IMG/VR virus record: IMGVR_UViG_3300029288_000071
Coordinates: 32,001-96,000 of that record
Length of the DNA: 64,000 bases
Strand: one strand, 5' to 3'
Source of the DNA: a virus
Lineage: Duplodnaviria > Caudoviricetes
In this document: in pieces, positions 1 through 64,000 of the stretch
Position numbering within the stretch: the stretch's first letter is position 1
How the letters are laid out: each line of letters opens with the position of its first letter
The notes under the pieces: generated by a model
What the model saw: the letters and a program-made list of their open reading frames with translations, nothing else
What the model was told of the DNA's origin: nothing
Database searches by the model: none
Translations under genes and position numbers: made by a program

Positions 1-1149
1 AACATGTTCAACCAATTCAATTACTCTCTGTTTAGTTGACTTTGTGATATATTTGTAAGTACCAAGTTGCTTGGTTAAAAGCTGCTCAAGTGTAGCTAAT
101 TCTGAAGCATTCATTTTATCAACTTCAGCTTTAGCAACTTCTTTACTCCATCTCATATAGCGAATATAATTTTCAAAGAGTTCGCTAGCTTTACCGGCCT
201 CAGTTGACATTGCTGCTTCTTTCTTAGCCTGAGTGCTTTTCATCTTCACGGTGCAAAGTCTGAATATTTCTGCAGCATCACCACCAACAAATGTTGCAGC
301 ACAATCTCTCATTTCTGATTCAGTAAATTTCTCTCTATTTTTAACAAAAAACTTCGAAAAATGATGCCAAGATCTACGATTAGGATGGGGTTGATTTAAG
401 AACTCTAAATCAGATTTCTTTGGAGGATCAGCTAAATTCTTTTGAGTAGAGATAGTATGAATCAACTCTTCACAAAGCTCTCCACTCTTCTTTCCCCATT
501 GTAACCATTCATCAACTGTAGGACAATACTTTACGGTTTTGAATCTACTACGAAATGCAGGATCTCCTTCGGTGATAGTATAGATTTCCATATTGTCATT
601 GCAAGCAGCAAAGATAAAGCAACGAGGATGAACTTTACTACCATTCATTCTCCGATCATATACTAATTCGAACATAGCCTGTTGGACATCTTTAGTGCCC
701 CTGTTATATTCATCCGCAAAGAAGCAAATGAACTTATAAGGTTGACCAATTTTGTCCTTAGAGCGAATCTTCGCTAACATATCATTCTCATCTCCCATAA
801 CCCCTAATTGAGAAAGATCTTTAACGAAAGCATTGCGAATCAAATCAGGCTTAATGTGCTGGAATCTCTTATCTATTACTAGATCTTTAGTAGCTTCTTT
901 AACTTCATTAGAAACTGCAGGAATATCTACTATAGCAGGCATTCCCAAAATATCTCCAAGATCTCTTTGCCCTAATCTTAAGTCAATAAGAAATCCATCT
1001 TGTAATAAGCAAACTTCGGTAACAATTGCAGATTTACCAATCCCATGAGGACCTTCTATCATAAAACTGAAATCCTGTTCTTCAGGTGACAGGACATCTG
1101 CAAGGATGAATTTCAACAGGAGGGAATGATTCATATCATTGTTGGCCAT
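1..1149 (-). CDS. MoxR-like AAA+ ATPase (3' end runs off the window)
   Basis: Manual translation MANNDMNH...IEGPHGIGKS (Walker A)...FFADEYNRG (Walker B)...DPAFRSRF; not in the ORF track. Confidence 0.85.
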   Translation of the reverse strand, partial: MANNDMNHSLLLKFILADVLSPEEQDFSFMIEGPHGIGKSAIVTEVCLLQDGFLIDLRLGQRDLGDILGMPAIVDIPAVSNEVKEATKDLVIDKRFQHIKPDLIRNAFVKDLSQLGVMGDENDMLAKIRSKDKIGQPYKFICFFADEYNRGTKDVQQAMFELVYDRRMNGSKVHPRCFIFAACNDNMEIYTITEGDPAFRSRFKTVKYCPTVDEWLQWGKKSGELCEELIHTISTQKNLADPPKKSDLEFLNQPHPNRRSWHHFSKFFVKNREKFTESEMRDCAATFVGGDAAEIFRLCTVKMKSTQAKKEAAMSTEAGKASELFENYIRYMRWSKEVAKAEVDKMNASELATLEQLLTKQLGTYKYITKSTKQRVIELVEHV

Positions 1150-1182
1150 CGTTAAGTTACTCCGTTAAGTTTAAATTAAATA

Positions 1183-1383
1183 TTAGTGTTCAATTGCTGA
1201 AAAACTGAATTCAGGAAACTTTGATTCCATGTGCTTCTGAAAATCCTTCTTACTTCTTCGTCTTATAATGCGATTATGTGTTTGTTTAGCTTTCTTTGAA
1301 TTTCTACCAGAACTGCAACAAGGACATTTGATACCACCAGGGCCGCAATGAGCTTTAGTTACTTCTTTCTTATATAGGGCCAT
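1183..1383 (-). CDS. small basic Cys-rich hypothetical protein
   Basis: ORF with SD (AAGGAG) and promoter motif upstream; CxCC. Confidence 0.6.
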   Translation of the reverse strand: MALYKKEVTKAHCGPGGIKCPCCSSGRNSKKAKQTHNRIIRRRSKKDFQKHMESKFPEFSFSAIEH

Positions 1384-1412
1384 TTAAGTTACTCCTTCAA
1401 ATTGTTAAGTAT

Positions 1413-1441
1413 AATCTAAAACTTAATCAATTCAAAGTAAA
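1413..1441 (-). promoter_or_regulatory. repeated sigma70-like promoter TTTACT-N17-TAGATT
   Basis: Same 29-nt architecture recurs at 2178, 8154, 15012, 19119, 24211, 45715 and elsewhere. Confidence 0.75.
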
Positions 1442-1893
1442 CATCTCACAGCAATTAATTACAGGACACTCAAATATACCCTAAATGCTAATTACAGTTT
1501 AGCAACCAATCGCATATCATGTATAGTGCTGTCAACTATTTACTTTGATCAAAATTTGATTAGATAGCTGAATTTGGTTTATAGAGACGAGAGTTGAGAC
1601 TAAGAAATGCTCTAGTAATTCGAATTGCGGGAGTTCTCGTAGTACGGTTTGATAATCAGCAACTTGTGTATGATCATGGAGAGATTGGAGAAAAAGAAAG
1701 TGCGGGAACTCCCTGAAAAATTTGAAAAAGCGATAGCGTAAGCGTTTGGTGCAGAAAACAACTAGAAATTTAATAGGGAGAAAGTGCAGTCAGCTAGACT
1801 TAGGCTTCTCAAGCAGAGGGCTGTCTTTCTGCGCATGACTTCTGTTAAGTAGTTAGCAGACAGAGAGCTGACTTCCGGAGATTTGGCTTCTCG

Positions 1894-2145
1894 TTAAGTA
1901 AGTTTTATCTTGTTATATCCCATCTTATACATGAGTGCTTCAATAGAATCATCATTTAACTTTTCAAATCGGTCTGCTCTGAATGGATAATGGATCCCTT
2001 CAATTCGGAGCATGATTCCATCACTTTCAATTGAATCTACTACTAATACTCGATTTTCTATTTCTTTGTAAGTAGTATTTTGTGATGAAGAAGCTTTACT
2101 GTTTATGCATTTAACAAGATTTCCAGGTTGAAGCATAATTTTCAT
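1894..2145 (-). CDS. small protein with C-terminal LMxKMGY motif
   Basis: IEALMYKMGY near the C terminus. Confidence 0.7.
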   Translation of the reverse strand: MKIMLQPGNLVKCINSKASSSQNTTYKEIENRVLVVDSIESDGIMLRIEGIHYPFRADRFEKLNDDSIEALMYKMGYNKIKLT

Positions 2146-2177
2146 TTTATTCAGTTCCTTATATAAATGTTAAGTAT

Positions 2178-2206
2178 AATCTAATACTTTATATAATAAA
2201 AGTAAA
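2178..2206 (-). promoter_or_regulatory. promoter TTTACT-N17-TAGATT
   Basis: Matches repeated motif. Confidence 0.75.
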
Positions 2207-2524
2207 TAGGAGACTGAAATATAAACAGAGTCAAAAGATGATTTTACCTAGAGGCGCGGTAAAACGCGCATTTTTGCTATCATGCCCCGCGGTAGAATAG
2301 ATAAGGGTTAGGCTTTTCGATGTATGTTGAATTCAGTAAAGATCTTATTTGCTGCGATACGCAGAGTATGTTTAACTGATTCATCAGGAGTTACTACTTT
2401 AAGCCAGTTATTTAGCCATTTTGCAAATTCAGCTGGAGTAAGAGGTTTTGATAGAGTTATACAGTCTGGACAGGGAGCATTTATACCTGAATAGTTATGT
2501 TTAGAGCATGTATAAACTGTTTGG

Positions 2525-2887
2525 TTATTGTTCATTGATAAAATCAGTCAATTTTTTTATCTGGCTTCCGTCCAACTTTTTATTCGCCACGGTTCTTAAC
2601 AACATCGGGACACCTTCCATCGCTTTCAATTTTTTTGCGATATCGTTCGGCAGCATCTTGTTATCTAATGAGGCTTGATCCTTAAGCGCCTTTGCCGATT
2701 TAGTATCAAGTTCCAACGCCTCATTTATTGCATCTATGAGTTCCTCTTTTTGAGGAGGCAAGACAGACTCACGCTCAACTCTGGATAGATATGCGACATC
2801 AATATCGGATCGCAGGGCAAGTTCACGTAAAGTGATTTCCTTTTGAGTCCGAATATCTCGTAACATTTGACCGTATCCCATAACATT
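2525..2887 (-). CDS. XRE-family helix-turn-helix regulator
   Basis: YGQMLRDIRTQKEITLRELALRSDIDVAYLSRVER is a typical XRE HTH; start uncertain. Confidence 0.85.
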   Translation of the reverse strand, partial: NVMGYGQMLRDIRTQKEITLRELALRSDIDVAYLSRVERESVLPPQKEELIDAINEALELDTKSAKALKDQASLDNKMLPNDIAKKLKAMEGVPMLLRTVANKKLDGSQIKKLTDFINEQ

Positions 2888-2906
2888 CTCCGTATATATG
2901 GTTGTT

Positions 2907-2951
2907 GTTGTAGTGTTACTACAACATAACAAATCCTTCCGAATATGTCAA
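2907..2951 (-). promoter_or_regulatory. TTGACA-N17-TATGTT promoter with overlapping operator palindrome
   Basis: GTTGTAGT-N3-ACTACAAC at 2907-2925 directly upstream of the XRE gene. Confidence 0.65.
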
Positions 2952-2958
2952 GTGCTTT

Positions 2959-3552
2959 TTATTTCGTATTTCTTCGATGGCATCCATACAAAACAATAAT
3001 CTCCTCATCAATGACTTTTAATTGATAACATTCATTTAATGGCATCACTTGTAACAGAACTTTTCCTGTACTTGGTTTAGTTCCGTTCTCTCTAAAGTCT
3101 TCAGGTTCATAATTTTCATAACATCTAATTGCTTCTTCTTTAGTTTCTCTCCAGAAACCCCAAGCACCCACATTATCTACTTTAACAATTATAGCAAAAG
3201 AACCGATTGGTTTTGCTAAGTTATTTTCTACTAAGTGTTCAACTAAAAATTGGAACTGTATTTGTAACCTTTGTGTAGGTGTAGCTATTGATGTTATTGT
3301 ACCCATTTTATCCATTGTACCCATTTTATCCATTAAAGCATCAATTGTAGTAGTATCTTTATCAACTTCAATACAATCAGCTTTTTGGATTAGCATTATG
3401 CTAAATGAAGGGTTATTACTATTAATAACTTTCCAGCAATCTTGACCATCATGATTTATATGCTTATAAACTTGAAAGACTTGATTTATTTTATCTGCAT
3501 ACCAATAGCTAGACAGAGCTGATTTTATTATTTTTACAAATGTAGTTGCCAT
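2959..3552 (-). CDS. hypothetical protein, probably chimeric
   Basis: Internal LMDKMG motif with a tandem duplication (MDKMGT x2). Confidence 0.55.
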   Translation of the reverse strand: MATTFVKIIKSALSSYWYADKINQVFQVYKHINHDGQDCWKVINSNNPSFSIMLIQKADCIEVDKDTTTIDALMDKMGTMDKMGTITSIATPTQRLQIQFQFLVEHLVENNLAKPIGSFAIIVKVDNVGAWGFWRETKEEAIRCYENYEPEDFRENGTKPSTGKVLLQVMPLNECYQLKVIDEEIIVLYGCHRRNTK

Positions 3553-3643
3553 TTGTTTTCTTTTAATTTAAGATCAATTACATCTTTAGCTTTTGATTCT
3601 GCTTGAAGTTCTGTTTTATATCCTGTCATAGAAATTTTAAATT

Positions 3644-3745
3644 AAACAGAGATTTATAATCTATTTATTGTGATTTTTATCGGCATAAGCCGCATTACAA
3701 TATCGGGAGTTTACAACATGTATATCATGTTTTCGTCCTCTGTTT
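3644..3745 (-). ncRNA. unnamed structured RNA motif A, copy 1
   Basis: Closing stem AAACAGAG/CUCUGUUU; UGCGG-hairpin-CCGAUAAAA...AUAAAUC shared with 10123 and 25771. Confidence 0.55.
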
Positions 3746-3765
3746 AAAGAATGTCTCTGTTATTC

Positions 3766-4320
3766 TTATACTGAAATACCTACTATCATAATTATCAGAA
3801 AAATCATGTAAGCAACAAAATGAGCCCATCTAACCATACTTAAATCCAAACTTGATCTATCACCATTGATAGCAATATTTGCTACTGCATATTCTCTTTT
3901 ACCCCATAATGAGAATCCTTCTCGTTTAACTACTATTCTATGATTAACACAGTTTCTATAAAAAACAAACATAAAATAAATAGTCCCAAATATAAATAGT
4001 GGTAAAAGGACTACTGCTCTTAGAGCTGTACCGCCCATGACTTTCCAAGCAATAATAAACATTGTAAATCTACCTGCTGGTGATTCACTAAATTTATTTA
4101 CTTCTTCATTAAGAGCAGATAAACCTTCTTTCATTGCTACTCCAACTTCTTTTCCAACACCAACCCAAGAACTTACTGATTGTTTACTCTGTTCAGATTG
4201 TGCTAAGGCTTTTTGCTGCTCTGTTAGTTGGGATTCTTTCAATGTGTATGTCTTTTCTTGTTGAGCAAAAAGACAATTAAAAAGCAATAATACACAAAAC
4301 AAAAATATTGTAGTTTTCAT
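3766..4320 (-). CDS. membrane protein with signal peptide
   Basis: Hydrophobic N terminus and further TM segments. Confidence 0.65.
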   Translation of the reverse strand: MKTTIFLFCVLLLFNCLFAQQEKTYTLKESQLTEQQKALAQSEQSKQSVSSWVGVGKEVGVAMKEGLSALNEEVNKFSESPAGRFTMFIIAWKVMGGTALRAVVLLPLFIFGTIYFMFVFYRNCVNHRIVVKREGFSLWGKREYAVANIAINGDRSSLDLSMVRWAHFVAYMIFLIIMIVGISV

Positions 4321-4335
4321 ATTTTAATCCTTTTT

Positions 4336-4689
4336 TTAATTATTTGTTTTTTCATCTAGAATTTCATACCCTATTTTGCGCATAATTTGTTGTATTAAAT
4401 CTAATTTTTTAACTTTAAATCCATTTACAAATTGATCAGATCCAATTTCTCCTGTAAATGTTTTAGCTTGTCCAACCCAATTATATGTTTTTCTCTGCTT
4501 TTCATCTTCTTCAGAAAAATAAAACCATTGATTTGTAGCTCTATTATTTTTGAAGCGTGTTGCACAAGCACAAACTTTAAGTTCTGTATAAGTTATTCCG
4601 TTTACGTTTTTGTCTGAAATATCTACAACATGATAAAGAAAAAATTGATTATCATGTATCTCTATAACAGAATTTAAAGTGACTGCCAT
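4336..4689 (-). CDS. hypothetical protein with IMRKIGY motif
   Basis: IQQIMRKIGY near the C terminus. Confidence 0.65.
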   Translation of the reverse strand: MAVTLNSVIEIHDNQFFLYHVVDISDKNVNGITYTELKVCACATRFKNNRATNQWFYFSEEDEKQRKTYNWVGQAKTFTGEIGSDQFVNGFKVKKLDLIQQIMRKIGYEILDEKTNN

Positions 4690-6320
4690 ACTTATTTAGT
4701 ATTTATAAGAGCTGCTTCTTTTGCTTTATGTTCTCTCCAAGCTATAAATCCACCTAATGTAGGAATATTACAGCCTTTGCGAACACATGCAGTATCTTTG
4801 TTAAGATCTGCTTCATATTCCGCGTATTGTGCTTCCCATACACTATCAGCATGAGTCATGGGCTTTTGTTCAGGTTGTGGAATAGATTGAGTAGAATGTC
4901 CAATCCAAAAGCTTATAATTATAACTGCAACAATAAATAAAGCAGTTAAAAGATTTTTTGTTAGTGTGTTCATGTTTTCTCCTGTTTTGTTGTTTCCATT
5001 GATCTTAACATCTCCATTGTGTTATTAAATTCTTGAAATGCATCAAGTAATGATCCACTTTTATTAACTTCTAAATACATTCCGAGCCATGTAAAAAATA
5101 CATGACTATCAGTTTGGTCAATTTTTTGAAGTAATGAATAATCAGTTTCTTCCATAATTTTTATATTTGATAGTTGAAATTTACTTATCCCAACTGCTGT
5201 CAAAATGACCAAACAACAAAACCATACCACATATTAAAAAAGCAATAGAGAAACTTAACAGTCCAGCTGCTGATGCTTCTCTATGCCAAGTATCTGCAAC
5301 ATAGGCATAAATAATAGCAAATATTGTAGAAAGTGAAATTAAGATCCATCCACCAACTAAAGCTCTGTTTTTCATTTACTTTATCTCCATTAAGAATATT
5401 ATTTCTTCATTTTTCTTTCCCATACTGATTTTTCTAATAAACTAATCTCTTTTTGTAAGTTAACAATTTCATAAGAATAATTTTTTATAGACTGATTAGC
5501 TTTTGCAATTTCTTTATATAAGCTATCTACTTTAGCTTTTTTAATTGCAATTTGTTTATCATCATTATCCCAAATAGTCTGAGTTTGAGAGTTTTTTATT
5601 TTAACTTTATCTTGAGAACCTGTTACTGTTTTTGTTTTATCTTGAGCTATAGCTACAATAATTCCAATAATGATAAAACATAAAAAAGGAACTAGAATTT
5701 TTATTAATGTATTTTTCATTTTTTATACTCCACAACGTTAAATTAAATTTAAAACTTTTGTTAATTTTCTTTTACAAAAGTCATTTTCTGAAGCTTTACT
5801 AATAAGCTGTTTGATTTGTTTCTTTCTTAAATCTTTTTTAAACTGGTTGATCGATTTAGACATAGGAATGTCAAATTCAGAATAGTAGGATAATTTGGGA
5901 ATATCATTATCTGGAGAATTTCCCCATCTAAAACAATAAGAATCACACCTGCCAGGAACTACATATCTGTAAAAATAAATAGATCTTGTAGTTATTTTTA
6001 ATCCAAAATATTCTCCTCTCATACCAGGTGGAGTTCTTAACCACTTATTGTCATGAAATAAATCTTGTTCTTCTGGATGTATAATATTATCAATATAGCC
6101 CAAAATATCTTTTTCAATGCCTAAAGTTTGACAAACTCTATCATAACATTCAGCTTTAGCTCGAATTTCAACTTCTTTTTTTGTTAATTTTTTACCCATA
6201 ATTTTTACTTTCAAAAATAAAAAGCGGAACAGTTAAGGGAATAAGGAGTAGTAGGAAACCCTCTTCCATTCCGCTTTCTCTAACTCATCTCCTGCTCATT
6301 TTCAGAAGATGTCAAAGAGT

Positions 6321-6674
6321 TTAGCCATTGATATCACCACTTACAGTATCAACATTACCAAGTATTTTATTTGCATTAACATCACCAGAAACTGTTTCAA
6401 CATCACCACTAACATCATTAGCTTTTACATCACCGGAAACAGTTTGAACATTGCCATCAACATCATGAACAATTACATCTCCACTTGCTGTATTTACTTT
6501 CTTAGCATTGCCAGTAATAGTAATAGTTTTGCAGGCATCTACATCTAGATTTTCAACATTACCTGAAATATTAATAATTAGATTTTCAAGTTGTGCTGAA
6601 ACTTCATTACCATCAACAATTACCTTGCCATTTTTTACAATAACATTATTTCCAGAAATATTAATACTAGTCAA
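6321..6674 (-). CDS. beta-strand repeat protein (DUF4097/bactofilin-like)
   Basis: Repeated GNVxTxSGDV units. Confidence 0.65.
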   Translation of the reverse strand: MTSINISGNNVIVKNGKVIVDGNEVSAQLENLIINISGNVENLDVDACKTITITGNAKKVNTASGDVIVHDVDGNVQTVSGDVKANDVSGDVETVSGDVNANKILGNVDTVSGDING

Positions 6675-8125
6675 TTATATTCTCCTCTTTGCATAAGATG
6701 AACATTACCATGTTTTAAAACTTGTTTTATATAATCTGGATTTGTATTATAAACTATCCAATTTACTTCTTTTGGCCGAATTGGAGGTGTAGTATAACTT
6801 GCACATCCATCAGTGAAAATAAAAATTGAATCATATTTTGATCTTACTTTATTATATAAAGTAATTACAGGTTCAAAATCAGTTCCACCACCTATATGAC
6901 AAGACATTCCTCTCTTAAATGGACGTGGTGCTTGATCTGAAGTTTTATTATCATAATATTTTCCTGATGCATCTAAAATTTCATCATTAAAAAATATAAT
7001 ATCAAATTTTGCATAGCGTTGAAGGTTATTTAAATGCGCACAAAAATCATTGTAAAGTGGTTTATCAATAGATCCAGATACATCAATTGCAACTAAAACT
7101 TTATGACCAACTTGCTGTCTTCTTTTTCCAGGAAATTGTAAACCATATCTTCGATTAGGAATTTTCCGAGTAAGTAAAGGAAGAATTGTAAATCCATGAA
7201 CTGAAGCATGTTTAGTTTGTCTCATCCATCCTGGAGTTTTCTTTTGAACACCTACATTTAGAACAACTGTATCTGATGTTGTATGACCAACTCCAGCTGG
7301 ACTCTCAACAAAAATATCTAAACCAGTTTGTGTTTTTATGTCTGATTTTGTTTTTTCTTCTTTTTCTTTTTCAGTCTCTTCATCTCCACCTTCACCCTCC
7401 TTTTTTTCTTTTTTATCAGGTGCAGGTATTGGAACAATAGAATTTCCTTTAATTACTTGTCCTGTTTTTTCATCAACTTCAACCCAATTACCATGACTAC
7501 CAATTCCCAAATCTTTGAATAATTTTCCCAAAGCATCAGCTAAAGCTTTTGCGTCTTTATAATTTTTCATCATTTTATCAATGATTGCTTTGTAGTAAAA
7601 TTCTGCATTTTGATTGGGAGGTAATTGTAGTTCTTTGTTTTCAGGAAATAAACCACCATGCCATTTTTTTGCTTCTTTATCTTGAAGTAAATCACGAATC
7701 ATTTGGTTAATTGCAAGATCACCAGCAATATTCCAAGCTTCAGCTTTTACTCTATCTTCATCTTCTTTTATAGCTAATTTCCCTCCAATAATCATTTTAG
7801 ATTTATATTCAGGAGTACGTGAAGTTGTATGATCTAAAATAATGTGCAAAGCTTCATGAAGAAGAACTCCCTTAAGTTGCTTATCAGTGAGTTCATCAAT
7901 GAAGTTTGGATTCCACATCATTTCATATTTACCTGTGAGTTCATTGGTAGTATCATAGAGTGGAGTTACACCTAATGTAGGACAAATTTTTTCATCATCA
8001 ACAATAATCATGTCAATGAAGTCAAAAATTTTATAGAGTTTTGGATATTCAGCATAGAGTTCAGCTCTATTAACTGCAACTCTAATATTTTGTTTGCTGT
8101 AATCTTTTTTCCAAATGGCTGCCAT
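6671..8125 (-). CDS. metallopeptidase + VWA domain protein (DUF2201-like)
   Basis: LLHEALH, WNIAGDLAIN, DVSGS MIDAS, GGGTDF, FTDG. Confidence 0.88.
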   Translation of the reverse strand: MAAIWKKDYSKQNIRVAVNRAELYAEYPKLYKIFDFIDMIIVDDEKICPTLGVTPLYDTTNELTGKYEMMWNPNFIDELTDKQLKGVLLHEALHIILDHTTSRTPEYKSKMIIGGKLAIKEDEDRVKAEAWNIAGDLAINQMIRDLLQDKEAKKWHGGLFPENKELQLPPNQNAEFYYKAIIDKMMKNYKDAKALADALGKLFKDLGIGSHGNWVEVDEKTGQVIKGNSIVPIPAPDKKEKKEGEGGDEETEKEKEEKTKSDIKTQTGLDIFVESPAGVGHTTSDTVVLNVGVQKKTPGWMRQTKHASVHGFTILPLLTRKIPNRRYGLQFPGKRRQQVGHKVLVAIDVSGSIDKPLYNDFCAHLNNLQRYAKFDIIFFNDEILDASGKYYDNKTSDQAPRPFKRGMSCHIGGGTDFEPVITLYNKVRSKYDSIFIFTDGCASYTTPPIRPKEVNWIVYNTNPDYIKQVLKHGNVHLMQRGEYN

Positions 8126-8153
8126 ATTACTCCTTATTATAATATGATAGTTA

Positions 8154-8182
8154 AATCTAATACTTTAAGTAGTTAAAGTAAA
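8154..8182 (-). promoter_or_regulatory. promoter TTTACT-N17-TAGATT
   Basis: Exact consensus upstream of the VWA gene. Confidence 0.75.
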
Positions 8183-9217
8183 CATTTGGCAAAAATTAAT
8201 TATCTCCATATTTTATTACAGCAACAACAACTCCTGTGATAATTAGAGCTATCCCTAAAATACCTAAAGTCCAACTATGAATTATATCAATAGTAAGACC
8301 AAAACATAATACACCAAAAACTACAATTGTAACTGGATGTATAAAAAAATTTTTAAGTTGTTCATTTGTCATGATTAATTTTCTTTCTTATAATAAATCC
8401 TCAAACATAGGACCTGGTTCTCTATCAGTATAATATTCTTCATCTTCTAATGCTGTAATTATACAGCGATCCATTGTTTGAGGATATTTTGGATGTTGGT
8501 TGTCACATTTTATTATGGTACAAGCTGTAAACTCGCCCTTTGCTTTACGGTCTAGTTTTGTCAGTAATGTTTGAAGATTACGTCTTGATAAAAATATTTG
8601 TTCCATAATTATTCTGTAGCTTTTTCAGTTATTACAGGAGCTTGAAAAGGTAAAATTACCGCTGAAGGAGCTGGAATAACTAAAGCTTTCACAACACTTT
8701 CAGTTATTTCTTGAGCTAAATGATGTCCATTACCGGTGTAAGAACCTTTAGCTTCTCGATCTTCGCAAATTCCTACAGTTGCAGCATATACTTTATTATC
8801 AAGATCTGCTTTGTTTTCAATAGGAATTAAAAAAGAAGAGACTGAAGGATTTTCTTTTAAATGTTCTTGTACTGCTGCTTCCATTGAATCAGCAAGTTTA
8901 CCAATTTCTGTAGCATCAATCTTAACTCCACTTGCCATTACAGCACTTGAAATCCGTTGACGCAAAGTTAATTTTGGATTTGAAAATCGATCTGCACCCA
9001 TTATAAGATCCTTTCATTGTATAATAATGTGAATTTATAGTTTTTGAAAATAGTCTTTTTAAAATCAATAATTTTCCAACCTTGCTTTAAGTAATAATAT
9101 CGCATAAAATCTTGAATAGCTTCTAAATTTTTGCCACTTAAGATTCGAAAAACTTTGCCCTTCTTTGTTTTTCTTGTAATTTTAATTTCTTTTTTGATGG
9201 ATTTCATTCTTTCCTCT

Positions 9218-9511
9218 CTATTCAGAACGTATTACTTTAATTTTTTGATAGGCTTGAGTCCAGCCACTTTTTTCTGATAAAGTAATCTTACATTTGAGAT
9301 CTTTCCATAATGGTGGAGCACTATTACAGCTACTACAATAAGAAAAAGATTCTAACCCGTGCGCATTTGATTCAAAAATAATAGTATAAGTACTTGATTG
9401 CAGTATTAGATCTCTTACAATTCCAACTCTTTCAATAGGAGGTTCTGGTTTTACTTCGCTACAACATTGAAATAGGAAAATAGAAAATATTATTAAAATT
9501 AAATTTTTCAT
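9218..9511 (-). CDS. putative lipoprotein
   Basis: Signal peptide ending LFQCC. Confidence 0.55.
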   Translation of the reverse strand: MKNLILIIFSIFLFQCCSEVKPEPPIERVGIVRDLILQSSTYTIIFESNAHGLESFSYCSSCNSAPPLWKDLKCKITLSEKSGWTQAYQKIKVIRSE

Positions 9512-9512
9512 T

Positions 9513-9875
9513 TTAATTTCCTTTTATTGATTCAACTTTAATTATGTAAGGCAATTCTTGCATAAACCAATTTTGATATCTTTTTCCTTTTGTGGTAATT
9601 CTATATTTTTGTCCCTCTTTTAATTGACCAAACAAATCATCTGCATTCCAAATTCCCAATAAAATACCATTATCAACTTCAAAAGATCCTTTGTCAGTTA
9701 CTACAACATAGTAAGATTCTGGATTATCTTTTGTTCCACCAACATCTACATAAGCTCTAGATACTGTAACATCTAAAATTTCTGTTGGGCCAAAACCTCC
9801 AATCCCGATAATACTTGGAATTACAAAACCAAACAAAAAAATTGCTATTAAGATACAAGCTATGTAAGTTTTCAT
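9513..9875 (-). CDS. secreted/membrane protein (DUF1523-like)
   Basis: N-terminal TM; YVVVTDKGSFEV...NADDLFGQL pattern. Confidence 0.5.
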   Translation of the reverse strand: MKTYIACILIAIFLFGFVIPSIIGIGGFGPTEILDVTVSRAYVDVGGTKDNPESYYVVVTDKGSFEVDNGILLGIWNADDLFGQLKEGQKYRITTKGKRYQNWFMQELPYIIKVESIKGN

Positions 9876-10122
9876 TTAGTGTTTTTGTTGCATAACCAGC
9901 AGAAACAGCACGAGAAGTTCTACTTGCTATTGAATAACTACTACGACCCATTTTAAATTTCCTTTCATTTAAAATACAAAGTTGTGGATAAGTCTATATT
10001 AATATTTTTTTCTATTAAAGTAAATAACAAAAACTGATAGGCAGAGCCTTCTTTTTAAATTTAATGGTTACCTATCAGTTGTCTTATCTTCTATTCTATC
10101 TAATTCTATTAACTAATATTTT

Positions 10123-10193
10123 GAGATTTATGTTTTATCGGCATTGCCGCAATCCTACAAATCCATCTCTTTCTGGAATCATAGATTTGTCTC
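10123..10193 (-). ncRNA. unnamed structured RNA motif A, copy 2
   Basis: GAGACAAAUCU-stem-AGGAUUGCGGCAAUGCCGAUAAAACAUAAAUCUC. Confidence 0.6.
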
Positions 10194-10430
10194 TTTTATA
10201 TTCTCTTTATTATTTCTCTCTTAATTTTTATTTATAGTCTTTCGACTCTCGCTACCACATTGGCTTACTTCTCCTTTCTTTGTTTCACTTATCCATACAG
10301 CTATAGTTTTCCAATATTCAATTTTGTTCCACAATATTGGTGCACATTGTATAATTTTTTCATTTTCAATAACAAATCCTGCACAGATATCTTTATAACA
10401 AATTCTATAAAGACCATCTTTCATACTTCT

Positions 10431-10805
10431 TTAAAATCCTTCATTAGCATATAATTCTTCAAGATCTTTTAAATTGCTAGGTGTATATTGATCCATTATC
10501 ATTGAAACTAATACTAAAGTTTTACTAGTAGAAAAAATATCAGGAAGATCTGTTTCTCCTTCATCACTTTCAGCTAGAATTTCATATACATTTCCCGTGT
10601 GTCCATGTTGAATAAGAAAATCTATCATTTTCTTACTAGTGATATGAGCATAGACATTTCCTTCTCTTTCTTGACCTTCTAATTCAACTAAATATTTAGT
10701 ATTACTGAGTTCTTTAGAATCTATTTCTTCTAAAGTAGTTTTTGCAGCAATACAAGCAAATGAGCTTGAACTAGAGTTACTAACAAAACCGAGTCGAGTT
10801 TTCAT
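10431..10805 (-). CDS. SNSSS-leader protein
   Basis: MKTRLGFVSNSSSSSF N terminus. Confidence 0.75.
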   Translation of the reverse strand: MKTRLGFVSNSSSSSFACIAAKTTLEEIDSKELSNTKYLVELEGQEREGNVYAHITSKKMIDFLIQHGHTGNVYEILAESDEGETDLPDIFSTSKTLVLVSMIMDQYTPSNLKDLEELYANEGF

Positions 10806-10841
10806 AAAATTCTCTCCTTTAATTTATATTTTTTAATTTCA

Positions 10842-11192
10842 TTATCCATCTCTCCAAGCTTCTTCAATAGTCCCAAATCTATTTTCTTCAATTTGATTAT
10901 CAAAAAGTTTATTTACTTCTTCTTTTACTCTTTGTTTAAATTGTGCTCCTGTTTCATTATCCTCTATTGAAGAATATGCTTGACCAATATAAAAGCAGTC
11001 AGAATATTCGCTACCATCAATAAAATAGAGCGATATATCTTTGTTTTTAGATTCTTCTTCTATTGCTTCATAAATACCTTCAGTATCAGGCAAATTTAAT
11101 ATTGTTTTGATTTCATTTGGATCTATGCTTATTCCATAGATACAAAATGATGTTGTACTGCTATTTGATATAAATCCTTTACGTGTTTTCAT
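10842..11192 (-). CDS. SNSSS-leader protein
   Basis: MKTRKGFISNSSTTSF N terminus (start moved to this Met). Confidence 0.75.
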   Translation of the reverse strand: MKTRKGFISNSSTTSFCIYGISIDPNEIKTILNLPDTEGIYEAIEEESKNKDISLYFIDGSEYSDCFYIGQAYSSIEDNETGAQFKQRVKEEVNKLFDNQIEENRFGTIEEAWRDG

Positions 11193-11193
11193 T

Positions 11194-11511
11194 TTAGCAA
11201 CTCCTTGTTCCACAATAAATTTTTATTTTTTCTGTGAAACCCAAATCTTTTAAAGTTTGAGTTAACTTTTCAATATTTATTTCATCTATTTCCATTTCTT
11301 TACCTTCAAAAGCATCCTCACCATCTACAATAACTTTTCCAATAAAGCAATATGATCCATCATCAGTTAAAATTTCTAGCTTTGTTTTTTCTATTTTTTG
11401 TATAAATTCATCAAAGTCATCATCTTCATTTTTTGATAATTGATGCTTTATTCCAAGAATAGCAAAAGATGATGAACTACTATTTGATATAAATCCATTT
11501 CTTGCTTTCAT
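11194..11511 (-). CDS. SNSSS-leader protein
   Basis: MKARNGFISNSSSSSF N terminus. Confidence 0.75.
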   Translation of the reverse strand: MKARNGFISNSSSSSFAILGIKHQLSKNEDDDFDEFIQKIEKTKLEILTDDGSYCFIGKVIVDGEDAFEGKEMEIDEINIEKLTQTLKDLGFTEKIKIYCGTRSC

Positions 11512-11931
11512 AATTATTTCCTAAGAGATATTTGGAACTTACAATTCTAATAAATCAAGTACATATTCATTGCATTTCATTTTCGTATTTCTCTATAAAT
11601 AAATAAAACAGGCCACAACAACAATAGAAGTATAGAAACTATTGCTATTAAATGTTTATTACTCTGTTCATGAGTATTACTTGCAGCACTAAAGATTAGA
11701 GCGACAATAGTGCCAATACAAAGATAGATAACTATACCAAAAGCTATAATAAAATTGTTCATAATGAAATTGCTTTTCCTCTTTTTTGATTACAATGAGG
11801 GCAAACTTCAAATACCCATTTAGTTTTACCACATTCACAAATTGTATTCTCAGGACATCCAATACTACATTCATAAACATGAATGTCTTCAAAGCATTTT
11901 TCAAATGGAATTTTTCCATCAGAACTCCATC

Positions 11932-13002
11932 TTATACTTCGTAAATCGGACATTCTCTATTCCTTTTTAATAGACTATTTCTAAATTCAACTGTTTTTGG
12001 ATTAAACCAAACATCTTTACTAAAATCAGTTTCTGAAGTAATCTGTAATCCTTCTTCCCAATTTTGACATCCTTCACAAAAAGAACAAGGACTGTATTTT
12101 CCCTCTACATTAATATATGCAGAGAACAAAGAAGATTCACATCTTTCAGATATTTGTAATAATTGCTTTTCATTTTCTAGTCCAACAATACTATTATCAA
12201 ATTTAACTGCAGAACAACTATCAAAACCAAAATTGATATCATTTTTTAAACAATATTCTACTAATGATTTAAATTGTTCATTAGTAACAGAAGTATAGTT
12301 ATTCTGAATAGCTCTTCCTTTTTTCTTTAAACTTAAAAATACTATTGCATTTAATTTAGATAAGCGAGTATCAGTTTTAATATCTTTCAAAACTTTAAAT
12401 GCTTCATCATACGTCTGTTGAGATAGAAAATAATGTATATTTGTTTGTTTTAATCCTTTATCAGATAACATTTTTACAGCATTATAACATTCATCAATAT
12501 CATAATATGAAACAGCACAAGCACCAATATACTTTAACATTTCATCAGCTTGATTTTCTGTTATTCGTCCATTAATAGTGATGTTGGGAATTAATCCAAT
12601 TTCTCGAGTATACTTTAGAATTTCAAATAATTCTGGATTGCCTGAAATATCTCCAATTCCATAAGCTACTTGACAAATTGAATGTTTTACTTTTGGTAAG
12701 ATTATTTTAACTTGCTCTAAAGACATGTTTTTGCCTAATGCTTTATTGTCTTTATAGCAAAATTTGCAACCCCTTTTACAGACTTCAGAAATTTCCATAT
12801 CAAGAATTTCAGGACCAAACATTGAAAATTCTGGATCTTGTTCTTTTGTATTACCCCATCTCTGAAAGAATCCATTTCTTTTATCAAAAGTATAATTGTA
12901 ATTTTTACTTTTAACAATTTTCATTTTATCAGTATCAATAACAAGAAATTTTTCCAAAAACAACTCCTTTTCTACAAACGTTTTTTTATTTAATATCATC
13001 AA
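11932..13002 (-). CDS. radical SAM protein with C-terminal SPASM/twitch-like Cys motif
   Basis: CKRGCKFC (CxxxCxxC); CESSLFSAYINVEGKYSPCSF...CP. Confidence 0.9.
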   Translation of the reverse strand: MMILNKKTFVEKELFLEKFLVIDTDKMKIVKSKNYNYTFDKRNGFFQRWGNTKEQDPEFSMFGPEILDMEISEVCKRGCKFCYKDNKALGKNMSLEQVKIILPKVKHSICQVAYGIGDISGNPELFEILKYTREIGLIPNITINGRITENQADEMLKYIGACAVSYYDIDECYNAVKMLSDKGLKQTNIHYFLSQQTYDEAFKVLKDIKTDTRLSKLNAIVFLSLKKKGRAIQNNYTSVTNEQFKSLVEYCLKNDINFGFDSCSAVKFDNSIVGLENEKQLLQISERCESSLFSAYINVEGKYSPCSFCEGCQNWEEGLQITSETDFSKDVWFNPKTVEFRNSLLKRNRECPIYEV

Positions 13003-13008
13003 AAAATT

Positions 13009-13551
13009 TCATAATTTTATAAAAGGGCCTTCAGAATCTCGTTTAGAAAGTATGGGAGGCTTTATTGTAATATTCCAATCAATATTTAATTTTGGATCAT
13101 TCCAAGCTACAGTAAATTGTTTTTCTTGTCCTTCATAATAAGTTGATTGTTTATAATGAAATATACAATGTGAAGACATACAATAATGACCATTTGCAAA
13201 CAAAGGTGGAATTAAAACTTGATGGTTGTTAGTTTCATTTAAGATAAACTCTTGATATTGACCATAAGTTTTTGAAGTTTGATTACAATCAACAATAATA
13301 AGTTTGAACTCACCATGTAAACATGAAACTAATTTCCAAGTAGTTTGATCTCCATGTAATCCTCTTAAAACATTCCATCTTGAATATGAAATATCATCTT
13401 GAACAAACTTAATTTGTGGAATATTTAATTGTGATAAAATATCAACAAAATCACTTTCATTAAATGTTTCAACATATTTTCCACGATGATCAATAAATTG
13501 TTTGGGCTTAATTAATAAAGCATTTTTAAATATAGTTTTTTCAAAGTTCAT
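13009..13551 (-). CDS. rfbC: dTDP-4-dehydrorhamnose 3,5-epimerase
   Basis: DHRGKYVE, FVQDDISYS, VLRGLH, FANGH, WNDP. Confidence 0.9.
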   Translation of the reverse strand: MNFEKTIFKNALLIKPKQFIDHRGKYVETFNESDFVDILSQLNIPQIKFVQDDISYSRWNVLRGLHGDQTTWKLVSCLHGEFKLIIVDCNQTSKTYGQYQEFILNETNNHQVLIPPLFANGHYCMSSHCIFHYKQSTYYEGQEKQFTVAWNDPKLNIDWNITIKPPILSKRDSEGPFIKL

Positions 13552-14533
13552 TTATTATTTTCCAAAGCTTCAGCTTGAATTTTAAGATCTTTTACTAAAA
13601 TGTGTTTTCTAAGTTGTTCATATTGTTTTTTAGTAACAAATTTCTTTTCATCATACCATTGAGTAATATCATAAAGCATTGCTAATTTTGAAAAATGACC
13701 AGATTTCTTTGTATCAAGTGCAGTTTTAAGTTCTTCATCAGTTACTAATTGAAAGAATAATTGAAGAGTTTGTTCTTCATCTGGAGTTAACTGTACTTTT
13801 TCAGTTAATCCAGGTTTAGATTTGAATGGATCAAATGGCGGATAAGAAACAGTATTTTTAGTTTTTTGTCTCATCATTTTTTACTTTAGTACATAAGTAA
13901 TTAATGACCGGTTGTAAACTTCTAGGATTTTTATTTATTTCGCAATTTAACACATCACATCTATGTCCAGTTGAGGACGTCCAATAATAATTCCCATGAG
14001 AATCTTCATGGGGAACATAATCAGTAGGTTCTTCAGGTAATATATGTTCCATAACTTAAGCATTTATTTTGTATTATAAATTTCTGAATAGATAGATTTT
14101 AAATTATCATCAAGATCAAGAATTTCAAATTCATAAAAACGAGGAGATAAATATTTTAAATCTCCAGAAAAAGATCTTGGCACAAATTTTTCTTCATCAA
14201 CATTCTCATAACATTTAATTGCAACTTCAATTGATTTACTCCAAACTGCCCAAATACAATTTTCCCAATCACAATTGCCATCTTTTTTTGCTGCTTTTTC
14301 TAATTCTTCTTTAATTTTGTCAAAGGGAACTACTATTCCAAAAAATTCTTTGCTTTTATCTTGAATTTCAGTAGCTTTTACTAAATGTCCTGCTAGAAAT
14401 TTATCAAAACTTTTAGAAGCTTTAATATCAGTTCGATTCAAAATTGCAGGGTGTCTAAAACCTCTTCTACTCATTTTTTGTTTTCTTTCTAATTTATTTA
14501 ATGTTCATTTAACAGTAAACAACTTTAGATAAA

Positions 14534-14971
14534 TTATTTTTTAACTCGTTCAATTTGCAATTTTCCATCAGGGAAAACAATAATTAAAGGCTTTCTATGT
14601 TTTCGAGCAGCTCTAATTGTTGACCAAGTTCCTGATCTAAGTTTTTCTTTAGATTCAGCTGGAGTTGCTATCATTAAATCTGATTCAACAACTATGTCTT
14701 TATTTCTAATCAAATATTCTTTTGTATCAAGAATTTTATCACCAGGGCAGAATGCTCGTAAAGTAGAGTTTGTTGGAGGGTGAACTACTATAATGACATC
14801 ATCTTTTAGATTGTTTCGGACAAAAAAGTGAAAATCAGTATCGGCTCCAAAACAATCTCCATGATGGACTTCTTCTATTTTATGACCAGATAAACTTGAA
14901 AATACTTTGGCCATAGCTTTATTTTGTGCAAAAGTGAAACCTTGTCGATTCCCTGTAAATCCTATCTTCAT
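14534..14971 (-). CDS. SLOG-superfamily protein
   Basis: IGFTG.R, HHGDCFGAD, RNKDIV, RSGTWSTI. Confidence 0.75.
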   Translation of the reverse strand: MKIGFTGNRQGFTFAQNKAMAKVFSSLSGHKIEEVHHGDCFGADTDFHFFVRNNLKDDVIIVVHPPTNSTLRAFCPGDKILDTKEYLIRNKDIVVESDLMIATPAESKEKLRSGTWSTIRAARKHRKPLIIVFPDGKLQIERVKK

Positions 14972-15063
14972 GACTTTTGCTCCAATTATCTTTTATTAAT
15001 TTGTTATAGATAATTTAATACTTAACAACTTAACAGTAAATAACTGGCCAAAATAAACTCTAT

Positions 15064-15303
15064 TCAAAGGTAGTATTTAGCATATCTTTGATTGGTTAAA
15101 TCCTTCTTTAGAACTGATTTAATCGGATAGTTATCATCTTTCATTTCAGAAATTCGGGCTGCAAGACGTCTGATTTTATAGACTTCTTGGGCTTCTACTT
15201 GAGAAATTCCACGAATTTTAAGATGTTCTAAAATGACATATTTTTGAGTACCTATTGGATAAATATTAAGTATTTTTGATTTCTTTTTCATTTTTTCTTC
15301 CAC
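15064..15303 (-). CDS. small HTH protein
   Basis: ISQVEA...RLAARISEMK...YAKYYL. Confidence 0.7.
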   Translation of the reverse strand: MEEKMKKKSKILNIYPIGTQKYVILEHLKIRGISQVEAQEVYKIRRLAARISEMKDDNYPIKSVLKKDLTNQRYAKYYL

Positions 15304-15788
15304 AATATTTCTGTTCTTCTATTGTATTTTCTATTTGTTTCTATATCATTTAAAGCTACAGGTTGTTTTGCTCCAAAACCTTCACCAGAAATAGTACCAA
15401 GACACTTATACTTTGATAATAATTCACATACATTATTTGCTCTTTTATTGGAGAGTTTTAAATTAGTTATTTCTAATCCTGAATTATCAGTATGACCTTT
15501 TACAATTACTATTGATGCTAAATTATGTTGAGCTACATATAGAACTACATTAGAATCTAAAATCTCACTTGAATTAATTTCAAAATATATAATAGAAATA
15601 GTATCAATTAATTTTTGAGATTTAGATGTTTCTAAGTCTCTAATTTTTTTTAAAATTGGATCTTCATATTTATAGTAAGTTTCAGGAGTAGGATCTACTT
15701 CATTAATAAATGCTAAATATAAGAAGTAACCTAAAATAAGTCCAAGAATAGAAAATATTATAATTTGTTGAGTTAATTTTTTATTCAT
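15288..15788 (-). CDS. OmpA-family peptidoglycan-binding membrane protein
   Basis: N-terminal TM; GHTDNSG, NLKLSNKRA, GFG, NRRTEI. Confidence 0.85.
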   Translation of the reverse strand: MNKKLTQQIIIFSILGLILGYFLYLAFINEVDPTPETYYKYEDPILKKIRDLETSKSQKLIDTISIIYFEINSSEILDSNVVLYVAQHNLASIVIVKGHTDNSGLEITNLKLSNKRANNVCELLSKYKCLGTISGEGFGAKQPVALNDIETNRKYNRRTEILWKKK

Positions 15789-16441
15789 TTTTTATCAAAG
15801 ATAGTAATAGAAGCAGATGTAGAAGCAATATTTTCTTCTACTTTCTTCAAATCTTTTTTAATATCTTTGTTAAGAAGTTGTTTCATTCTCATCTGTCCTG
15901 CTTTTTCTACATGAGAGTGTTTTATATTTTGTTCTACTTCAGTAGCTTCAGCTTTTAGTTTAATTTGTTCTTTAAGCTTAAAAACTTCATCATAAACTTC
16001 ATTTCGCCGATTTACTAACATTTCTATTAATTCAAGTGCAGAATCAGGATAATTTGTTTTTGCTCCAAAAGCTTCATCCCAATCACCTACATCAAAATTT
16101 GCAGCTGAAAGATTACTATCCATTATTGTAACATCATAATCAATAGTAATTCCTTTAGTTTTAAGATATTTTTTGATTTCTTGATTATTCATAAACCCAT
16201 ACCAATTAACAAGAATAACAAATTTATCTAAAAACTTATTAAGTTTTGCTTCATTATCAGGAGCTGGATATCCTTGTTTCCAAAATATCATGTCAGAAAC
16301 TGCTTCAAATTCTTTTGGTGGGCGGTTAAAAACTTTATCGAAGATACTTCTTAAAGCTTTGAAAATTGTTCTACGAGAATATTGATCTTTTTTGAGGTCG
16401 GCTATTTCGTCTACATTTTTCTCATATTTTTTTGTGTCCAT
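15785..16441 (-). CDS. hypothetical protein
   Basis: 218-aa ORF. Confidence 0.65.
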   Translation of the reverse strand: MDTKKYEKNVDEIADLKKDQYSRRTIFKALRSIFDKVFNRPPKEFEAVSDMIFWKQGYPAPDNEAKLNKFLDKFVILVNWYGFMNNQEIKKYLKTKGITIDYDVTIMDSNLSAANFDVGDWDEAFGAKTNYPDSALELIEMLVNRRNEVYDEVFKLKEQIKLKAEATEVEQNIKHSHVEKAGQMRMKQLLNKDIKKDLKKVEENIASTSASITIFDKK

Positions 16442-16454
16442 AAATCTTTCTGGT

Positions 16455-16945
16455 TTAGTTTGTTGATCTTTCTAATATTAAAATTCTTCCATCGGATTCA
16501 AATTCATCTACAAAATCTTTTAAAATACTTGAAAAATTTGAATCTTCTTCCCATCTTGCAATTATAGAATTATCTGGAAGATCTTTAATTAACCTATATT
16601 GCTTATTCTTGCATGTCTTACACTATCAAGATCATCACATATAGTTTCAATTTCATCAAGTTTCTGCATCAATTTTGTATCAAATCTATACTTTGATATT
16701 TTTGCTAGTTTTTCTTTTAAAAATTTTTCATCTTTCAGTAGAACTTTTTGTTCTTTTAAAAGATCTTCTTTACGATTTTTTACAGTGTCTCTAAAGATTT
16801 CTAATTGTGAAGAATGAGCAGTATTAGTAATTCTTTTTAAAATAAATTCAAAAGTTTTAAAAGATAAATCTTTTGGTTCTGGTTTAAAACAAACCATAAA
16901 TGATGTAGTACTACTATTACTAACAAAACCTTTTCTAGTTTTCAT
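16455..16945 (-). pseudogene. SNSSS-leader protein, apparently frameshifted near 16600
   Basis: MKTRKGFVSNSSTTSF ORF stops at 16589; a coding-like frame LIKDLPDNSIIARWEED...ERSTN* continues to 16455. Confidence 0.5.
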
Positions 16946-17151
16946 AAAATTTTCATGTGTTTTTTAAAATGTTTTTCTAAATCTTTTTTATCCCAATTGA
17001 AAATGTCTTTGTCAGAAATATGTTGTACTTTATAAGATTTTTTGTTTACTTTAAGAACTCTATATTTACAACCACAATCTTCTAGAAGAATAGTATCTTT
17101 TTTGATTTTCATTTTAATTTAATACTTAAGATTTTCAATGTAAACAAAAAC

Positions 17152-19089
17152 TTAAGATATTTTTATTCCTGTAATCTTTTCAAAATCTTTTTCAGAAATA
17201 GCTTGAACATTAAGTTGATTTGCTTTTGTCAATTTAGAACCGGGATCTATACCGACGATTAAGTAATCAAGATTCTTATTAACTCCGGCTATTTTTCCGC
17301 CATTATCAGTAATTATTTTTTCAACTTCAGTTCTTTTCTTACTTAATGTTCCAGTAATACAAAAAGTTTTTCCTGTTAAGTTACCAGCAACTGGAGCTGC
17401 TGGTTCTTCAATTTCAATATAAGGAAGAACTTGTTTAATAAATGTTTGTTTGTCTGAGAGTCCTTCATAAATTGCATCTCCAGTTTTTGGGCCTACAATA
17501 AGTTTTAATTGAGTTAAGTCAAAATTTTTGTCAATTAAATCATCAAAATCTATAGTTTCAAGAACTTTAGAAAATGTTCTTTCTCCAGCTCCTGTGATTC
17601 CTAATGATTTAAGAAATTTGCTTTTTGAAATTTTGATGTTATGTAATTGATCCCAAAGTGATGCAGATTGAGTAGGACCAAAACCAACTTTAGCAAAATC
17701 TTCAACACTAATTTCAAATAGATCTTTAGAATCAAGTATTCCTGAATCTACAAGCATTTCAATTGATTTAACTGAAAATCCTTCTATTTCAAGACATCTA
17801 AAAAAGTGTAAAAGAGTTGCAGCTATTTGTGAAGGGCAACTAGAATTTAAGCAAATTAAATGAGCACCTTGATGTTTAATAATTGGTGATGAACAAGAAG
17901 GACAGTGGTTCGGAATATTTAATCTTCGATTTTTAGGGCGAGAAACTACTGAAACTAATTTTGGAATAATTTCATTTGCTTTTTCAATTAATACTGTATC
18001 TCCAATTGCAACATCATTACTTTTGATATAATCAATATTATTTAAAGTTACTCTTCTTACAGATGTTCCAGCTATTTGAACTTCTTTAACTTGCATTACA
18101 GGAACAATTTTTCCTGTCCTAGTTGTTGACCATTCAATATCTAAAACTTCAGTTTCTTTTTTATCCGTTTCAAATTTATAAGCAAGAGCTCCTTTTGGAG
18201 TATAATCTTTAATTCCATAACTATTGAATTCTTTTTTGTTATTTACCCAAAATACAATTCCATCTAAATCATAATGAGATTTTTGTCTAAATTCTGTAAA
18301 ATATTGAATTGCTTCATCAACTAAAATTATATCTTTTGTTGATAACATTTTATATTCTACTACTTCAAATCCGAGATCTTTAAGGAGAATCAACTCGTCT
18401 TCTTTATTACGGTTAATTGTAGATTCATCAAATAAAATATATGAAACAAAACTTAAATTTCTTTGTCCTGTAATTTTTGCTTCTTTTTGTTTGAGAGAAC
18501 CTGATGCATAATTTCTGGGATTCTTGAAAGGTTCAGTTCTTCCAGCTAATTTTTGTATTTCTTTTTCATTTTCATAAAACCACTTGTTATCTACATAAAT
18601 TTCTCCACGAATTTCAATTTTACTATTTAGTGGAACAGGTGAATTTATTTTTTTTGGAATATTTTTGATAAATTTAACATTATCAAGAACATTTTCTCCA
18701 ATTAATCCGTTTCCTCTAGTTACAGCTTTACTCAAATTATAAATTCCACCATAATATTCGTATGTAAGTGAAAGAGAGCAACCATCAATTTTGGGCATTG
18801 CAACTAAAGTTTTGCCAGTATATTCATCATAAATTTCTTCTGGAGTATGACATTTCAAAAGACTTCCCATTGGAAATTCATGTTTCAATTTTTCACCAAA
18901 AGTGCTTTCACCAAGTTCAGAAAAAACTGAATTATTAGGATCTAATTTTTTCAGTTCTTTGACAAGATTATCATATTCAAAATCTGAAATTTCTGGTGAG
19001 TCTTGATTATAATACAAATCATTATGATGTCTGATTTGTTTTACTAAATCATCAATGATGGGAGAATTTAACATTGTTTTATTGGCCAT
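17152..19089 (-). CDS. ligA: NAD-dependent DNA ligase
   Basis: YY..ISDFEYD, KIDG, RGE, NPRN, DGIV, Zn finger, BRCT. Confidence 0.95.
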   Translation of the reverse strand: MANKTMLNSPIIDDLVKQIRHHNDLYYNQDSPEISDFEYDNLVKELKKLDPNNSVFSELGESTFGEKLKHEFPMGSLLKCHTPEEIYDEYTGKTLVAMPKIDGCSLSLTYEYYGGIYNLSKAVTRGNGLIGENVLDNVKFIKNIPKKINSPVPLNSKIEIRGEIYVDNKWFYENEKEIQKLAGRTEPFKNPRNYASGSLKQKEAKITGQRNLSFVSYILFDESTINRNKEDELILLKDLGFEVVEYKMLSTKDIILVDEAIQYFTEFRQKSHYDLDGIVFWVNNKKEFNSYGIKDYTPKGALAYKFETDKKETEVLDIEWSTTRTGKIVPVMQVKEVQIAGTSVRRVTLNNIDYIKSNDVAIGDTVLIEKANEIIPKLVSVVSRPKNRRLNIPNHCPSCSSPIIKHQGAHLICLNSSCPSQIAATLLHFFRCLEIEGFSVKSIEMLVDSGILDSKDLFEISVEDFAKVGFGPTQSASLWDQLHNIKISKSKFLKSLGITGAGERTFSKVLETIDFDDLIDKNFDLTQLKLIVGPKTGDAIYEGLSDKQTFIKQVLPYIEIEEPAAPVAGNLTGKTFCITGTLSKKRTEVEKIITDNGGKIAGVNKNLDYLIVGIDPGSKLTKANQLNVQAISEKDFEKITGIKIS

Positions 19090-20029
19090 TGAACTACTCC
19101 TTTATAATTGATAAGTATAATTTAATACTTAACAACTTAACAGTAAATATATGGCAGAAATAATTTTTCAGTGTTCTACAATAACAATGAATTCTGTTCC
19201 TTCAGGAGAATTTATCTCATTTATAGAAATAAGTCCATCAAAACCAATTTGTTTAAGCAGATTTTTTATGATTAATTTATTTGATTGTTGGTTCATTGGA
19301 ACAAAAACTGAAAGTTTTTGACCAACTTCTGGAATGTTAATTTGTAGATCTGAGATTATTAATAATTGAGAATAGATATCACTTCTAATACTTAAATTTG
19401 GGTGTTTTACAAAAGGAACGCCTGGTTTTACATTCATAACTTCTCCACTTTGAAATTAATTTAAAGACTCTTAAAGTAGAAGGCATTGCTCCTTCTCTTG
19501 ATAAGAAATTTCAATATCGGCATGGCCGCAATCCCAATGCATATTTCCACGCATAAGGATTGTTTCTTATCTGTGCATCTATTTACACCATACTTTAAGA
19601 GTCATAAGTTATTTATGAATTCAAAAACCTCTGGATCATTTATTGTACAACCAATTATCCAGCTTAATTTTTTACATCCAAAATCTTGAACAAAAACAGT
19701 TTTAACTCCATGCTTTACACTTAATTTTTCATTTAATGGAATTTCAAAAATAAATTTGTAAATGTGATGATCCATATCTAAAGGAATTTGTAAAATTGCT
19801 TTAGGAAACAAATCAAATTTTCTTGCTGTTATACAATGGTTCAACACAAATTGATAAAATGAAAGTTTTTCTGAAGAAAAACATCTTTTAAAATCTTCTT
19901 TATTGAATCCATCATATTGTTGAGATTCAGGTTTCATTTTATTTCTGTTTATATCCATATTTTTCCTTTTGTTTTGTTAAGTAAATCTAATACTTAATGG
20001 TGACAAAAGAAATAAGCTGTAAAAATATT

Positions 20030-21322
20030 TCAATTAAGAGCTTTTAGATTGATAAGTGGTTTAATTCTATTTATTATTTCTGCAGTTGGTTCAATAGCTG
20101 CTTCGATTACTGAAGCTGACTTATAAGCATCTGGTGCTTCATCAAGTGTAGCATTAACTACTGAAGTAGAATAAATTTCTTTCATTTGTTCTTTAAAAGT
20201 TTCTAAAGATAAAGTTCTTTTTGCTACACCTCTAGCAAGAACTCTTCCTGCACCATGAGGGGCAGATTCATTCCATTCTTTATTTCCTTTTCCTTTACAA
20301 ATAAGAATGCCATCTCTCATATTAAATGGAATGATCATAACTTCATCTTTATGAGCACTAATTGCTCCTTTTCTAATAATCATATCTTTGAAGTCAATAT
20401 AATTATGTATTGATTCAATTTCTTCATCTATGTTCGCATTTGATATTACTTTGTTAAGTATCAATTTTTGCATTTGTTTTCTATTCCATTTAGCATACTC
20501 TTGTGCAAAAATCATATCTTCTAAATATCCTTGAGCATCTGATTTTATAAGATATTCTAATTCATTTGAAACTTTATCTGCTCTACCATAAATTTTTAAT
20601 CTAGCTAATTTGATATCTTGACTAATTCTTTGTCTAAGTTCAGGAGTAGTTGCATTAGCTTTTATTAAATCAGTAGCTTTTTTCATTTCTAAATCAAGTA
20701 AAGTTTTATCTTTATTTTGTGCAACTTTAGTCCAATAATTTGCAATTTTTAAACCAAAATTTCTAGAACCAGAATGAATAGTTAACCAAATTTTATCTTC
20801 TAAATCTCTTCCTACTTCAATAAAATGATTTCCACCACCTAAAGTACCAATTGAATTACAAGCATATTTAACATTTACATTAATTTGTTTACATTTATCT
20901 TCAAACCATTTCATATTAAAGAGTTCTGTTCCGCTAAATTTATATACTGCTTTATTTGCTTCTTCCCAAGGAAATTCTTTTTCAAAGTTAAGAATAGCTC
21001 TATTATGAATTTCTTGCCCAAAAGGAATATATTTTCTTATTTCAGAATTAATAAGAGCTTTGTTAATATCTTCTACTTTAATTCTAGTAGCTAACATACC
21101 ACAACCAATATCTACTCCAATTGTGTTTGGAATAATTTTATCAGTTAATGGCATTGTAAAACCCACAACACTTCCCTTTCCTGCATGACAATCAGGCATG
21201 ATAACAACTTGATTTGTAAATGCAGGATGATTGATAAATTTTGTAATTTGAGCTATACACTCTTCTTCAACACTATCAATCATAATTTTTGCTGAAGTAT
21301 ATTTTCCGTTTAATGTAAACAT
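20030..21322 (-). CDS. rtcB: RtcB RNA 3'-phosphate/5'-OH ligase
   Basis: MPDCHAG, GVDIGCG, GTLGGGNHFIE, HSGSR, HNY, HGAGR, DEAP.AYK. Confidence 0.95.
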   Translation of the reverse strand: MFTLNGKYTSAKIMIDSVEEECIAQITKFINHPAFTNQVVIMPDCHAGKGSVVGFTMPLTDKIIPNTIGVDIGCGMLATRIKVEDINKALINSEIRKYIPFGQEIHNRAILNFEKEFPWEEANKAVYKFSGTELFNMKWFEDKCKQINVNVKYACNSIGTLGGGNHFIEVGRDLEDKIWLTIHSGSRNFGLKIANYWTKVAQNKDKTLLDLEMKKATDLIKANATTPELRQRISQDIKLARLKIYGRADKVSNELEYLIKSDAQGYLEDMIFAQEYAKWNRKQMQKLILNKVISNANIDEEIESIHNYIDFKDMIIRKGAISAHKDEVMIIPFNMRDGILICKGKGNKEWNESAPHGAGRVLARGVAKRTLSLETFKEQMKEIYSTSVVNATLDEAPDAYKSASVIEAAIEPTAEIINRIKPLINLKALN

Positions 21323-21323
21323 G

Positions 21324-22115
21324 CTATGACCATGATATATTTTTGATTGTTATGTAGTTTTTAAGCTTATCAGGAACAAGTTCATCACTATAAGAGTTTG
21401 TAGTATAAATATGATCAATACCTTCTAAAGGTAAGCCTTTAGAAAATATTCCATGACTGACATAAAGGATAATTTTTTGTGCTCCAGCTTTTTTCAATTC
21501 TTTCGCTAATCCAACAAATGTTCCACCACCATCACATAAATCATCTGCTATTAATACATCTTCTCCATTGACTAATTCAGGCTTTTCAATTTTAAATCCA
21601 GATAATTTTCCAGTTGCCATCTCTCTTACTTTAGAACATTTTACAATAACAGACATTATTCGATTGAGCCATTGAAAAGCTCCTTTATCTGGAGATACAA
21701 GTTTTATTCCTGGATATAAAGCTAGAACTTCATTAATTTGATTTTTGGGCAAAATATTTTTTGCTCTTAAAAGTTTTTCACTAACTTCTGAATGAACATT
21801 AAATAAAGTTATTTTGTTGAAGTTGGCTGAATTGAGAATATCAGTAATTACTTTTAAAGTAAAAGGTTGATTCTCGTCTATTGGACGATCCATCCGAGCA
21901 CCCATAAGATAAGCAATTTCAAGATTCACATAAGAAGCTTTTCTGCGGAGGATTTCATTTAGCTGCATTATGTTAAGTAATTCATCTGAGTTTCTAATAC
22001 TACATCTAATAGTATAATCTGGTGCAGCTACAAGACCTTCAGGAATATTTACATGTGGTTGCCCATCAGGAAACTTGAAAGTTTCAATTTTATGTCCATT
22101 TATAGTTGTTTTCAT
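21324..22115 (-). CDS. ribose-phosphate pyrophosphokinase-like protein (Adps-like)
   Basis: FPDGQ, ARMDR, SPDKGA, DDLCDGGGTF, VSHGIFS. Confidence 0.88.
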   Translation of the reverse strand: MKTTINGHKIETFKFPDGQPHVNIPEGLVAAPDYTIRCSIRNSDELLNIMQLNEILRRKASYVNLEIAYLMGARMDRPIDENQPFTLKVITDILNSANFNKITLFNVHSEVSEKLLRAKNILPKNQINEVLALYPGIKLVSPDKGAFQWLNRIMSVIVKCSKVREMATGKLSGFKIEKPELVNGEDVLIADDLCDGGGTFVGLAKELKKAGAQKIILYVSHGIFSKGLPLEGIDHIYTTNSYSDELVPDKLKNYITIKNISWS

Positions 22116-23206
22116 AATTGACTTTCAATAAGTTCTCGAATTTTTTGTAAAGTTTGATCTTTGATTAATTTCCCATCCAAAAAAACAGTTTCAAGCAAGC
22201 CATCATGCTCTTCATCCATTGTAACTTGTTGTTGGACAGAAATTTTTCCATCAACATTTCTTTCCAACTTCATCATTCCTTTGTGAGATTTTTTCATCCC
22301 ATCATCTGTTTTTGGATCTTTGAAAATTTCAACTTGTCCACGAGATACTGTTTGACCCCAAGTTGCTTTCATTGCAAATCCATAAGAATCTCTTGTTACA
22401 TATTCATAAATGTAAGAGCCTATTCCCAAAACAATATTTGTGCTTGCAAATCCCTTATATTTCAATTGTTGTAGAATTTGCCATTGTCTTTCAAGATTAA
22501 TTGAATCTCCATAAATGAGACCAATATGCGGATTAAGTTCTTTATAACCCAAACGAGAATGTTCCAGTAAAAGAAAGAAGATGACCTGCACCTGACATTG
22601 CAGCATCTTCTAATCCTGACATTCCCCGGTAACTAAAATCATGGCCTTGCCATTTGATAAAATCTCTTGATGAACCGGTCTCTTTAGCAAATATTTCAAA
22701 AGCTCTTCGATATTGAAAAGCTGTAGTTGCTGAAGTACAGGGTTTCCATAAAATATTTGACATTTGAGTTTCAATCATGTTTGTCAACCAGAAAAATTCT
22801 GGTTTAGTATTACGAATTGTCAAAAGTGGAACATTAGTAGGAACTAAGGTTCCTTCAGGAACTGCTTTGATTCTCAATGGAAGATGTCCTAATTCCCAAA
22901 GAGCATCTATATGATCAAATTTGATTGCATCTTTTCCCAAGTAATTGTTGATCCGACGTTTGTATTCTCTCAAAACAATGTCTTTTGGCCGGCTAAAAAA
23001 TTTTTCATTAAACTGAGCAATGAGATATTCTTTTATGTAGTATTGTAAACCAAACATTATTACATAATCAAAATTTGTACGAGATTTTCGGGGTGTAAAA
23101 TTAGAATAAACATATTGTGTGTCAGATGGATATTGGTGTCAGATGGATATTGGAATCGATGACCAACTTTATATCCATCTTTTTGTAGAATTGGTGATAC
23201 TTTCAT
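22112..23206 (-). pseudogene. nicotinamide phosphoribosyltransferase-like (NadV/Namat), disrupted
   Basis: DGYKVGH..QYP, YSNFTPR, HDFSYRG, IYGDSI, KDPKTD; 17-bp tandem duplication at 23120-23153 and internal deletion near 22560. Confidence 0.85.
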
Positions 23207-23209
23207 ACT

Positions 23210-23863
23210 TCATCCTTTCATATTTGCATATTTTAAGAGAAATTTTAATTGTTCTTTAATTTCTTTTGTTTTTGTTAAACTCCAAGAGAGATTATGTTGG
23301 AAATCTTTGAATACTAATCCTTCATTTTCTCCTGTTGATCCATCATATTTAATTCCTTTTAAAAAATCTTTCCAAGATTCAAGTTCGAAAGATTTTGCAA
23401 TACCAATTACCACACTTCCTAAGTTTAAATAAATTTGTTCAGGAGCTTCTAAAATATGCTTACCTTGATTAAGAGCATAGTTTTTGAAAACTACAGTTAA
23501 AATATCATATCTATTTTTGTAAGATAGCTTTGTTAAATCTTTTCCTTGGAAAACAGGAATATCCCAAAGGTAAAGTCTATTAGAAATTTCTCCTTGTTTT
23601 CTTCCAATCAATTCTCCATCAAGTAAAGTATCATTTTGAAAAATTTCTTTAAGAATATTCCAATCACTTTCAATGGATGGAGTTAAAGTTGTATGATTTC
23701 TATCCCACATTGTTACTCTAGAGTCTGTAATCTCAGGAATTGTTCTGGATCCATTTTTCTTAAGTTGAAATTTATAATTCTTAAGAATATCTAATTTTCT
23801 CAGATTCTCAATAATAGAATCTGGATTGTAGATAATTTTGGGTTTTGAAGGCCATAGAAACAT
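23210..23863 (-). CDS. ATP-dependent ligase/capping-type nucleotidyltransferase, catalytic domain only
   Basis: KKNGSR (motif I-like), LLDGEL, LWDI, EGLVFK. Confidence 0.7.
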   Translation of the reverse strand: MFLWPSKPKIIYNPDSIIENLRKLDILKNYKFQLKKNGSRTIPEITDSRVTMWDRNHTTLTPSIESDWNILKEIFQNDTLLDGELIGRKQGEISNRLYLWDIPVFQGKDLTKLSYKNRYDILTVVFKNYALNQGKHILEAPEQIYLNLGSVVIGIAKSFELESWKDFLKGIKYDGSTGENEGLVFKDFQHNLSWSLTKTKEIKEQLKFLLKYANMKG

Positions 23864-24538
23864 TTTTAATCCTCATCATATTCATGTTCTTCATCACGTT
23901 CTTCAACAATAGCATCTCTATATTCTTGTAAAGCTTTTCTATCATAGCCTAATTTATTAGTGAGATGTTCTTCAATCATTAAAACTTTGTAAGACTTTTC
24001 AGTCATATCTGCGGGGAATTCATGACCATCTTGTGAAAACCAAACTCTATAAAGTCCATGTTCTTGAGTTGGTTTTTCAACTCTTGCAATTGTTCTTTTT
24101 TGTAGTTTTAAACCTTTTCTCAATTCTTCCATTTGTTTCACAACCTTTAGCATTGCAGTATTTGTTTTTTTGGCCATTGGTATTACTCCTTAATAATTAT
24201 GTTATAGAACAATCTAACACTTTAATCCTTCATAGTAAACAACTGACAAAAATTAATTTATTGATGAACTGTTTTGGAATGTAATACGTTTGTATTCAGA
24301 TGAAGCTAATAGATAGGTAGCTAATAGTTCAGATAAAACTGCTATTGCTATAGGTAGAGGTATATTATTATTTTGAAAGATCAAATGTACGTCTTGCATA
24401 ATTGCTTCTTGATTTTTAGGATCAATAGTAGGGCCATTTAACTTAACAGAATCAATAATCTGTAAAGTTTTAGCAGTAAAATATTCTTCTAACTTAATTT
24501 GTTCTTCCATATATTTATTAGTAAGGATTGTAGTTTTT

Positions 24539-25168
24539 ATGAATAATCGAGAAAAAACAAAAAAAGAAAAATATCAAATACAAAATTGGTGTAAATTACA
24601 TCGTAAAGAAAGATCAGAATTATCTAAAAAATTTTGGTCAAATCCAGAAAATAGAAGACGATTAGGAATTACTCAATCTAAACGCCTCACTCCTGAAGTT
24701 AGAAGAAAACAAGGCATATCTAAACAAAAATCTTGGACTCCAATCCTCGGTGTAATCCTTTCAAAACAAATAACTTTAGGTAGAAACCGTCAAAATGCAG
24801 AAAAAATATGTAAAGAATTTTATAAATCTAGAAAAGGAAATTTTAAAGATTCTAGTAATCTAGTACCTTATAAAACTCAATGGCAATTAACTGCATTTAA
24901 AAAATTAGATGATAACCCTTTAATTAAAAATTGGAATTTTCTTACTGTTGCAATTCAATATAAAGACTTATTGCGTGATAAATTTAGTCATATAGCAATA
25001 GATCTTGAAGTTTTTTATAATGATGGTACTAAAAAACTTATTTTAATACGCCCTGATGGAATGCAACTTGAACATCATGAATTTAATTCATTAAGTTATA
25101 TTGAAAAATACTGTATAGAAAATAAGTATTCTTTTGAAATTTGGACAAAAGAAGCTTTTACTTTATAA
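24539..25168 (+). CDS. putative homing endonuclease (NUMOD-like N terminus, TnsA-like C terminus)
   Basis: Lone plus-strand gene; basic repeats then DLEVFY...KKLILIRP...FEIWT. Confidence 0.55.
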   Translation: MNNREKTKKEKYQIQNWCKLHRKERSELSKKFWSNPENRRRLGITQSKRLTPEVRRKQGISKQKSWTPILGVILSKQITLGRNRQNAEKICKEFYKSRKGNFKDSSNLVPYKTQWQLTAFKKLDDNPLIKNWNFLTVAIQYKDLLRDKFSHIAIDLEVFYNDGTKKLILIRPDGMQLEHHEFNSLSYIEKYCIENKYSFEIWTKEAFTL

Positions 25169-25577
25169 TCAAATCACATTTCAAAGGATAATTTTGAATC
25201 AAAGACATAAAATCTGATTTACTATTTTTTGAAACTATAATTTTACTTACATGTTCTTGAAATGTATAAGGGGGTTCAAGAATTTCATATTGTCTATTTT
25301 CTTGATCTGATTTTTTCTTTAATATTTTAGTTTCTGATCTCATTTTTGTCTCATTTTTTAACTATTTCTACTTCTGCCCAAGCAACAAGATGGACCCATT
25401 CATTTTTCATATTTTTACAAAGTGAATACATTCCATCTATATGATAAAAATCTAATATTTCATCTTCTTCAATTTCAGGAGCAGCTGGAGGAATTTTTCT
25501 ACAATTTCTTTTTCCACTTGCTAATTGTTTACATACTTTAATTCTTGTATTTCTTGGAACATTATAAAGTTTCATAG

Positions 25578-25651
25578 TATTCCCGAGCGGATTCGAACCG
25601 CTACAACACAATTTAGGAAATTGTGACTCTGTCCAATTGAGCTACGGGAAT
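25578..25651 (-). tRNA. tRNA-Arg(CCT)
   Basis: Cloverleaf, anticodon arm ACAAT-TTCCTAA-ATTGT. Confidence 0.85.
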
Positions 25652-25770
25652 ATAAACTGGTTCTCGTAGGAAGAACCAGTAAGCCCTTTTACCAATATAA
25701 ATTCCTCGTGTTCATTTGATTTGTGTCCTCCTTTCTAAAATGAATAAAATTGTAGAAATTAAGGGTAAAG

Positions 25771-25833
25771 CTTGATTTATGTTTTATCGGTAGTACCGCA
25801 ATCCTACTTTAAAAAGCAAAAGTAGATTTGTCA
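25771..25833 (-). ncRNA. unnamed structured RNA motif A, copy 3
   Basis: GACAAAUCUAC...GUAGGAUUGCGGUACUACCGAUAAAACAUAAAUC. Confidence 0.6.
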
Positions 25834-25862
25834 TTAATGAGGCTAATCAGGCCATCATTAAG

Positions 25863-25936
25863 TAGCCCAGATGGGATTCGAACCCATAGATTTCTGATTC
25901 TAAGTCAGATAGATATGCCAGTTCTCGTACTGGGCC
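25863..25936 (-). tRNA. tRNA-Leu(TAG), short variable loop
   Basis: TCTGA-CTTAGAA-TCAGA. Confidence 0.8.
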
Positions 25937-26139
25937 GTTATGTTTCTTTCTTCATACAATTACAAGGTGAAAATCTTTTACATTTACAATTTTCGCAACT
26001 ATAAGTTGGAAATTTCCCTTTTTCAACTCTATTTCTGAGTCTCTTAAGGCCTTTATAATCTTTTTTTACTGCTACTATTCCCATCCAAACTGGATTTGTT
26101 TGATTTTCTTCCATATTCTTCCTGTTAATAAATATCTTT

Positions 26140-26406
26140 TAATTTAACCAAGTGTACCCTAGATTCTGTTTTATTCTATCATCTGTCTTGTGGCCGCTAC
26201 CCGTATTATTTGCTTAAGAAAAGTGCCAAGCTAATACTGTTTGCGTTGCATACATGCTAAGTAGTATAAGCGAGTCTAGCATTCTCGGGTTAACTGCCCC
26301 AGCGCTATAAGTCAAGACTCTCCTACCCTTTCCTTTATATGTCTAGAGGTTCCTCTCATCTTTCTGAACTAGTCGAAAGGTAGAGCGATAGATCCTTCAG
26401 TTAAAA
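26140..26406 (-). ncRNA. rnpB: RNase P RNA (compact)
   Basis: GAGGAACCUCUAGA pairs with ACAGAAUCUAGGGUA (P4); GCAACGCAAACAG, CGGGUAGCGGC, AGACAGAUGAUAGA/UCUAUC (P2). Confidence 0.8.
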
Positions 26407-27071
26407 GTATTTTTTATAATTTCGTCTGCTTCAGATTCAGGAAAACCAGCTTCATTAATCAAAATATTTCTTAATCGAGATTTATAATCTTCAATAGCTT
26501 TCTTTAAAGTTGATCTAAGTATTTTATTGATTTCTTTAAGTTTTTCAAAATCGTCTTTAAGTTTTTCTGATTCTTTGTCTTTAATAGGTTGAAATAAATC
26601 ATTCCAGTCTTTTTCGGCGGTATCATCATAGGGTTTTTCAATTCCTTTAACCCATTTATACCATTTATTTTTATCATCTCCATAATGGGGAATTTCCCAA
26701 TAATTTGTTGGTTTAGCCATTATTTCTCCTTTTCAAATACATAAAAGCTTTTTGTCAATGGAAAATTTTCAAATCTTCTAAAAGTAAGTGAATATCTTCC
26801 TACTAATTTAAGTTTTTCTCCTGTTTCTTCCATTAAGCTACCAACACCATAAGTGATGAACTTTCTTGATTCTAAATTTTTATTATAATTCTTTTGACTT
26901 ATATACTTTGTTGTGTCTTTTTCTGCTATTGCTATTAAATATAACTGAACATCTTTTTTTAATAAGTCGTCATGAATTACTTCTATATCAAGAATTTTTG
27001 CACTTTTTGGCATTTTTATGATTTGTACATGATCTATTGCAAAAGGAAATTTCATTAAATATTTTGACATT

Positions 27072-27746
27072 TTATTCATTCTGAGCATTTAACCATTCTT
27101 GGGTAGGTTCTTCTTTTAATTGAAAATGAATGAGGCACAATTGATTTCTACCTTGAAATTTAGTAGGATCACCTGTTATTTTTTCAAGCCAAATATTTAA
27201 TGAATAATTATCTGAAAGATACCAAGTAACTTTTCTTCCTTTTCCTTTTTCAGCTAAAGTATAAACTGAATTTGGATTAGTATATGTTAGCCAAACAAGA
27301 GCTTGATGAGTAAAATCTCCTGTAGTTCCTATAGTATCAACTTTATGTTGAGTTAAAGTATCTCCAATAGCTACATAATTTTCTTTAGTTATGATCCATA
27401 AAGTAGAATCAGCAGTTTTGACAAGAATTCTGAATAATGCTTGTCTTTTGTCTCCTCTTCCTACAATAGTATCTACTTGAAAATCTATATGTGATACAGT
27501 ATCAGTACTAGTTGGATATATTATAGGTTTGTAAAGCCATAAAACTCTTCTATTCATATACATGTTAATAACTGTATCTTTGAGATTGTTTTCTCTTACA
27601 AATAGATAAGTTAAATTAGCTTTTTGTTGTGTCCATTCCCATCTATTGTTATTGGGAATTTTTATAAATTGACTTTGAACTATAGTAGAAAATACTATAA
27701 TTAAAGAGACTAAAAGCAATAATTTGCGCATAATACATCCTTTCAT
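27072..27746 (-). CDS. secreted hypothetical protein
   Basis: Signal peptide MRKLLLLVSLIIVFS; start uncertain. Confidence 0.6.
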   Translation of the reverse strand: MKGCIMRKLLLLVSLIIVFSTIVQSQFIKIPNNNRWEWTQQKANLTYLFVRENNLKDTVINMYMNRRVLWLYKPIIYPTSTDTVSHIDFQVDTIVGRGDKRQALFRILVKTADSTLWIITKENYVAIGDTLTQHKVDTIGTTGDFTHQALVWLTYTNPNSVYTLAEKGKGRKVTWYLSDNYSLNIWLEKITGDPTKFQGRNQLCLIHFQLKEEPTQEWLNAQNE

Positions 27747-27761
27747 AAAATTGAAAAATAA

Positions 27762-27987
27762 ATCAGCAGAACCAAACAAAATTATAACAATAAAGAGTTT
27801 TATCTAAATAAGTTTTAACGTCAGGCAATCTTGCGACGCCCTAATAACAATTAAGTATTTAGTTGTAACTGCATGAGCTTTGATTTTTTCATTTTCATCA
27901 ATCTCTATCTATATCTTATGCACGGACGATAAATTAGCCAAAGGCTAAATGCTCAGTATTTATTATAAAATTGCCGATCCTGCTGAT
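27762..27987 (-). ncRNA. putative ~225-nt ncRNA closed by a 12-bp terminal stem
   Basis: AUCAGCAGGAUC/GGUUCUGCUGAU encloses a non-coding gap. Confidence 0.45.
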
Positions 27988-28013
27988 CAGGCACTGAGGA
28001 GTTTGAGTCCCTC

Positions 28014-28487
28014 TTATAACCATTCATCAGGAATTGTTACATTCTTTTTAGCATTATAGCTATCAATAAGATCTTGAAGTTCAGCTATTCTTTTTGTGGC
28101 TTCTTTTTCAAATTGATCAACAGCTTCTTGTTTAAGAAATGCTTCATATTCTTCTTTGATTATTTCAGTTCTTGAATATGGATCTCTTTGAAGAAAGTCT
28201 CCATCTCTTGTTGGAAGGGTTTTAACTTGAGCTAAAAGCCCTCTTGCTTCTTGCATTTCATAAATCTGTGCAATGATATCAAAATTTGCTTGAGAAATTA
28301 AGGTTTTTGCTTTTGCAATTCTGCTCACAACATCTTTAATGTTAGCAAAAACTTCTCCTCTATCAACTTTTGAAGTTGAAGTTTTCAATCTTGAATTTTC
28401 TCTATGCAAAATTGCAATTAGAGTTTTGTATTCATTTGTGAATCGTGATTTAATCTTTAACAATCTTGCTAATGATACTTCTGCCAT
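28014..28487 (-). CDS. DIP1984-like coiled-coil protein
   Basis: SLARLLK, ISQAN, LQDLIDSYNAK pattern. Confidence 0.6.
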   Translation of the reverse strand: MAEVSLARLLKIKSRFTNEYKTLIAILHRENSRLKTSTSKVDRGEVFANIKDVVSRIAKAKTLISQANFDIIAQIYEMQEARGLLAQVKTLPTRDGDFLQRDPYSRTEIIKEEYEAFLKQEAVDQFEKEATKRIAELQDLIDSYNAKKNVTIPDEWL

Positions 28488-28766
28488 AAGGCCTCCAATT
28501 TTATTCTATACATTCTTGAAATGATTTTAAGTTTTGTGTTTTCATATCATCGTCTTTTATTTGTCGATGTTCATTAGATTGATTAAGTAATTCAATAAGA
28601 TTTTCTAATAGCTTTTTATAAAGCTCTCTAGTTGGATCATTACCTGGAGTATGTAAAAATTGATAGAGATAATTTGCATAAGCATAAGCATTATCACCTC
28701 TAATGAATATGCCTGTCCAATCATCTTTAAATTTCATAGGACCTGTTTCAGCTCTCATATTTTTCT

Positions 28767-29300
28767 CTAATTTTTCTTTTCTTTATATCTACAAATATGA
28801 TCAGCAGCATAACTTGCAGCTGGTGAATCTGGTTTTACATTACATTCAAAACCCATTGCATTAACATAACCTACTGCTTCAGCTAAGTATTTGTTTGATT
28901 CCCATTCTTTTTTCTTATTAAAATCTAATTGAGGATCTATTTTCTTAACATTTGAAATGTTTTCTATTCCTGCAGCTTTAAGTAATTGAGTAATTTCTAC
29001 TAGTCTATAAGCTTCAGTCATAAGTCTCCCATGAGTACCACCACCATACATTGTTACTTTTTCTTTTTTACTTCTTCTATAAACAATATGAGCTCCATGA
29101 CTTACTCCATCTATCCATTTCCACAAACAAATTACTTCACTAAAAACTGCTTTACCCCTGAATAAACCATGAGGAATACTATCAACTCCAATCATTATAA
29201 TGAATTTTGCACTTGCATTTTGGCTCAAATATGCTTTAATATATTCTCTAACATCAGCAATTTTTGTGCCGTCCCATTTCCGAAACTCATCATAAATCAT
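28767..29300 (-). CDS. RNase H-like YkuK (DUF458) family protein
   Basis: IGVDS, RLMTEA, LDFN, KPDSPAASYAADH. Confidence 0.8.
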   Translation of the reverse strand: MIYDEFRKWDGTKIADVREYIKAYLSQNASAKFIIMIGVDSIPHGLFRGKAVFSEVICLWKWIDGVSHGAHIVYRRSKKEKVTMYGGGTHGRLMTEAYRLVEITQLLKAAGIENISNVKKIDPQLDFNKKKEWESNKYLAEAVGYVNAMGFECNVKPDSPAASYAADHICRYKEKKN

Positions 29301-29573
29301 TGTCTTCCTTAATTTAATTGTTGTTTGATTTTATTCTGACTTCATAAAATGAAGATTTTGTATGTTGTAATTTTTTTAAAGCTTGTTCTCTACTTTTTTC
29401 TGTTTGATAAGAGCTATGTTTATGCCATTCATTATCTCTTTTAGACCAACACCATTTTCTTATCCATTTACATTCAATAATAAATGGTTTTTTAATTTTT
29501 TTCTTTTTAGTTGGTTCTAATATTTCTTTTTCTTGAAGATTCTTTTTTTTCAATATGGGTTGCATAATATAAT

Positions 29574-29933
29574 TTAATCTTTATCAGATAAATGTAAACC
29601 TTTTGCTTGAAAAATTTCAAAAGGAATATTAAAATCTTCACAAACTAATCTAATTCTTTCAATGCCAATAGGATTCCAAGAAATACAATATACTTTTTGA
29701 GGTAATTCATTCTTAAGTATTATATATCTTTGTAGCAAAATTGAACCATCAGATTCTATTGAACCTAAATCATGATCTAAGTATATGATTGAATATGAAT
29801 TTTTCTTTATAAGTGAGATAGCTTCTTCAAATGAAGTAGCTATATGCATTGTAGATGAGTCAAGTCCATACCATTCAGGTTTTTTATTATCATCAACAAA
29901 TAAAATATTACTCAAGTTGTTTAATCTCTTCAA
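29574..29933 (-). CDS. cyclic-phosphate-processing receiver domain protein
   Basis: LFVDD, YLDHDLG, SWNPIG. Confidence 0.75.
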   Translation of the reverse strand: MKRLNNLSNILFVDDNKKPEWYGLDSSTMHIATSFEEAISLIKKNSYSIIYLDHDLGSIESDGSILLQRYIILKNELPQKVYCISWNPIGIERIRLVCEDFNIPFEIFQAKGLHLSDKD

Positions 29934-30164
29934 TAGGTTTTATGTCTTCAAAAATTGCTAATTTAATTTCTTGTGCGAAAATCCACGTATTTGGTTGGTC
30001 ATTTTGTTTTAGAATAACTTCACAATCTAGAAATTTTTTATAGAAATTAATTCCTGATTTTATTCTTTCTTCAGTACCTTCTATAGGAACTTTAGCAATT
30101 AGCAGAAAACGTCTATCGTCTATAGAAGCAGTTTCAAATATTGGGAAATATTGTATTTTCATAG

Positions 30165-30251
30165 TAGCCCAGGAGGGACTTGAACCCTCACGCCCTCTAA
30201 CGAGCATCAGATTTTAAGTCTGATATGTTCTTCCAATTTCATCACTGGGCC
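30165..30251 (-). tRNA. tRNA-Leu(TAA)
   Basis: Type II cloverleaf. Confidence 0.88.
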
Positions 30252-30259
30252 ATTTACAG

Positions 30260-30344
30260 CGGAAGATATGCGAGTTGAACGCATTCTCGATTTCCCGAGG
30301 CCTTGGTTTAGCAAACCAGCCGATTACCGTTATCGTCATCTTCC
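30260..30344 (-). tRNA. tRNA-Ser(GCT)
   Basis: Type II cloverleaf, G73. Confidence 0.85.
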
Positions 30345-30484
30345 ATTGCCTTGTTCAAAGTACAAGGCTAAACTTGGAAAGTAGACTGAACTATAAAGCA
30401 AGTTCTGTCCCCGCCGCCACTTGATTTTTAAGAAAATCAAGAAAAAGACTATAAGTCAGTCTCTACAAAGAGAAGACTGGGGAT

Positions 30485-31675
30485 TTATTTTACTTTATAA
30501 AGTAACATTGTTCCACGAACAAGAATTCTGTTCAAAGATGTTGACTTAATAAATATCCTGTAATTCATATGATTTCCAGGTTTTACTTTGCATACTGTAG
30601 TCGAAGGCATCTGTAGAACTTGTCTTGCTTGATCACCACCATAAATCTTTCCATTTGATTTGTCCATGATCAAAATTTCTTTGTAATCTTGAACTTTTTC
30701 AGGCTTTGTTAGTTCATAAAAACCATTGCCTTTTACAAAATTCAAACCTTCTGATTCTACAAAATCTTTGATAGAACATTCTTTCATGACTTGTAATTTC
30801 TTGAATTGATTATTCATGACATCTAAATTAGCTTGAATAGCTGATTTAGATACTTTTGACATATCAGTTGTGAAGAAAGATTTTGTAGATGTTTGACCCA
30901 AACTTCTTGCATGGAAATAACTAGAAGTTCCAATATTAGCAGCAACTGATAAATTTTGGATTCCTATTTTTGTTTGATCCCATTCAGTAATATTTCCAGC
31001 TGGTACTCCAAAAAAAGATTGAATATAATGAGAATCACCTCTAGGAACACTAAATACAAAACTCCATCTATCAGTTCCTTGTTTATCTCTGATTTTCTTT
31101 GCAATATTTGCTGCATTACTGATTCGTGAACTGTTTTCTTGTCCATCAGTTATTGTGATGAGAAGAAAACTTATATCTTCTGTATTATGTGAAGCTTGAT
31201 GATCTAATTCTATAAGTGCAGTATCTACTGCATCAATTAAAGCTGTACCACCATTTGGTTCATAATCATTAGCTTTAATTGGGTGTATCATTCTTGATTC
31301 TATATCTTTACAGATCCACTCAAAACCAGTAGAAAATTTTCCGATTGAAATGAATGTTTGCTGGTTGAGTTTGTATGCTTCATTTCTAATTGTGTCAATT
31401 TGAGAATTTAAAACATTTATTGCATCATATCTGAGACCTTGCATTGAACCTGAAGCATCAATTAATAGAGCAATTCTATTAATTAGAGGTTTTGTTATTT
31501 GAGGTGCATTTTGTTGTGCAACTGATTGAGTAACTGTTTTTTTAGCTGGAATTCTATCTAGACAGCGTTTACAAGTTACTTTTGAATTTGTTTTTGTTAC
31601 GTTTGTTGTGTATTGCGTTTGACCACAAATGGGATAGCCATCTGAGTCAGATTTGTGCCATTTGAGTTGTGACAT
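30485..31675 (-). CDS. VWA domain protein
   Basis: LIDASGSM, GGTALIDA, ITDGQENSS. Confidence 0.85.
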   Translation of the reverse strand: MSQLKWHKSDSDGYPICGQTQYTTNVTKTNSKVTCKRCLDRIPAKKTVTQSVAQQNAPQITKPLINRIALLIDASGSMQGLRYDAINVLNSQIDTIRNEAYKLNQQTFISIGKFSTGFEWICKDIESRMIHPIKANDYEPNGGTALIDAVDTALIELDHQASHNTEDISFLLITITDGQENSSRISNAANIAKKIRDKQGTDRWSFVFSVPRGDSHYIQSFFGVPAGNITEWDQTKIGIQNLSVAANIGTSSYFHARSLGQTSTKSFFTTDMSKVSKSAIQANLDVMNNQFKKLQVMKECSIKDFVESEGLNFVKGNGFYELTKPEKVQDYKEILIMDKSNGKIYGGDQARQVLQMPSTTVCKVKPGNHMNYRIFIKSTSLNRILVRGTMLLYKVK

Positions 31676-31729
31676 AAGAGGAGCCCTTCTATTAGTTATT
31701 AGTTACTATTTAATTAATTATGTTTAAAG

Positions 31730-31817
31730 TAGCCTACCAGGGACTTGAACCCTGAATTGTTTCTGTGTATGCCATAGCTTTTGAGGCTATCGTCTTTGCC
31801 AGTTTGACTAGTAGGCC
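31730..31817 (-). tRNA. tRNA-Leu(CAA)
   Basis: ATAGC-CTCAAAA-GCTAT. Confidence 0.82.
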
Positions 31818-31826
31818 ATTATTTTT

Positions 31827-31901
31827 TGGGTGAAAGACGGGAGTCGAACCCGCTAGCAATTGGTTCACAGCCAACCCTCGCACCGTTTGAGTTCAATCAC
31901 C
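31827..31901 (-). tRNA. tRNA-His(GTG)
   Basis: G-1 and encoded CCA. Confidence 0.8.
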
Positions 31902-32265
31902 ATGTGTATCATAACCTATTTTTTGCATTAATATTGCAATTTCAGTTTTATAATTTTTTGAACGAACAATTAAAGAATAATATTTAGCAATATATTGACT
32001 TCCAACAACAGTTGGATGTACAGGAGTCCATTGTCTTGTTTCAGGTCTAAAAGCTAAATCACAATCATAAATTATTTCAAAATCTTTTAACTTTCGATAA
32101 TTTTCAGGAATATCAATATAATCATTATATTTGAGAATCATTTTCATTAAAATATTCCGGTGTCCTACCTTTAGACGAAGAAAAAACCAGCTATAAATAC
32201 TTATTATATACTTATACTTTAATGGTAAATTCTGTAAGATTCGGACTTACATTACCGGTTTTTAG

Positions 32266-32337
32266 AGTCGGATATCAGATTTGCACTGATGTATTAGGTT
32301 TTGCAGACCTATGCCTAAGCTACTCGACCAATCCGAC
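32266..32337 (-). tRNA. tRNA-Cys(GCA)
   Basis: Cloverleaf, U73. Confidence 0.8.
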
Positions 32338-32648
32338 ATTTCTGGCTATTAGCGGCCAGCTGCGCTGAGTAATTTTATTTATGAAAAATCAATATCATTA
32401 AATTCTTCTAAATTTTTTAAAATATTTTTTGTAATTTTAAAAGTCCACCAGCAACCTAATACAATAGCTGCTAAAGTAAAAATTTTAGATGTTTTTTTCA
32501 TTCTTTTATTTCTTCTAATTTTCCTCTACAATAAGGGCATTTATATAAAAATCTTGAAGGATCTGAAATACTTGGAAATTTTAATCGCTGAGTTTCCCAA
32601 ATTTTCTTTTTACAATCTTCACATTGATATCGTTTTTCTTTTTCCATG

Positions 32649-32722
32649 TGCCCGTTGTAGGTGTCGAACCCACTGTCTCTTCGGTGTAGACGAAGCGCTT
32701 TATCCGGATAAGCTAAACAGGC
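32649..32722 (-). tRNA. tRNA-Val(TAC)
   Basis: CTTCG-TCTACAC-CGAAG. Confidence 0.82.
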
Positions 32723-33285
32723 AATTTAGGAACAATATAAATTACACCAACATTATCTCCTTCAGACTCATTGTTATACCAATATTCAAAATTTTCTCCG
32801 TAAATTTGGTTAACTAATTTTTCTATACTTTCCCATTTATAAACAAAATCATAAAAAGTATCAAATTTAAGTTTAGGGTTGTTTGGATTGTAAAAATCAT
32901 GTATTACAATAATTGGTTTAACTTTACAGTGTTCTGCTATTATTTCTAATTCTTTTGAAGTTGGAGTATCATAATAACCATGTGCATCTAAGAAAAACAA
33001 ACATCTATCTTTTATTTCATCTAAAAGTTTTGGAAGTATTTTTCTTGAATCTCCTAAGAAAAAATTAATATTTGAAATTTTGCTACAATTAATTTTTGCT
33101 TGATCAAAATGTTTTTGTTCTACTTCTATTCCATAAACTTGTTTAAAGTTCTCTGATAACCAGGTTGATGTACATCCTATATGAGAACCTGTTTCAATAG
33201 CAGTATCAATATTGAATTGATCTCTCAATTTAATAATCATTTTTGCAACAAATCTATCACCACTAAAATAATCTACTTCATTCAT
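32713..33285 (-). CDS. class I SAM-dependent methyltransferase-like protein
   Basis: IETGSHIG, GDS, FFLDAH, IVIHDF. Confidence 0.75.
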   Translation of the reverse strand: MNEVDYFSGDRFVAKMIIKLRDQFNIDTAIETGSHIGCTSTWLSENFKQVYGIEVEQKHFDQAKINCSKISNINFFLGDSRKILPKLLDEIKDRCLFFLDAHGYYDTPTSKELEIIAEHCKVKPIIVIHDFYNPNNPKLKFDTFYDFVYKWESIEKLVNQIYGENFEYWYNNESEGDNVGVIYIVPKLPV

Positions 33286-33334
33286 AATAATAAATATAAA
33301 ATATTAAGTATTAAATGTAAACAAAAATTTTTTG

Positions 33335-33408
33335 TAGGCCCAGAAGGTACCGCCCCTTCTCCTCCCGGTTAAAAGCCGGGTGCTTTCCACTATTAGAGCT
33401 TTGAGCCC
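33335..33408 (-). tRNA. tRNA-Lys(TTT), GGCGGUA T-loop
   Basis: CCCGG-CTTTTAA-CCGGG. Confidence 0.8.
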
Positions 33409-33824
33409 AACATTAATAACCAATCTTTTTCATTAAATCTGTTACTTTCTTTTGTTCTTCTATAACTTTTTGTTTTTCTTCAGTAGCTTTATATTTTGCT
33501 GGACGGATAGCTGTATGATGTATATCATAGCAAATTGCTGGCTTTTTACAATTTTCACATGGGCCTCTGCTTCTTGAAGCTATATCTGCCCAAAAATCAT
33601 CAATATTAAATTTTTTAAGACATTCATCACATAAGAACATTTTAACCTCTTTCAGAATATTTCTTTTTTAGATACTGTCCTCGTAACTTTTTATCTTTAT
33701 AGTGTCTCCACTTATACAAAATAATAAGTGGATCATAGGCTCTGTTCCAATTCTTTTCAAAACCTCTACGACAGCGTTTTGCTTTTACACCATTTCCGAA
33801 AATCATTCCTATTAAATTCATAGG

Positions 33825-33900
33825 TCGGCATAGTAGGAATTGAACCTACCTAAACTTGCTTATAAGACAAGGCGAATGCGACCAGCTTCGTTTTATGCCG
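33825..33900 (-). tRNA. tRNA-Ile(TAT)
   Basis: CTTGT-CTTATAA-GCAAG. Confidence 0.75.
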
Positions 33901-34247
33901 GATTTTACCATCTATCAAGAGGATCTTTTTTGCTAAAACAAAAATAAGTTAATCCTACAATCATATAAATTATTAACCCTATAGCAACTAAATCTCCAGG
34001 TTTCATGGTATCTCCTTTTTAATTTATCTATGATTGAATTACATATACATGATGCAAATTTTCATATTCTTCTTTGGCTTGTTCTATATCTGTTTCTTGA
34101 ATAACTTTTTCTGTTAATTTTCTATCTTCATGTTCTTTAGGCTTCCATCGATTGGAATGCCCAGTTTTATGGGGTTTACATAAAGGACAACTTCTTCGTT
34201 TATTCTTTAGTTGTTTTCTCATATAGATTTTCGTTTTTACTAATAAA

Positions 34248-34389
34248 TGGTGGAGCCATCCGGATTTTACCAGCATCTCTCTACTTTCATGATAGAGCGT
34301 TCTTTAGACTTCAAAATAGTTTAATGAAATATTTAATGGCTTAAGCCAGTATTTCAGCCATTAAGCAATCTAGTTTGAACTATGACCCC
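34248..34389 (-). ncRNA. Ala-type tRNA-like RNA with a large D-loop insertion
   Basis: GGGGTCA/TGGCTCC-ACCA acceptor with G3.U70; GTTC/GAAC D-stem around an ~70-nt loop. Confidence 0.6.
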
Positions 34390-34396
34390 GTTATTG

Positions 34397-34468
34397 CAGA
34401 CCTAAGTGGTGCCGCCCCACTATCCCTTGGTTCAAAGCCAAGTGCTTCTACTGTTGAGCTATAGGTCC
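34397..34468 (-). tRNA. tRNA-Gln(TTG), GGCGGCA T-loop
   Basis: CTTGG-CTTTGAA-CCAAG. Confidence 0.78.
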
Positions 34469-34686
34469 ATTTTCTAACTTAAAAACGCTTGTTTTATGTT
34501 GAACAATTATAAATTTTGTGTGACAATTTTTACATTCATAAGGATCATTTTCATCAATAGAAATAAACAAATCATCATCACCATAATCAAATCCGCATTC
34601 AGGACAGTATTTAAGTGCTAAAAGTTCTTCTTCTTCCCAACTTTTCCAAAATTTAACTTTGTCTGTAATATCTATTTTATTCATAG

Positions 34687-34770
34687 TGCGAATATAGGGA
34701 CTTGAACCCTAACGAGATTTCTCTCACTGGCTTCTTAGACCAGCACGTATTCCAATTCCGTCATATTCGC
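34687..34770 (-). tRNA. tRNA-Leu(AAG)
   Basis: Type II, CTGGT-CTAAGAA-GCCAG. Confidence 0.83.
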
Positions 34771-34775
34771 GTTAG

Positions 34776-34848
34776 AGCACCATAAGGGAGTCGAACCCTT
34801 CTATCTGGTTTGGAAGACCAGCTCCTAAAGCCGCTCGGACAATGATGC
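34776..34848 (-). tRNA. tRNA-Gly(TCC)
   Basis: CTGGT-CTTCCAA-ACCAG, U73. Confidence 0.85.
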
Positions 34849-35269
34849 GTTTATAGATATTTCTTAATTAAATATTTCTTATTTATTTTAAATTTTTTCA
34901 ATGTAGAATCTGGAACATCCCAAGGATATTCTAAAACTGGATATTTTTTTATACACATTACGATTTTACCACATTTGGGACATTTATGCTCATATCGAGC
35001 TAATTCTGCATCTGTTTTTTCCCATCCTGTATATTCTACAATACCTTTTTTACATTTTTCACATATCCAATCATGTGAAAACATTTTGAATAAAGAATAT
35101 TTATGCATTTTATTATTTTTCTTGTTTGTTATTTTTTATTTCAAGTTCAGCTTTTAATTTTCTATTTTCAACAAGCAAATCTCTAACTTGTTGAGCATAA
35201 TCAGCTCGAAGTTTCAGTTCTGCTTTAAGCTTTTCAATTTCTTCTTTGAGTTCAATAAAAGTCATTTTG

Positions 35270-35346
35270 TCCGCTCAGTTGGAGTTGAACCAACGTGTGA
35301 CCGTCTACCCTTTCAACGGCTTATCAGACCGAGGGGATATGAGCGG
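35270..35346 (-). tRNA. rearranged tRNA-like gene, Ile(GAT) anticodon
   Basis: Perfect acceptor and T arms; anticodon hairpin sits 5' of the GG-containing loop. Confidence 0.55.
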
Positions 35347-36208
35347 GTTTTTCAAGTTGTAAGCTGGATTGTTGTTTTATTTTTTATCAAATCAACAAGT
35401 TTATTTAATCTTTTCTGTTCTTTCTTTAATTCTGGCATTAATTTCATATTATGTCGTTTGTAAGATGCAAATGCTGTAGAAAGCCAGCTAATATCACTTT
35501 CATCATCAACTAATCTTGTTAAGACTTTAAGCTGTGATAACTCATTTAATGTAACTACTTCGCTATCTGAACAACCCCAACAAAAAGTATCACTACAACT
35601 TAATGTTAAGACAGGATTACTGTCATAGTAAATTGTTTTATCTTCTCTTTTAGCATTCCAATCAGATTCTTTTTTGCTTTTTACAATATGAATAAATAAT
35701 CCGTGATTTTTGAAAAATTCTAAAACTTCTTTTTCTTCATCTTTTAAAGAATTATACCATAATTCTAAAATAGCAGCTCTAGTTGTGATATCAGAATAAC
35801 ATGCATTCCAACCATCTTCCCATTTAGTTCTTTCTTTTGAAGATACTTCTTTACCTTTTTCATCAACTGTTGATGTTTTAGCTGGATATATTCCTGTTGT
35901 ATCTAAAACTTCTTCTAAAAAATTCATACATCATATCCTATCTTTTGCATTAATAATTCTATTTTCAAATCTTCATCTTTAATATCATTGATAGAAACTC
36001 TTTTTTGAGTTGCTGTTATTACACTTTGTTGAGTTCTTTGAATCTGCTTCACATATTTTTCTACGTATTTCGATAATTCCCTTGGTTTGAGATGACCAAC
36101 ATCTATATAATAGATTTTGCGCGAAGAATCAATTTTATGTTCATATAATTTGTTTTTATAAACTCCAGGAGTTTGAATTCCATTTAACATAAAAATTTTC
36201 CTTTTTTG

Positions 36209-36281
36209 TGGTGACTCTCGGTACCGCCCCGAGTTCTACGGTTCTTCAGACCGTCGCAATGGCTTCACCTGCTCAGTCACC
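36209..36281 (-). tRNA. tRNA-Phe(GAA), GGCGGUA T-loop
   Basis: ACGGT-CTGAAGA-ACCGT. Confidence 0.8.
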
Positions 36282-36878
36282 GTTTTTACTAAAACCATCT
36301 ACTGTATATCCTAATTTATACATTAAGTTTGTACAAGGATCTTCTAATAACTTATTTAATTTCTCTTGTTTTATAAAAATAGCTTCTCGTCTTATTTGTT
36401 CAGATTTTTGTTCAAAGAATATAGCAATTTCATCTTTATTTATACGATTATTTTTATAACCATTTAATGATACTGACCAATTTAATTCATAATTATCTGA
36501 AAAAGTGCATATAAACTTCAAATCTTCTAGATCACTTGAAAAACTAATAATTCTCCATTCAAATTTCAAGTTTGGAAATTCAGCTTTCATCATTTCTAAA
36601 ATTGATTTTTCAAAAATGGGCCAATCACAAAAATCATTAACATTTTTTGCATCATTCCAATATTTAGAAACAGTTTTTTCTTGTTGTCTTGTTAACCAAG
36701 CAATATGTGCTTTATCTTTTTTCATAACCCATCTTATACATTAACTGTTGTATAGGGTCAATTTCTTCAACAACTTCAACTTCTTCTCCAAGATAATATG
36801 GTTTTTTTAAAGAATTAAAAAAAATTGTTGGTTCAGTGCATTTTTTTAAATAATCATTGTATGTCATCTGTATCATAG

Positions 36879-36952
36879 TCGGTGTAGCTGGATTTGAACC
36901 AGCGATTTCTTGGTCCCAGGCCAAGCGGATTTCCGGGCTTTCCTATACACCG
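36879..36952 (-). tRNA. tRNA-Pro(TGG)
   Basis: C1-G72 cloverleaf. Confidence 0.85.
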
Positions 36953-37173
36953 TTTTTCTTCAAAAATTCAATTACATAATCATAATCTGTATGGGGTAAA
37001 TTACATTCACTACAATCTTTATTCCCATCTTCTGTCATAGAAAAATTACCACCGCAATTATAATAATCATACAAGGGACAGTAGCAGAACATGCAATTAA
37101 GTTGTGTAATTCCTTCATGACAAGGATAATATTCACATTCTGTATTACAAAAAAATCTTTTACTATTTTTCAT
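36943..37173 (-). CDS. cysteine-rich small domain protein
   Basis: FFCNTECEYYPCH...NCMFCYCPLY...CGG...DCSECNLPH. Confidence 0.75.
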   Translation of the reverse strand: MKNSKRFFCNTECEYYPCHEGITQLNCMFCYCPLYDYYNCGGNFSMTEDGNKDCSECNLPHTDYDYVIEFLKKNGV

Positions 37174-37175
37174 AG

Positions 37176-37246
37176 TAGCGCATAAGAGTGCCGCCCTCTT
37201 GTTTCCAGCTTGAGAAACTGGTATCTTTCTGTTCGATCAATGCGCC
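37176..37246 (-). tRNA. tRNA-Glu(CTC), GGCGGCA T-loop
   Basis: CCAGT-TTCTCAA-GCTGG. Confidence 0.75.
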
Positions 37247-37252
37247 AATTTG

Positions 37253-37441
37253 TTATAAGATAGTATTACCTTCTTTGATAATTTTTGAAATTTTATTTTT
37301 CAGATAATTGTTTTTGAAACGATATTTTTTTAAAATTCTACGTTCATGGTGATTTAGTCTATTACCTTTTCCCTTACCAATATAAAAAGGTATAGTTGGT
37401 GTTTTAGATGAACAAAGTTCATATGTATAATATTCATTCAT
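37253..37441 (-). pseudogene. truncated GIY-YIG-like endonuclease
   Basis: YYTYEL...PFYIGKGKGNRLNHH, ends at 62 aa. Confidence 0.55.
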
Positions 37442-37445
37442 TTTG

Positions 37446-37521
37446 TACTCCTAGAGAGATTCGAACTCTCATGATAACTTGTTTAGAAGACAAGTGACTT
37501 ATCCAATTAGTCCATAGGAGC
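37446..37521 (-). tRNA. tRNA-Arg(TCT)
   Basis: CTTGT-CTTCTAA-ACAAG. Confidence 0.87.
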
Positions 37522-37854
37522 ATTTAATAACCAATTCTCTTCATTAAAACTTCAATTGGATTGATAGTTATCTTATTATCTGTTTTAATGTGAAATTTAT
37601 TTATAAAATCCATATAATCAAATTTATCAGAACTATTTCGCAATTCATCAAGTCTTACATTTTCTACTTTAACTTGACCTTGATGTCCGTATCTATCTTT
37701 CGTCACATAGCATCTAATTTGAAGAATATGATCATTAGTTAGAGGTTGATATACATCTTGAATATCACCTACAAATGTAGCATATTCTATTTCTCTCTGA
37801 TCAAGTTTTTCTTGAACATGCCAGCATTCATGTATCTTCATCAGTTTCATTTTG

Positions 37855-37929
37855 TACCGTGTATGGGAGTCGAACCCATAATCTCCATCCTTGAAAGGGA
37901 GGTGTGCTTGGCCATTCCACTAACACGGC
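37855..37929 (-). tRNA. tRNA-Glu(TTC)
   Basis: Bulged anticodon stem, loop CTTTCAA. Confidence 0.78.
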
Positions 37930-38212
37930 ATAAATAAATTACTTAATGTGTTTAAACAATATTGATATTTTTTCTTTATCATTACTCTTTCCAACTACTT
38001 TATCGAAAAGTCTTCCTAAAACGCCTGGACGAGAAACAACAATAGTCATATTTTCAGCTAGATTTGTTCCTTGTAAATTAGTAATAAATTTTTCATCAAT
38101 TAAATTTGATAATATTATTTCTTTAACTAGATTTGCAAATCTAGTTAAATCTTCAGCATTGTAAATATATTCTGTTGTTACCATTTGTTCATTCCTTTTA
38201 TAATTGTTTTTG

Positions 38213-38298
38213 TCGGAGTGGAGAGATTCGAACTCTCAAGTTCAGTAATGACCGTGGTTCCAAGCCACGAGGGCTCCCAGCTACCCGCCTACACTCCG
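38213..38298 (-). tRNA. tRNA-Pro(TGG) with long variable arm
   Basis: CGTGG-CTTGGAA-CCACG plus extra arm. Confidence 0.75.
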
Positions 38299-38308
38299 AA
38301 TATTTTTG

Positions 38309-38383
38309 TGCTTCTATTGGGATTTGAACCCAAAGTCTTACGCATTAAAAGTGCGATGATTTAGCCAGTTAATCTATAGAAGC
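38309..38383 (-). tRNA. tRNA-Lys(TTT)
   Basis: CGCA-CTTTTAA-TGCG. Confidence 0.82.
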
Positions 38384-39091
38384 ATTTTTATAACCCATTT
38401 TCTTCATCAATATTCTTATAGGATCGGTTTCAATTTTAGATTTTATTTTTTTATTTTTATTTTCAGGATGATAATCAGGATGATATTTATGTGCTCTTAT
38501 CATTCCATCCCAAAAACCATCATTAACATAATCACGCCATTGCTGTTTAGTCATTGTGCTTCTTCACATCAAATTTTACTGTAAAATAACCACTAATAAA
38601 AGAACCTAAAACTGCTGGAATTAACATCCATTTGTTTTCAACATAACTTAAAATAACTCCTGCTCCCATTAACCAGAGTATTGCTCCAAAAATTGCTGAA
38701 CTAAGAGCTTTACCTTGAGCAGTTCTTCTCATCCATAATACCCAAAGAAATTCTGCAGTAGCAGTTAAAGTAAAAGCGATTATTGATTGTAAGATCCAAT
38801 TCATTTTTGAATAGCCTCAATTTGATCTGCAGTTGCTTCTAGTGAAATTTTTAGTTCAGGTCTAGCAGTATTAAAATAATGATTTCCAATTTGATGAAAA
38901 TTTGGATTACATTGTACATTCCATTGCAATAATCGAATATTTATCATTCTCCAAGCCATTAGATCTCTGAAAAAATCTCCAGTAAATTCTAAAGTTCCGA
39001 TTATAATTAGATCTTTTTCTTTATCAATGATAACATCAAATTCATCAGATTCAGCTTCATTAGTCATAAAATCATCTTTCTTATTTTTTTG

Positions 39092-39174
39092 CGGAGGATG
39101 AGGGACTTGAACCCCCACAACCCGAAGGTACTGGTTTTCAGGACCAGGGCGATACCGTTACGCTTTAATCCTCC
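39092..39174 (-). tRNA. tRNA-Ser(TGA)
   Basis: Type II, G73. Confidence 0.83.
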
Positions 39175-39869
39175 AAATTCTTATCAATCCCATCCATGAC
39201 ACCCACAATAAAATTCATCAAATTCTAAGCCGCCAACACAAGGTTCAAATTGCTTTCCATTATGTTCACATAAAGATTCCATTTTCTTTTTACTATTTTC
39301 GTAATAACCAGTTCCACCTTGAGATGGATGAGCATCAGCAAAATAGAAACAATTTTTACATTTAGATTCATATTTAGAACCTGGGCCTCTATATTCAAAA
39401 AATGCTAAATTTGGTGATGAATCTCTTTCACAAGTGCAAGTTGAACCACATTTTGAACATTCAGACTTATGAGTTTGTTTTCCATAAAAACCGCAGCGAG
39501 CCTTTCTGTTTTTAAGCAATTCTTCTACATTGTGTTCTGTATCAATTTCAAAACAAGAACAAATAACACAAGCAGGTTTGTTATTACTGATAGAATTAGC
39601 AATATGTCCGCATTTCATTAAAGGTTTATTCATATCCCATTTTTCTCATTAATGTAACTATTTCTGCTCCACCATGTCGTCTAATTTGATATGCTTCATG
39701 TAAAGCTTTGTAATTTTGTTGAACAGCAAATGTTGCTAAAGGATTTCCACAACAATGAACATTTAAAATACTTGATTTATATCTGTTTTTATAATTTCTT
39801 TTCCACCAAGCTTGTTCTTTATTCTGTTCTTTTTTCCATTGTTGTATGTCATAATTTATCATAAAGTAG

Positions 39870-39944
39870 TACCGATGTAGGGAGTTGAACCCTATATTTT
39901 TATAGATTATGATTCTATTGCACCAACCGTTATGCGCCATCGGC
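39870..39944 (-). tRNA. tRNA-Met(CAT), elongator or Ile2
   Basis: ATAGA-ATCATAA-TCTAT. Confidence 0.75.
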
Positions 39945-39953
39945 ATTTATTTG

Positions 39954-40025
39954 AGCCGAATACCTGAATCGAACAGGTGACTGAGCTTTACAGGAGCCCC
40001 ATTTTTCCGATTAAACTAATCCGGC
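39954..40025 (-). tRNA. tRNA-Thr(TGT)
   Basis: Cloverleaf. Confidence 0.83.
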
Positions 40026-40339
40026 AAAAATTATCTTTGTGTACCACATCTTTTACATTTACTTCCAAAGAATCCAAAAAAATGACCTCCATTATATTTT
40101 TTGTATTCATTTCCATCTTCCATTTTCTGATAACTAATCCAGCTTAAGTTTTTCTTTACAATAGCCATTTATAAAATGATTTCTTAAAAATAATTGAACA
40201 TTCCAAGCAACAGATTTATATAAACATTCTTTACATAAAAAATAATGATTCCCATTTTCATCAAATTCTTGAATCCAGTCAGGATCTTTTTGAAAATATC
40301 CCATTTTTATCATTAATATTTCTACTTCAGATTTCATTG

Positions 40340-40410
40340 AGCTCTATCTCGGTTACGCTCCGAATTTTGATCCTTACCAAAGATCTGTTCTGCTATTAAA
40401 CTAATAGAGC
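40340..40410 (-). tRNA. tRNA-Thr(GGT), AGCGUAA T-loop
   Basis: GATCT-TTGGTAA-GGATC. Confidence 0.75.
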
Positions 40411-40414
40411 ATTG

Positions 40415-40488
40415 TGCTCATTAAAGGATTTAAACCTTTGGTCTCTGTCTTGTTAGGGCAGCGCTTTCATCAGCTAAGCTAAATGAGC
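40415..40488 (-). tRNA. tRNA-Val(AAC)
   Basis: Loop CTAACAA. Confidence 0.75.
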
Positions 40489-40492
40489 AGTT

Positions 40493-40568
40493 TGGAGCGG
40501 GAAACGGGGCTTAAACCCGTGACCTCATGCTTGGCAAGCACGTGTTCTATCAACTGAACTATTCCCGC
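40493..40568 (-). tRNA. tRNA-Gly(GCC)
   Basis: GCGGGAA acceptor, encoded CCA. Confidence 0.88.
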
Positions 40569-40838
40569 AATAAATTTTTACAACAACTCCAGAAGTAATT
40601 TTACTGCTACTATCAATAAAGCATCCAGGTTCAACTTCATAACCCATTTTTTTCATCATTTCATTAATCTTGAATTCTTCACTAGTAAGATTTTTTATAT
40701 ACCAAACTGATTGATTCTTACTAATAGTTTCAAATTCATGTTCTTTAAAATTTGCTGAAGTATCTTCCATGGCTTAATCTAAAACATTTAATTGATTTTG
40801 TAAATAAAAATCTGGTGCATCTACTGAGAGTCGAACTG

Positions 40839-40910
40839 TGGATCCAAAAGGTACCGCCCCTTTTTCTGTAGTTTAAGAGACTACTGCATCACTGTTAATG
40901 CTTTGGATCC
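40839..40910 (-). tRNA. tRNA-Lys(CTT), GGCGGUA T-loop
   Basis: GTAGT-CTCTTAA-ACTAC. Confidence 0.8.
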
Positions 40911-40946
40911 TTTTTGCTTCATTTAAACAGTCTCTAATTTTTTAAG

Positions 40947-41029
40947 TGCGTATGGAAGGATTCGAACCTCCAATGTCCCTAAGGAGTCTGCTCTACAGGC
41001 AGGTGGGCCACCAGTTGCCCAACATACGC
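40947..41029 (-). tRNA. tRNA-Tyr(GTA)
   Basis: Type II cloverleaf. Confidence 0.83.
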
Positions 41030-41112
41030 ATATATGTCCACAATCTGATTTTGTTTCGTCATCATACCATTTAATTTGATCACATATTTCACATCTTATT
41101 AATTTTATCATG

Positions 41113-41192
41113 TGATCTCGAGGCGATTCGAACGCCTAATTGCAGCTCCAATTACGATTACTAGTTTCGAAGACTAGCTCGGCTACGAGACC
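41113..41192 (-). tRNA. rearranged tRNA-like gene, Arg(TCG) anticodon
   Basis: Same architecture as 35270-35346. Confidence 0.55.
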
Positions 41193-41196
41193 AAAG

Positions 41197-41280
41197 TGGC
41201 AGAGATGAGACTTTAACTCATATTGCTCAAGACTTATCTAGAAAGTTACTTAAGTGTTTTTTCTGTTAAACTACCCTGCA
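41197..41280 (-). pseudogene. degenerate tRNA-like sequence
   Basis: Acceptor, D and T remnants; disrupted anticodon arm. Confidence 0.4.
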
Positions 41281-41475
41281 TTTTAATAAATGGTTGCTTT
41301 AACATCATCAAAAGATGATCAAAAGTTATATGAGAAAAAGACATCCAACTATTTGATTTATCAAACGCAATACCATAAATTTTTCTTTTTGGAATTGAAC
41401 AAATTCCAGTACTTCTTAATAGATGCATTCCTAAAAGTTTGCTTATTGAGAATTTCTCTTTTTCTTTTTTCATAG

Positions 41476-41549
41476 TACACTCAAAGGGATTTGAACCCTT
41501 AACCACCAGTTTCGTAGACTGATGCTCTATCCAGTTGAGCTATGAGTGC
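41476..41549 (-). tRNA. tRNA-Arg(ACG)
   Basis: Canonical cloverleaf. Confidence 0.9.
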
Positions 41550-41550
41550 G

Positions 41551-41622
41551 CTGCTAAAAAAGGATTTGAACCTTTGACTCTTCTTTCAGAGAGAAGTGTT
41601 TTACCAATTAGACTATTTAGCA
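41551..41622 (-). tRNA. tRNA-Gln(CTG)
   Basis: U1-A72, CTTCT-CTCTGAA-AGAAG. Confidence 0.83.
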
Positions 41623-41915
41623 ATTTTTTCTTTATAACCCATTTGATTCATGATATTTTTTATCTGTTGATCTGTTTCATATTCTTCAGAAAAAGTTATT
41701 GAATCAGGAGATACCCAAATAACATGACCAATTTTAAAATATGAATCTCTGTGTTTTTGTATAAGTTCAATGAGAATTTTTTGTTTTTGAAGGATATTAT
41801 TCTTTCGATAATCACGAACTTCTAAAATTTTCCAAAGACCAATTTCATCTCCTGAGTTACTAGGAATGTCATTAACAGTAGCACCAACATGTAATTGTTC
41901 ATATTTCATAACTTG

Positions 41916-41988
41916 CGGTACTGAAGGGAGTCGAACCCTCTCCGATCTCCGTGACAGGGAGCCATCTTAGCCGTTTGACCTCAATACC
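41916..41988 (-). tRNA. tRNA-Asp(GTC)
   Basis: Loop CTGTCAC, G73. Confidence 0.83.
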
Positions 41989-42552
41989 ATTTTAAATTTG
42001 ATAACCCATTTTTAACATTAATCTATTTATATCGTCACTTTTTATTTTTTCTTCTTCAATAAAATATTTTGCCCAATCTGATAGTTGATGAGAATCTTTA
42101 TCTTCATCAATTAATTCTATTTCTTTTTTATTACTATGATCTTTATATCCTGTTCTACCTTTCCAAACTTTATAGAATTTTCCTTTAATGAAACTTGGAT
42201 GATTTTCTGTATCCATAGTCAATGTTTTTGTACAATAAAATAATTTATCTTTCATCATATCCTATTTTTTTCATTAAAACTTTTGTATATAAATCAATAT
42301 CATCAGTTTTCAATAATGTGAAACAATTCCATTCAAAACAACAATAAGGAAATTCTTTTATTTCAACAAGCTTATCAGCATAAATTCGCTGAATAGTATA
42401 AGTTTCTCCAATTTTTATTATTTTATGTATTTCTGTGATTATGCTATAACAAAACTTATTTTCTGTACAAACAACTGTATCTCCTTCTTTATAAGGAATT
42501 TTTAGATTAGCAAATTTGATTCTGAATGTTAATTTATCATCATTCATAGAAG

Positions 42553-42625
42553 AGCTCTTACTCGGAGTCGAACCGAGAATCTATCTTTACGAAAGATAAA
42601 GTTTGGCCAATTAACTTATAAGAGC
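42553..42625 (-). tRNA. tRNA-Thr(CGT)
   Basis: TATCT-TTCGTAA-AGATA. Confidence 0.83.
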
Positions 42626-42630
42626 ATTTC

Positions 42631-42744
42631 GCAGAAGTAATAAAATTCATTGTGGTTTTACCTGCGCTCCTATTGACCAAACCAATGTATTTTATTCAAT
42701 AATTCTGGATAAGCGCATTACCCATAATTAAATTTTACTTCTGC
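42631..42744 (-). ncRNA. rod-like hairpin RNA of unknown class
   Basis: GCAGAAGUAA/UUACUUCUGC terminal stem; inner UGCGCU/AGCGCA. Confidence 0.45.
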
Positions 42745-42752
42745 AAAATTAT

Positions 42753-44675
42753 TTATACTAAAATATTTAAGATACTATCTTTTTCCAAAGTTTCTGGAGA
42801 TAAGTCAATATCACATTTTTTATCTGCTTTATCAACTAAAACTGCTCCAGCTTTTTCTAAGATTTCTCTTAAAGTAATACTGTTACTATAGAAATTAATC
42901 ATATACTTTCTTGCTTTTTCAGTATAATCATTATTTCTAGAAGTAATAGTATTACCAATACTTGACTTCATCAAATAAAACTTATTCTCTGTAGGTTCTG
43001 TTACTAACAAACCTAAGATTTTTTGTTTTTCTTCGATTTTAAGTTTAACTGTAGAAATGATGTTGTTTGGATTTACCATATAATTCTTTGGTAAATTCAC
43101 TTGTTTTTCACTAGCTACAATTAACTTAAACGGAACTGGAATTTGTTCACTAAAGTTGAAGTAGTTAAGCATTAACATGAAGATATTGCTTTTTTGCTTC
43201 TTAATATAAAACAATTCTGAAGCTCCATTAGCAGCATCTGTCATATCACCAGAAAATAAGATACTAGCACCTTCATTACTACCACCACGGCCGTATCTAT
43301 ATTCTCCATCCCATCCAATTTTAACCAATCCAACTAAAGACAAATCTAAGTCTATTCGGTTGCGGTTAACATTTTCCCAGTAAACACCAATTACTAAATC
43401 TTTTGGAACTGTAATAAATGTTCCTTCTGGAAAATTATCAATAAACATCTTTTCAGTTGCTGGTAAAGCATACTCAGTGTTTTTAGGCAAGAATATCTTT
43501 TTACCATCTACTTTTACTTTGATGCTATCAGCAATAGAATCTAAAACAATGTTATAGATTTTTTCAGCTAACTTTTGGTTTTTGAAGCCGAAATCAGTTG
43601 CATAACTTTTTCCATTTCGAATCTTGTATAAAATAGAATCCAATTCATCTTTTGTTCTGAATTTCAAAGCATAAGCTAATCGGATTTTTCTGAAAATGTT
43701 TACTCGACTTAATTCAACTTTTAACTTTTCTTCGTCTATTTTGTTTTTCTTGACATAAGAAGTTACATTGTTCAAGAAATCTTCAGGCATTGGCTTATGA
43801 TATTTAACAGCCAATTTTCTGATTTTGTTAATAGCAGCTTTCAACCCTTTATTAGTTCTGAAAGCTAAAAACAAAGGTTTAAATCTCAAGAAAATTTCAG
43901 CTAATTTTTCTAAGCCGTATTTCTTTGAGTATTTATTAAACAAATTCAAAGCAGCAAGATTGTCTTTGCTTTTGATTTCTGCAATAAGAGCTTTGTTTTT
44001 AATTAACAAAGTTCGATTTGTTGATTTATAAATTATGTATCTCAAGAATTCAATTGGATGTTCAGGAACAACATCAAAATAATCAAAGAAAGCAATTCTT
44101 ACTTCTTTGTTTTTGATATCATTGATTTCTTTTTCATCTATATTAATAATAGAAGTGCTTATGTCTAAGATATCTCTTTTAGAATCTTCACTTAAAGCAA
44201 TTCCACTTTTCAAGATATTCAAAACTTTTTCTTTGATCTCTTCTTTAGTATAGCCTTTGATTACAGTTAACTTGATTTTGTCAAGTTTGATCTTAGGAAT
44301 CTTCAAAGCTTCATCAGGAATATAAACTGTTTTTTCGTCATATATTCCTAATTGTTCAAATCCATAAGTAGTAATGTAATGAACAATTTGTTCAATTACT
44401 AATTGCTCGATAGAAGAATCTTTAATTTTTTTCCAAGACTTATGGAAAGAACTATTTATCTCTTCTGGTGATATACCAACTTCTGATTTTATTGAATCAG
44501 CAATTTTTATCAATTCAGCTTCAGAATAATTGTAAATTACTTCTGGTGAAAAGATAAAACCAAGTTCAACAGTTTTGTTTAATAAAGCTTTTGGATATTT
44601 CTTTTTGCCGTTTTCTTGAATTAAAACAGCTCTAAACAAACGAATTAATGATAACATATTAGTGGATCCTTTCAA
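42753..44675 (-). CDS. large helical protein with C-terminal TerD-like domain
   Basis: DLDLS and FSGDMTDA..GASE motifs resemble TerD; N-terminal two thirds look helical. Confidence 0.65.
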   Translation of the reverse strand: MKGSTNMLSLIRLFRAVLIQENGKKKYPKALLNKTVELGFIFSPEVIYNYSEAELIKIADSIKSEVGISPEEINSSFHKSWKKIKDSSIEQLVIEQIVHYITTYGFEQLGIYDEKTVYIPDEALKIPKIKLDKIKLTVIKGYTKEEIKEKVLNILKSGIALSEDSKRDILDISTSIINIDEKEINDIKNKEVRIAFFDYFDVVPEHPIEFLRYIIYKSTNRTLLIKNKALIAEIKSKDNLAALNLFNKYSKKYGLEKLAEIFLRFKPLFLAFRTNKGLKAAINKIRKLAVKYHKPMPEDFLNNVTSYVKKNKIDEEKLKVELSRVNIFRKIRLAYALKFRTKDELDSILYKIRNGKSYATDFGFKNQKLAEKIYNIVLDSIADSIKVKVDGKKIFLPKNTEYALPATEKMFIDNFPEGTFITVPKDLVIGVYWENVNRNRIDLDLSLVGLVKIGWDGEYRYGRGGSNEGASILFSGDMTDAANGASELFYIKKQKSNIFMLMLNYFNFSEQIPVPFKLIVASEKQVNLPKNYMVNPNNIISTVKLKIEEKQKILGLLVTEPTENKFYLMKSSIGNTITSRNNDYTEKARKYMINFYSNSITLREILEKAGAVLVDKADKKCDIDLSPETLEKDSILNILV

Positions 44676-44686
44676 TTAAAATTTAT

Positions 44687-44889
44687 AAGCGAGAAGTAAT
44701 TACCGTCTGCCCAGGGGCAGACTAGGAGTTGAACCTAGTTATTAGGAACTTCTTTTGCCTATAAAAAGTTTTAGACGGAGAGTAATTGCCTTCAAATGAT
44801 TATTAGGAACTCTCTATGTCTAATTAAAATTCGAAGACGAGAAGTATTTTCTTTCATGTAAGGAATTTTATTAGGAACTTCTTATGTCT
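44687..44889 (-). repeat. three tandem copies of structured RNA motif B (Y-RNA-like)
   Basis: AGAC-AUA-AGAAGU-UCCUA...U-ACUUCU-C-GUCU at 44687-44760, 44773-44821, 44835-44889. Confidence 0.75.
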
Positions 44890-44997
44890 TCTTTAAAAAA
44901 ACGGTTCGTATTGTTGAGATTTTCACTCAATCACTTTTTCAAGTGTTTAAGCACAGCTGGGATTTCTCCAACAGCTAACATTTCGTGCTAATACAGG

Positions 44998-45071
44998 TGG
45001 ACCCAAAGGGAGTCGAACCCTCAACTATGCGGTGCAAGCGCATCGTTTTCCCAATTGGCTACTATGGGCCC
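44998..45071 (-). tRNA. tRNA-Ala(TGC)
   Basis: G3.U70. Confidence 0.85.
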
Positions 45072-45637
45072 CATTTCAATTTCAAGTATTCTTGAACTTT
45101 ATCAAAAACTTCTTTTTTGTATTTTGAATGAATATAACCATGATGATTTCTGCATAATGGAACTAGATTTTCAGGTCTATTGTCATTGTGAATTAAATTT
45201 ATGTGATGTGCACAAACCATTTTTTCTTCAGGACATATAATACATTTTTTGCCATGATGCTTAAAACAAATTGTTCTATAACTAAATGTTGATTTAGTTC
45301 CATTTTTCTTAAAATTTTCGGCTCTTACAAGGGCTCCAACTTTATTGGAGCATTTTCTAGAACAATAATACTTTTCTTTTTTTGGAAATTCTTTTTCATA
45401 TTCTTCAACATCAAATTTACATTTACAAATTTCACAAACAACTTTAAATATTTTTTTCTTTCCTTTTATTCTTTCAGTTCTAGCAATATTTCCTTTTGCT
45501 AATTTTTCTCTAGTTTGTTGGGAAATAAAAATTCTGTTCTTATTTGAAGAACATCTATTTTGATGATAAGAAATTCCAGTTTTTGTTGTAAAAATTTTTC
45601 TATTACAAAATTTACATATTTGATTTTCTTTTTCCAT
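45062..45637 (-). CDS. HNH homing endonuclease
   Basis: CIIC..HHIN..NRPENLVPLCRNHH; Zn-finger repeats; start uncertain. Confidence 0.8.
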   Translation of the reverse strand: MEKENQICKFCNRKIFTTKTGISYHQNRCSSNKNRIFISQQTREKLAKGNIARTERIKGKKKIFKVVCEICKCKFDVEEYEKEFPKKEKYYCSRKCSNKVGALVRAENFKKNGTKSTFSYRTICFKHHGKKCIICPEEKMVCAHHINLIHNDNRPENLVPLCRNHHGYIHSKYKKEVFDKVQEYLKLKWGP

Positions 45638-45750
45638 GATGATAAATATCATGGAGACCGAGTTAAAATTGTACTTTCGCCCCCACGGCACATGTGAGCC
45701 CATATTATATTTGTAATCTAATACTTAATTGTGTTAAAGTAAACAAAATG

Positions 45751-45835
45751 CTCAACCGGTAGGATTCGAACCTACGATGTCTTTTGGACGACGGCTTAAC
45801 AGGCCGCTGTGGTACCGGGCTCCACGCACGGTTGA
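45751..45835 (-). tRNA. tRNA-Asn(GTT) with long variable arm
   Basis: CGGC-CTGTTAA-GCCG plus GTC-CAAAA-GAC arm. Confidence 0.78.
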
Positions 45836-46187
45836 ATGATAAATGCGGCTAACTGCAAAAAGTATTTACTGTTTCCATCCGGTAACCGGCCCTAGTGTCT
45901 GCTTTTTGGTTAATTCCAATGCCGCTATGTCAATGAACTTGAGAAGTAAATGAGACTCGAACTCAAAATAACTACCTAGTACTTCTAAAAATTAAAACTG
46001 ATTATAAAAATGTGTAAAGATTAAAAAATTTTTAGCGTGATGCTAAGTTCGGTTGATAACTATGCTTTCGTTCCGATTTGGCTGAAGTAAGCACGTTATC
46101 TGATGTAGTCCCGAGTATATTATCAGGTCTAATCGTATTGGGGCAATATGTAAAGCGTAGAGTTTTCATTTTTATTTTTTAAAATTT

Positions 46188-46251
46188 AGACGAGAAGTAT
46201 TTTCTGGTAGCCGCTGATGGCGGCTTGATTTAATAGGAACTTCTTATGTCT
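46188..46251 (-). ncRNA. structured RNA motif B, fourth copy
   Basis: Terminal stems identical to 44835-44889; directly downstream of a promoter motif. Confidence 0.7.
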
Positions 46252-46341
46252 AAGTAAAAATAATAAATAATTTAACTAGTTATAATATAATACATTCAAA
46301 GTTAAAAGTAAACGACTTTTTCAACTTTTTTTACTTTTTGT

Positions 46342-46413
46342 TGCAGGTATAGGAATCGAACCTATGTACCTGGGTTATGAGCCCAGCGGGGAGCCACTCC
46401 ATCGTAACCCGCA
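46342..46413 (-). tRNA. initiator tRNA-Met(CAT)
   Basis: GGG/CCC anticodon stem. Confidence 0.78.
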
Positions 46414-46922
46414 ATGTAAAAATAAATATCTTTGAAATTCCAAAACAAGTAACAACTGCTAAAAAATTAATCAGCTGTATGATTAAGCTGTATGTTTAAG
46501 CCAAAATGCAGTAGGTGTTCCAGCTGGTTGAACAGGTTCTTCATTTGTTGCAGTAAAAGTTGTTGAACCAGAATCAGCTTGTTTTCCATTATCACCTATA
46601 GTTCTTACAAATAGAACAACTTCAGAATCAGTAGGAAGATCTATATCAATCTCTGATTGACTAGAAGACATATCTGCTCCAAATTGAGCTGGTGTAGCTC
46701 CATTGAGCCCTACAAAAAGTTGTTGTTTGTCTACAAAAGTAGTTGTTGACAAAGTCCAAGAAATTCTATATTGTTCCATATTTTCTTTCTTACGTAAATA
46801 AGTAGCTTTTAAATTGGTTATTGGAGCTACTTTTCTGTTCTTTTTCCATAGATAATAAGCTAGAGCAGCAAGTAAAACTATTATTAAAATTATCCACACA
46901 GCTTCTCCTTACTTATTAATTG

Positions 46923-46999
46923 CGCATCCAAAGAGAATCGAACTCTTCCATCTGGTTTTGGAGACCGGATCGCCTTTATCCTTGGAACATGTGGATGCA
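46923..46999 (-). tRNA. tRNA-Trp(CCA)
   Basis: Loop CTCCAAA, G73. Confidence 0.78.
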
Positions 47000-47186
47000 T
47001 TAAAGGGCTACTTTTGCTAAATCAACGATTTCCTGTAGCCCTTTAGCTTTTATAAAGCTATTTTATGTTTGGAAATTCGAGGAAAGTTTTTATCTTTTGG
47101 ATAAAAGTTTAATGAAGTGAATAAATATCATTCATTTCAGCTATTATCCTATAGGAAGCTTTCAAACCTTGAGTACTTGACTGCTA

Positions 47187-47660
47187 TTATGTTATTTCAA
47201 TTAATTTAGTTTTAGAAATTGGTTCTATTTTCTTTTTATTAATAGTTACTATTAGTAATCCATCTTTTACATTTGCTATAATTGAATTTTCATCAAGATC
47301 TTCAGATAAGGTAAAAGCTCTAGAAAAAGCAGAAGAATGAATTTCTTTTCTTAAAACTTTTCCTGTAGATTCAGAAGAACTTTGATTTTTTTCACCTGAA
47401 ATAACTAAATATTTTGTTCCTGCTTCATCAGGAGTTATTTCAATTTTCAAGTTTTCTTTTTTCAAACCTGGAACTGTTGCAGTTATTTCAAGTTTTGAAG
47501 GATATTCTTGAATATCTACTTTTGGAAAACTTCCTTTTGTACTTTGAACTGGACTATTGAAAAAATCATCAATATTTTGGTTCCATAAAACATTGAATAT
47601 ATCTTCAAATGAACCTTTGATTAAATTTGGATATTGTCTTTTTATAATTGATTGAGTCAT
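47187..47660 (-). CDS. Hsp20/alpha-crystallin small heat shock protein
   Basis: FPKVDI, VPGLKKE, ISGEK, FSRAFTL, DGLLIV. Confidence 0.92.
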   Translation of the reverse strand: MTQSIIKRQYPNLIKGSFEDIFNVLWNQNIDDFFNSPVQSTKGSFPKVDIQEYPSKLEITATVPGLKKENLKIEITPDEAGTKYLVISGEKNQSSSESTGKVLRKEIHSSAFSRAFTLSEDLDENSIIANVKDGLLIVTINKKKIEPISKTKLIEIT

Positions 47661-47834
47661 GATAGATCTCCGTAAATAGCAGTCCCTGAGGATGGTATAT
47701 TTAGAATATACTTATGATAGCACTTTATAGGCGCCGTCACATCTTGCTCAGGATTTACCTGCTGAGTTGCTAAATAGCTAACTCATGTTTATTATATGTC
47801 AAAGAACCTTTAAGAGCAACATTCTAGCGAAATG

Positions 47835-48263
47835 TGGACCTGTGCGGATTCGAACCGCAGTGTTACTATAATTAAATCTGAATTTCTACAAGTTTATCTA
47901 ATTTTCCAGTGCGAAATTTGAGCTCGCAAAAATGTCTGGTACAAATTTGATATAGCAGAAAAATTAGAAAACTTACTATATCTCATCAAGTAATTTTTTA
48001 ATGAAGATCACTTGATAAGAACTTCAGACCTGAAACCAATTGCCGAGGACACCAGTTAGTCTACAAATTTTCGAAGTGGCTAACAACTACGTTACTAAAG
48101 CTTTTTAGGCTAAAGCAAATTCATTTTGAGAAACAAAAGCTAAAGCATCCTCAAAAGTGAAGGCAGATTTTTGTTCTGCATTTATGTTTTTAGATAAGTT
48201 TAAAGAGCTTCAAGCTCTACTTGCTATTCAGTTCGCTTATAATAGTCGATACCTTTCAGGCCC
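47835..48263 (-). ncRNA. ssrA: tmRNA
   Basis: 5' GGGCCUGAAAGGUAUCGAC, 3' T-arm + CAGGUCCA, G3.U70; tag AEQKSAFTFEDALAFVSQNEFALA* at 48105-48179. Confidence 0.9.
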
Positions 48264-49496
48264 TCCAAAAACTTAATAATTAGTGGGTTCTTTTATAGAA
48301 TATTCTTGAATCAAATTTGTGCATCCATTAATAACAAGTGATAAAACCTGGATTGCAAATCTAGCTGGTTTATTGCAAGTGTTGTTTCTAATATAAGCAA
48401 TTATTCCATTTGCTAATGCTGCAATTTCTGCAGGCTCTACGTTTTGTGGCATTTCTATTCTCGTTAATTTGTTTGACCGGTCAAGACTCTAATAATCAAT
48501 TTCATTTCTTATATAAATATAATTCAAATTCAAATTAAAGTAAACAAAAATTTTCTATTCTTCAATATACCAAGCTTCTATTTCTTTTGATTTGATCAGA
48601 GCTACAATCTTTTCAGCTTCTTCTAAAGTTACTTTACTCTTAGACTTAACAGCTAAAGTAGTTTCTTGACCTTCATATGGGAAAGCATATTTTCCAAATT
48701 CAATGGGTGAAAAAGAATTTACATAACTGGATCTGCCAAATTTTGTATTATCTTCAAAATAAACTCTATATTTTGTAGCATTTTTTAGAATTTGAGCTTC
48801 TTGTTGCTCTTTTTCTTTCTTCTCTTTCCATCTCTTTTGATTAATTGTAGTTTGTTCTGGATTATCTCTAGAAAATAGATAACAAGCAGAACACATACCA
48901 AAAGATTTCCACATTAACTCTTCATGAGGAGATGATTGCATACAAGTTCCTTTATTTTCAGTGCCTCTAATTTCGTCACATCTAGGACAAAAGAATGGAA
49001 TCTTACCACTAAAAGGAGCTTTAATTTCAACTTCTGCTTCTTGAAGATTTTCACCGGGTCTAGGTAAAACTATACCCATTTTCTTAATAATTTCTAAGTA
49101 GTCTTCTGGTTTTTCTGTTTTTGACATTCTGGTTTTTGAACAACAAGATTTTTATGAATGATTTTCATGATACTATCATTACTATCTTCAACTTTAATAC
49201 CCTTTTGTTCTAAAATTTTTTTAATATCTGATTTTTTGATCATTCATTTTGTTTTCTAATATCCCATTTTACTTAGGAGTAAGCTCTCATATTCAGGTTC
49301 CTTTTGAATTCCTGTTTCTTGTAATAATTCTTCAGCATTAACAATTCTTGATAATCCACAATGAACACAAGATAAAGAAACTTTTCCTTTGAAAAATCCT
49401 TCATACTTCTTAGAATCACCCACTTCTTCAATTTCCCACTGATGAATTTCATTAGTTTCAGAACATTTACAAAACAAATTATGTTTGTTTGAAAAA

Positions 49497-50372
49497 TCAA
49501 GTGAAAATATCATTTTTATTTTTTTCTTTCATTTTAATAATTTCTTTTTTCTTACCTTTTCGAGAAATAACTTCTACAGTAAACCCTCTTTTTATCCAAT
49601 GATTTCTCAAAACTTCAGGATTAATGTATGCTTTTTTAGCAATTCCCGGAGTATTTCCTAATACTTTAGATACATTGACTACAATTTCTTTAACTTCTGA
49701 ACTTACATCTTTTTTCTTAAAATTATTTTCTCTTACTTTTAATTGATTCAAAATAGCTTTTGATAATTTTGCAGCTTCTACATTAGCTCTAAAAGCTCTA
49801 AAATCTTTGGGAGAAAAACCAAAACCAATTGATCTTTTTACTAATCGATTAACTTCAATTTTTGTAATTTCTTTTCCATTGATAGTCAACCAACGGTCAA
49901 AACCTTGATCAAAAAATTGCTTTCCTACTTCAATAAGAAAAGGATCAGAAACTGTAATAAGTTGATCAACTGATTTCTTTCCAACAAAACTAAGAATCAT
50001 TTTAGAAGGATTTGCTAAATCAACTTTTCCATTAATATCATAAAAACCTACATGATTTCGAAGTAAAGTAGTTAATCCATAAGTCTGGACAGTTTGACCT
50101 TCAGTTTTCTTTGCTTTAGAAACATAACCTTCAGCACTATCTTCATTTCCAACTCTAATTCCTGTTTCAATCATCATAAGAACTGCAAAAGCACAAGCTT
50201 TTCTTTCAGTGATCCCTTTAACAGAACAATATTCTCTAAGTTTAGAATCAATTTCAGAATAGTTTTGCTGAATTTTTGCTACTCTATTGAATTTTGCTAT
50301 TTCTTTGTCTCGACCCTTGAATCTCCCATTGGGATTTCCACCAAGATAAAGATTTTCTGTATTTTGCAGCAT
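49497..50372 (-). CDS. type IB DNA topoisomerase (bacterial/viral type)
   Basis: IRVGNE, YGLTTL, FVGK, PKDFR, LGNTPGIAKKAYI. Confidence 0.9.
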   Translation of the reverse strand: MLQNTENLYLGGNPNGRFKGRDKEIAKFNRVAKIQQNYSEIDSKLREYCSVKGITERKACAFAVLMMIETGIRVGNEDSAEGYVSKAKKTEGQTVQTYGLTTLLRNHVGFYDINGKVDLANPSKMILSFVGKKSVDQLITVSDPFLIEVGKQFFDQGFDRWLTINGKEITKIEVNRLVKRSIGFGFSPKDFRAFRANVEAAKLSKAILNQLKVRENNFKKKDVSSEVKEIVVNVSKVLGNTPGIAKKAYINPEVLRNHWIKRGFTVEVISRKGKKKEIIKMKEKNKNDIFT

Positions 50373-50436
50373 TCAAAATTCCTTTTTATAAATTGACTAT
50401 ACTAATATATCATTTAAACTTTACATAGTAAATATG

Positions 50437-50667
50437 CTACAAAAATTTACTTCTACGTCTTTCTCTTCTTTGTTCAGCTCTGAGCCTTGCTGCTGCTCTT
50501 AGGGACTTTTCTTTTCTGCGGACTGCAGGTCTTCGATATGCACAATGGTCTAAATATTCTTGTAGAACATTGCTTTCTTTGAGTTTCTTTTTTAATTTAG
50601 ATAGAGCTATTCCTAGCTCAGTAGGATCATTACCGTTTCTTAATTTTACTTGTGCTCTAATAGCCAC
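50437..50667 (-). CDS. rpsU: ribosomal protein bS21
   Basis: ALSKLKKKLKESNVLQEY...YRRPAVRRKEK. Confidence 0.8.
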   Translation of the reverse strand: MAIRAQVKLRNGNDPTELGIALSKLKKKLKESNVLQEYLDHCAYRRPAVRRKEKSLRAAARLRAEQRRERRRSKFL

Positions 50668-50672
50668 TTGTT

Positions 50673-51125
50673 CTATTCCTGAACTTTCTTTTTTAGTATT
50701 TTTTCTTTTCCATCTTTCATCAAAACTTTCAATATATCATTTTTTGATTCTAAAACAAATACCTCTTGAACTTTACCAGATATTTTGACTTTTAAAGGTT
50801 TATTTTCAATTGTATGTTGTTCTTCAACAATGGGTTCTTTAACAGATATATTTACGGGAGTTTCTAAATCAATCGTTGAACTCCAAGGTTTAAAAAATTT
50901 TCCTTCAACTACAACTTCAATAGAAGCATCTAAAGTTTTTTCAGATTCAAAAATAGAATCTAATCGTGGAATTTCAAATGTAGCTTCTTTATCTTCTACT
51001 TGACCTTCAAACATAAGAGCTTTATTGCCTGACTTTAGAATAAGTCTTGGTTTTATTTTATCTTTTGTTCCTTCAACTTCAATTTGAAATTTGATTGTTT
51101 GATTTTCTTCTTTTTTGATTTTCAT
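50673..51125 (-). CDS. conserved jumbo-phage hypothetical protein
   Basis: F.IEVEG..PRL..IEVVVEGKFFKPW pattern. Confidence 0.5.
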   Translation of the reverse strand: MKIKKEENQTIKFQIEVEGTKDKIKPRLILKSGNKALMFEGQVEDKEATFEIPRLDSIFESEKTLDASIEVVVEGKFFKPWSSTIDLETPVNISVKEPIVEEQHTIENKPLKVKISGKVQEVFVLESKNDILKVLMKDGKEKILKKKVQE

Positions 51126-51424
51126 AATATTACTCTAAAATACCCATTCTTTTCTTCCTACTTTTACTAAAAATTTTACTTCTTTATTTTTAGGTTCTGT
51201 AACTCCGATAACTATGCGTTTAATGTTTTCAATTAATAATTTTTCATGAATAGAACGTTTTCCATCTTCATCTTCAATTAAAAATTTAATTGTTCTTTGC
51301 TGTTCTTGATTATATCTTACTCTATTTCTGCCACCTGAAGTACCTATAAAAGTTGATACTCTAAGATTAGAATCTGCAAACCAAGGTTGAGCAAAATAAA
51401 AAGTACCAAACATAATAAATATCC

Positions 51425-52792
51425 TTATTCATAAATAATAGTTACAGGTATTCCAGAATTTACAATAGTAAGACCTGTGAAAAATGGACAACCATATTCT
51501 ATAACAGTTGGTTCTGTAGTTTTTGATGCAATATTTATTGTACTAATAATTGTTCCTGCTGATGTACTATTATCATAAGCTGTAATTGTTCCAACACTTG
51601 AAACATCCGCGCATATAATTCGATGAAGTCTTCCTGCTCCATATTTACATACTGAAGTTGCTGCAGTTGATGAAACATATTTATATCTACTTTCACTATC
51701 TAATTGTCCTAATCTTGAAATTGATGCAACTCTACAATTTAAAATATTATTTGCTGTAGTGCTTCCAGAATTTATACATTGTAATCCAATTTTTAAAGTT
51801 GGAGAATCTACTTGTGTGGTTGTATTTCCTGATATTTTATGTAAAAATTGTCCATCAATATAGTACCAAACTGATTTATTTGACCAAATTATTTCATAAG
51901 TATGTGCATTTATGTCAATTGAATATACAGAACCGTAATCACCACTAAAACTTGTCACAGGTGTATCAACAGTTCCTTTGCGTGAAACCAAACTTAATGT
52001 AGTTCCATTCCATTCAAAGAAGTAACCATAATTTGTATCAAAAGCACCCCATCGAGTAGTACAAGTGCCTGTTAAAGCAATAACTCGTGAAACACATCTA
52101 AAATAATTTGTTGAACCAGCAACATACCTTCCAGTAGCTACTGAAAACATTGATACAGTTCCATTTGCAGAAGTTCCTGTTTGAAGTGCTACATTGCCAC
52201 CAGTTTGTGAAACTGTACTTCCACTACCTGCAGTAGTAACAGTCCAAAAATTTGGATCAGGTGAACCTGAATTTCCAGAACCTTCAAAAGCTGCACCTAC
52301 TAATTTTACATGAGTAGTTGTTCTTAATTCATTAGTTGGAGTAGATTGTACTCCTGCCATAGGATCTTCTAAAAATTCATTTATACTAATTTTAAAATTT
52401 TGTTTTTGAGAAAGAGCTCTTGGAACTGCTTCTACTACTGGACATAATGCTGTTTGTAATCTAAAATATGTTGTAGCAGAACTACTAATATTTTTAACTC
52501 TTATACGAACATAAGAGTTTACTGCTTGAATTGTAGTACCAAATGGTTTTATAGTATAATAAGTGAAATTATCTGAAACATCCCAATTTATATTATCAGG
52601 AGATTGTTCTACCCAAACAGTACAATTTTGATCTGTTTTTAGTGAAACTTGAATTCCTACTATACCTAAAGTAGAAGTACCAATTCCAGTAAAAGATGAT
52701 AATGAATCTAAATTTGCAGATGAACTATTATTAGAATCTGCAATTACATTTTGTGTTATAGAAGAAAAATAACTCATTAGATAATTCTCCAA
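51425..52792 (-). CDS. probable virion structural/fibre protein
   Basis: Ser/Thr/Gly-rich, beta-rich 455 aa. Confidence 0.55.
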   Translation of the reverse strand: MENYLMSYFSSITQNVIADSNNSSSANLDSLSSFTGIGTSTLGIVGIQVSLKTDQNCTVWVEQSPDNINWDVSDNFTYYTIKPFGTTIQAVNSYVRIRVKNISSSATTYFRLQTALCPVVEAVPRALSQKQNFKISINEFLEDPMAGVQSTPTNELRTTTHVKLVGAAFEGSGNSGSPDPNFWTVTTAGSGSTVSQTGGNVALQTGTSANGTVSMFSVATGRYVAGSTNYFRCVSRVIALTGTCTTRWGAFDTNYGYFFEWNGTTLSLVSRKGTVDTPVTSFSGDYGSVYSIDINAHTYEIIWSNKSVWYYIDGQFLHKISGNTTTQVDSPTLKIGLQCINSGSTTANNILNCRVASISRLGQLDSESRYKYVSSTAATSVCKYGAGRLHRIICADVSSVGTITAYDNSTSAGTIISTINIASKTTEPTVIEYGCPFFTGLTIVNSGIPVTIIYE

Positions 52793-54312
52793 TTTATACC
52801 ATTACTAATAACGTGCATAGCACAATCCATTGGTATTGTTTGTGATGTTAAACTTTGTATTGTTTGACTTCCTGTAGCTTTTACAGTAATATTTCCTGTT
52901 GAAGCATTATCAATAATATAGTTCATTCCTTTTGCTGTTGCTGATGGTAAAGTTATAATTTTTTCTGAAGCAGTAACAGAAATAAAATAATCAGATGATG
53001 AAATAGAATAATTAGTATCAATAGCTGAAACTGTTAAAAATCTTGATAAATTTAAATATTGATTTGAATTAAAATGATAATATGCACCAACTTCTCCACC
53101 TTGAATATTTGCTAAATCATTGTGGTTTGTTACACTTCCTGCTTGAAAGCTTGTTGTAAAAGCACTATCAATTTTAACAGCATCTGCAACTCCTTGTTGA
53201 ACAATTATTCTTCCTATCAAAATACCTAATGCTGAAAAAATTAAAGGTACAGCCGGTATATCAGCAACTGCAGCTTCTGCTAATGAATTATATTGCGCTG
53301 TGTCAAAAATATAACCTACTACATTTCCTAGAAGTTGACTAGAAGAAACTTTTTTATAAATCCAAAGTGAAGTAAATTTATTATTGCCGAGTTCTAATTT
53401 TCCTGTAGCACCCTGATAAGCTGTATTGCTAAATTGAGTTACAATAGATGGACTCCAACTAACACCATTATAGACCCACTCTCTTAATGTACAACCACTG
53501 AGATTAGACTGAAAATCATTAAAACTTATTTCATTAGCTCCATACCAGATAGTACCAGCACTAACTTTTATGTATCTTGTTGTTTGCTCTGATAAAATTA
53601 GTCCTGATGCTCGACTAAATCTTTCTGTTTTTACAAATCTTCTATTTAATTTATTCGGTAAACCATTTGCTAATGTATCCCAAGAAAGATAGTCAACTGC
53701 AGTTCCTAATCTATAAAGTGTTAAAATAGGAATGATTGATGTATTATTAATAAATGATACATCTGTTATATTTTGAAGTATAGGTAAGCCATCATTATAG
53801 TTAGCAACAAGATAATTTGTTACATCATCTGTTGCTGTAAAAGAGCCACCTGATAAAGTGTATTGAACTACTAATCCAGTTGCACCTGAATTTGTATACA
53901 GATTATAAACACCTGAACCTACTGTATAAGATCCATTTATATTATCTAGAAAAGAAGGAAGTGTTTCTACACCAGCATTAACATAATCTAATTTACTTGT
54001 TATAGAATCTTCAATATCAGTAATAACTTTAGAAGTTATTGTTACTGCTGCAGCCATTCCTGGATTAATTTCTTGTGCTACTGATCCTTCTTGAGCTCTT
54101 AATACACTAAGAGTATTCCCAATTACTCCCATTACTCTTACTATTTCTGAATTTGTTGATAGAGGTAATGCAGTTGTAGGGTAAACCGTCATATTATATG
54201 GCGGAGTCAAATTAGGAGGAGCAACTACATCAAAACTAGTTCCAGAAAGTTTAGGAATTGGAGAAGTAACAACTGTTGTATAGCCAAAATTTATATGTTT
54301 ATCAAAAGACAT
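52777..54312 (-). CDS. probable tail fibre protein
   Basis: EIVRV..RAQEGS N-terminal module; HNDLANIQGG..YH; C-terminal ITLPSA..SNGINW module. Confidence 0.6.
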   Translation of the reverse strand: MSFDKHINFGYTTVVTSPIPKLSGTSFDVVAPPNLTPPYNMTVYPTTALPLSTNSEIVRVMGVIGNTLSVLRAQEGSVAQEINPGMAAAVTITSKVITDIEDSITSKLDYVNAGVETLPSFLDNINGSYTVGSGVYNLYTNSGATGLVVQYTLSGGSFTATDDVTNYLVANYNDGLPILQNITDVSFINNTSIIPILTLYRLGTAVDYLSWDTLANGLPNKLNRRFVKTERFSRASGLILSEQTTRYIKVSAGTIWYGANEISFNDFQSNLSGCTLREWVYNGVSWSPSIVTQFSNTAYQGATGKLELGNNKFTSLWIYKKVSSSQLLGNVVGYIFDTAQYNSLAEAAVADIPAVPLIFSALGILIGRIIVQQGVADAVKIDSAFTTSFQAGSVTNHNDLANIQGGEVGAYYHFNSNQYLNLSRFLTVSAIDTNYSISSSDYFISVTASEKIITLPSATAKGMNYIIDNASTGNITVKATGSQTIQSLTSQTIPMDCAMHVISNGINWRII

Positions 54313-54315
54313 CTA

Positions 54316-56448
54316 TTAATCTTTCTTATTTTTTAACCAATTTTTTGCTTCTTTTGTAAGCTGAGATTCTCTTATTTTAATAGTTTTCTTTGAACCAGGA
54401 ATCTTTTGTAGAATATCTTTTTTAACAGAACTTGGAGATGTTTCTGGAATAACATAATTTTGTAAATCCATTTGTAGATGTTCTATTTCATTATCATTGT
54501 TATATCTACTATATTTTGGATTTTTATCAAGAAATTTTTTGATTTCCATATAAGTTAGATCAGTTGACTTGTAATGTTTTGCTAAATCAGCAACTACATC
54601 ACTAGAATCTCTGAATTTCATTTCTTTCAATCCCTTCTTAATAGTCATATTTGTGCTACTATCAGTCTGAAATTTCAATCCTTTAGGCAATTCAGCTTTA
54701 TCATTATTCTTCTTATCATCTTCTAACTGACATTCACAAGCATTAGCAGGCATTCCACATTTCTCACATTCTCTATTGATATTTGGGATCCCTGACATGC
54801 CTCCCATCCATTCTTTAACAATTTTTTTAATTTCTTTTATGTTCTTATTTTTAGAAAGAGCATATTTTCTAATTTTTTCTTGAACATCTTTATCTAATTC
54901 TGACCAAATTTTATCAGCATATTTATTTGATATGTTATAAGCAGCTGAATCTCCCAGATTTTTATAAACTGATCGAAGTAAATCTATTCTACCAAATTTA
55001 GAAATTCTATCCCATTCATCTTCAATATTAGCCATTTCAAACATTGCACCTGCTCTATAAGTAATTGGATCTCTAGTCATAGCAACTTTATTATAGATTT
55101 TTATAGCTATATCTTTAGGAACATTAAATTTTCTCATTGCTCCTGTAATCAAGTATTGCTTATCATCAAGTTGATCATAAGCTTGATCTATCCAAGCTTC
55201 TGCATCAGATGACCATTCATTCCCTGTGCCTTCTTTTAATCTATTTTTATGTTGTAAAGCTAAGGCAAGAGCTTGAGCAAAAAGATCAGGACTGCTTTTA
55301 GCTACACTTTCCCAACCATATCCTGTATCAGAAGCATGACTATATATTCTATCTAATTGTTTATCTAAATATTTGTCATTTTCTTGACACCAAGAACTTA
55401 CATCATTAACTAATTTAATCTGTTTTTTGCTGAATGTTGAAGCATTTTCTTTAACAGAATTCACTCTATTCTTATCATTCAAATTAGCTCTTTCTAATCT
55501 CAATACTGTAGCAATTTCAAACAATACATTATTTTTTCCTGCATATGTTATTAAAGCTTCTAAATCTCTTTCTTGCCATTTATCTAATGGAGTTTTAGCC
55601 ATTTGAGGTCTGTTAGAAGAATTAGCAATTTTTTCTTTATCAGGTTGTGGTAGTTGTTCCCACCACATTGCTAATTGTTTTAAGGCAGCTTCTGTTAATA
55701 CTTTTTTGTTTTCTTTTTTAAGATAAGATTGCATTTTTTCTTCTTTATCTTTAATTTGTTTTTCAATTTCTTGTAAGGTTTTTTCTTCTCTTTGAATCTT
55801 TTCTATTCTATCTTGAGGATAAAGATACATAGTAGCAATTTGAGACTTTAAAGTATTCTTTTTTGTTTTAAGATCTCTTATATCTCTAGCTAACTGAACT
55901 AATTCAGGACTAATATCTTCTTTCATTAATTTATTTTCTTTTTTAGGACTTACAAAATATAAATCTTGTGAATCTATAAAAAATTTATCTTTTTGTTTTG
56001 GATCAAATACATATACTTTTCCATGATAATTATCATTTTTAACTACTAATTTAATTCCATATTTGTCATAAAAAGTATCATCAATGTATATTGGTTCACC
56101 ATCTTTTGTTTTTAATGGTTTTGAATAATCAGTTTCTTCTTTCATGACTCCTTCTTTTATAGGAACGGTAACATAAATTGGCTTACCTTCTCTATTAAAA
56201 GCTAAATATAAAGTATTCCCAAATTTATCTTTCTTTGTTTTAGGTAATGAATTTTCTTTATACATAGACGCTTGACCCCAATTATAAAATGGACCATCTT
56301 TATATTTGTCTTTATTTCGATTGAATTCTTCTTTAGGAGTCTGAATTATTTCTCTATCCCAAGTTACAGCCCAAACATTTCCAGGTTTGAGTTCATCTCC
56401 CTGTTGAACTTTTTTTAGTAATGTCTTTTTTAATGCTTGATGTGCCAT
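54316..56448 (-). CDS. probable internal head polyprotein
   Basis: Modules separated by (L/M/V/I)xE sites. Confidence 0.5.
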   Translation of the reverse strand: MAHQALKKTLLKKVQQGDELKPGNVWAVTWDREIIQTPKEEFNRNKDKYKDGPFYNWGQASMYKENSLPKTKKDKFGNTLYLAFNREGKPIYVTVPIKEGVMKEETDYSKPLKTKDGEPIYIDDTFYDKYGIKLVVKNDNYHGKVYVFDPKQKDKFFIDSQDLYFVSPKKENKLMKEDISPELVQLARDIRDLKTKKNTLKSQIATMYLYPQDRIEKIQREEKTLQEIEKQIKDKEEKMQSYLKKENKKVLTEAALKQLAMWWEQLPQPDKEKIANSSNRPQMAKTPLDKWQERDLEALITYAGKNNVLFEIATVLRLERANLNDKNRVNSVKENASTFSKKQIKLVNDVSSWCQENDKYLDKQLDRIYSHASDTGYGWESVAKSSPDLFAQALALALQHKNRLKEGTGNEWSSDAEAWIDQAYDQLDDKQYLITGAMRKFNVPKDIAIKIYNKVAMTRDPITYRAGAMFEMANIEDEWDRISKFGRIDLLRSVYKNLGDSAAYNISNKYADKIWSELDKDVQEKIRKYALSKNKNIKEIKKIVKEWMGGMSGIPNINRECEKCGMPANACECQLEDDKKNNDKAELPKGLKFQTDSSTNMTIKKGLKEMKFRDSSDVVADLAKHYKSTDLTYMEIKKFLDKNPKYSRYNNDNEIEHLQMDLQNYVIPETSPSSVKKDILQKIPGSKKTIKIRESQLTKEAKNWLKNKKD

Positions 56449-56453
56449 AATTT

Positions 56454-57173
56454 TTAGTGATATCTATATTTGTCTTCATCATCTGGTGGATCAAATTCTA
56501 CATGTGCACTTGCTTTTTTGGATATCTTAAATCCTTTAGCTACTAATTTCTGCAATAACTGTCTAAATTGAGAAATTCCATTTGCATGTCCTGCTTTAAG
56601 TTCAAATCTAGCTTCAGTAGCTTGACCTCTATCTGAGCTTATGCTCATAATATGATAATCTTTAGGTTCTACTTCAATTTTAATTTTGCTGTTATCAGGT
56701 GCTGTAAATATATACTCAGTAGAAGCAATTTTTGAATCATTTAATTCAGATTTATTTGGATCCATATCTAATCCCGAACCAGAATCTACATCTGATTGCG
56801 CATCTTCTCTTACAGTTCCTCTTTCATTATTATCTTCTAACCATTTTTCAGCTTCAATTGAACTGTTAAATTTAACTTTAAATGCTGGATTTTTAGGATC
56901 ATCTTTACTGTAAAGATATCCGTTTTTAAAATCATAATATGGCCAATCTTCTGCTTCTTTAACTAATCTTTTTAAAGATAGAGAAGTTTCATTTAATTCT
57001 TCATATCCCTGGCTTGTCAAAAGATGTTTAATTTTATCTAAGGGAGCACTATATTTAATAAACTTCCAACCAGCTTCTTTTTCAGGAGTTACAGCAAAAT
57101 AAAATTGCTTCTTATCTGGATTTATCATCACAGAAGTTTCTGATTCTTTAATAATTTGTGATAATGATTTCAT
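56454..57173 (-). CDS. probable internal head protein
   Basis: MKSLSQIIKE start; internal LSLKRLVKE. Confidence 0.5.
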   Translation of the reverse strand: MKSLSQIIKESETSVMINPDKKQFYFAVTPEKEAGWKFIKYSAPLDKIKHLLTSQGYEELNETSLSLKRLVKEAEDWPYYDFKNGYLYSKDDPKNPAFKVKFNSSIEAEKWLEDNNERGTVREDAQSDVDSGSGLDMDPNKSELNDSKIASTEYIFTAPDNSKIKIEVEPKDYHIMSISSDRGQATEARFELKAGHANGISQFRQLLQKLVAKGFKISKKASAHVEFDPPDDEDKYRYH

Positions 57174-57175
57174 TT

Positions 57176-58621
57176 TTAACTCTCAAATTTTGTACATTGG
57201 CAATTTGGAGCTGTACAATATCCATCTGAGTCATGTTGATCTTCAGAATGATTACAATTAGTACAAGTTGTTGATTCTCTAAGTTCAGGTTTAGCATTAG
57301 TTACATATTCATCTCCACCTTCTATAAGATTTGTAATTTTAAAAGCATTCGCAGGATACTTAATTCCTAATATTCTAATAGCTTCTTTAATTGATTTAGC
57401 TTTAACATCTTCTGTAATTACATTTTTTTCATCATATTTATTAACAATAACCGCTCCGTATTCTTTTAATGGAGGAGTTTTTTCATATGATTTGTTGCAT
57501 CCTGCACATACATATTTACCTTTGTGTTCTTTGTCTTGACGTTGATCTCTTACTAGTTGAATTTTCTTACCAGCTTTCAAGCAGTCTGGACATAATAGTT
57601 TTTCTTCTTCATACAAATGTTCAATTCCAATTCTCTTAAGTTGAGAAGGATTCAAAGAAAAATCTTTTTCAGAATTAAAATCATGAACTAATATTTTATC
57701 AGGTGATAGAATCTTTTCTACTCTATATTTATCCATCATGCTCCATTTATAAGTTTTAGCTTTAGGATCGAATGCTTTTTGAATAACACGATCTCTAACT
57801 CTGACAGGTTTACCTTCAGCATCTTTTACGAAGTCAATAGATTCATCAACTTCTTCTTTCTTAACAGGTTTCTTTTTAACTTTAACAGCTCCTAAATCTT
57901 TTAAAGTCTTTTTTGAAGGTACTGGTCTTACAGTAGACATGGGATGTTTTGCTTCTAAAGCATGATTCATTACATCATCTTGATTGTTATCACTAAATTC
58001 TTTCATTTTTCTATCTACATACTTAGACCATTCAGGACTATTATGAGTAAATTTCTTATCAGCTTCTTTTTCTATTGAAATCTGAGCTCTATTAAATTTT
58101 TGAAGATTAGGATCATTGCTTTGTTCATAAGCATGTTTCATATCAGGTTTATCGGGTCTTTTATTCAGAACTTCAGCATCATCTTCTTCAGGTTCTTTTT
58201 TATTTTTAATTTTTTTCATTGCATCATCATGACTCAATCCCTTTTTTCTAAGAGCAGTATATTCTGAACCACTATCAGTTTCTACTTCACTTACTTCTGA
58301 AGGTTCTTCAGCAATCTCATGAGCTCTAATAATTACTGTATTCATATCATTGATAAGTTTCTGAATTCTAGATATTTCAACAGTAGCACGTTTGAATTCA
58401 AAAGTATCTCTAACTTTCAAACCTAAAGATAAGAAAGCTTCTAAGTGAGTAAAAGAATTATCAGCTTGTTGTTTTATTTTTTGCCCTAAATCATACAATT
58501 TTTGAATCTTATCATATTTCATATCATCTGCAGAAGTATCTTCTTTGCTAGCAGCTTCCAAAATGATCTTTTTGTATTCTTCGTAGGCTAATTGTTTAAT
58601 TTCTCGTTTTGTGATTTTCAT
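57176..58621 (-). CDS. probable internal head polyprotein
   Basis: MKITKREIKQL..EE start; repeated xE sites; Zn ribbons. Confidence 0.5.
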   Translation of the reverse strand: MKITKREIKQLAYEEYKKIILEAASKEDTSADDMKYDKIQKLYDLGQKIKQQADNSFTHLEAFLSLGLKVRDTFEFKRATVEISRIQKLINDMNTVIIRAHEIAEEPSEVSEVETDSGSEYTALRKKGLSHDDAMKKIKNKKEPEEDDAEVLNKRPDKPDMKHAYEQSNDPNLQKFNRAQISIEKEADKKFTHNSPEWSKYVDRKMKEFSDNNQDDVMNHALEAKHPMSTVRPVPSKKTLKDLGAVKVKKKPVKKEEVDESIDFVKDAEGKPVRVRDRVIQKAFDPKAKTYKWSMMDKYRVEKILSPDKILVHDFNSEKDFSLNPSQLKRIGIEHLYEEEKLLCPDCLKAGKKIQLVRDQRQDKEHKGKYVCAGCNKSYEKTPPLKEYGAVIVNKYDEKNVITEDVKAKSIKEAIRILGIKYPANAFKITNLIEGGDEYVTNAKPELRESTTCTNCNHSEDQHDSDGYCTAPNCQCTKFES

Positions 58622-58638
58622 TGTTGTTTTCTCTTAAG

Positions 58639-59016
58639 TTACTCTTTTGTATCTTCATCAGTTTTTTGTTCTTCTGAATCACTTGTTTTAGATCGATATT
58701 TTTCAAATTCAGTTTTATCCATCAAAACAAGTTTCTTCTTCATTTCTTTTACTAAAAATATCAAAGTACCATAACCACCGAAAGAACCTATTCCTGCTGC
58801 AATAACTCCAGCTATTTCAGCAGGAGTAAACATGTGAACAACTAAAAAAGACATATAACCAGCAAACACTCCCACTACTGCATGAATCGCCATTAATCCT
58901 AAAGATAATTTATCTAATTCTTGAGTTTTTATCAAAAATTCTGATAAGTATCTTACAATACCTCCGAGGATGCTAGTCAAAAAAATCTGTATTGTATAGA
59001 GTGGATCGTTATTCAT
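58639..59016 (-). CDS. putative holin
   Basis: Three TM segments, LGGIVRY, GVFAG, charged C-terminal tail. Confidence 0.65.
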   Translation of the reverse strand: MNNDPLYTIQIFLTSILGGIVRYLSEFLIKTQELDKLSLGLMAIHAVVGVFAGYMSFLVVHMFTPAEIAGVIAAGIGSFGGYGTLIFLVKEMKKKLVLMDKTEFEKYRSKTSDSEEQKTDEDTKE

Positions 59017-59021
59017 TTATT

Positions 59022-59729
59022 TTATTCTTTCTTATTATAAGTTAGCGCTATTGGTATCAAAACTAATATCATCCCTGCCAATAGTGTGGCACCACTAAAC
59101 AACCACACATATTTAATTCTTGTATTTTCAATTAAAATATCTAAATTAACTGTAGGTGTATATACTATGAAAACATATTTTGCTATTTTTGGATTAGGAG
59201 AAGGTATAATAACCCATGTTACTAAAAATTTTGTTCCATCTCTTCTTACAGCTATTATGGGTTTTTTATCATTTGTAACTTGATAATTAATTAGTGAATT
59301 ATAAATTTTCAAATTTTCTTTTTTATCTGTTATTCCTAAAGAATCTGATAGTCTTATTCCATCTCTGAATGACTTACAAGCTGCATATTTGTGAAAAGAA
59401 GGATTTCCCTCGATTGCTAAAACTGGAAATCCTTTTTCAGGTTCCCAAGTACATAAAATACCAGCTTCATTATCTTGCAATGTACTATTCAAAAATTTTG
59501 CTAATCCCAAACCATTATCAATTTTGTATCTTTCAGAATTATAATAGTACTGTGACATTTGAGTAATTGCAAATGTTTTATAATGATTTCGTTGAGAATA
59601 CATTACATTTTCAAAATCATCAATAGCAGTTCTAGTTATGTATAATGTGAAAATAACCAATAAAATATTACAAGTTATAAATATTAAATGATAAAGTCCG
59701 TTTTTCTTATTTTTTTTCATTGTTTCCAT
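59022..59729 (-). CDS. two-TM protein with periplasmic domain
   Basis: Hydrophobic segments at both ends; adjacent to holin. Confidence 0.55.
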   Translation of the reverse strand: METMKKNKKNGLYHLIFITCNILLVIFTLYITRTAIDDFENVMYSQRNHYKTFAITQMSQYYYNSERYKIDNGLGLAKFLNSTLQDNEAGILCTWEPEKGFPVLAIEGNPSFHKYAACKSFRDGIRLSDSLGITDKKENLKIYNSLINYQVTNDKKPIIAVRRDGTKFLVTWVIIPSPNPKIAKYVFIVYTPTVNLDILIENTRIKYVWLFSGATLLAGMILVLIPIALTYNKKE

Positions 59730-60219
59730 TTCTATTACCGTTTAAAAATTTTGTTATGTTACTGATTGGGTGTCTCTTATGAAACTTTCCAATTATAACT
59801 GTCGCTAAAAAATTAGCTATTATTTCGTAACTAAGCAAATCATGAAAAACTTCAGATAATTCAGCATCGGAAACCTTGAATTTATTTTTAAGCATTTTTT
59901 CTACTAAATCATTTTCTTTAGAAAAAGCTATTTTTGCTAATTCTGGATTGTTTCGCGTTAGAAAATGAGTGAGTTCATGAATCAAAACCCAAGCAACATC
60001 TTCTTTAGATTGTTTAGAAAGATCTATTTTTAAAGTTAATGAATTAGAAGCAACATCAAAAGAAGATCTGTCATAAAAATCTTTCTTTTTAATAACTGTT
60101 ATCTTAAAAGGATATTTTGACTTATCTACTAATCCCAAAAATGGCTTTAACTTCTGAGCATATTGTTTTAGAAAGCTAATATCAAAATTTGTTTTATTTT
60201 TAATTGTGATATATGCCAA
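59707..60219 (-). CDS. HExxH metallopeptidase-like protein
   Basis: LIHELTH...EIIA. Confidence 0.6.
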   Translation of the reverse strand: MAYITIKNKTNFDISFLKQYAQKLKPFLGLVDKSKYPFKITVIKKKDFYDRSSFDVASNSLTLKIDLSKQSKEDVAWVLIHELTHFLTRNNPELAKIAFSKENDLVEKMLKNKFKVSDAELSEVFHDLLSYEIIANFLATVIIGKFHKRHPISNITKFLNGNRNGNNEKK

Positions 60220-60414
60220 GTTTATATCTCTAATGAATTATATATTTTTTTAAGTTGATTTATCATTATAGCTTTTAACTTATTTTTGTCCCATCCTGAA
60301 TATCCTCCACTTTCAAGAACATCTATTAATTCTTTTAGAGCTTTTCTAGCAGTATGGATTTTATTTTCTTCATAACTAACACTTTCTATTATTTTTTTTA
60401 GGCTTTTCATAGAA

Positions 60415-61191
60415 TTATTGATAGAAATATTTTAATACATCTGTTAATGCTAATGCAGCATCATGTTTATTTTTAATGTCTTTATTATGAAATATAATAC
60501 TATGTAACAACTTGTCAATATCAGCTTCAAACTTTTTATAAATTTCTACACTTATAGATTCATTTAATGGAATTAATTTTTTTAGACTTAAATTTTCTGT
60601 TAACTGATCTTTCATTGCTCTCCTCTTAAAAGCTTCAAATGGTATTTGCTCTATATGACCAAAAAATTCTGGTTTATCATATGAATTTCTAAAAATCTGT
60701 TCAGCTTGATGTTCATCTTCTGCACCTAAAATATATTTACTTTCATCATATTCTCCAGTATCAGGAACTTTTGTAGAAACTTTAAAAACTAAATCTGAAC
60801 CACCTTGTGGATTTACATAAACATCTATCATATCTCCGTCTAATCCTTCAGTATCAGGAATCCTTCCATAATGCCATTGCATTACTTGTGACCATTTATG
60901 ACCATCTCTATCTTGTCCACTTCTAACAGTTCCAGCAGGATTTTCAATTTCAATTGGAAGTTCTCTCCAAATAGCTTTTTTAACTGGAAAATCTAATTCA
61001 GATTGTTCTTTTACAGAAATTCTTTGAGGTTCATGTCTAATATACTCTTTTCCATCTGTTCCTTTAATTATGAGTTCACCTCCTTTATGAGATACTACTT
61101 TTCCAGGAACTGATGTAAAGTGCCTATGTTTTTTAGTTATGAGTCGAACTCTTTGCCCTTTATATAATTTTTTATCCCAATTATATTTCAT
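60415..61191 (-). CDS. inorganic pyrophosphatase-like domain protein
   Basis: IEIENPAGTVRSG, HYG, DGDMIDVYV, DESK. Confidence 0.8.
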   Translation of the reverse strand: MKYNWDKKLYKGQRVRLITKKHRHFTSVPGKVVSHKGGELIIKGTDGKEYIRHEPQRISVKEQSELDFPVKKAIWRELPIEIENPAGTVRSGQDRDGHKWSQVMQWHYGRIPDTEGLDGDMIDVYVNPQGGSDLVFKVSTKVPDTGEYDESKYILGAEDEHQAEQIFRNSYDKPEFFGHIEQIPFEAFKRRAMKDQLTENLSLKKLIPLNESISVEIYKKFEADIDKLLHSIIFHNKDIKNKHDAALALTDVLKYFYQ

Positions 61192-61888
61192 AATTAGAAT
61201 CCCAAATAATTTTAAAATCACAATCAAGTAGTTTTTGTATTTGTTCTTGCCTTTTTAAATCTCTTGCCTGAACACTCTTTTTTGAGTGTTTCTTTTCATA
61301 TACTTCATATACAGTGTTAGTTGCAGGACAGTAACCATCAACAAAATAACCAATATCTTTAAGATGATATTGTCTTAAGATTTTACAATTATCTTTCTGT
61401 TCTTGTTTATCAAGAATATTTGCTTCATTTTTACCGATTCTTGGACATTTAAAATTTTCATGATTTTGCATATATTTAATATTGCCAATTCTAATATTGT
61501 TTTTATGTTCTTCTGATAATGTTTTTCCTAAGTGTGAAATGCTTAATTTATTTTTTGTTTCTTCTGAATGAGTTTTTTTATGCCTTCCTTCAGCATAAGC
61601 TTTTTTAAGAGAGATACTGTGTTTTTCTTTTGATAAATCTGAGCATTTTTTTCCTAAATGAGCTAATGAATTTTTCAATTTCATTTCTTCTGTGTGTATA
61701 TGACCTATTCGAGCGCAATGATAACTACAATATTTATCTTGATATGTAAGTTGTTTATTACAATTTAGACAATTTTCTACTTTGTCATAATACTTTCTCT
61801 TGCAAACAAATGAACAAAAGTGAGCATTTTTGTCATTTGTCTTTTCTTTGTTGCAAAATTTACAAAAATTATCTTTTTTCTTATACAT
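61181..61888 (-). CDS. NUMOD3-containing homing endonuclease
   Basis: HSEETKNKLS repeats; VDGYC..VYEVYE..H nuclease; start uncertain. Confidence 0.75.
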   Translation of the reverse strand: MYKKKDNFCKFCNKEKTNDKNAHFCSFVCKRKYYDKVENCLNCNKQLTYQDKYCSYHCARIGHIHTEEMKLKNSLAHLGKKCSDLSKEKHSISLKKAYAEGRHKKTHSEETKNKLSISHLGKTLSEEHKNNIRIGNIKYMQNHENFKCPRIGKNEANILDKQEQKDNCKILRQYHLKDIGYFVDGYCPATNTVYEVYEKKHSKKSVQARDLKRQEQIQKLLDCDFKIIWDSNYEI

Positions 61889-61892
61889 ATAT

Positions 61893-62948
61893 CTACTTAA
61901 TTCTTGTTGCTGATATTCCACTTTTACCAATCATTGTCTGTTCTTTATCAATTTTCCAAGTTTCATTTCTGTATTTGAATACATGATTTTTTATCAATAA
62001 AGTTCCTGGTTTATTAACTCCTAAAGTTTTCAACAAATCAATACTAAATGTTCGTTCATCTCCGATTGGAGTAGTTGATTCTAATATTAATTGTTTAAAT
62101 GTTTTCATTTTTTCTTTCTTTATTTCACTTAAGTAGTTTTTGAATTCTTTATTTTGAAAATCAGGCATTTCATTTTTCATTCCTTCTTTATCAGCTTGTT
62201 TTTCCATATTATCTAATCTTGTATAATAATCTGGAATTTCTGCTAAATGGTCAAGAGCTATCTTTTCGGCTAATTTCCAATCATCCGTATGTTCATATTC
62301 TATTTCAATACCTCTTTTTAATTGAGCTTGATCTACATCATCTTTTTCAACATCTTTTTCTATTGATTTGCTAGCTTCTTTTAACCAATCTATGAAATTT
62401 CCAGATTCACCACAATCAGGACATTGATATTTTTCTTCAGATGTTTTTACAGGTGGTTTTGTACTTCCACACCAATAACATTTTGTTTTTTCAGTTTCTT
62501 TTAAACTCTGTTTCATTAAATCAATAATTTCTTCAGAAGTTAATCCATGATGCATTAGTATTAATTTAATTTTATCTTCATCTCCGCCCCACATTTGTCT
62601 AGCTCTTTGAATAAATCTAATTAAAGCTTCTTTTTCGGCTTGATCTAATATTTCATTTATCTGTTTCGTAGTATTACTCCAACTAGCTACTCCTAAATCA
62701 ACTGGAGCAGGATAACTATAGGGTGTTTTTCCCATAACTCTTTCAATTTGATCAGTTCCTACCCACTTACCAATTGGTTCTCCAGGTTTATCAGTTAAAT
62801 AAACTGCAAAATGTCCTACTGGAGATTTATCTCCTTTAAGATCAACATCAGATATATACTTTTTACTTCCATCTTTCAACTTAACCCAACGCCCTAAATG
62901 GATTTGTTGTGGCATAATGAATTCAGTTATTTTTTTAAACTTCTTCAT
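61893..62948 (-). CDS. multi-module protein with DUF5661-like domain
   Basis: GIEIEYEHT..IALDHLAEIPDYYTRL; internal MKTFKQLILE. Confidence 0.7.
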   Translation of the reverse strand: MKKFKKITEFIMPQQIHLGRWVKLKDGSKKYISDVDLKGDKSPVGHFAVYLTDKPGEPIGKWVGTDQIERVMGKTPYSYPAPVDLGVASWSNTTKQINEILDQAEKEALIRFIQRARQMWGGDEDKIKLILMHHGLTSEEIIDLMKQSLKETEKTKCYWCGSTKPPVKTSEEKYQCPDCGESGNFIDWLKEASKSIEKDVEKDDVDQAQLKRGIEIEYEHTDDWKLAEKIALDHLAEIPDYYTRLDNMEKQADKEGMKNEMPDFQNKEFKNYLSEIKKEKMKTFKQLILESTTPIGDERTFSIDLLKTLGVNKPGTLLIKNHVFKYRNETWKIDKEQTMIGKSGISATRIK

Positions 62949-63273
62949 TCTTTTTATTTTTTCTAACTCTTTTAGTTTCTGTTAAACCTAAACCGCTTCC
63001 CTTAAGTAAAGCATTATAAACATACATCTGAGCTTGATTAGGAGTTTTATTTTTAATATTTTTCTCCATAGCATTTAAATATTTATCACTAACGGACAAT
63101 CCATAATTTTCAACTTTTGATCTTAACCAATCCATAAAAGTTTCAGGTTTATAATTTGCTCCAAACTGTTTTCCTAATTCTCCTGTTTGAGATACTTGAG
63201 TAAGGAAGTTTGTAAGAGTCTTATCTTTTGTACTTAAATCTATTTCATTAATTATTCTTTTGAATGTTTTCAT
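62935..63273 (-). CDS. probable internal head protein
   Basis: MKTFKRIINE start. Confidence 0.5.
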   Translation of the reverse strand: MKTFKRIINEIDLSTKDKTLTNFLTQVSQTGELGKQFGANYKPETFMDWLRSKVENYGLSVSDKYLNAMEKNIKNKTPNQAQMYVYNALLKGSGLGLTETKRVRKNKKNEEV

Positions 63274-63277
63274 AATT

Positions 63278-64000
63278 TTAAATCTCTTTTTTCTTATATT
63301 GAATTTTGCCAGTTTTTGACTTAATCCAATCTTCCAATTTTTTCACAAAATCTTCTGCGGTAGCTCTATCTGGCAAATTCAAATAATACACTTCACCCGT
63401 TCGACTATCATAAACATCAAATATTTCACTCTTCTGATCAATTACAAGTTTTGCGTGCTGTAAATCACGAAAAGGTACAGCGGGTGGTGCCCACGTTACT
63501 TTAGCTTCTTGAATAATTTGCTTGAATGATTTCATTTCTGTCAATTCTACATTTTTAATTCTATATCCTTGTTTTTTATAAAAATTAATTGCTAAATCTT
63601 TAGCTTTATCAGAACTAGAAGCTAGAACATTTATTTTTTTCATTATTGGTTCATTTCGTTTAGTTACCATTGTAGCATTTGAGTCTGTTACAGTTACAAT
63701 GAAATTAAATTTCTGTTTAAATTGACTGTCTTCTTTCAATTTTTTATTTTTTTGTTTTGACATCGGAGCATTGAATCCTGCAACTCCAGCTATTGTTGAC
63801 ATTTCTTCAATATCATCAGAATATTTTACACTTGTAATTTCAGGAAAATTAGATTTGTTTTGATGATATTTTATAGCTCTTTTAACAACTCTAATATCAA
63901 GATTGTATCTTTCTCCTTTTTTATTTTTAATAGTGACATTATTATTATTTATATCAATTATTTCCCATTGGTTATGTTGATAGTCAAATGTTATACCTGG
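63278..64000 (-). CDS. probable internal head polyprotein (5' end outside window)
   Basis: Frame is open to the window edge; internal MKSFKQIIQE. Confidence 0.5.
   Translation of the reverse strand, partial: PGITFDYQHNQWEIIDINNNNVTIKNKKGERYNLDIRVVKRAIKYHQNKSNFPEITSVKYSDDIEEMSTIAGVAGFNAPMSKQKNKKLKEDSQFKQKFNFIVTVTDSNATMVTKRNEPIMKKINVLASSSDKAKDLAINFYKKQGYRIKNVELTEMKSFKQIIQEAKVTWAPPAVPFRDLQHAKLVIDQKSEIFDVYDSRTGEVYYLNLPDRATAEDFVKKLEDWIKSKTGKIQYKKKEI

What the first reader, a model, noticed from the sequence alone, without database searches (positions are those of the whole stretch)
42753..46251. Four covarying Y-RNA-like stem RNAs next to a helical/TerD-like protein
Seen: four copies of AGAC-AUA-AGAAGU-UCCUA[variable 20-45 nt]U-ACUUCU-C-GUCU, with compensatory changes (GAGAGU/ACUCUC, AGGC/GCUU). 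Three are directly upstream of the 640-aa gene, and one carries a tRNA T-arm-like hairpin CUAGGUUCAACUCCUAG. Known: Ro60/TROVE proteins bind Y RNAs via an end-paired bulged stem, some bacterial Y RNAs mimic tRNA, and they associate with RtcB, also encoded here. Inference: an uncharacterised ribonucleoprotein in which a constant stem binds the protein and the variable loop acts as guide or adaptor; autoregulatory binding sites are the alternative.
Basis: partly seen in the sequence, partly recalled or inferred. Interest (0 to 1): 0.8.

Follow-up and report, generated by a model that had tools for sequence, protein, structure and literature searches.

The report
Phage Y-like RNAs with TerD-domain partner
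Four small folded RNAs that share one conserved "handle" sit beside a large uncharacterised phage protein, and the same RNA-protein pair recurs in about a hundred phage and bacterial loci (including bacterial RNA-repair operons), so it looks like an undescribed counterpart of the Ro60/Y-RNA particle.

Summary
Four minus-strand copies (44687-44760, 44773-44821, 44835-44889, 46188-46251) share one handle, a 4-bp stem, an AWA/C internal loop, a 6-bp stem, then UCCUA, around variable inserts. They are the only strong copies in the 207-kb phage.

The handle is a real RNA family. A model built from the four copies found 193 matches in 75 homologous loci, all on the gene strand. All 10 base pairs covary and 99.8% of cells pair.

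The RNAs lie a median of 24 nt upstream of homologues of the 634-aa protein. This holds in IMG/VR phages, cultured cyanophages S-CRM01 and S-CBWM1, Ktedonobacter, and Bacteroidota chromosomes, where the pair sits among RtcB, RlaP, WYL, PrfH-like and exonuclease genes. Relatives carrying an inside-out tRNA body hit Rfam YrlA below threshold.

The protein has no Pfam, PHROG or PDB sequence match. It has a helical N-terminal part and a TerD-like C-terminal domain. Similarity to Ro60 was not established.

Best reading: a Y-RNA-type ribonucleoprotein with a non-TROVE partner that acts on tRNA or damaged RNA. Binding and discrete transcripts are untested. This scan noted the same system earlier on other genomes.

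The parts
44687..44760 (-). Y-like RNA copy 1. Handle AGGC-AAA-AGAAGU-UCCUA ... U-ACUUCU-C-GCUU. The insert holds a tRNA T-arm-like hairpin (CUAGGUUCAACUCCUAG) followed by a GC hairpin (UCUGCCCCUGGGCAGA) and ACGGUAAUU. It ends 29 nt before the ATG.
   Evidence: 72.4 bits; 50.7 bits, E 2e-12
44773..44821 (-). Y-like RNA copy 2. Handle AGAC-AUA-GAGAGU-UCCUA ... U-ACUCUC-C-GUCU (compensatory upper stem), with a short AU-rich insert.
   Evidence: 68.2 bits; 58.4 bits
44835..44889 (-). Y-like RNA copy 3. Handle AGAC-AUA-AGAAGU-UCCUA ... U-ACUUCU-C-GUCU, with a short AU-rich insert.
   Evidence: 72.4 bits; 65.5 bits, E 8e-17
46188..46251 (-). Y-like RNA copy 4. Same handle as copy 3, with an insert holding a 6-bp GC hairpin (GCCGCC/GGCGGC). 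It lies 1.3 kb upstream of copy 3, separated from it by tRNA-Asn, an HNH endonuclease gene and tRNA-Ala.
   Evidence: z -5.2; 80.3 bits; 55.1 bits
46298..46340 (-). Possible degenerate fifth copy. Stems AAGU/ACUU and AAAAGU/ACUUUU with an AAA bulge, but no UCCUA and A instead of the 3' C.
   Evidence: 19.3 bits, E 0.0047; weak, may be chance
42753..44657 (-). Gene for the 634-aa partner protein. The open frame reaches TTG 44675. ATG 44657 has the Shine-Dalgarno sequence AAAGGA at 44667-44672 and matches the database protein P0002. The protein has an N-terminal alpha/beta part, conserved low-confidence loops (NSSFHKSWK, HYITTYG, RNGK), helical repeats at about 138-385, a TerD-like beta-sandwich at about 415-575, and C-terminal helices.
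20030..21322 (-). RtcB RNA ligase gene. This is context only: it is 22 kb away and not part of the locus.
   Evidence: PF01139, 215 bits

Best explanation
The four elements are small non-coding RNAs built on the plan of Y RNAs. Their 5' and 3' ends pair into a constant handle: a 4-bp stem N-G-R-C/G-Y-C-N, an asymmetric internal loop (A-W-A against C), a 6-bp stem ending G-U/A-C, then an invariant UCCUA and a closing U. This handle is the docking site for the 634-aa helical/TerD-domain protein encoded just downstream. The insert varies from copy to copy and displays pieces of tRNA or simple hairpins. In this window the inserts are a T-arm plus an acceptor-like hairpin, a GC hairpin, and two short AU-rich loops. 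In relatives the insert can be a full inside-out tRNA body.

The RNAs are probably transcribed with the tRNA cluster and the gene's mRNA and then cut out. The particle most likely works in tRNA/RNA damage control or quality control. The displayed tRNA-like modules would recruit or occupy tRNA-recognising enzymes, either repair and maturation factors or host tRNA nucleases.

Shown: the RNA structure, by covariation; the near-obligate genomic linkage of RNA and protein; the tRNA mimicry; and the RNA-repair context in bacteria. Inferred: direct binding to the handle, processing into stable small RNAs, and the biological role.
For: - RNA family and structure: model R1, built from the four window copies, found 193 matches at E<=0.01 in 1.0 Mb of 75 sources, all on the gene strand. 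On 150 aligned copies, 99.8% of cells pair, all 10 pairs show double changes (353 cells), 0 of 500 shuffles reach this, and slid controls collapse to 33-55% pairing.
- Linkage in phages: a strict descriptor on 52 non-redundant 14-kb phage loci gives 107 copies within 800 nt upstream on the gene strand, 10 just downstream, 3 elsewhere and 2 on the other strand.
- Linkage in cellular genomes: the pairing holds in 17 of 20 genome-collection loci, in Bacteroidota chromosomes, and in cultured cyanophages S-CRM01, S-CBWM1 and gut phage Phass-1.
- tRNA mimicry: copies with T-arm, acceptor hairpin and D-arm in permuted order match Rfam YrlA at E 3e-10 to 7e-4 and fold accordingly.
- RNA-repair context: in Bacteroidota the order is WYL regulator | RtcB | RNAs | protein | RlaP x2, and RtcB ... 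RF-1/PrfH-like ... RNAs | protein | RNase T-type exonuclease. In phages there are tRNAs within 6 kb in 26 of 72 loci, and CCA-adding enzyme and RtcB are among the few recurrent neighbours.
- Replacement of Ro60: no TROVE protein in this phage or in five other genomes carrying the pair, so it fills rather than accompanies the Ro60 slot.
- Selection on inserts: the same loop types recur on different handles in unrelated phages, for example CUGUUAA loops in 6 sources, and 44 sources contain UUCG/GAAA/GAGA tetraloop words.
Against: Direct binding is inferred only from co-location and analogy.

The layout also fits a purely cis-acting leader. Copies are spaced a median of 15 nt apart, and the last one ends a median of 24 nt before the start codon.

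The protein shows no RNA-binding domain recognisable by sequence. Its similarity to Ro60 is within noise.

RtcB and tRNA arrays accompany only a minority of phage loci, so the repair role is not general proof. In Ktedonobacter the pair stands among unrelated housekeeping genes.
Confidence: 0.68

Rival explanations
1. Cis-regulatory leader only. The repeated handles are operator sites in the 5' UTR of the gene's mRNA. The protein, or another factor, binds them to set its own translation or mRNA stability, and no free small RNA is made.
For: Copies are tandem, on the gene strand, 5-25 nt apart, and the last one ends 9-37 nt before the start codon in 29 of 35 loci, leaving room only for a Shine-Dalgarno sequence. 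The invariant UCCU could in principle pair with an AGGA Shine-Dalgarno (inference).
Against: Copy 4 lies 1.3 kb upstream, beyond two tRNAs and an HNH gene. Several loci place copies downstream of the gene (L028, L068, L030, L079, L001). In Phass-1 the copies are 1.5 kb downstream, beside a tmRNA. Full tRNA bodies and recurrent insert types are unnecessary for an operator. Canonical Y RNAs are likewise co-transcribed within the rsr-yrlBA-rtcBA operon (PMC4201824, PMC7790460).
Confidence: 0.15
2. The protein is a true but extremely diverged Ro60/TROVE homologue whose vWA domain was replaced by TerD. The system would then be simply a distant member of the Ro60-Y RNA family. This is a membership question and is compatible with the main mechanism.
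Confidence: 0.15
3. Processing or punctuation elements. The hairpins are cleavage or stabiliser signals that separate tRNAs and mRNA in a long phage transcript, without a dedicated protein partner.
For: In this window and in about a third of phage loci they lie inside tRNA arrays. Some copies are tRNA-like and could be cut by RNase P or RNase Z.
Against: 46 of 72 phage loci have no tRNA within 6 kb, yet all keep the RNA-protein pairing. The motif occurs nowhere else in the 207-kb genome despite 27 tRNAs. In Ktedonobacter and Bacteroidota it is tied to the gene and not to tRNAs.
Confidence: 0.04

Closest known systems
Ro60 (Rsr) with Y RNAs YrlA/YrlB: Salmonella rsr-yrlBA-rtcBA, Deinococcus Rsr-Yrn1-PNPase, phage Ro60 such as Thermus phage phiLo (Rfam RF02553; PMC4201824, PMC7790460, PMC12135203)
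   Same: Several paralogous small RNAs are encoded next to one large protein. The RNA ends pair into a conserved bulged handle while the rest varies. One class carries an inside-out tRNA body (T-arm, closed acceptor stem, D-arm), scoring 35-49.5 bits on the YrlA model. In bacteria the pair sits beside RtcB and other RNA-repair genes, and it also occurs in phages.
   Different: The partner protein has no TROVE or vWA domain by Pfam or hhalign and carries a TerD-like domain instead. The handle sequence is different (GRC-AWA-NNNNGU-UCCUA against GNCGAAN0-1G). Most copies are much shorter (about 50-75 nt) and have no tRNA-like part. Copies form tight tandem arrays in the gene's leader. No match reaches the Rfam gathering score.
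MXAN_6230/SCO0854 family RING-domain proteins (NCBIfam NF041916, Pfam Prok-RING_4)
   Same: The ESM Atlas structural search aligns 583 of 634 residues at TM 0.72 by query, with a weak sequence match in the TerD-like region (E 0.039). The whole helical-plus-TerD core therefore appears shared.
   Different: Those proteins are 850-1000 aa, actinobacterial or myxobacterial, and carry a RING domain absent here. Their function is unknown, and I did not test whether they have partner RNAs.
TerD tellurite-resistance proteins (PDB 2KXT, 2QZ7, 3IBZ)
   Different: No Pfam TerD hit at E<=0.1. The acidic Ca-binding run of TerD is not kept. The domain is fused to about 400 residues of helical domain. The context is RNA, not the Ter operon.

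Membership tests
Y RNA / YrlA (Rfam RF02553, RF00019) | Scores at or above the Rfam gathering threshold | tested here: not met
   The window copies have no YrlA or Y_RNA hit even at E<=10. tRNA-like relatives score 34.9-49.5 bits against a gathering score of 69.
Y RNA / YrlA (Rfam RF02553, RF00019) | 5' and 3' ends pair into a conserved bulged stem shared by paralogues, with a variable remainder | tested here: met
   10 covarying pairs, an invariant AWA/C internal loop, and inserts of 15-106 nt
Y RNA / YrlA (Rfam RF02553, RF00019) | tRNA-like domain (T-arm, closed acceptor stem, D-arm) in at least one RNA per genome | tested here: inconclusive
   Window copy 1 has a T-arm and an acceptor-like hairpin but no D-arm. 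Complete bodies are present in relatives L010, L022, L054, L056, L060, L107 and L001.
Y RNA / YrlA (Rfam RF02553, RF00019) | Conserved Ro60-contact motif GNCGAAN0-1G / GGUCCGA in the 5' strand (PMC4201824) | tested here: not met
   The handle consensus is GRC-AWA-NNNNGU-UCCUA. In the cmscan alignment the YrlA stems align with non-canonical pairs.
Y RNA / YrlA (Rfam RF02553, RF00019) | Partner is a TROVE-domain Ro60 encoded nearby | tested here: not met
   No PF05731 match in the 207-kb genome or in 5 other carrier genomes
Y RNA / YrlA (Rfam RF02553, RF00019) | Stable discrete transcript bound by the protein | not testable with these tools
Ro60 / TROVE (PF05731) | Sequence or profile similarity to TROVE | tested here: not met
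   Pfam none at E<=0.1; hhalign probability 0.2% with shallow and deep family profiles; PDB profile search none
Ro60 / TROVE (PF05731) | HEAT-repeat toroid fold | tested here: inconclusive
Ro60 / TROVE (PF05731) | C-terminal vWA domain with MIDAS | tested here: not met
   The C-terminal domain is a TerD-like beta-sandwich
TerD (PF02342) | TerD beta-sandwich fold | tested here: met
TerD (PF02342) | Pfam TerD profile match | tested here: not met
   No hit at E<=0.1. The only trace is an Atlas cluster in which 22% of members carry TerD.
Autoregulatory mRNA leader | Element confined to the 5' UTR of the regulated gene | tested here: not met
   Most copies are in the leader, but copy 4 is 1.3 kb upstream of copy 3, beyond two tRNAs, and other loci have downstream copies

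The most novel reading that the evidence does not exclude
This is a second Y-RNA-type ribonucleoprotein with no detectable relationship to Ro60. A helical/TerD protein grips a universal RNA handle. Each genome fits that handle with a set of interchangeable heads (T-arm, whole inside-out tRNA, anticodon-loop-like or tetraloop hairpins). The heads bring tRNA-processing or repair enzymes to damaged RNA, or soak up host tRNA-cleaving defence nucleases, during phage infection and bacterial stress.
Probability: 0.45. Interest if true: 0.85.

Novelty: new variant of a known kind. Interest (0 to 1): 0.8.

Why it matters
Ro60 with Y RNA is the only well-studied example of a protein that uses modular, tRNA-mimicking small RNAs as adaptors for RNA quality control, and its mechanism in bacteria is still being worked out. 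A second system of the same design would show that the design is a general solution and not a peculiarity of Ro60.

This system has a protein with no detectable similarity to Ro60 and a different handle. The protein family is large, with at least 1455 clusters at 50% identity. It is present in cultured cyanophages, gut phages, Ktedonobacter and Bacteroidota RNA-repair operons.

It would also assign a role to a large protein family that has no annotation and to an RNA family absent from Rfam. Finally, it offers tractable models (S-CRM01, S-CBWM1, Bacteroidota) for asking how phages and bacteria protect or repair tRNAs.

Tried and rejected
- Protein by sequence: Pfam, PHROGs and NCBIfam gave nothing usable, and a PDB sequence-profile search gave nothing.
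- Protein by structure: Foldseek against PDB gave only TerD for the C-terminal domain.
- N-terminal domain: folded alone and searched against 48,161 PDB chains and the ESM Atlas, it returned only generic helical hairpins and solenoids plus its own family. I therefore could not name its fold.
- Homology to TROVE: tested by hhalign with two family profiles against TROVE proteins I pulled from Chloroflexota genomes; negative.
- Rfam: no family reaches gathering score on the window copies. A 27.7-bit hit to Streptococcus SSRC34 spanning two copies is noise.
- 'Guide' idea: complements of the copy 2 and copy 3 inserts have no matches in the window above chance.
- Obligate RtcB or tRNA-array linkage in phages: rejected. 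RtcB is in 6 of 21 related records, and tRNAs lie within 6 kb in 26 of 72 loci.
- Conserved protein neighbour in phages: none found. The best cluster is in 14 of 95 loci and is a DNA polymerase.
- The 350-nt spacer at 45836-46186 is not unusually structured overall (z -0.86).
- Promoter and terminator scans were uninformative, at or below shuffle expectation.
- Papers not held, so prior description there could not be excluded: Burroughs and Aravind 2016 (PMC5062991) and Sim et al. 2020 (PMC10870794).
Full report
**Setting**

The window is part of a 207-kb, AT-rich, uncultured phage record. CheckV estimates it as 91% complete. All genes in the region run on the minus strand. The finding lies inside a cluster of 27 tRNA genes, with a tmRNA at 47832-48263.

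On the minus strand the order is:
- tRNA-Met (46413-46340)
- a weak handle-like element (46340-46298)
- RNA copy 4 (46251-46188)
- a 350-nt spacer
- tRNA-Asn (45835-45750)
- an HNH endonuclease ORF (45703-45062; PHROG hits)
- tRNA-Ala (45071-44996)
- copies 3, 2 and 1 (44889-44835, 44821-44773, 44760-44687)
- a Shine-Dalgarno sequence AAAGGA
- the gene (ATG 44657 to stop 42753)
- tRNA-Thr

**The observation**

The four copies are real and are not chance. A 20-mer from the 5' half, allowing up to 3 mismatches, hits exactly these four sites against 0.01 expected. Copy 1 holds a T-arm-like hairpin followed by a second GC hairpin.

A covariance model of the four copies (R1) finds no other copy in the whole phage genome. 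A more general model, R2, was built from 150 relatives. Run on the window with filters off, it again finds only these four at 50.7-65.5 bits, plus one weak degenerate candidate at 46298-46340 (19.3 bits).

**The RNA family**

The protein has thousands of homologues (see the protein section below). I fetched 80 IMG/VR loci around homologues. A bare 9-mer from the handle already lay just upstream of the gene in most of them.

R1 then found 193 matches at E<=0.01 in 75 sources (1.0 Mb, both strands searched). Every match is on the gene strand, and nearly all lie within 500 nt upstream or just downstream of the gene.

On the 150 best matches:
- 99.8% of cells form standard pairs.
- All 10 pairs show changes on both sides (353 cells).
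- No shuffle out of 500 reaches any of the measures.
- Sliding the 3' partners drops pairing to 33-55%.

The alignment was fitted to the model, which favours the structure. An independent descriptor search in Python gave the same picture. The consensus is N-G-R-C, then A-W-A, then N4-G-U, then U-C-C-U-A, then an insert of 15-106 nt, then U, then A-C-N4, then C, then G-Y-C-N. UCCU, the closing U and the single 3' C are essentially invariant.

With a strict version of this descriptor on 52 non-redundant loci with full flanks:
- 107 copies lie within 800 nt upstream on the gene strand.
- 10 lie within 1 kb downstream.
- 3 lie elsewhere on that strand.
- 2 lie on the other strand.

Loci carry 1-6 copies. 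Copies are spaced a median of 15 nt apart, and the last one ends a median of 24 nt before the start codon.

**What the inserts are**

- Most inserts are short and AU-rich, with at most a weak hairpin. Some recur in unrelated phages on different handles. Examples are a 7-nt loop CUGUUAA that looks like a tRNA-Asn anticodon loop (6 sources) and UUGG/AAUGG motifs (23 sources).
- A second class carries a strong GC hairpin, often with a UUCG, GAAA or GAGA tetraloop. Window copy 4 is of this hairpin kind.
- A third class carries a T-arm plus one hairpin. Examples are window copy 1, its 83%-identical relative L004, and S-CRM01.
- A fourth class carries a complete tRNA body written inside-out: T-arm, closed acceptor stem, D-arm, on a short anticodon-stem analogue.

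The fourth class is the architecture of YrlA. These copies hit Rfam YrlA over the full model at 34.9-49.5 bits (E down to 3e-10 in a local search), below the gathering score of 69. They fold accordingly. In those alignments the match is carried by the tRNA-like core, and the YrlA stems align poorly to our handle. The canonical Ro60-contact motif GNCGAAN0-1G (PMC4201824) is not present. This is therefore a relative in design, with a different handle.

**The protein**

The ORF gives no Pfam, PHROG or NCBIfam family and no PDB sequence relative. It nevertheless belongs to a very large family:
- at least 1995 clusters at 90% identity among the candidates scored, none with a Pfam domain
- 1455 representatives at 50% identity with E<=0.001 in an exhaustive search

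Members occur in Synechococcus phages S-CRM01 (g174) and S-CBWM1 (gp22), in both cases inside tRNA arrays, and in gut phage Phass-1.

The AlphaFold model (pLDDT 80.5, pTM 0.80) shows:
- an N-terminal alpha/beta part
- helical repeats at about 138-385
- a beta-sandwich at about 415-575
- C-terminal helices

The most conserved sequence motifs (NSSFHKSWK, HYITTYG, RNGK) fall in low-confidence loops. That pattern is typical of segments that become ordered on a ligand; this is inference.

Profile-profile comparison with eight TROVE proteins that I extracted from Chloroflexota genomes gives probability 0.2%. I therefore do not file the protein under Ro60/TROVE.

The whole protein has a structural look-alike in the actinobacterial MXAN_6230/SCO0854 RING-domain family (TM 0.72 over 583 residues). 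The function of that family is also unknown.

**Context beyond phages**

A scan of one genome per prokaryotic species found 20 loci, and the RNA is upstream of the gene in 17 of them.
- In a Ktedonobacter MAG the gene and a 120-nt YrlA-like RNA stand alone between a peptidase gene and a sugar-transport operon.
- In a sample of 401 Bacteroidota genomes, 4 carry the protein.
- In the two chromosomal cases the RNAs again precede the gene and the neighbours are RNA-repair genes. One locus reads WYL regulator, RtcB, RNAs, protein, two RlaP nucleotidyltransferases. The other reads RtcB, an RF-1-domain (PrfH-like) protein, a TPR protein, four RNAs, the protein, and an RNase T-type exonuclease.

This is the genomic slot that rsr-yrlBA holds in the Salmonella rtcBA operon (PMC7790460). 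None of six carrier genomes tested, including this phage, has a TROVE protein.

In phages the context is looser:
- RtcB is present in 6 of 21 related records.
- tRNAs lie within 6 kb in 26 of 72 loci.
- No protein neighbour is conserved, although a CCA-adding enzyme (6 loci) and RtcB (5 loci) recur.
- In this window RtcB is 22 kb away.

**Interpretation**

The RNA structure, the RNA-protein linkage and the tRNA mimicry are shown. That the protein binds the handle, that the RNAs are released as stable small RNAs, and that the particle acts in tRNA/RNA damage control are inferences. They rest on co-location, on the bacterial operon context and on the parallel with Ro60-Y RNA.

The main rival is a purely cis-acting autoregulatory leader. 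The tight spacing to the start codon supports it. Remote and downstream copies, the tRNA bodies and the recurrent insert types argue against it. The two are not exclusive.

A guide function for the inserts found no support in a limited test.

**Prior knowledge**

Searches of the held literature found no description of this pair. The terms covered Y RNA/Ro60/phage/tRNA-like, YrlA/phage, TerD/Y RNA, Prok-RING/TerD and RlaP/RtcB. The jumbo-phage survey mentions only canonical ROT/TROVE proteins with tRNA-like partners (PMC7824862).

Earlier AI notes of this scan describe the same RNA-protein system on at least eight other genomes and reach the same reading. I consulted them only after my own analysis of the RNA, the linkage and the YrlA similarity. 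I took one lead from them, the bacterial RtcB/WYL operon, and checked it myself.

Noticed in passing
window 45940-45992 (-): An uncalled tRNA-like minihelix in the spacer between copy 4 and tRNA-Asn. It has a 7-bp stem AGAAGUA/UACUUCU enclosing a T-arm-like hairpin UGAGUUCGAGUCUCA. Its stem uses the same AGAAGU/ACUUCU words as the handles of copies 1, 3 and 4 but lacks UCCUA. Neither ARAGORN nor Rfam reports it. It may be a decayed copy or a minimal tRNA-like element.
   Followed up: partly
L003 (Phage Phass-1) 9262-9923; window 47832-48263: In Phass-1 three Y-like RNAs (9262-9476) directly abut a tmRNA gene (9485-9923, 77.9 bits). In this window a tmRNA (71.5 bits, missed by ARAGORN) lies 1.6 kb upstream of copy 4. 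This may be a recurrent association with ribosome-rescue RNA.
   Followed up: no
L001 (S-CRM01) 5800-5946 (-): The annotated hypothetical gene g173c of Synechococcus phage S-CRM01 lies on the opposite strand over two to three Y-like RNA copies (5754-5815, 5822-5886, 5893-5977). It is probably a spurious ORF call.
   Followed up: partly
L100 (Ktedonobacter racemifer DSM 44963) 6001-8849: The homologue in this cultured bacterium is split into two overlapping frames (6248-7297, 7239-8837), with a 509-aa ORF on the opposite strand (6987-8516). The upstream RNA match is weak (E 0.016). The gene looks disrupted or decaying.
   Followed up: no
window 45062-45703 (-): An HNH homing-endonuclease-like ORF (PHROG E 3e-9) is wedged between tRNA-Asn and tRNA-Ala, and its 3' end overlaps the tRNA-Ala call by about 10 nt. 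Similar endonucleases sit in the tRNA arrays of S-CBWM1.
   Followed up: no
window 23210-23863 (-) and 21324-22115 (-): Near RtcB there is a small 217-aa nucleotidyltransferase matching mRNA-capping-enzyme and ATP-dependent-ligase domains, which may be a second RNA or DNA ligase. There is also a PRPP-synthetase-like protein. An NAD-dependent DNA ligase lies at 17152-19089.
   Followed up: no
window 45750-45835 (-): tRNA-Asn(GUU) has an unusually long variable arm (86 nt in total), a class II shape not normal for tRNA-Asn.
   Followed up: no
L126 11472-12167 and 13504-14895 (Bacteroidota chromosome): An RF-1-domain protein near RtcB, resembling the RtcB-PrfH ribosome-repair pairing, lies in the same cluster as the Y-like RNAs and the TerD-domain protein.
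   Followed up: partly
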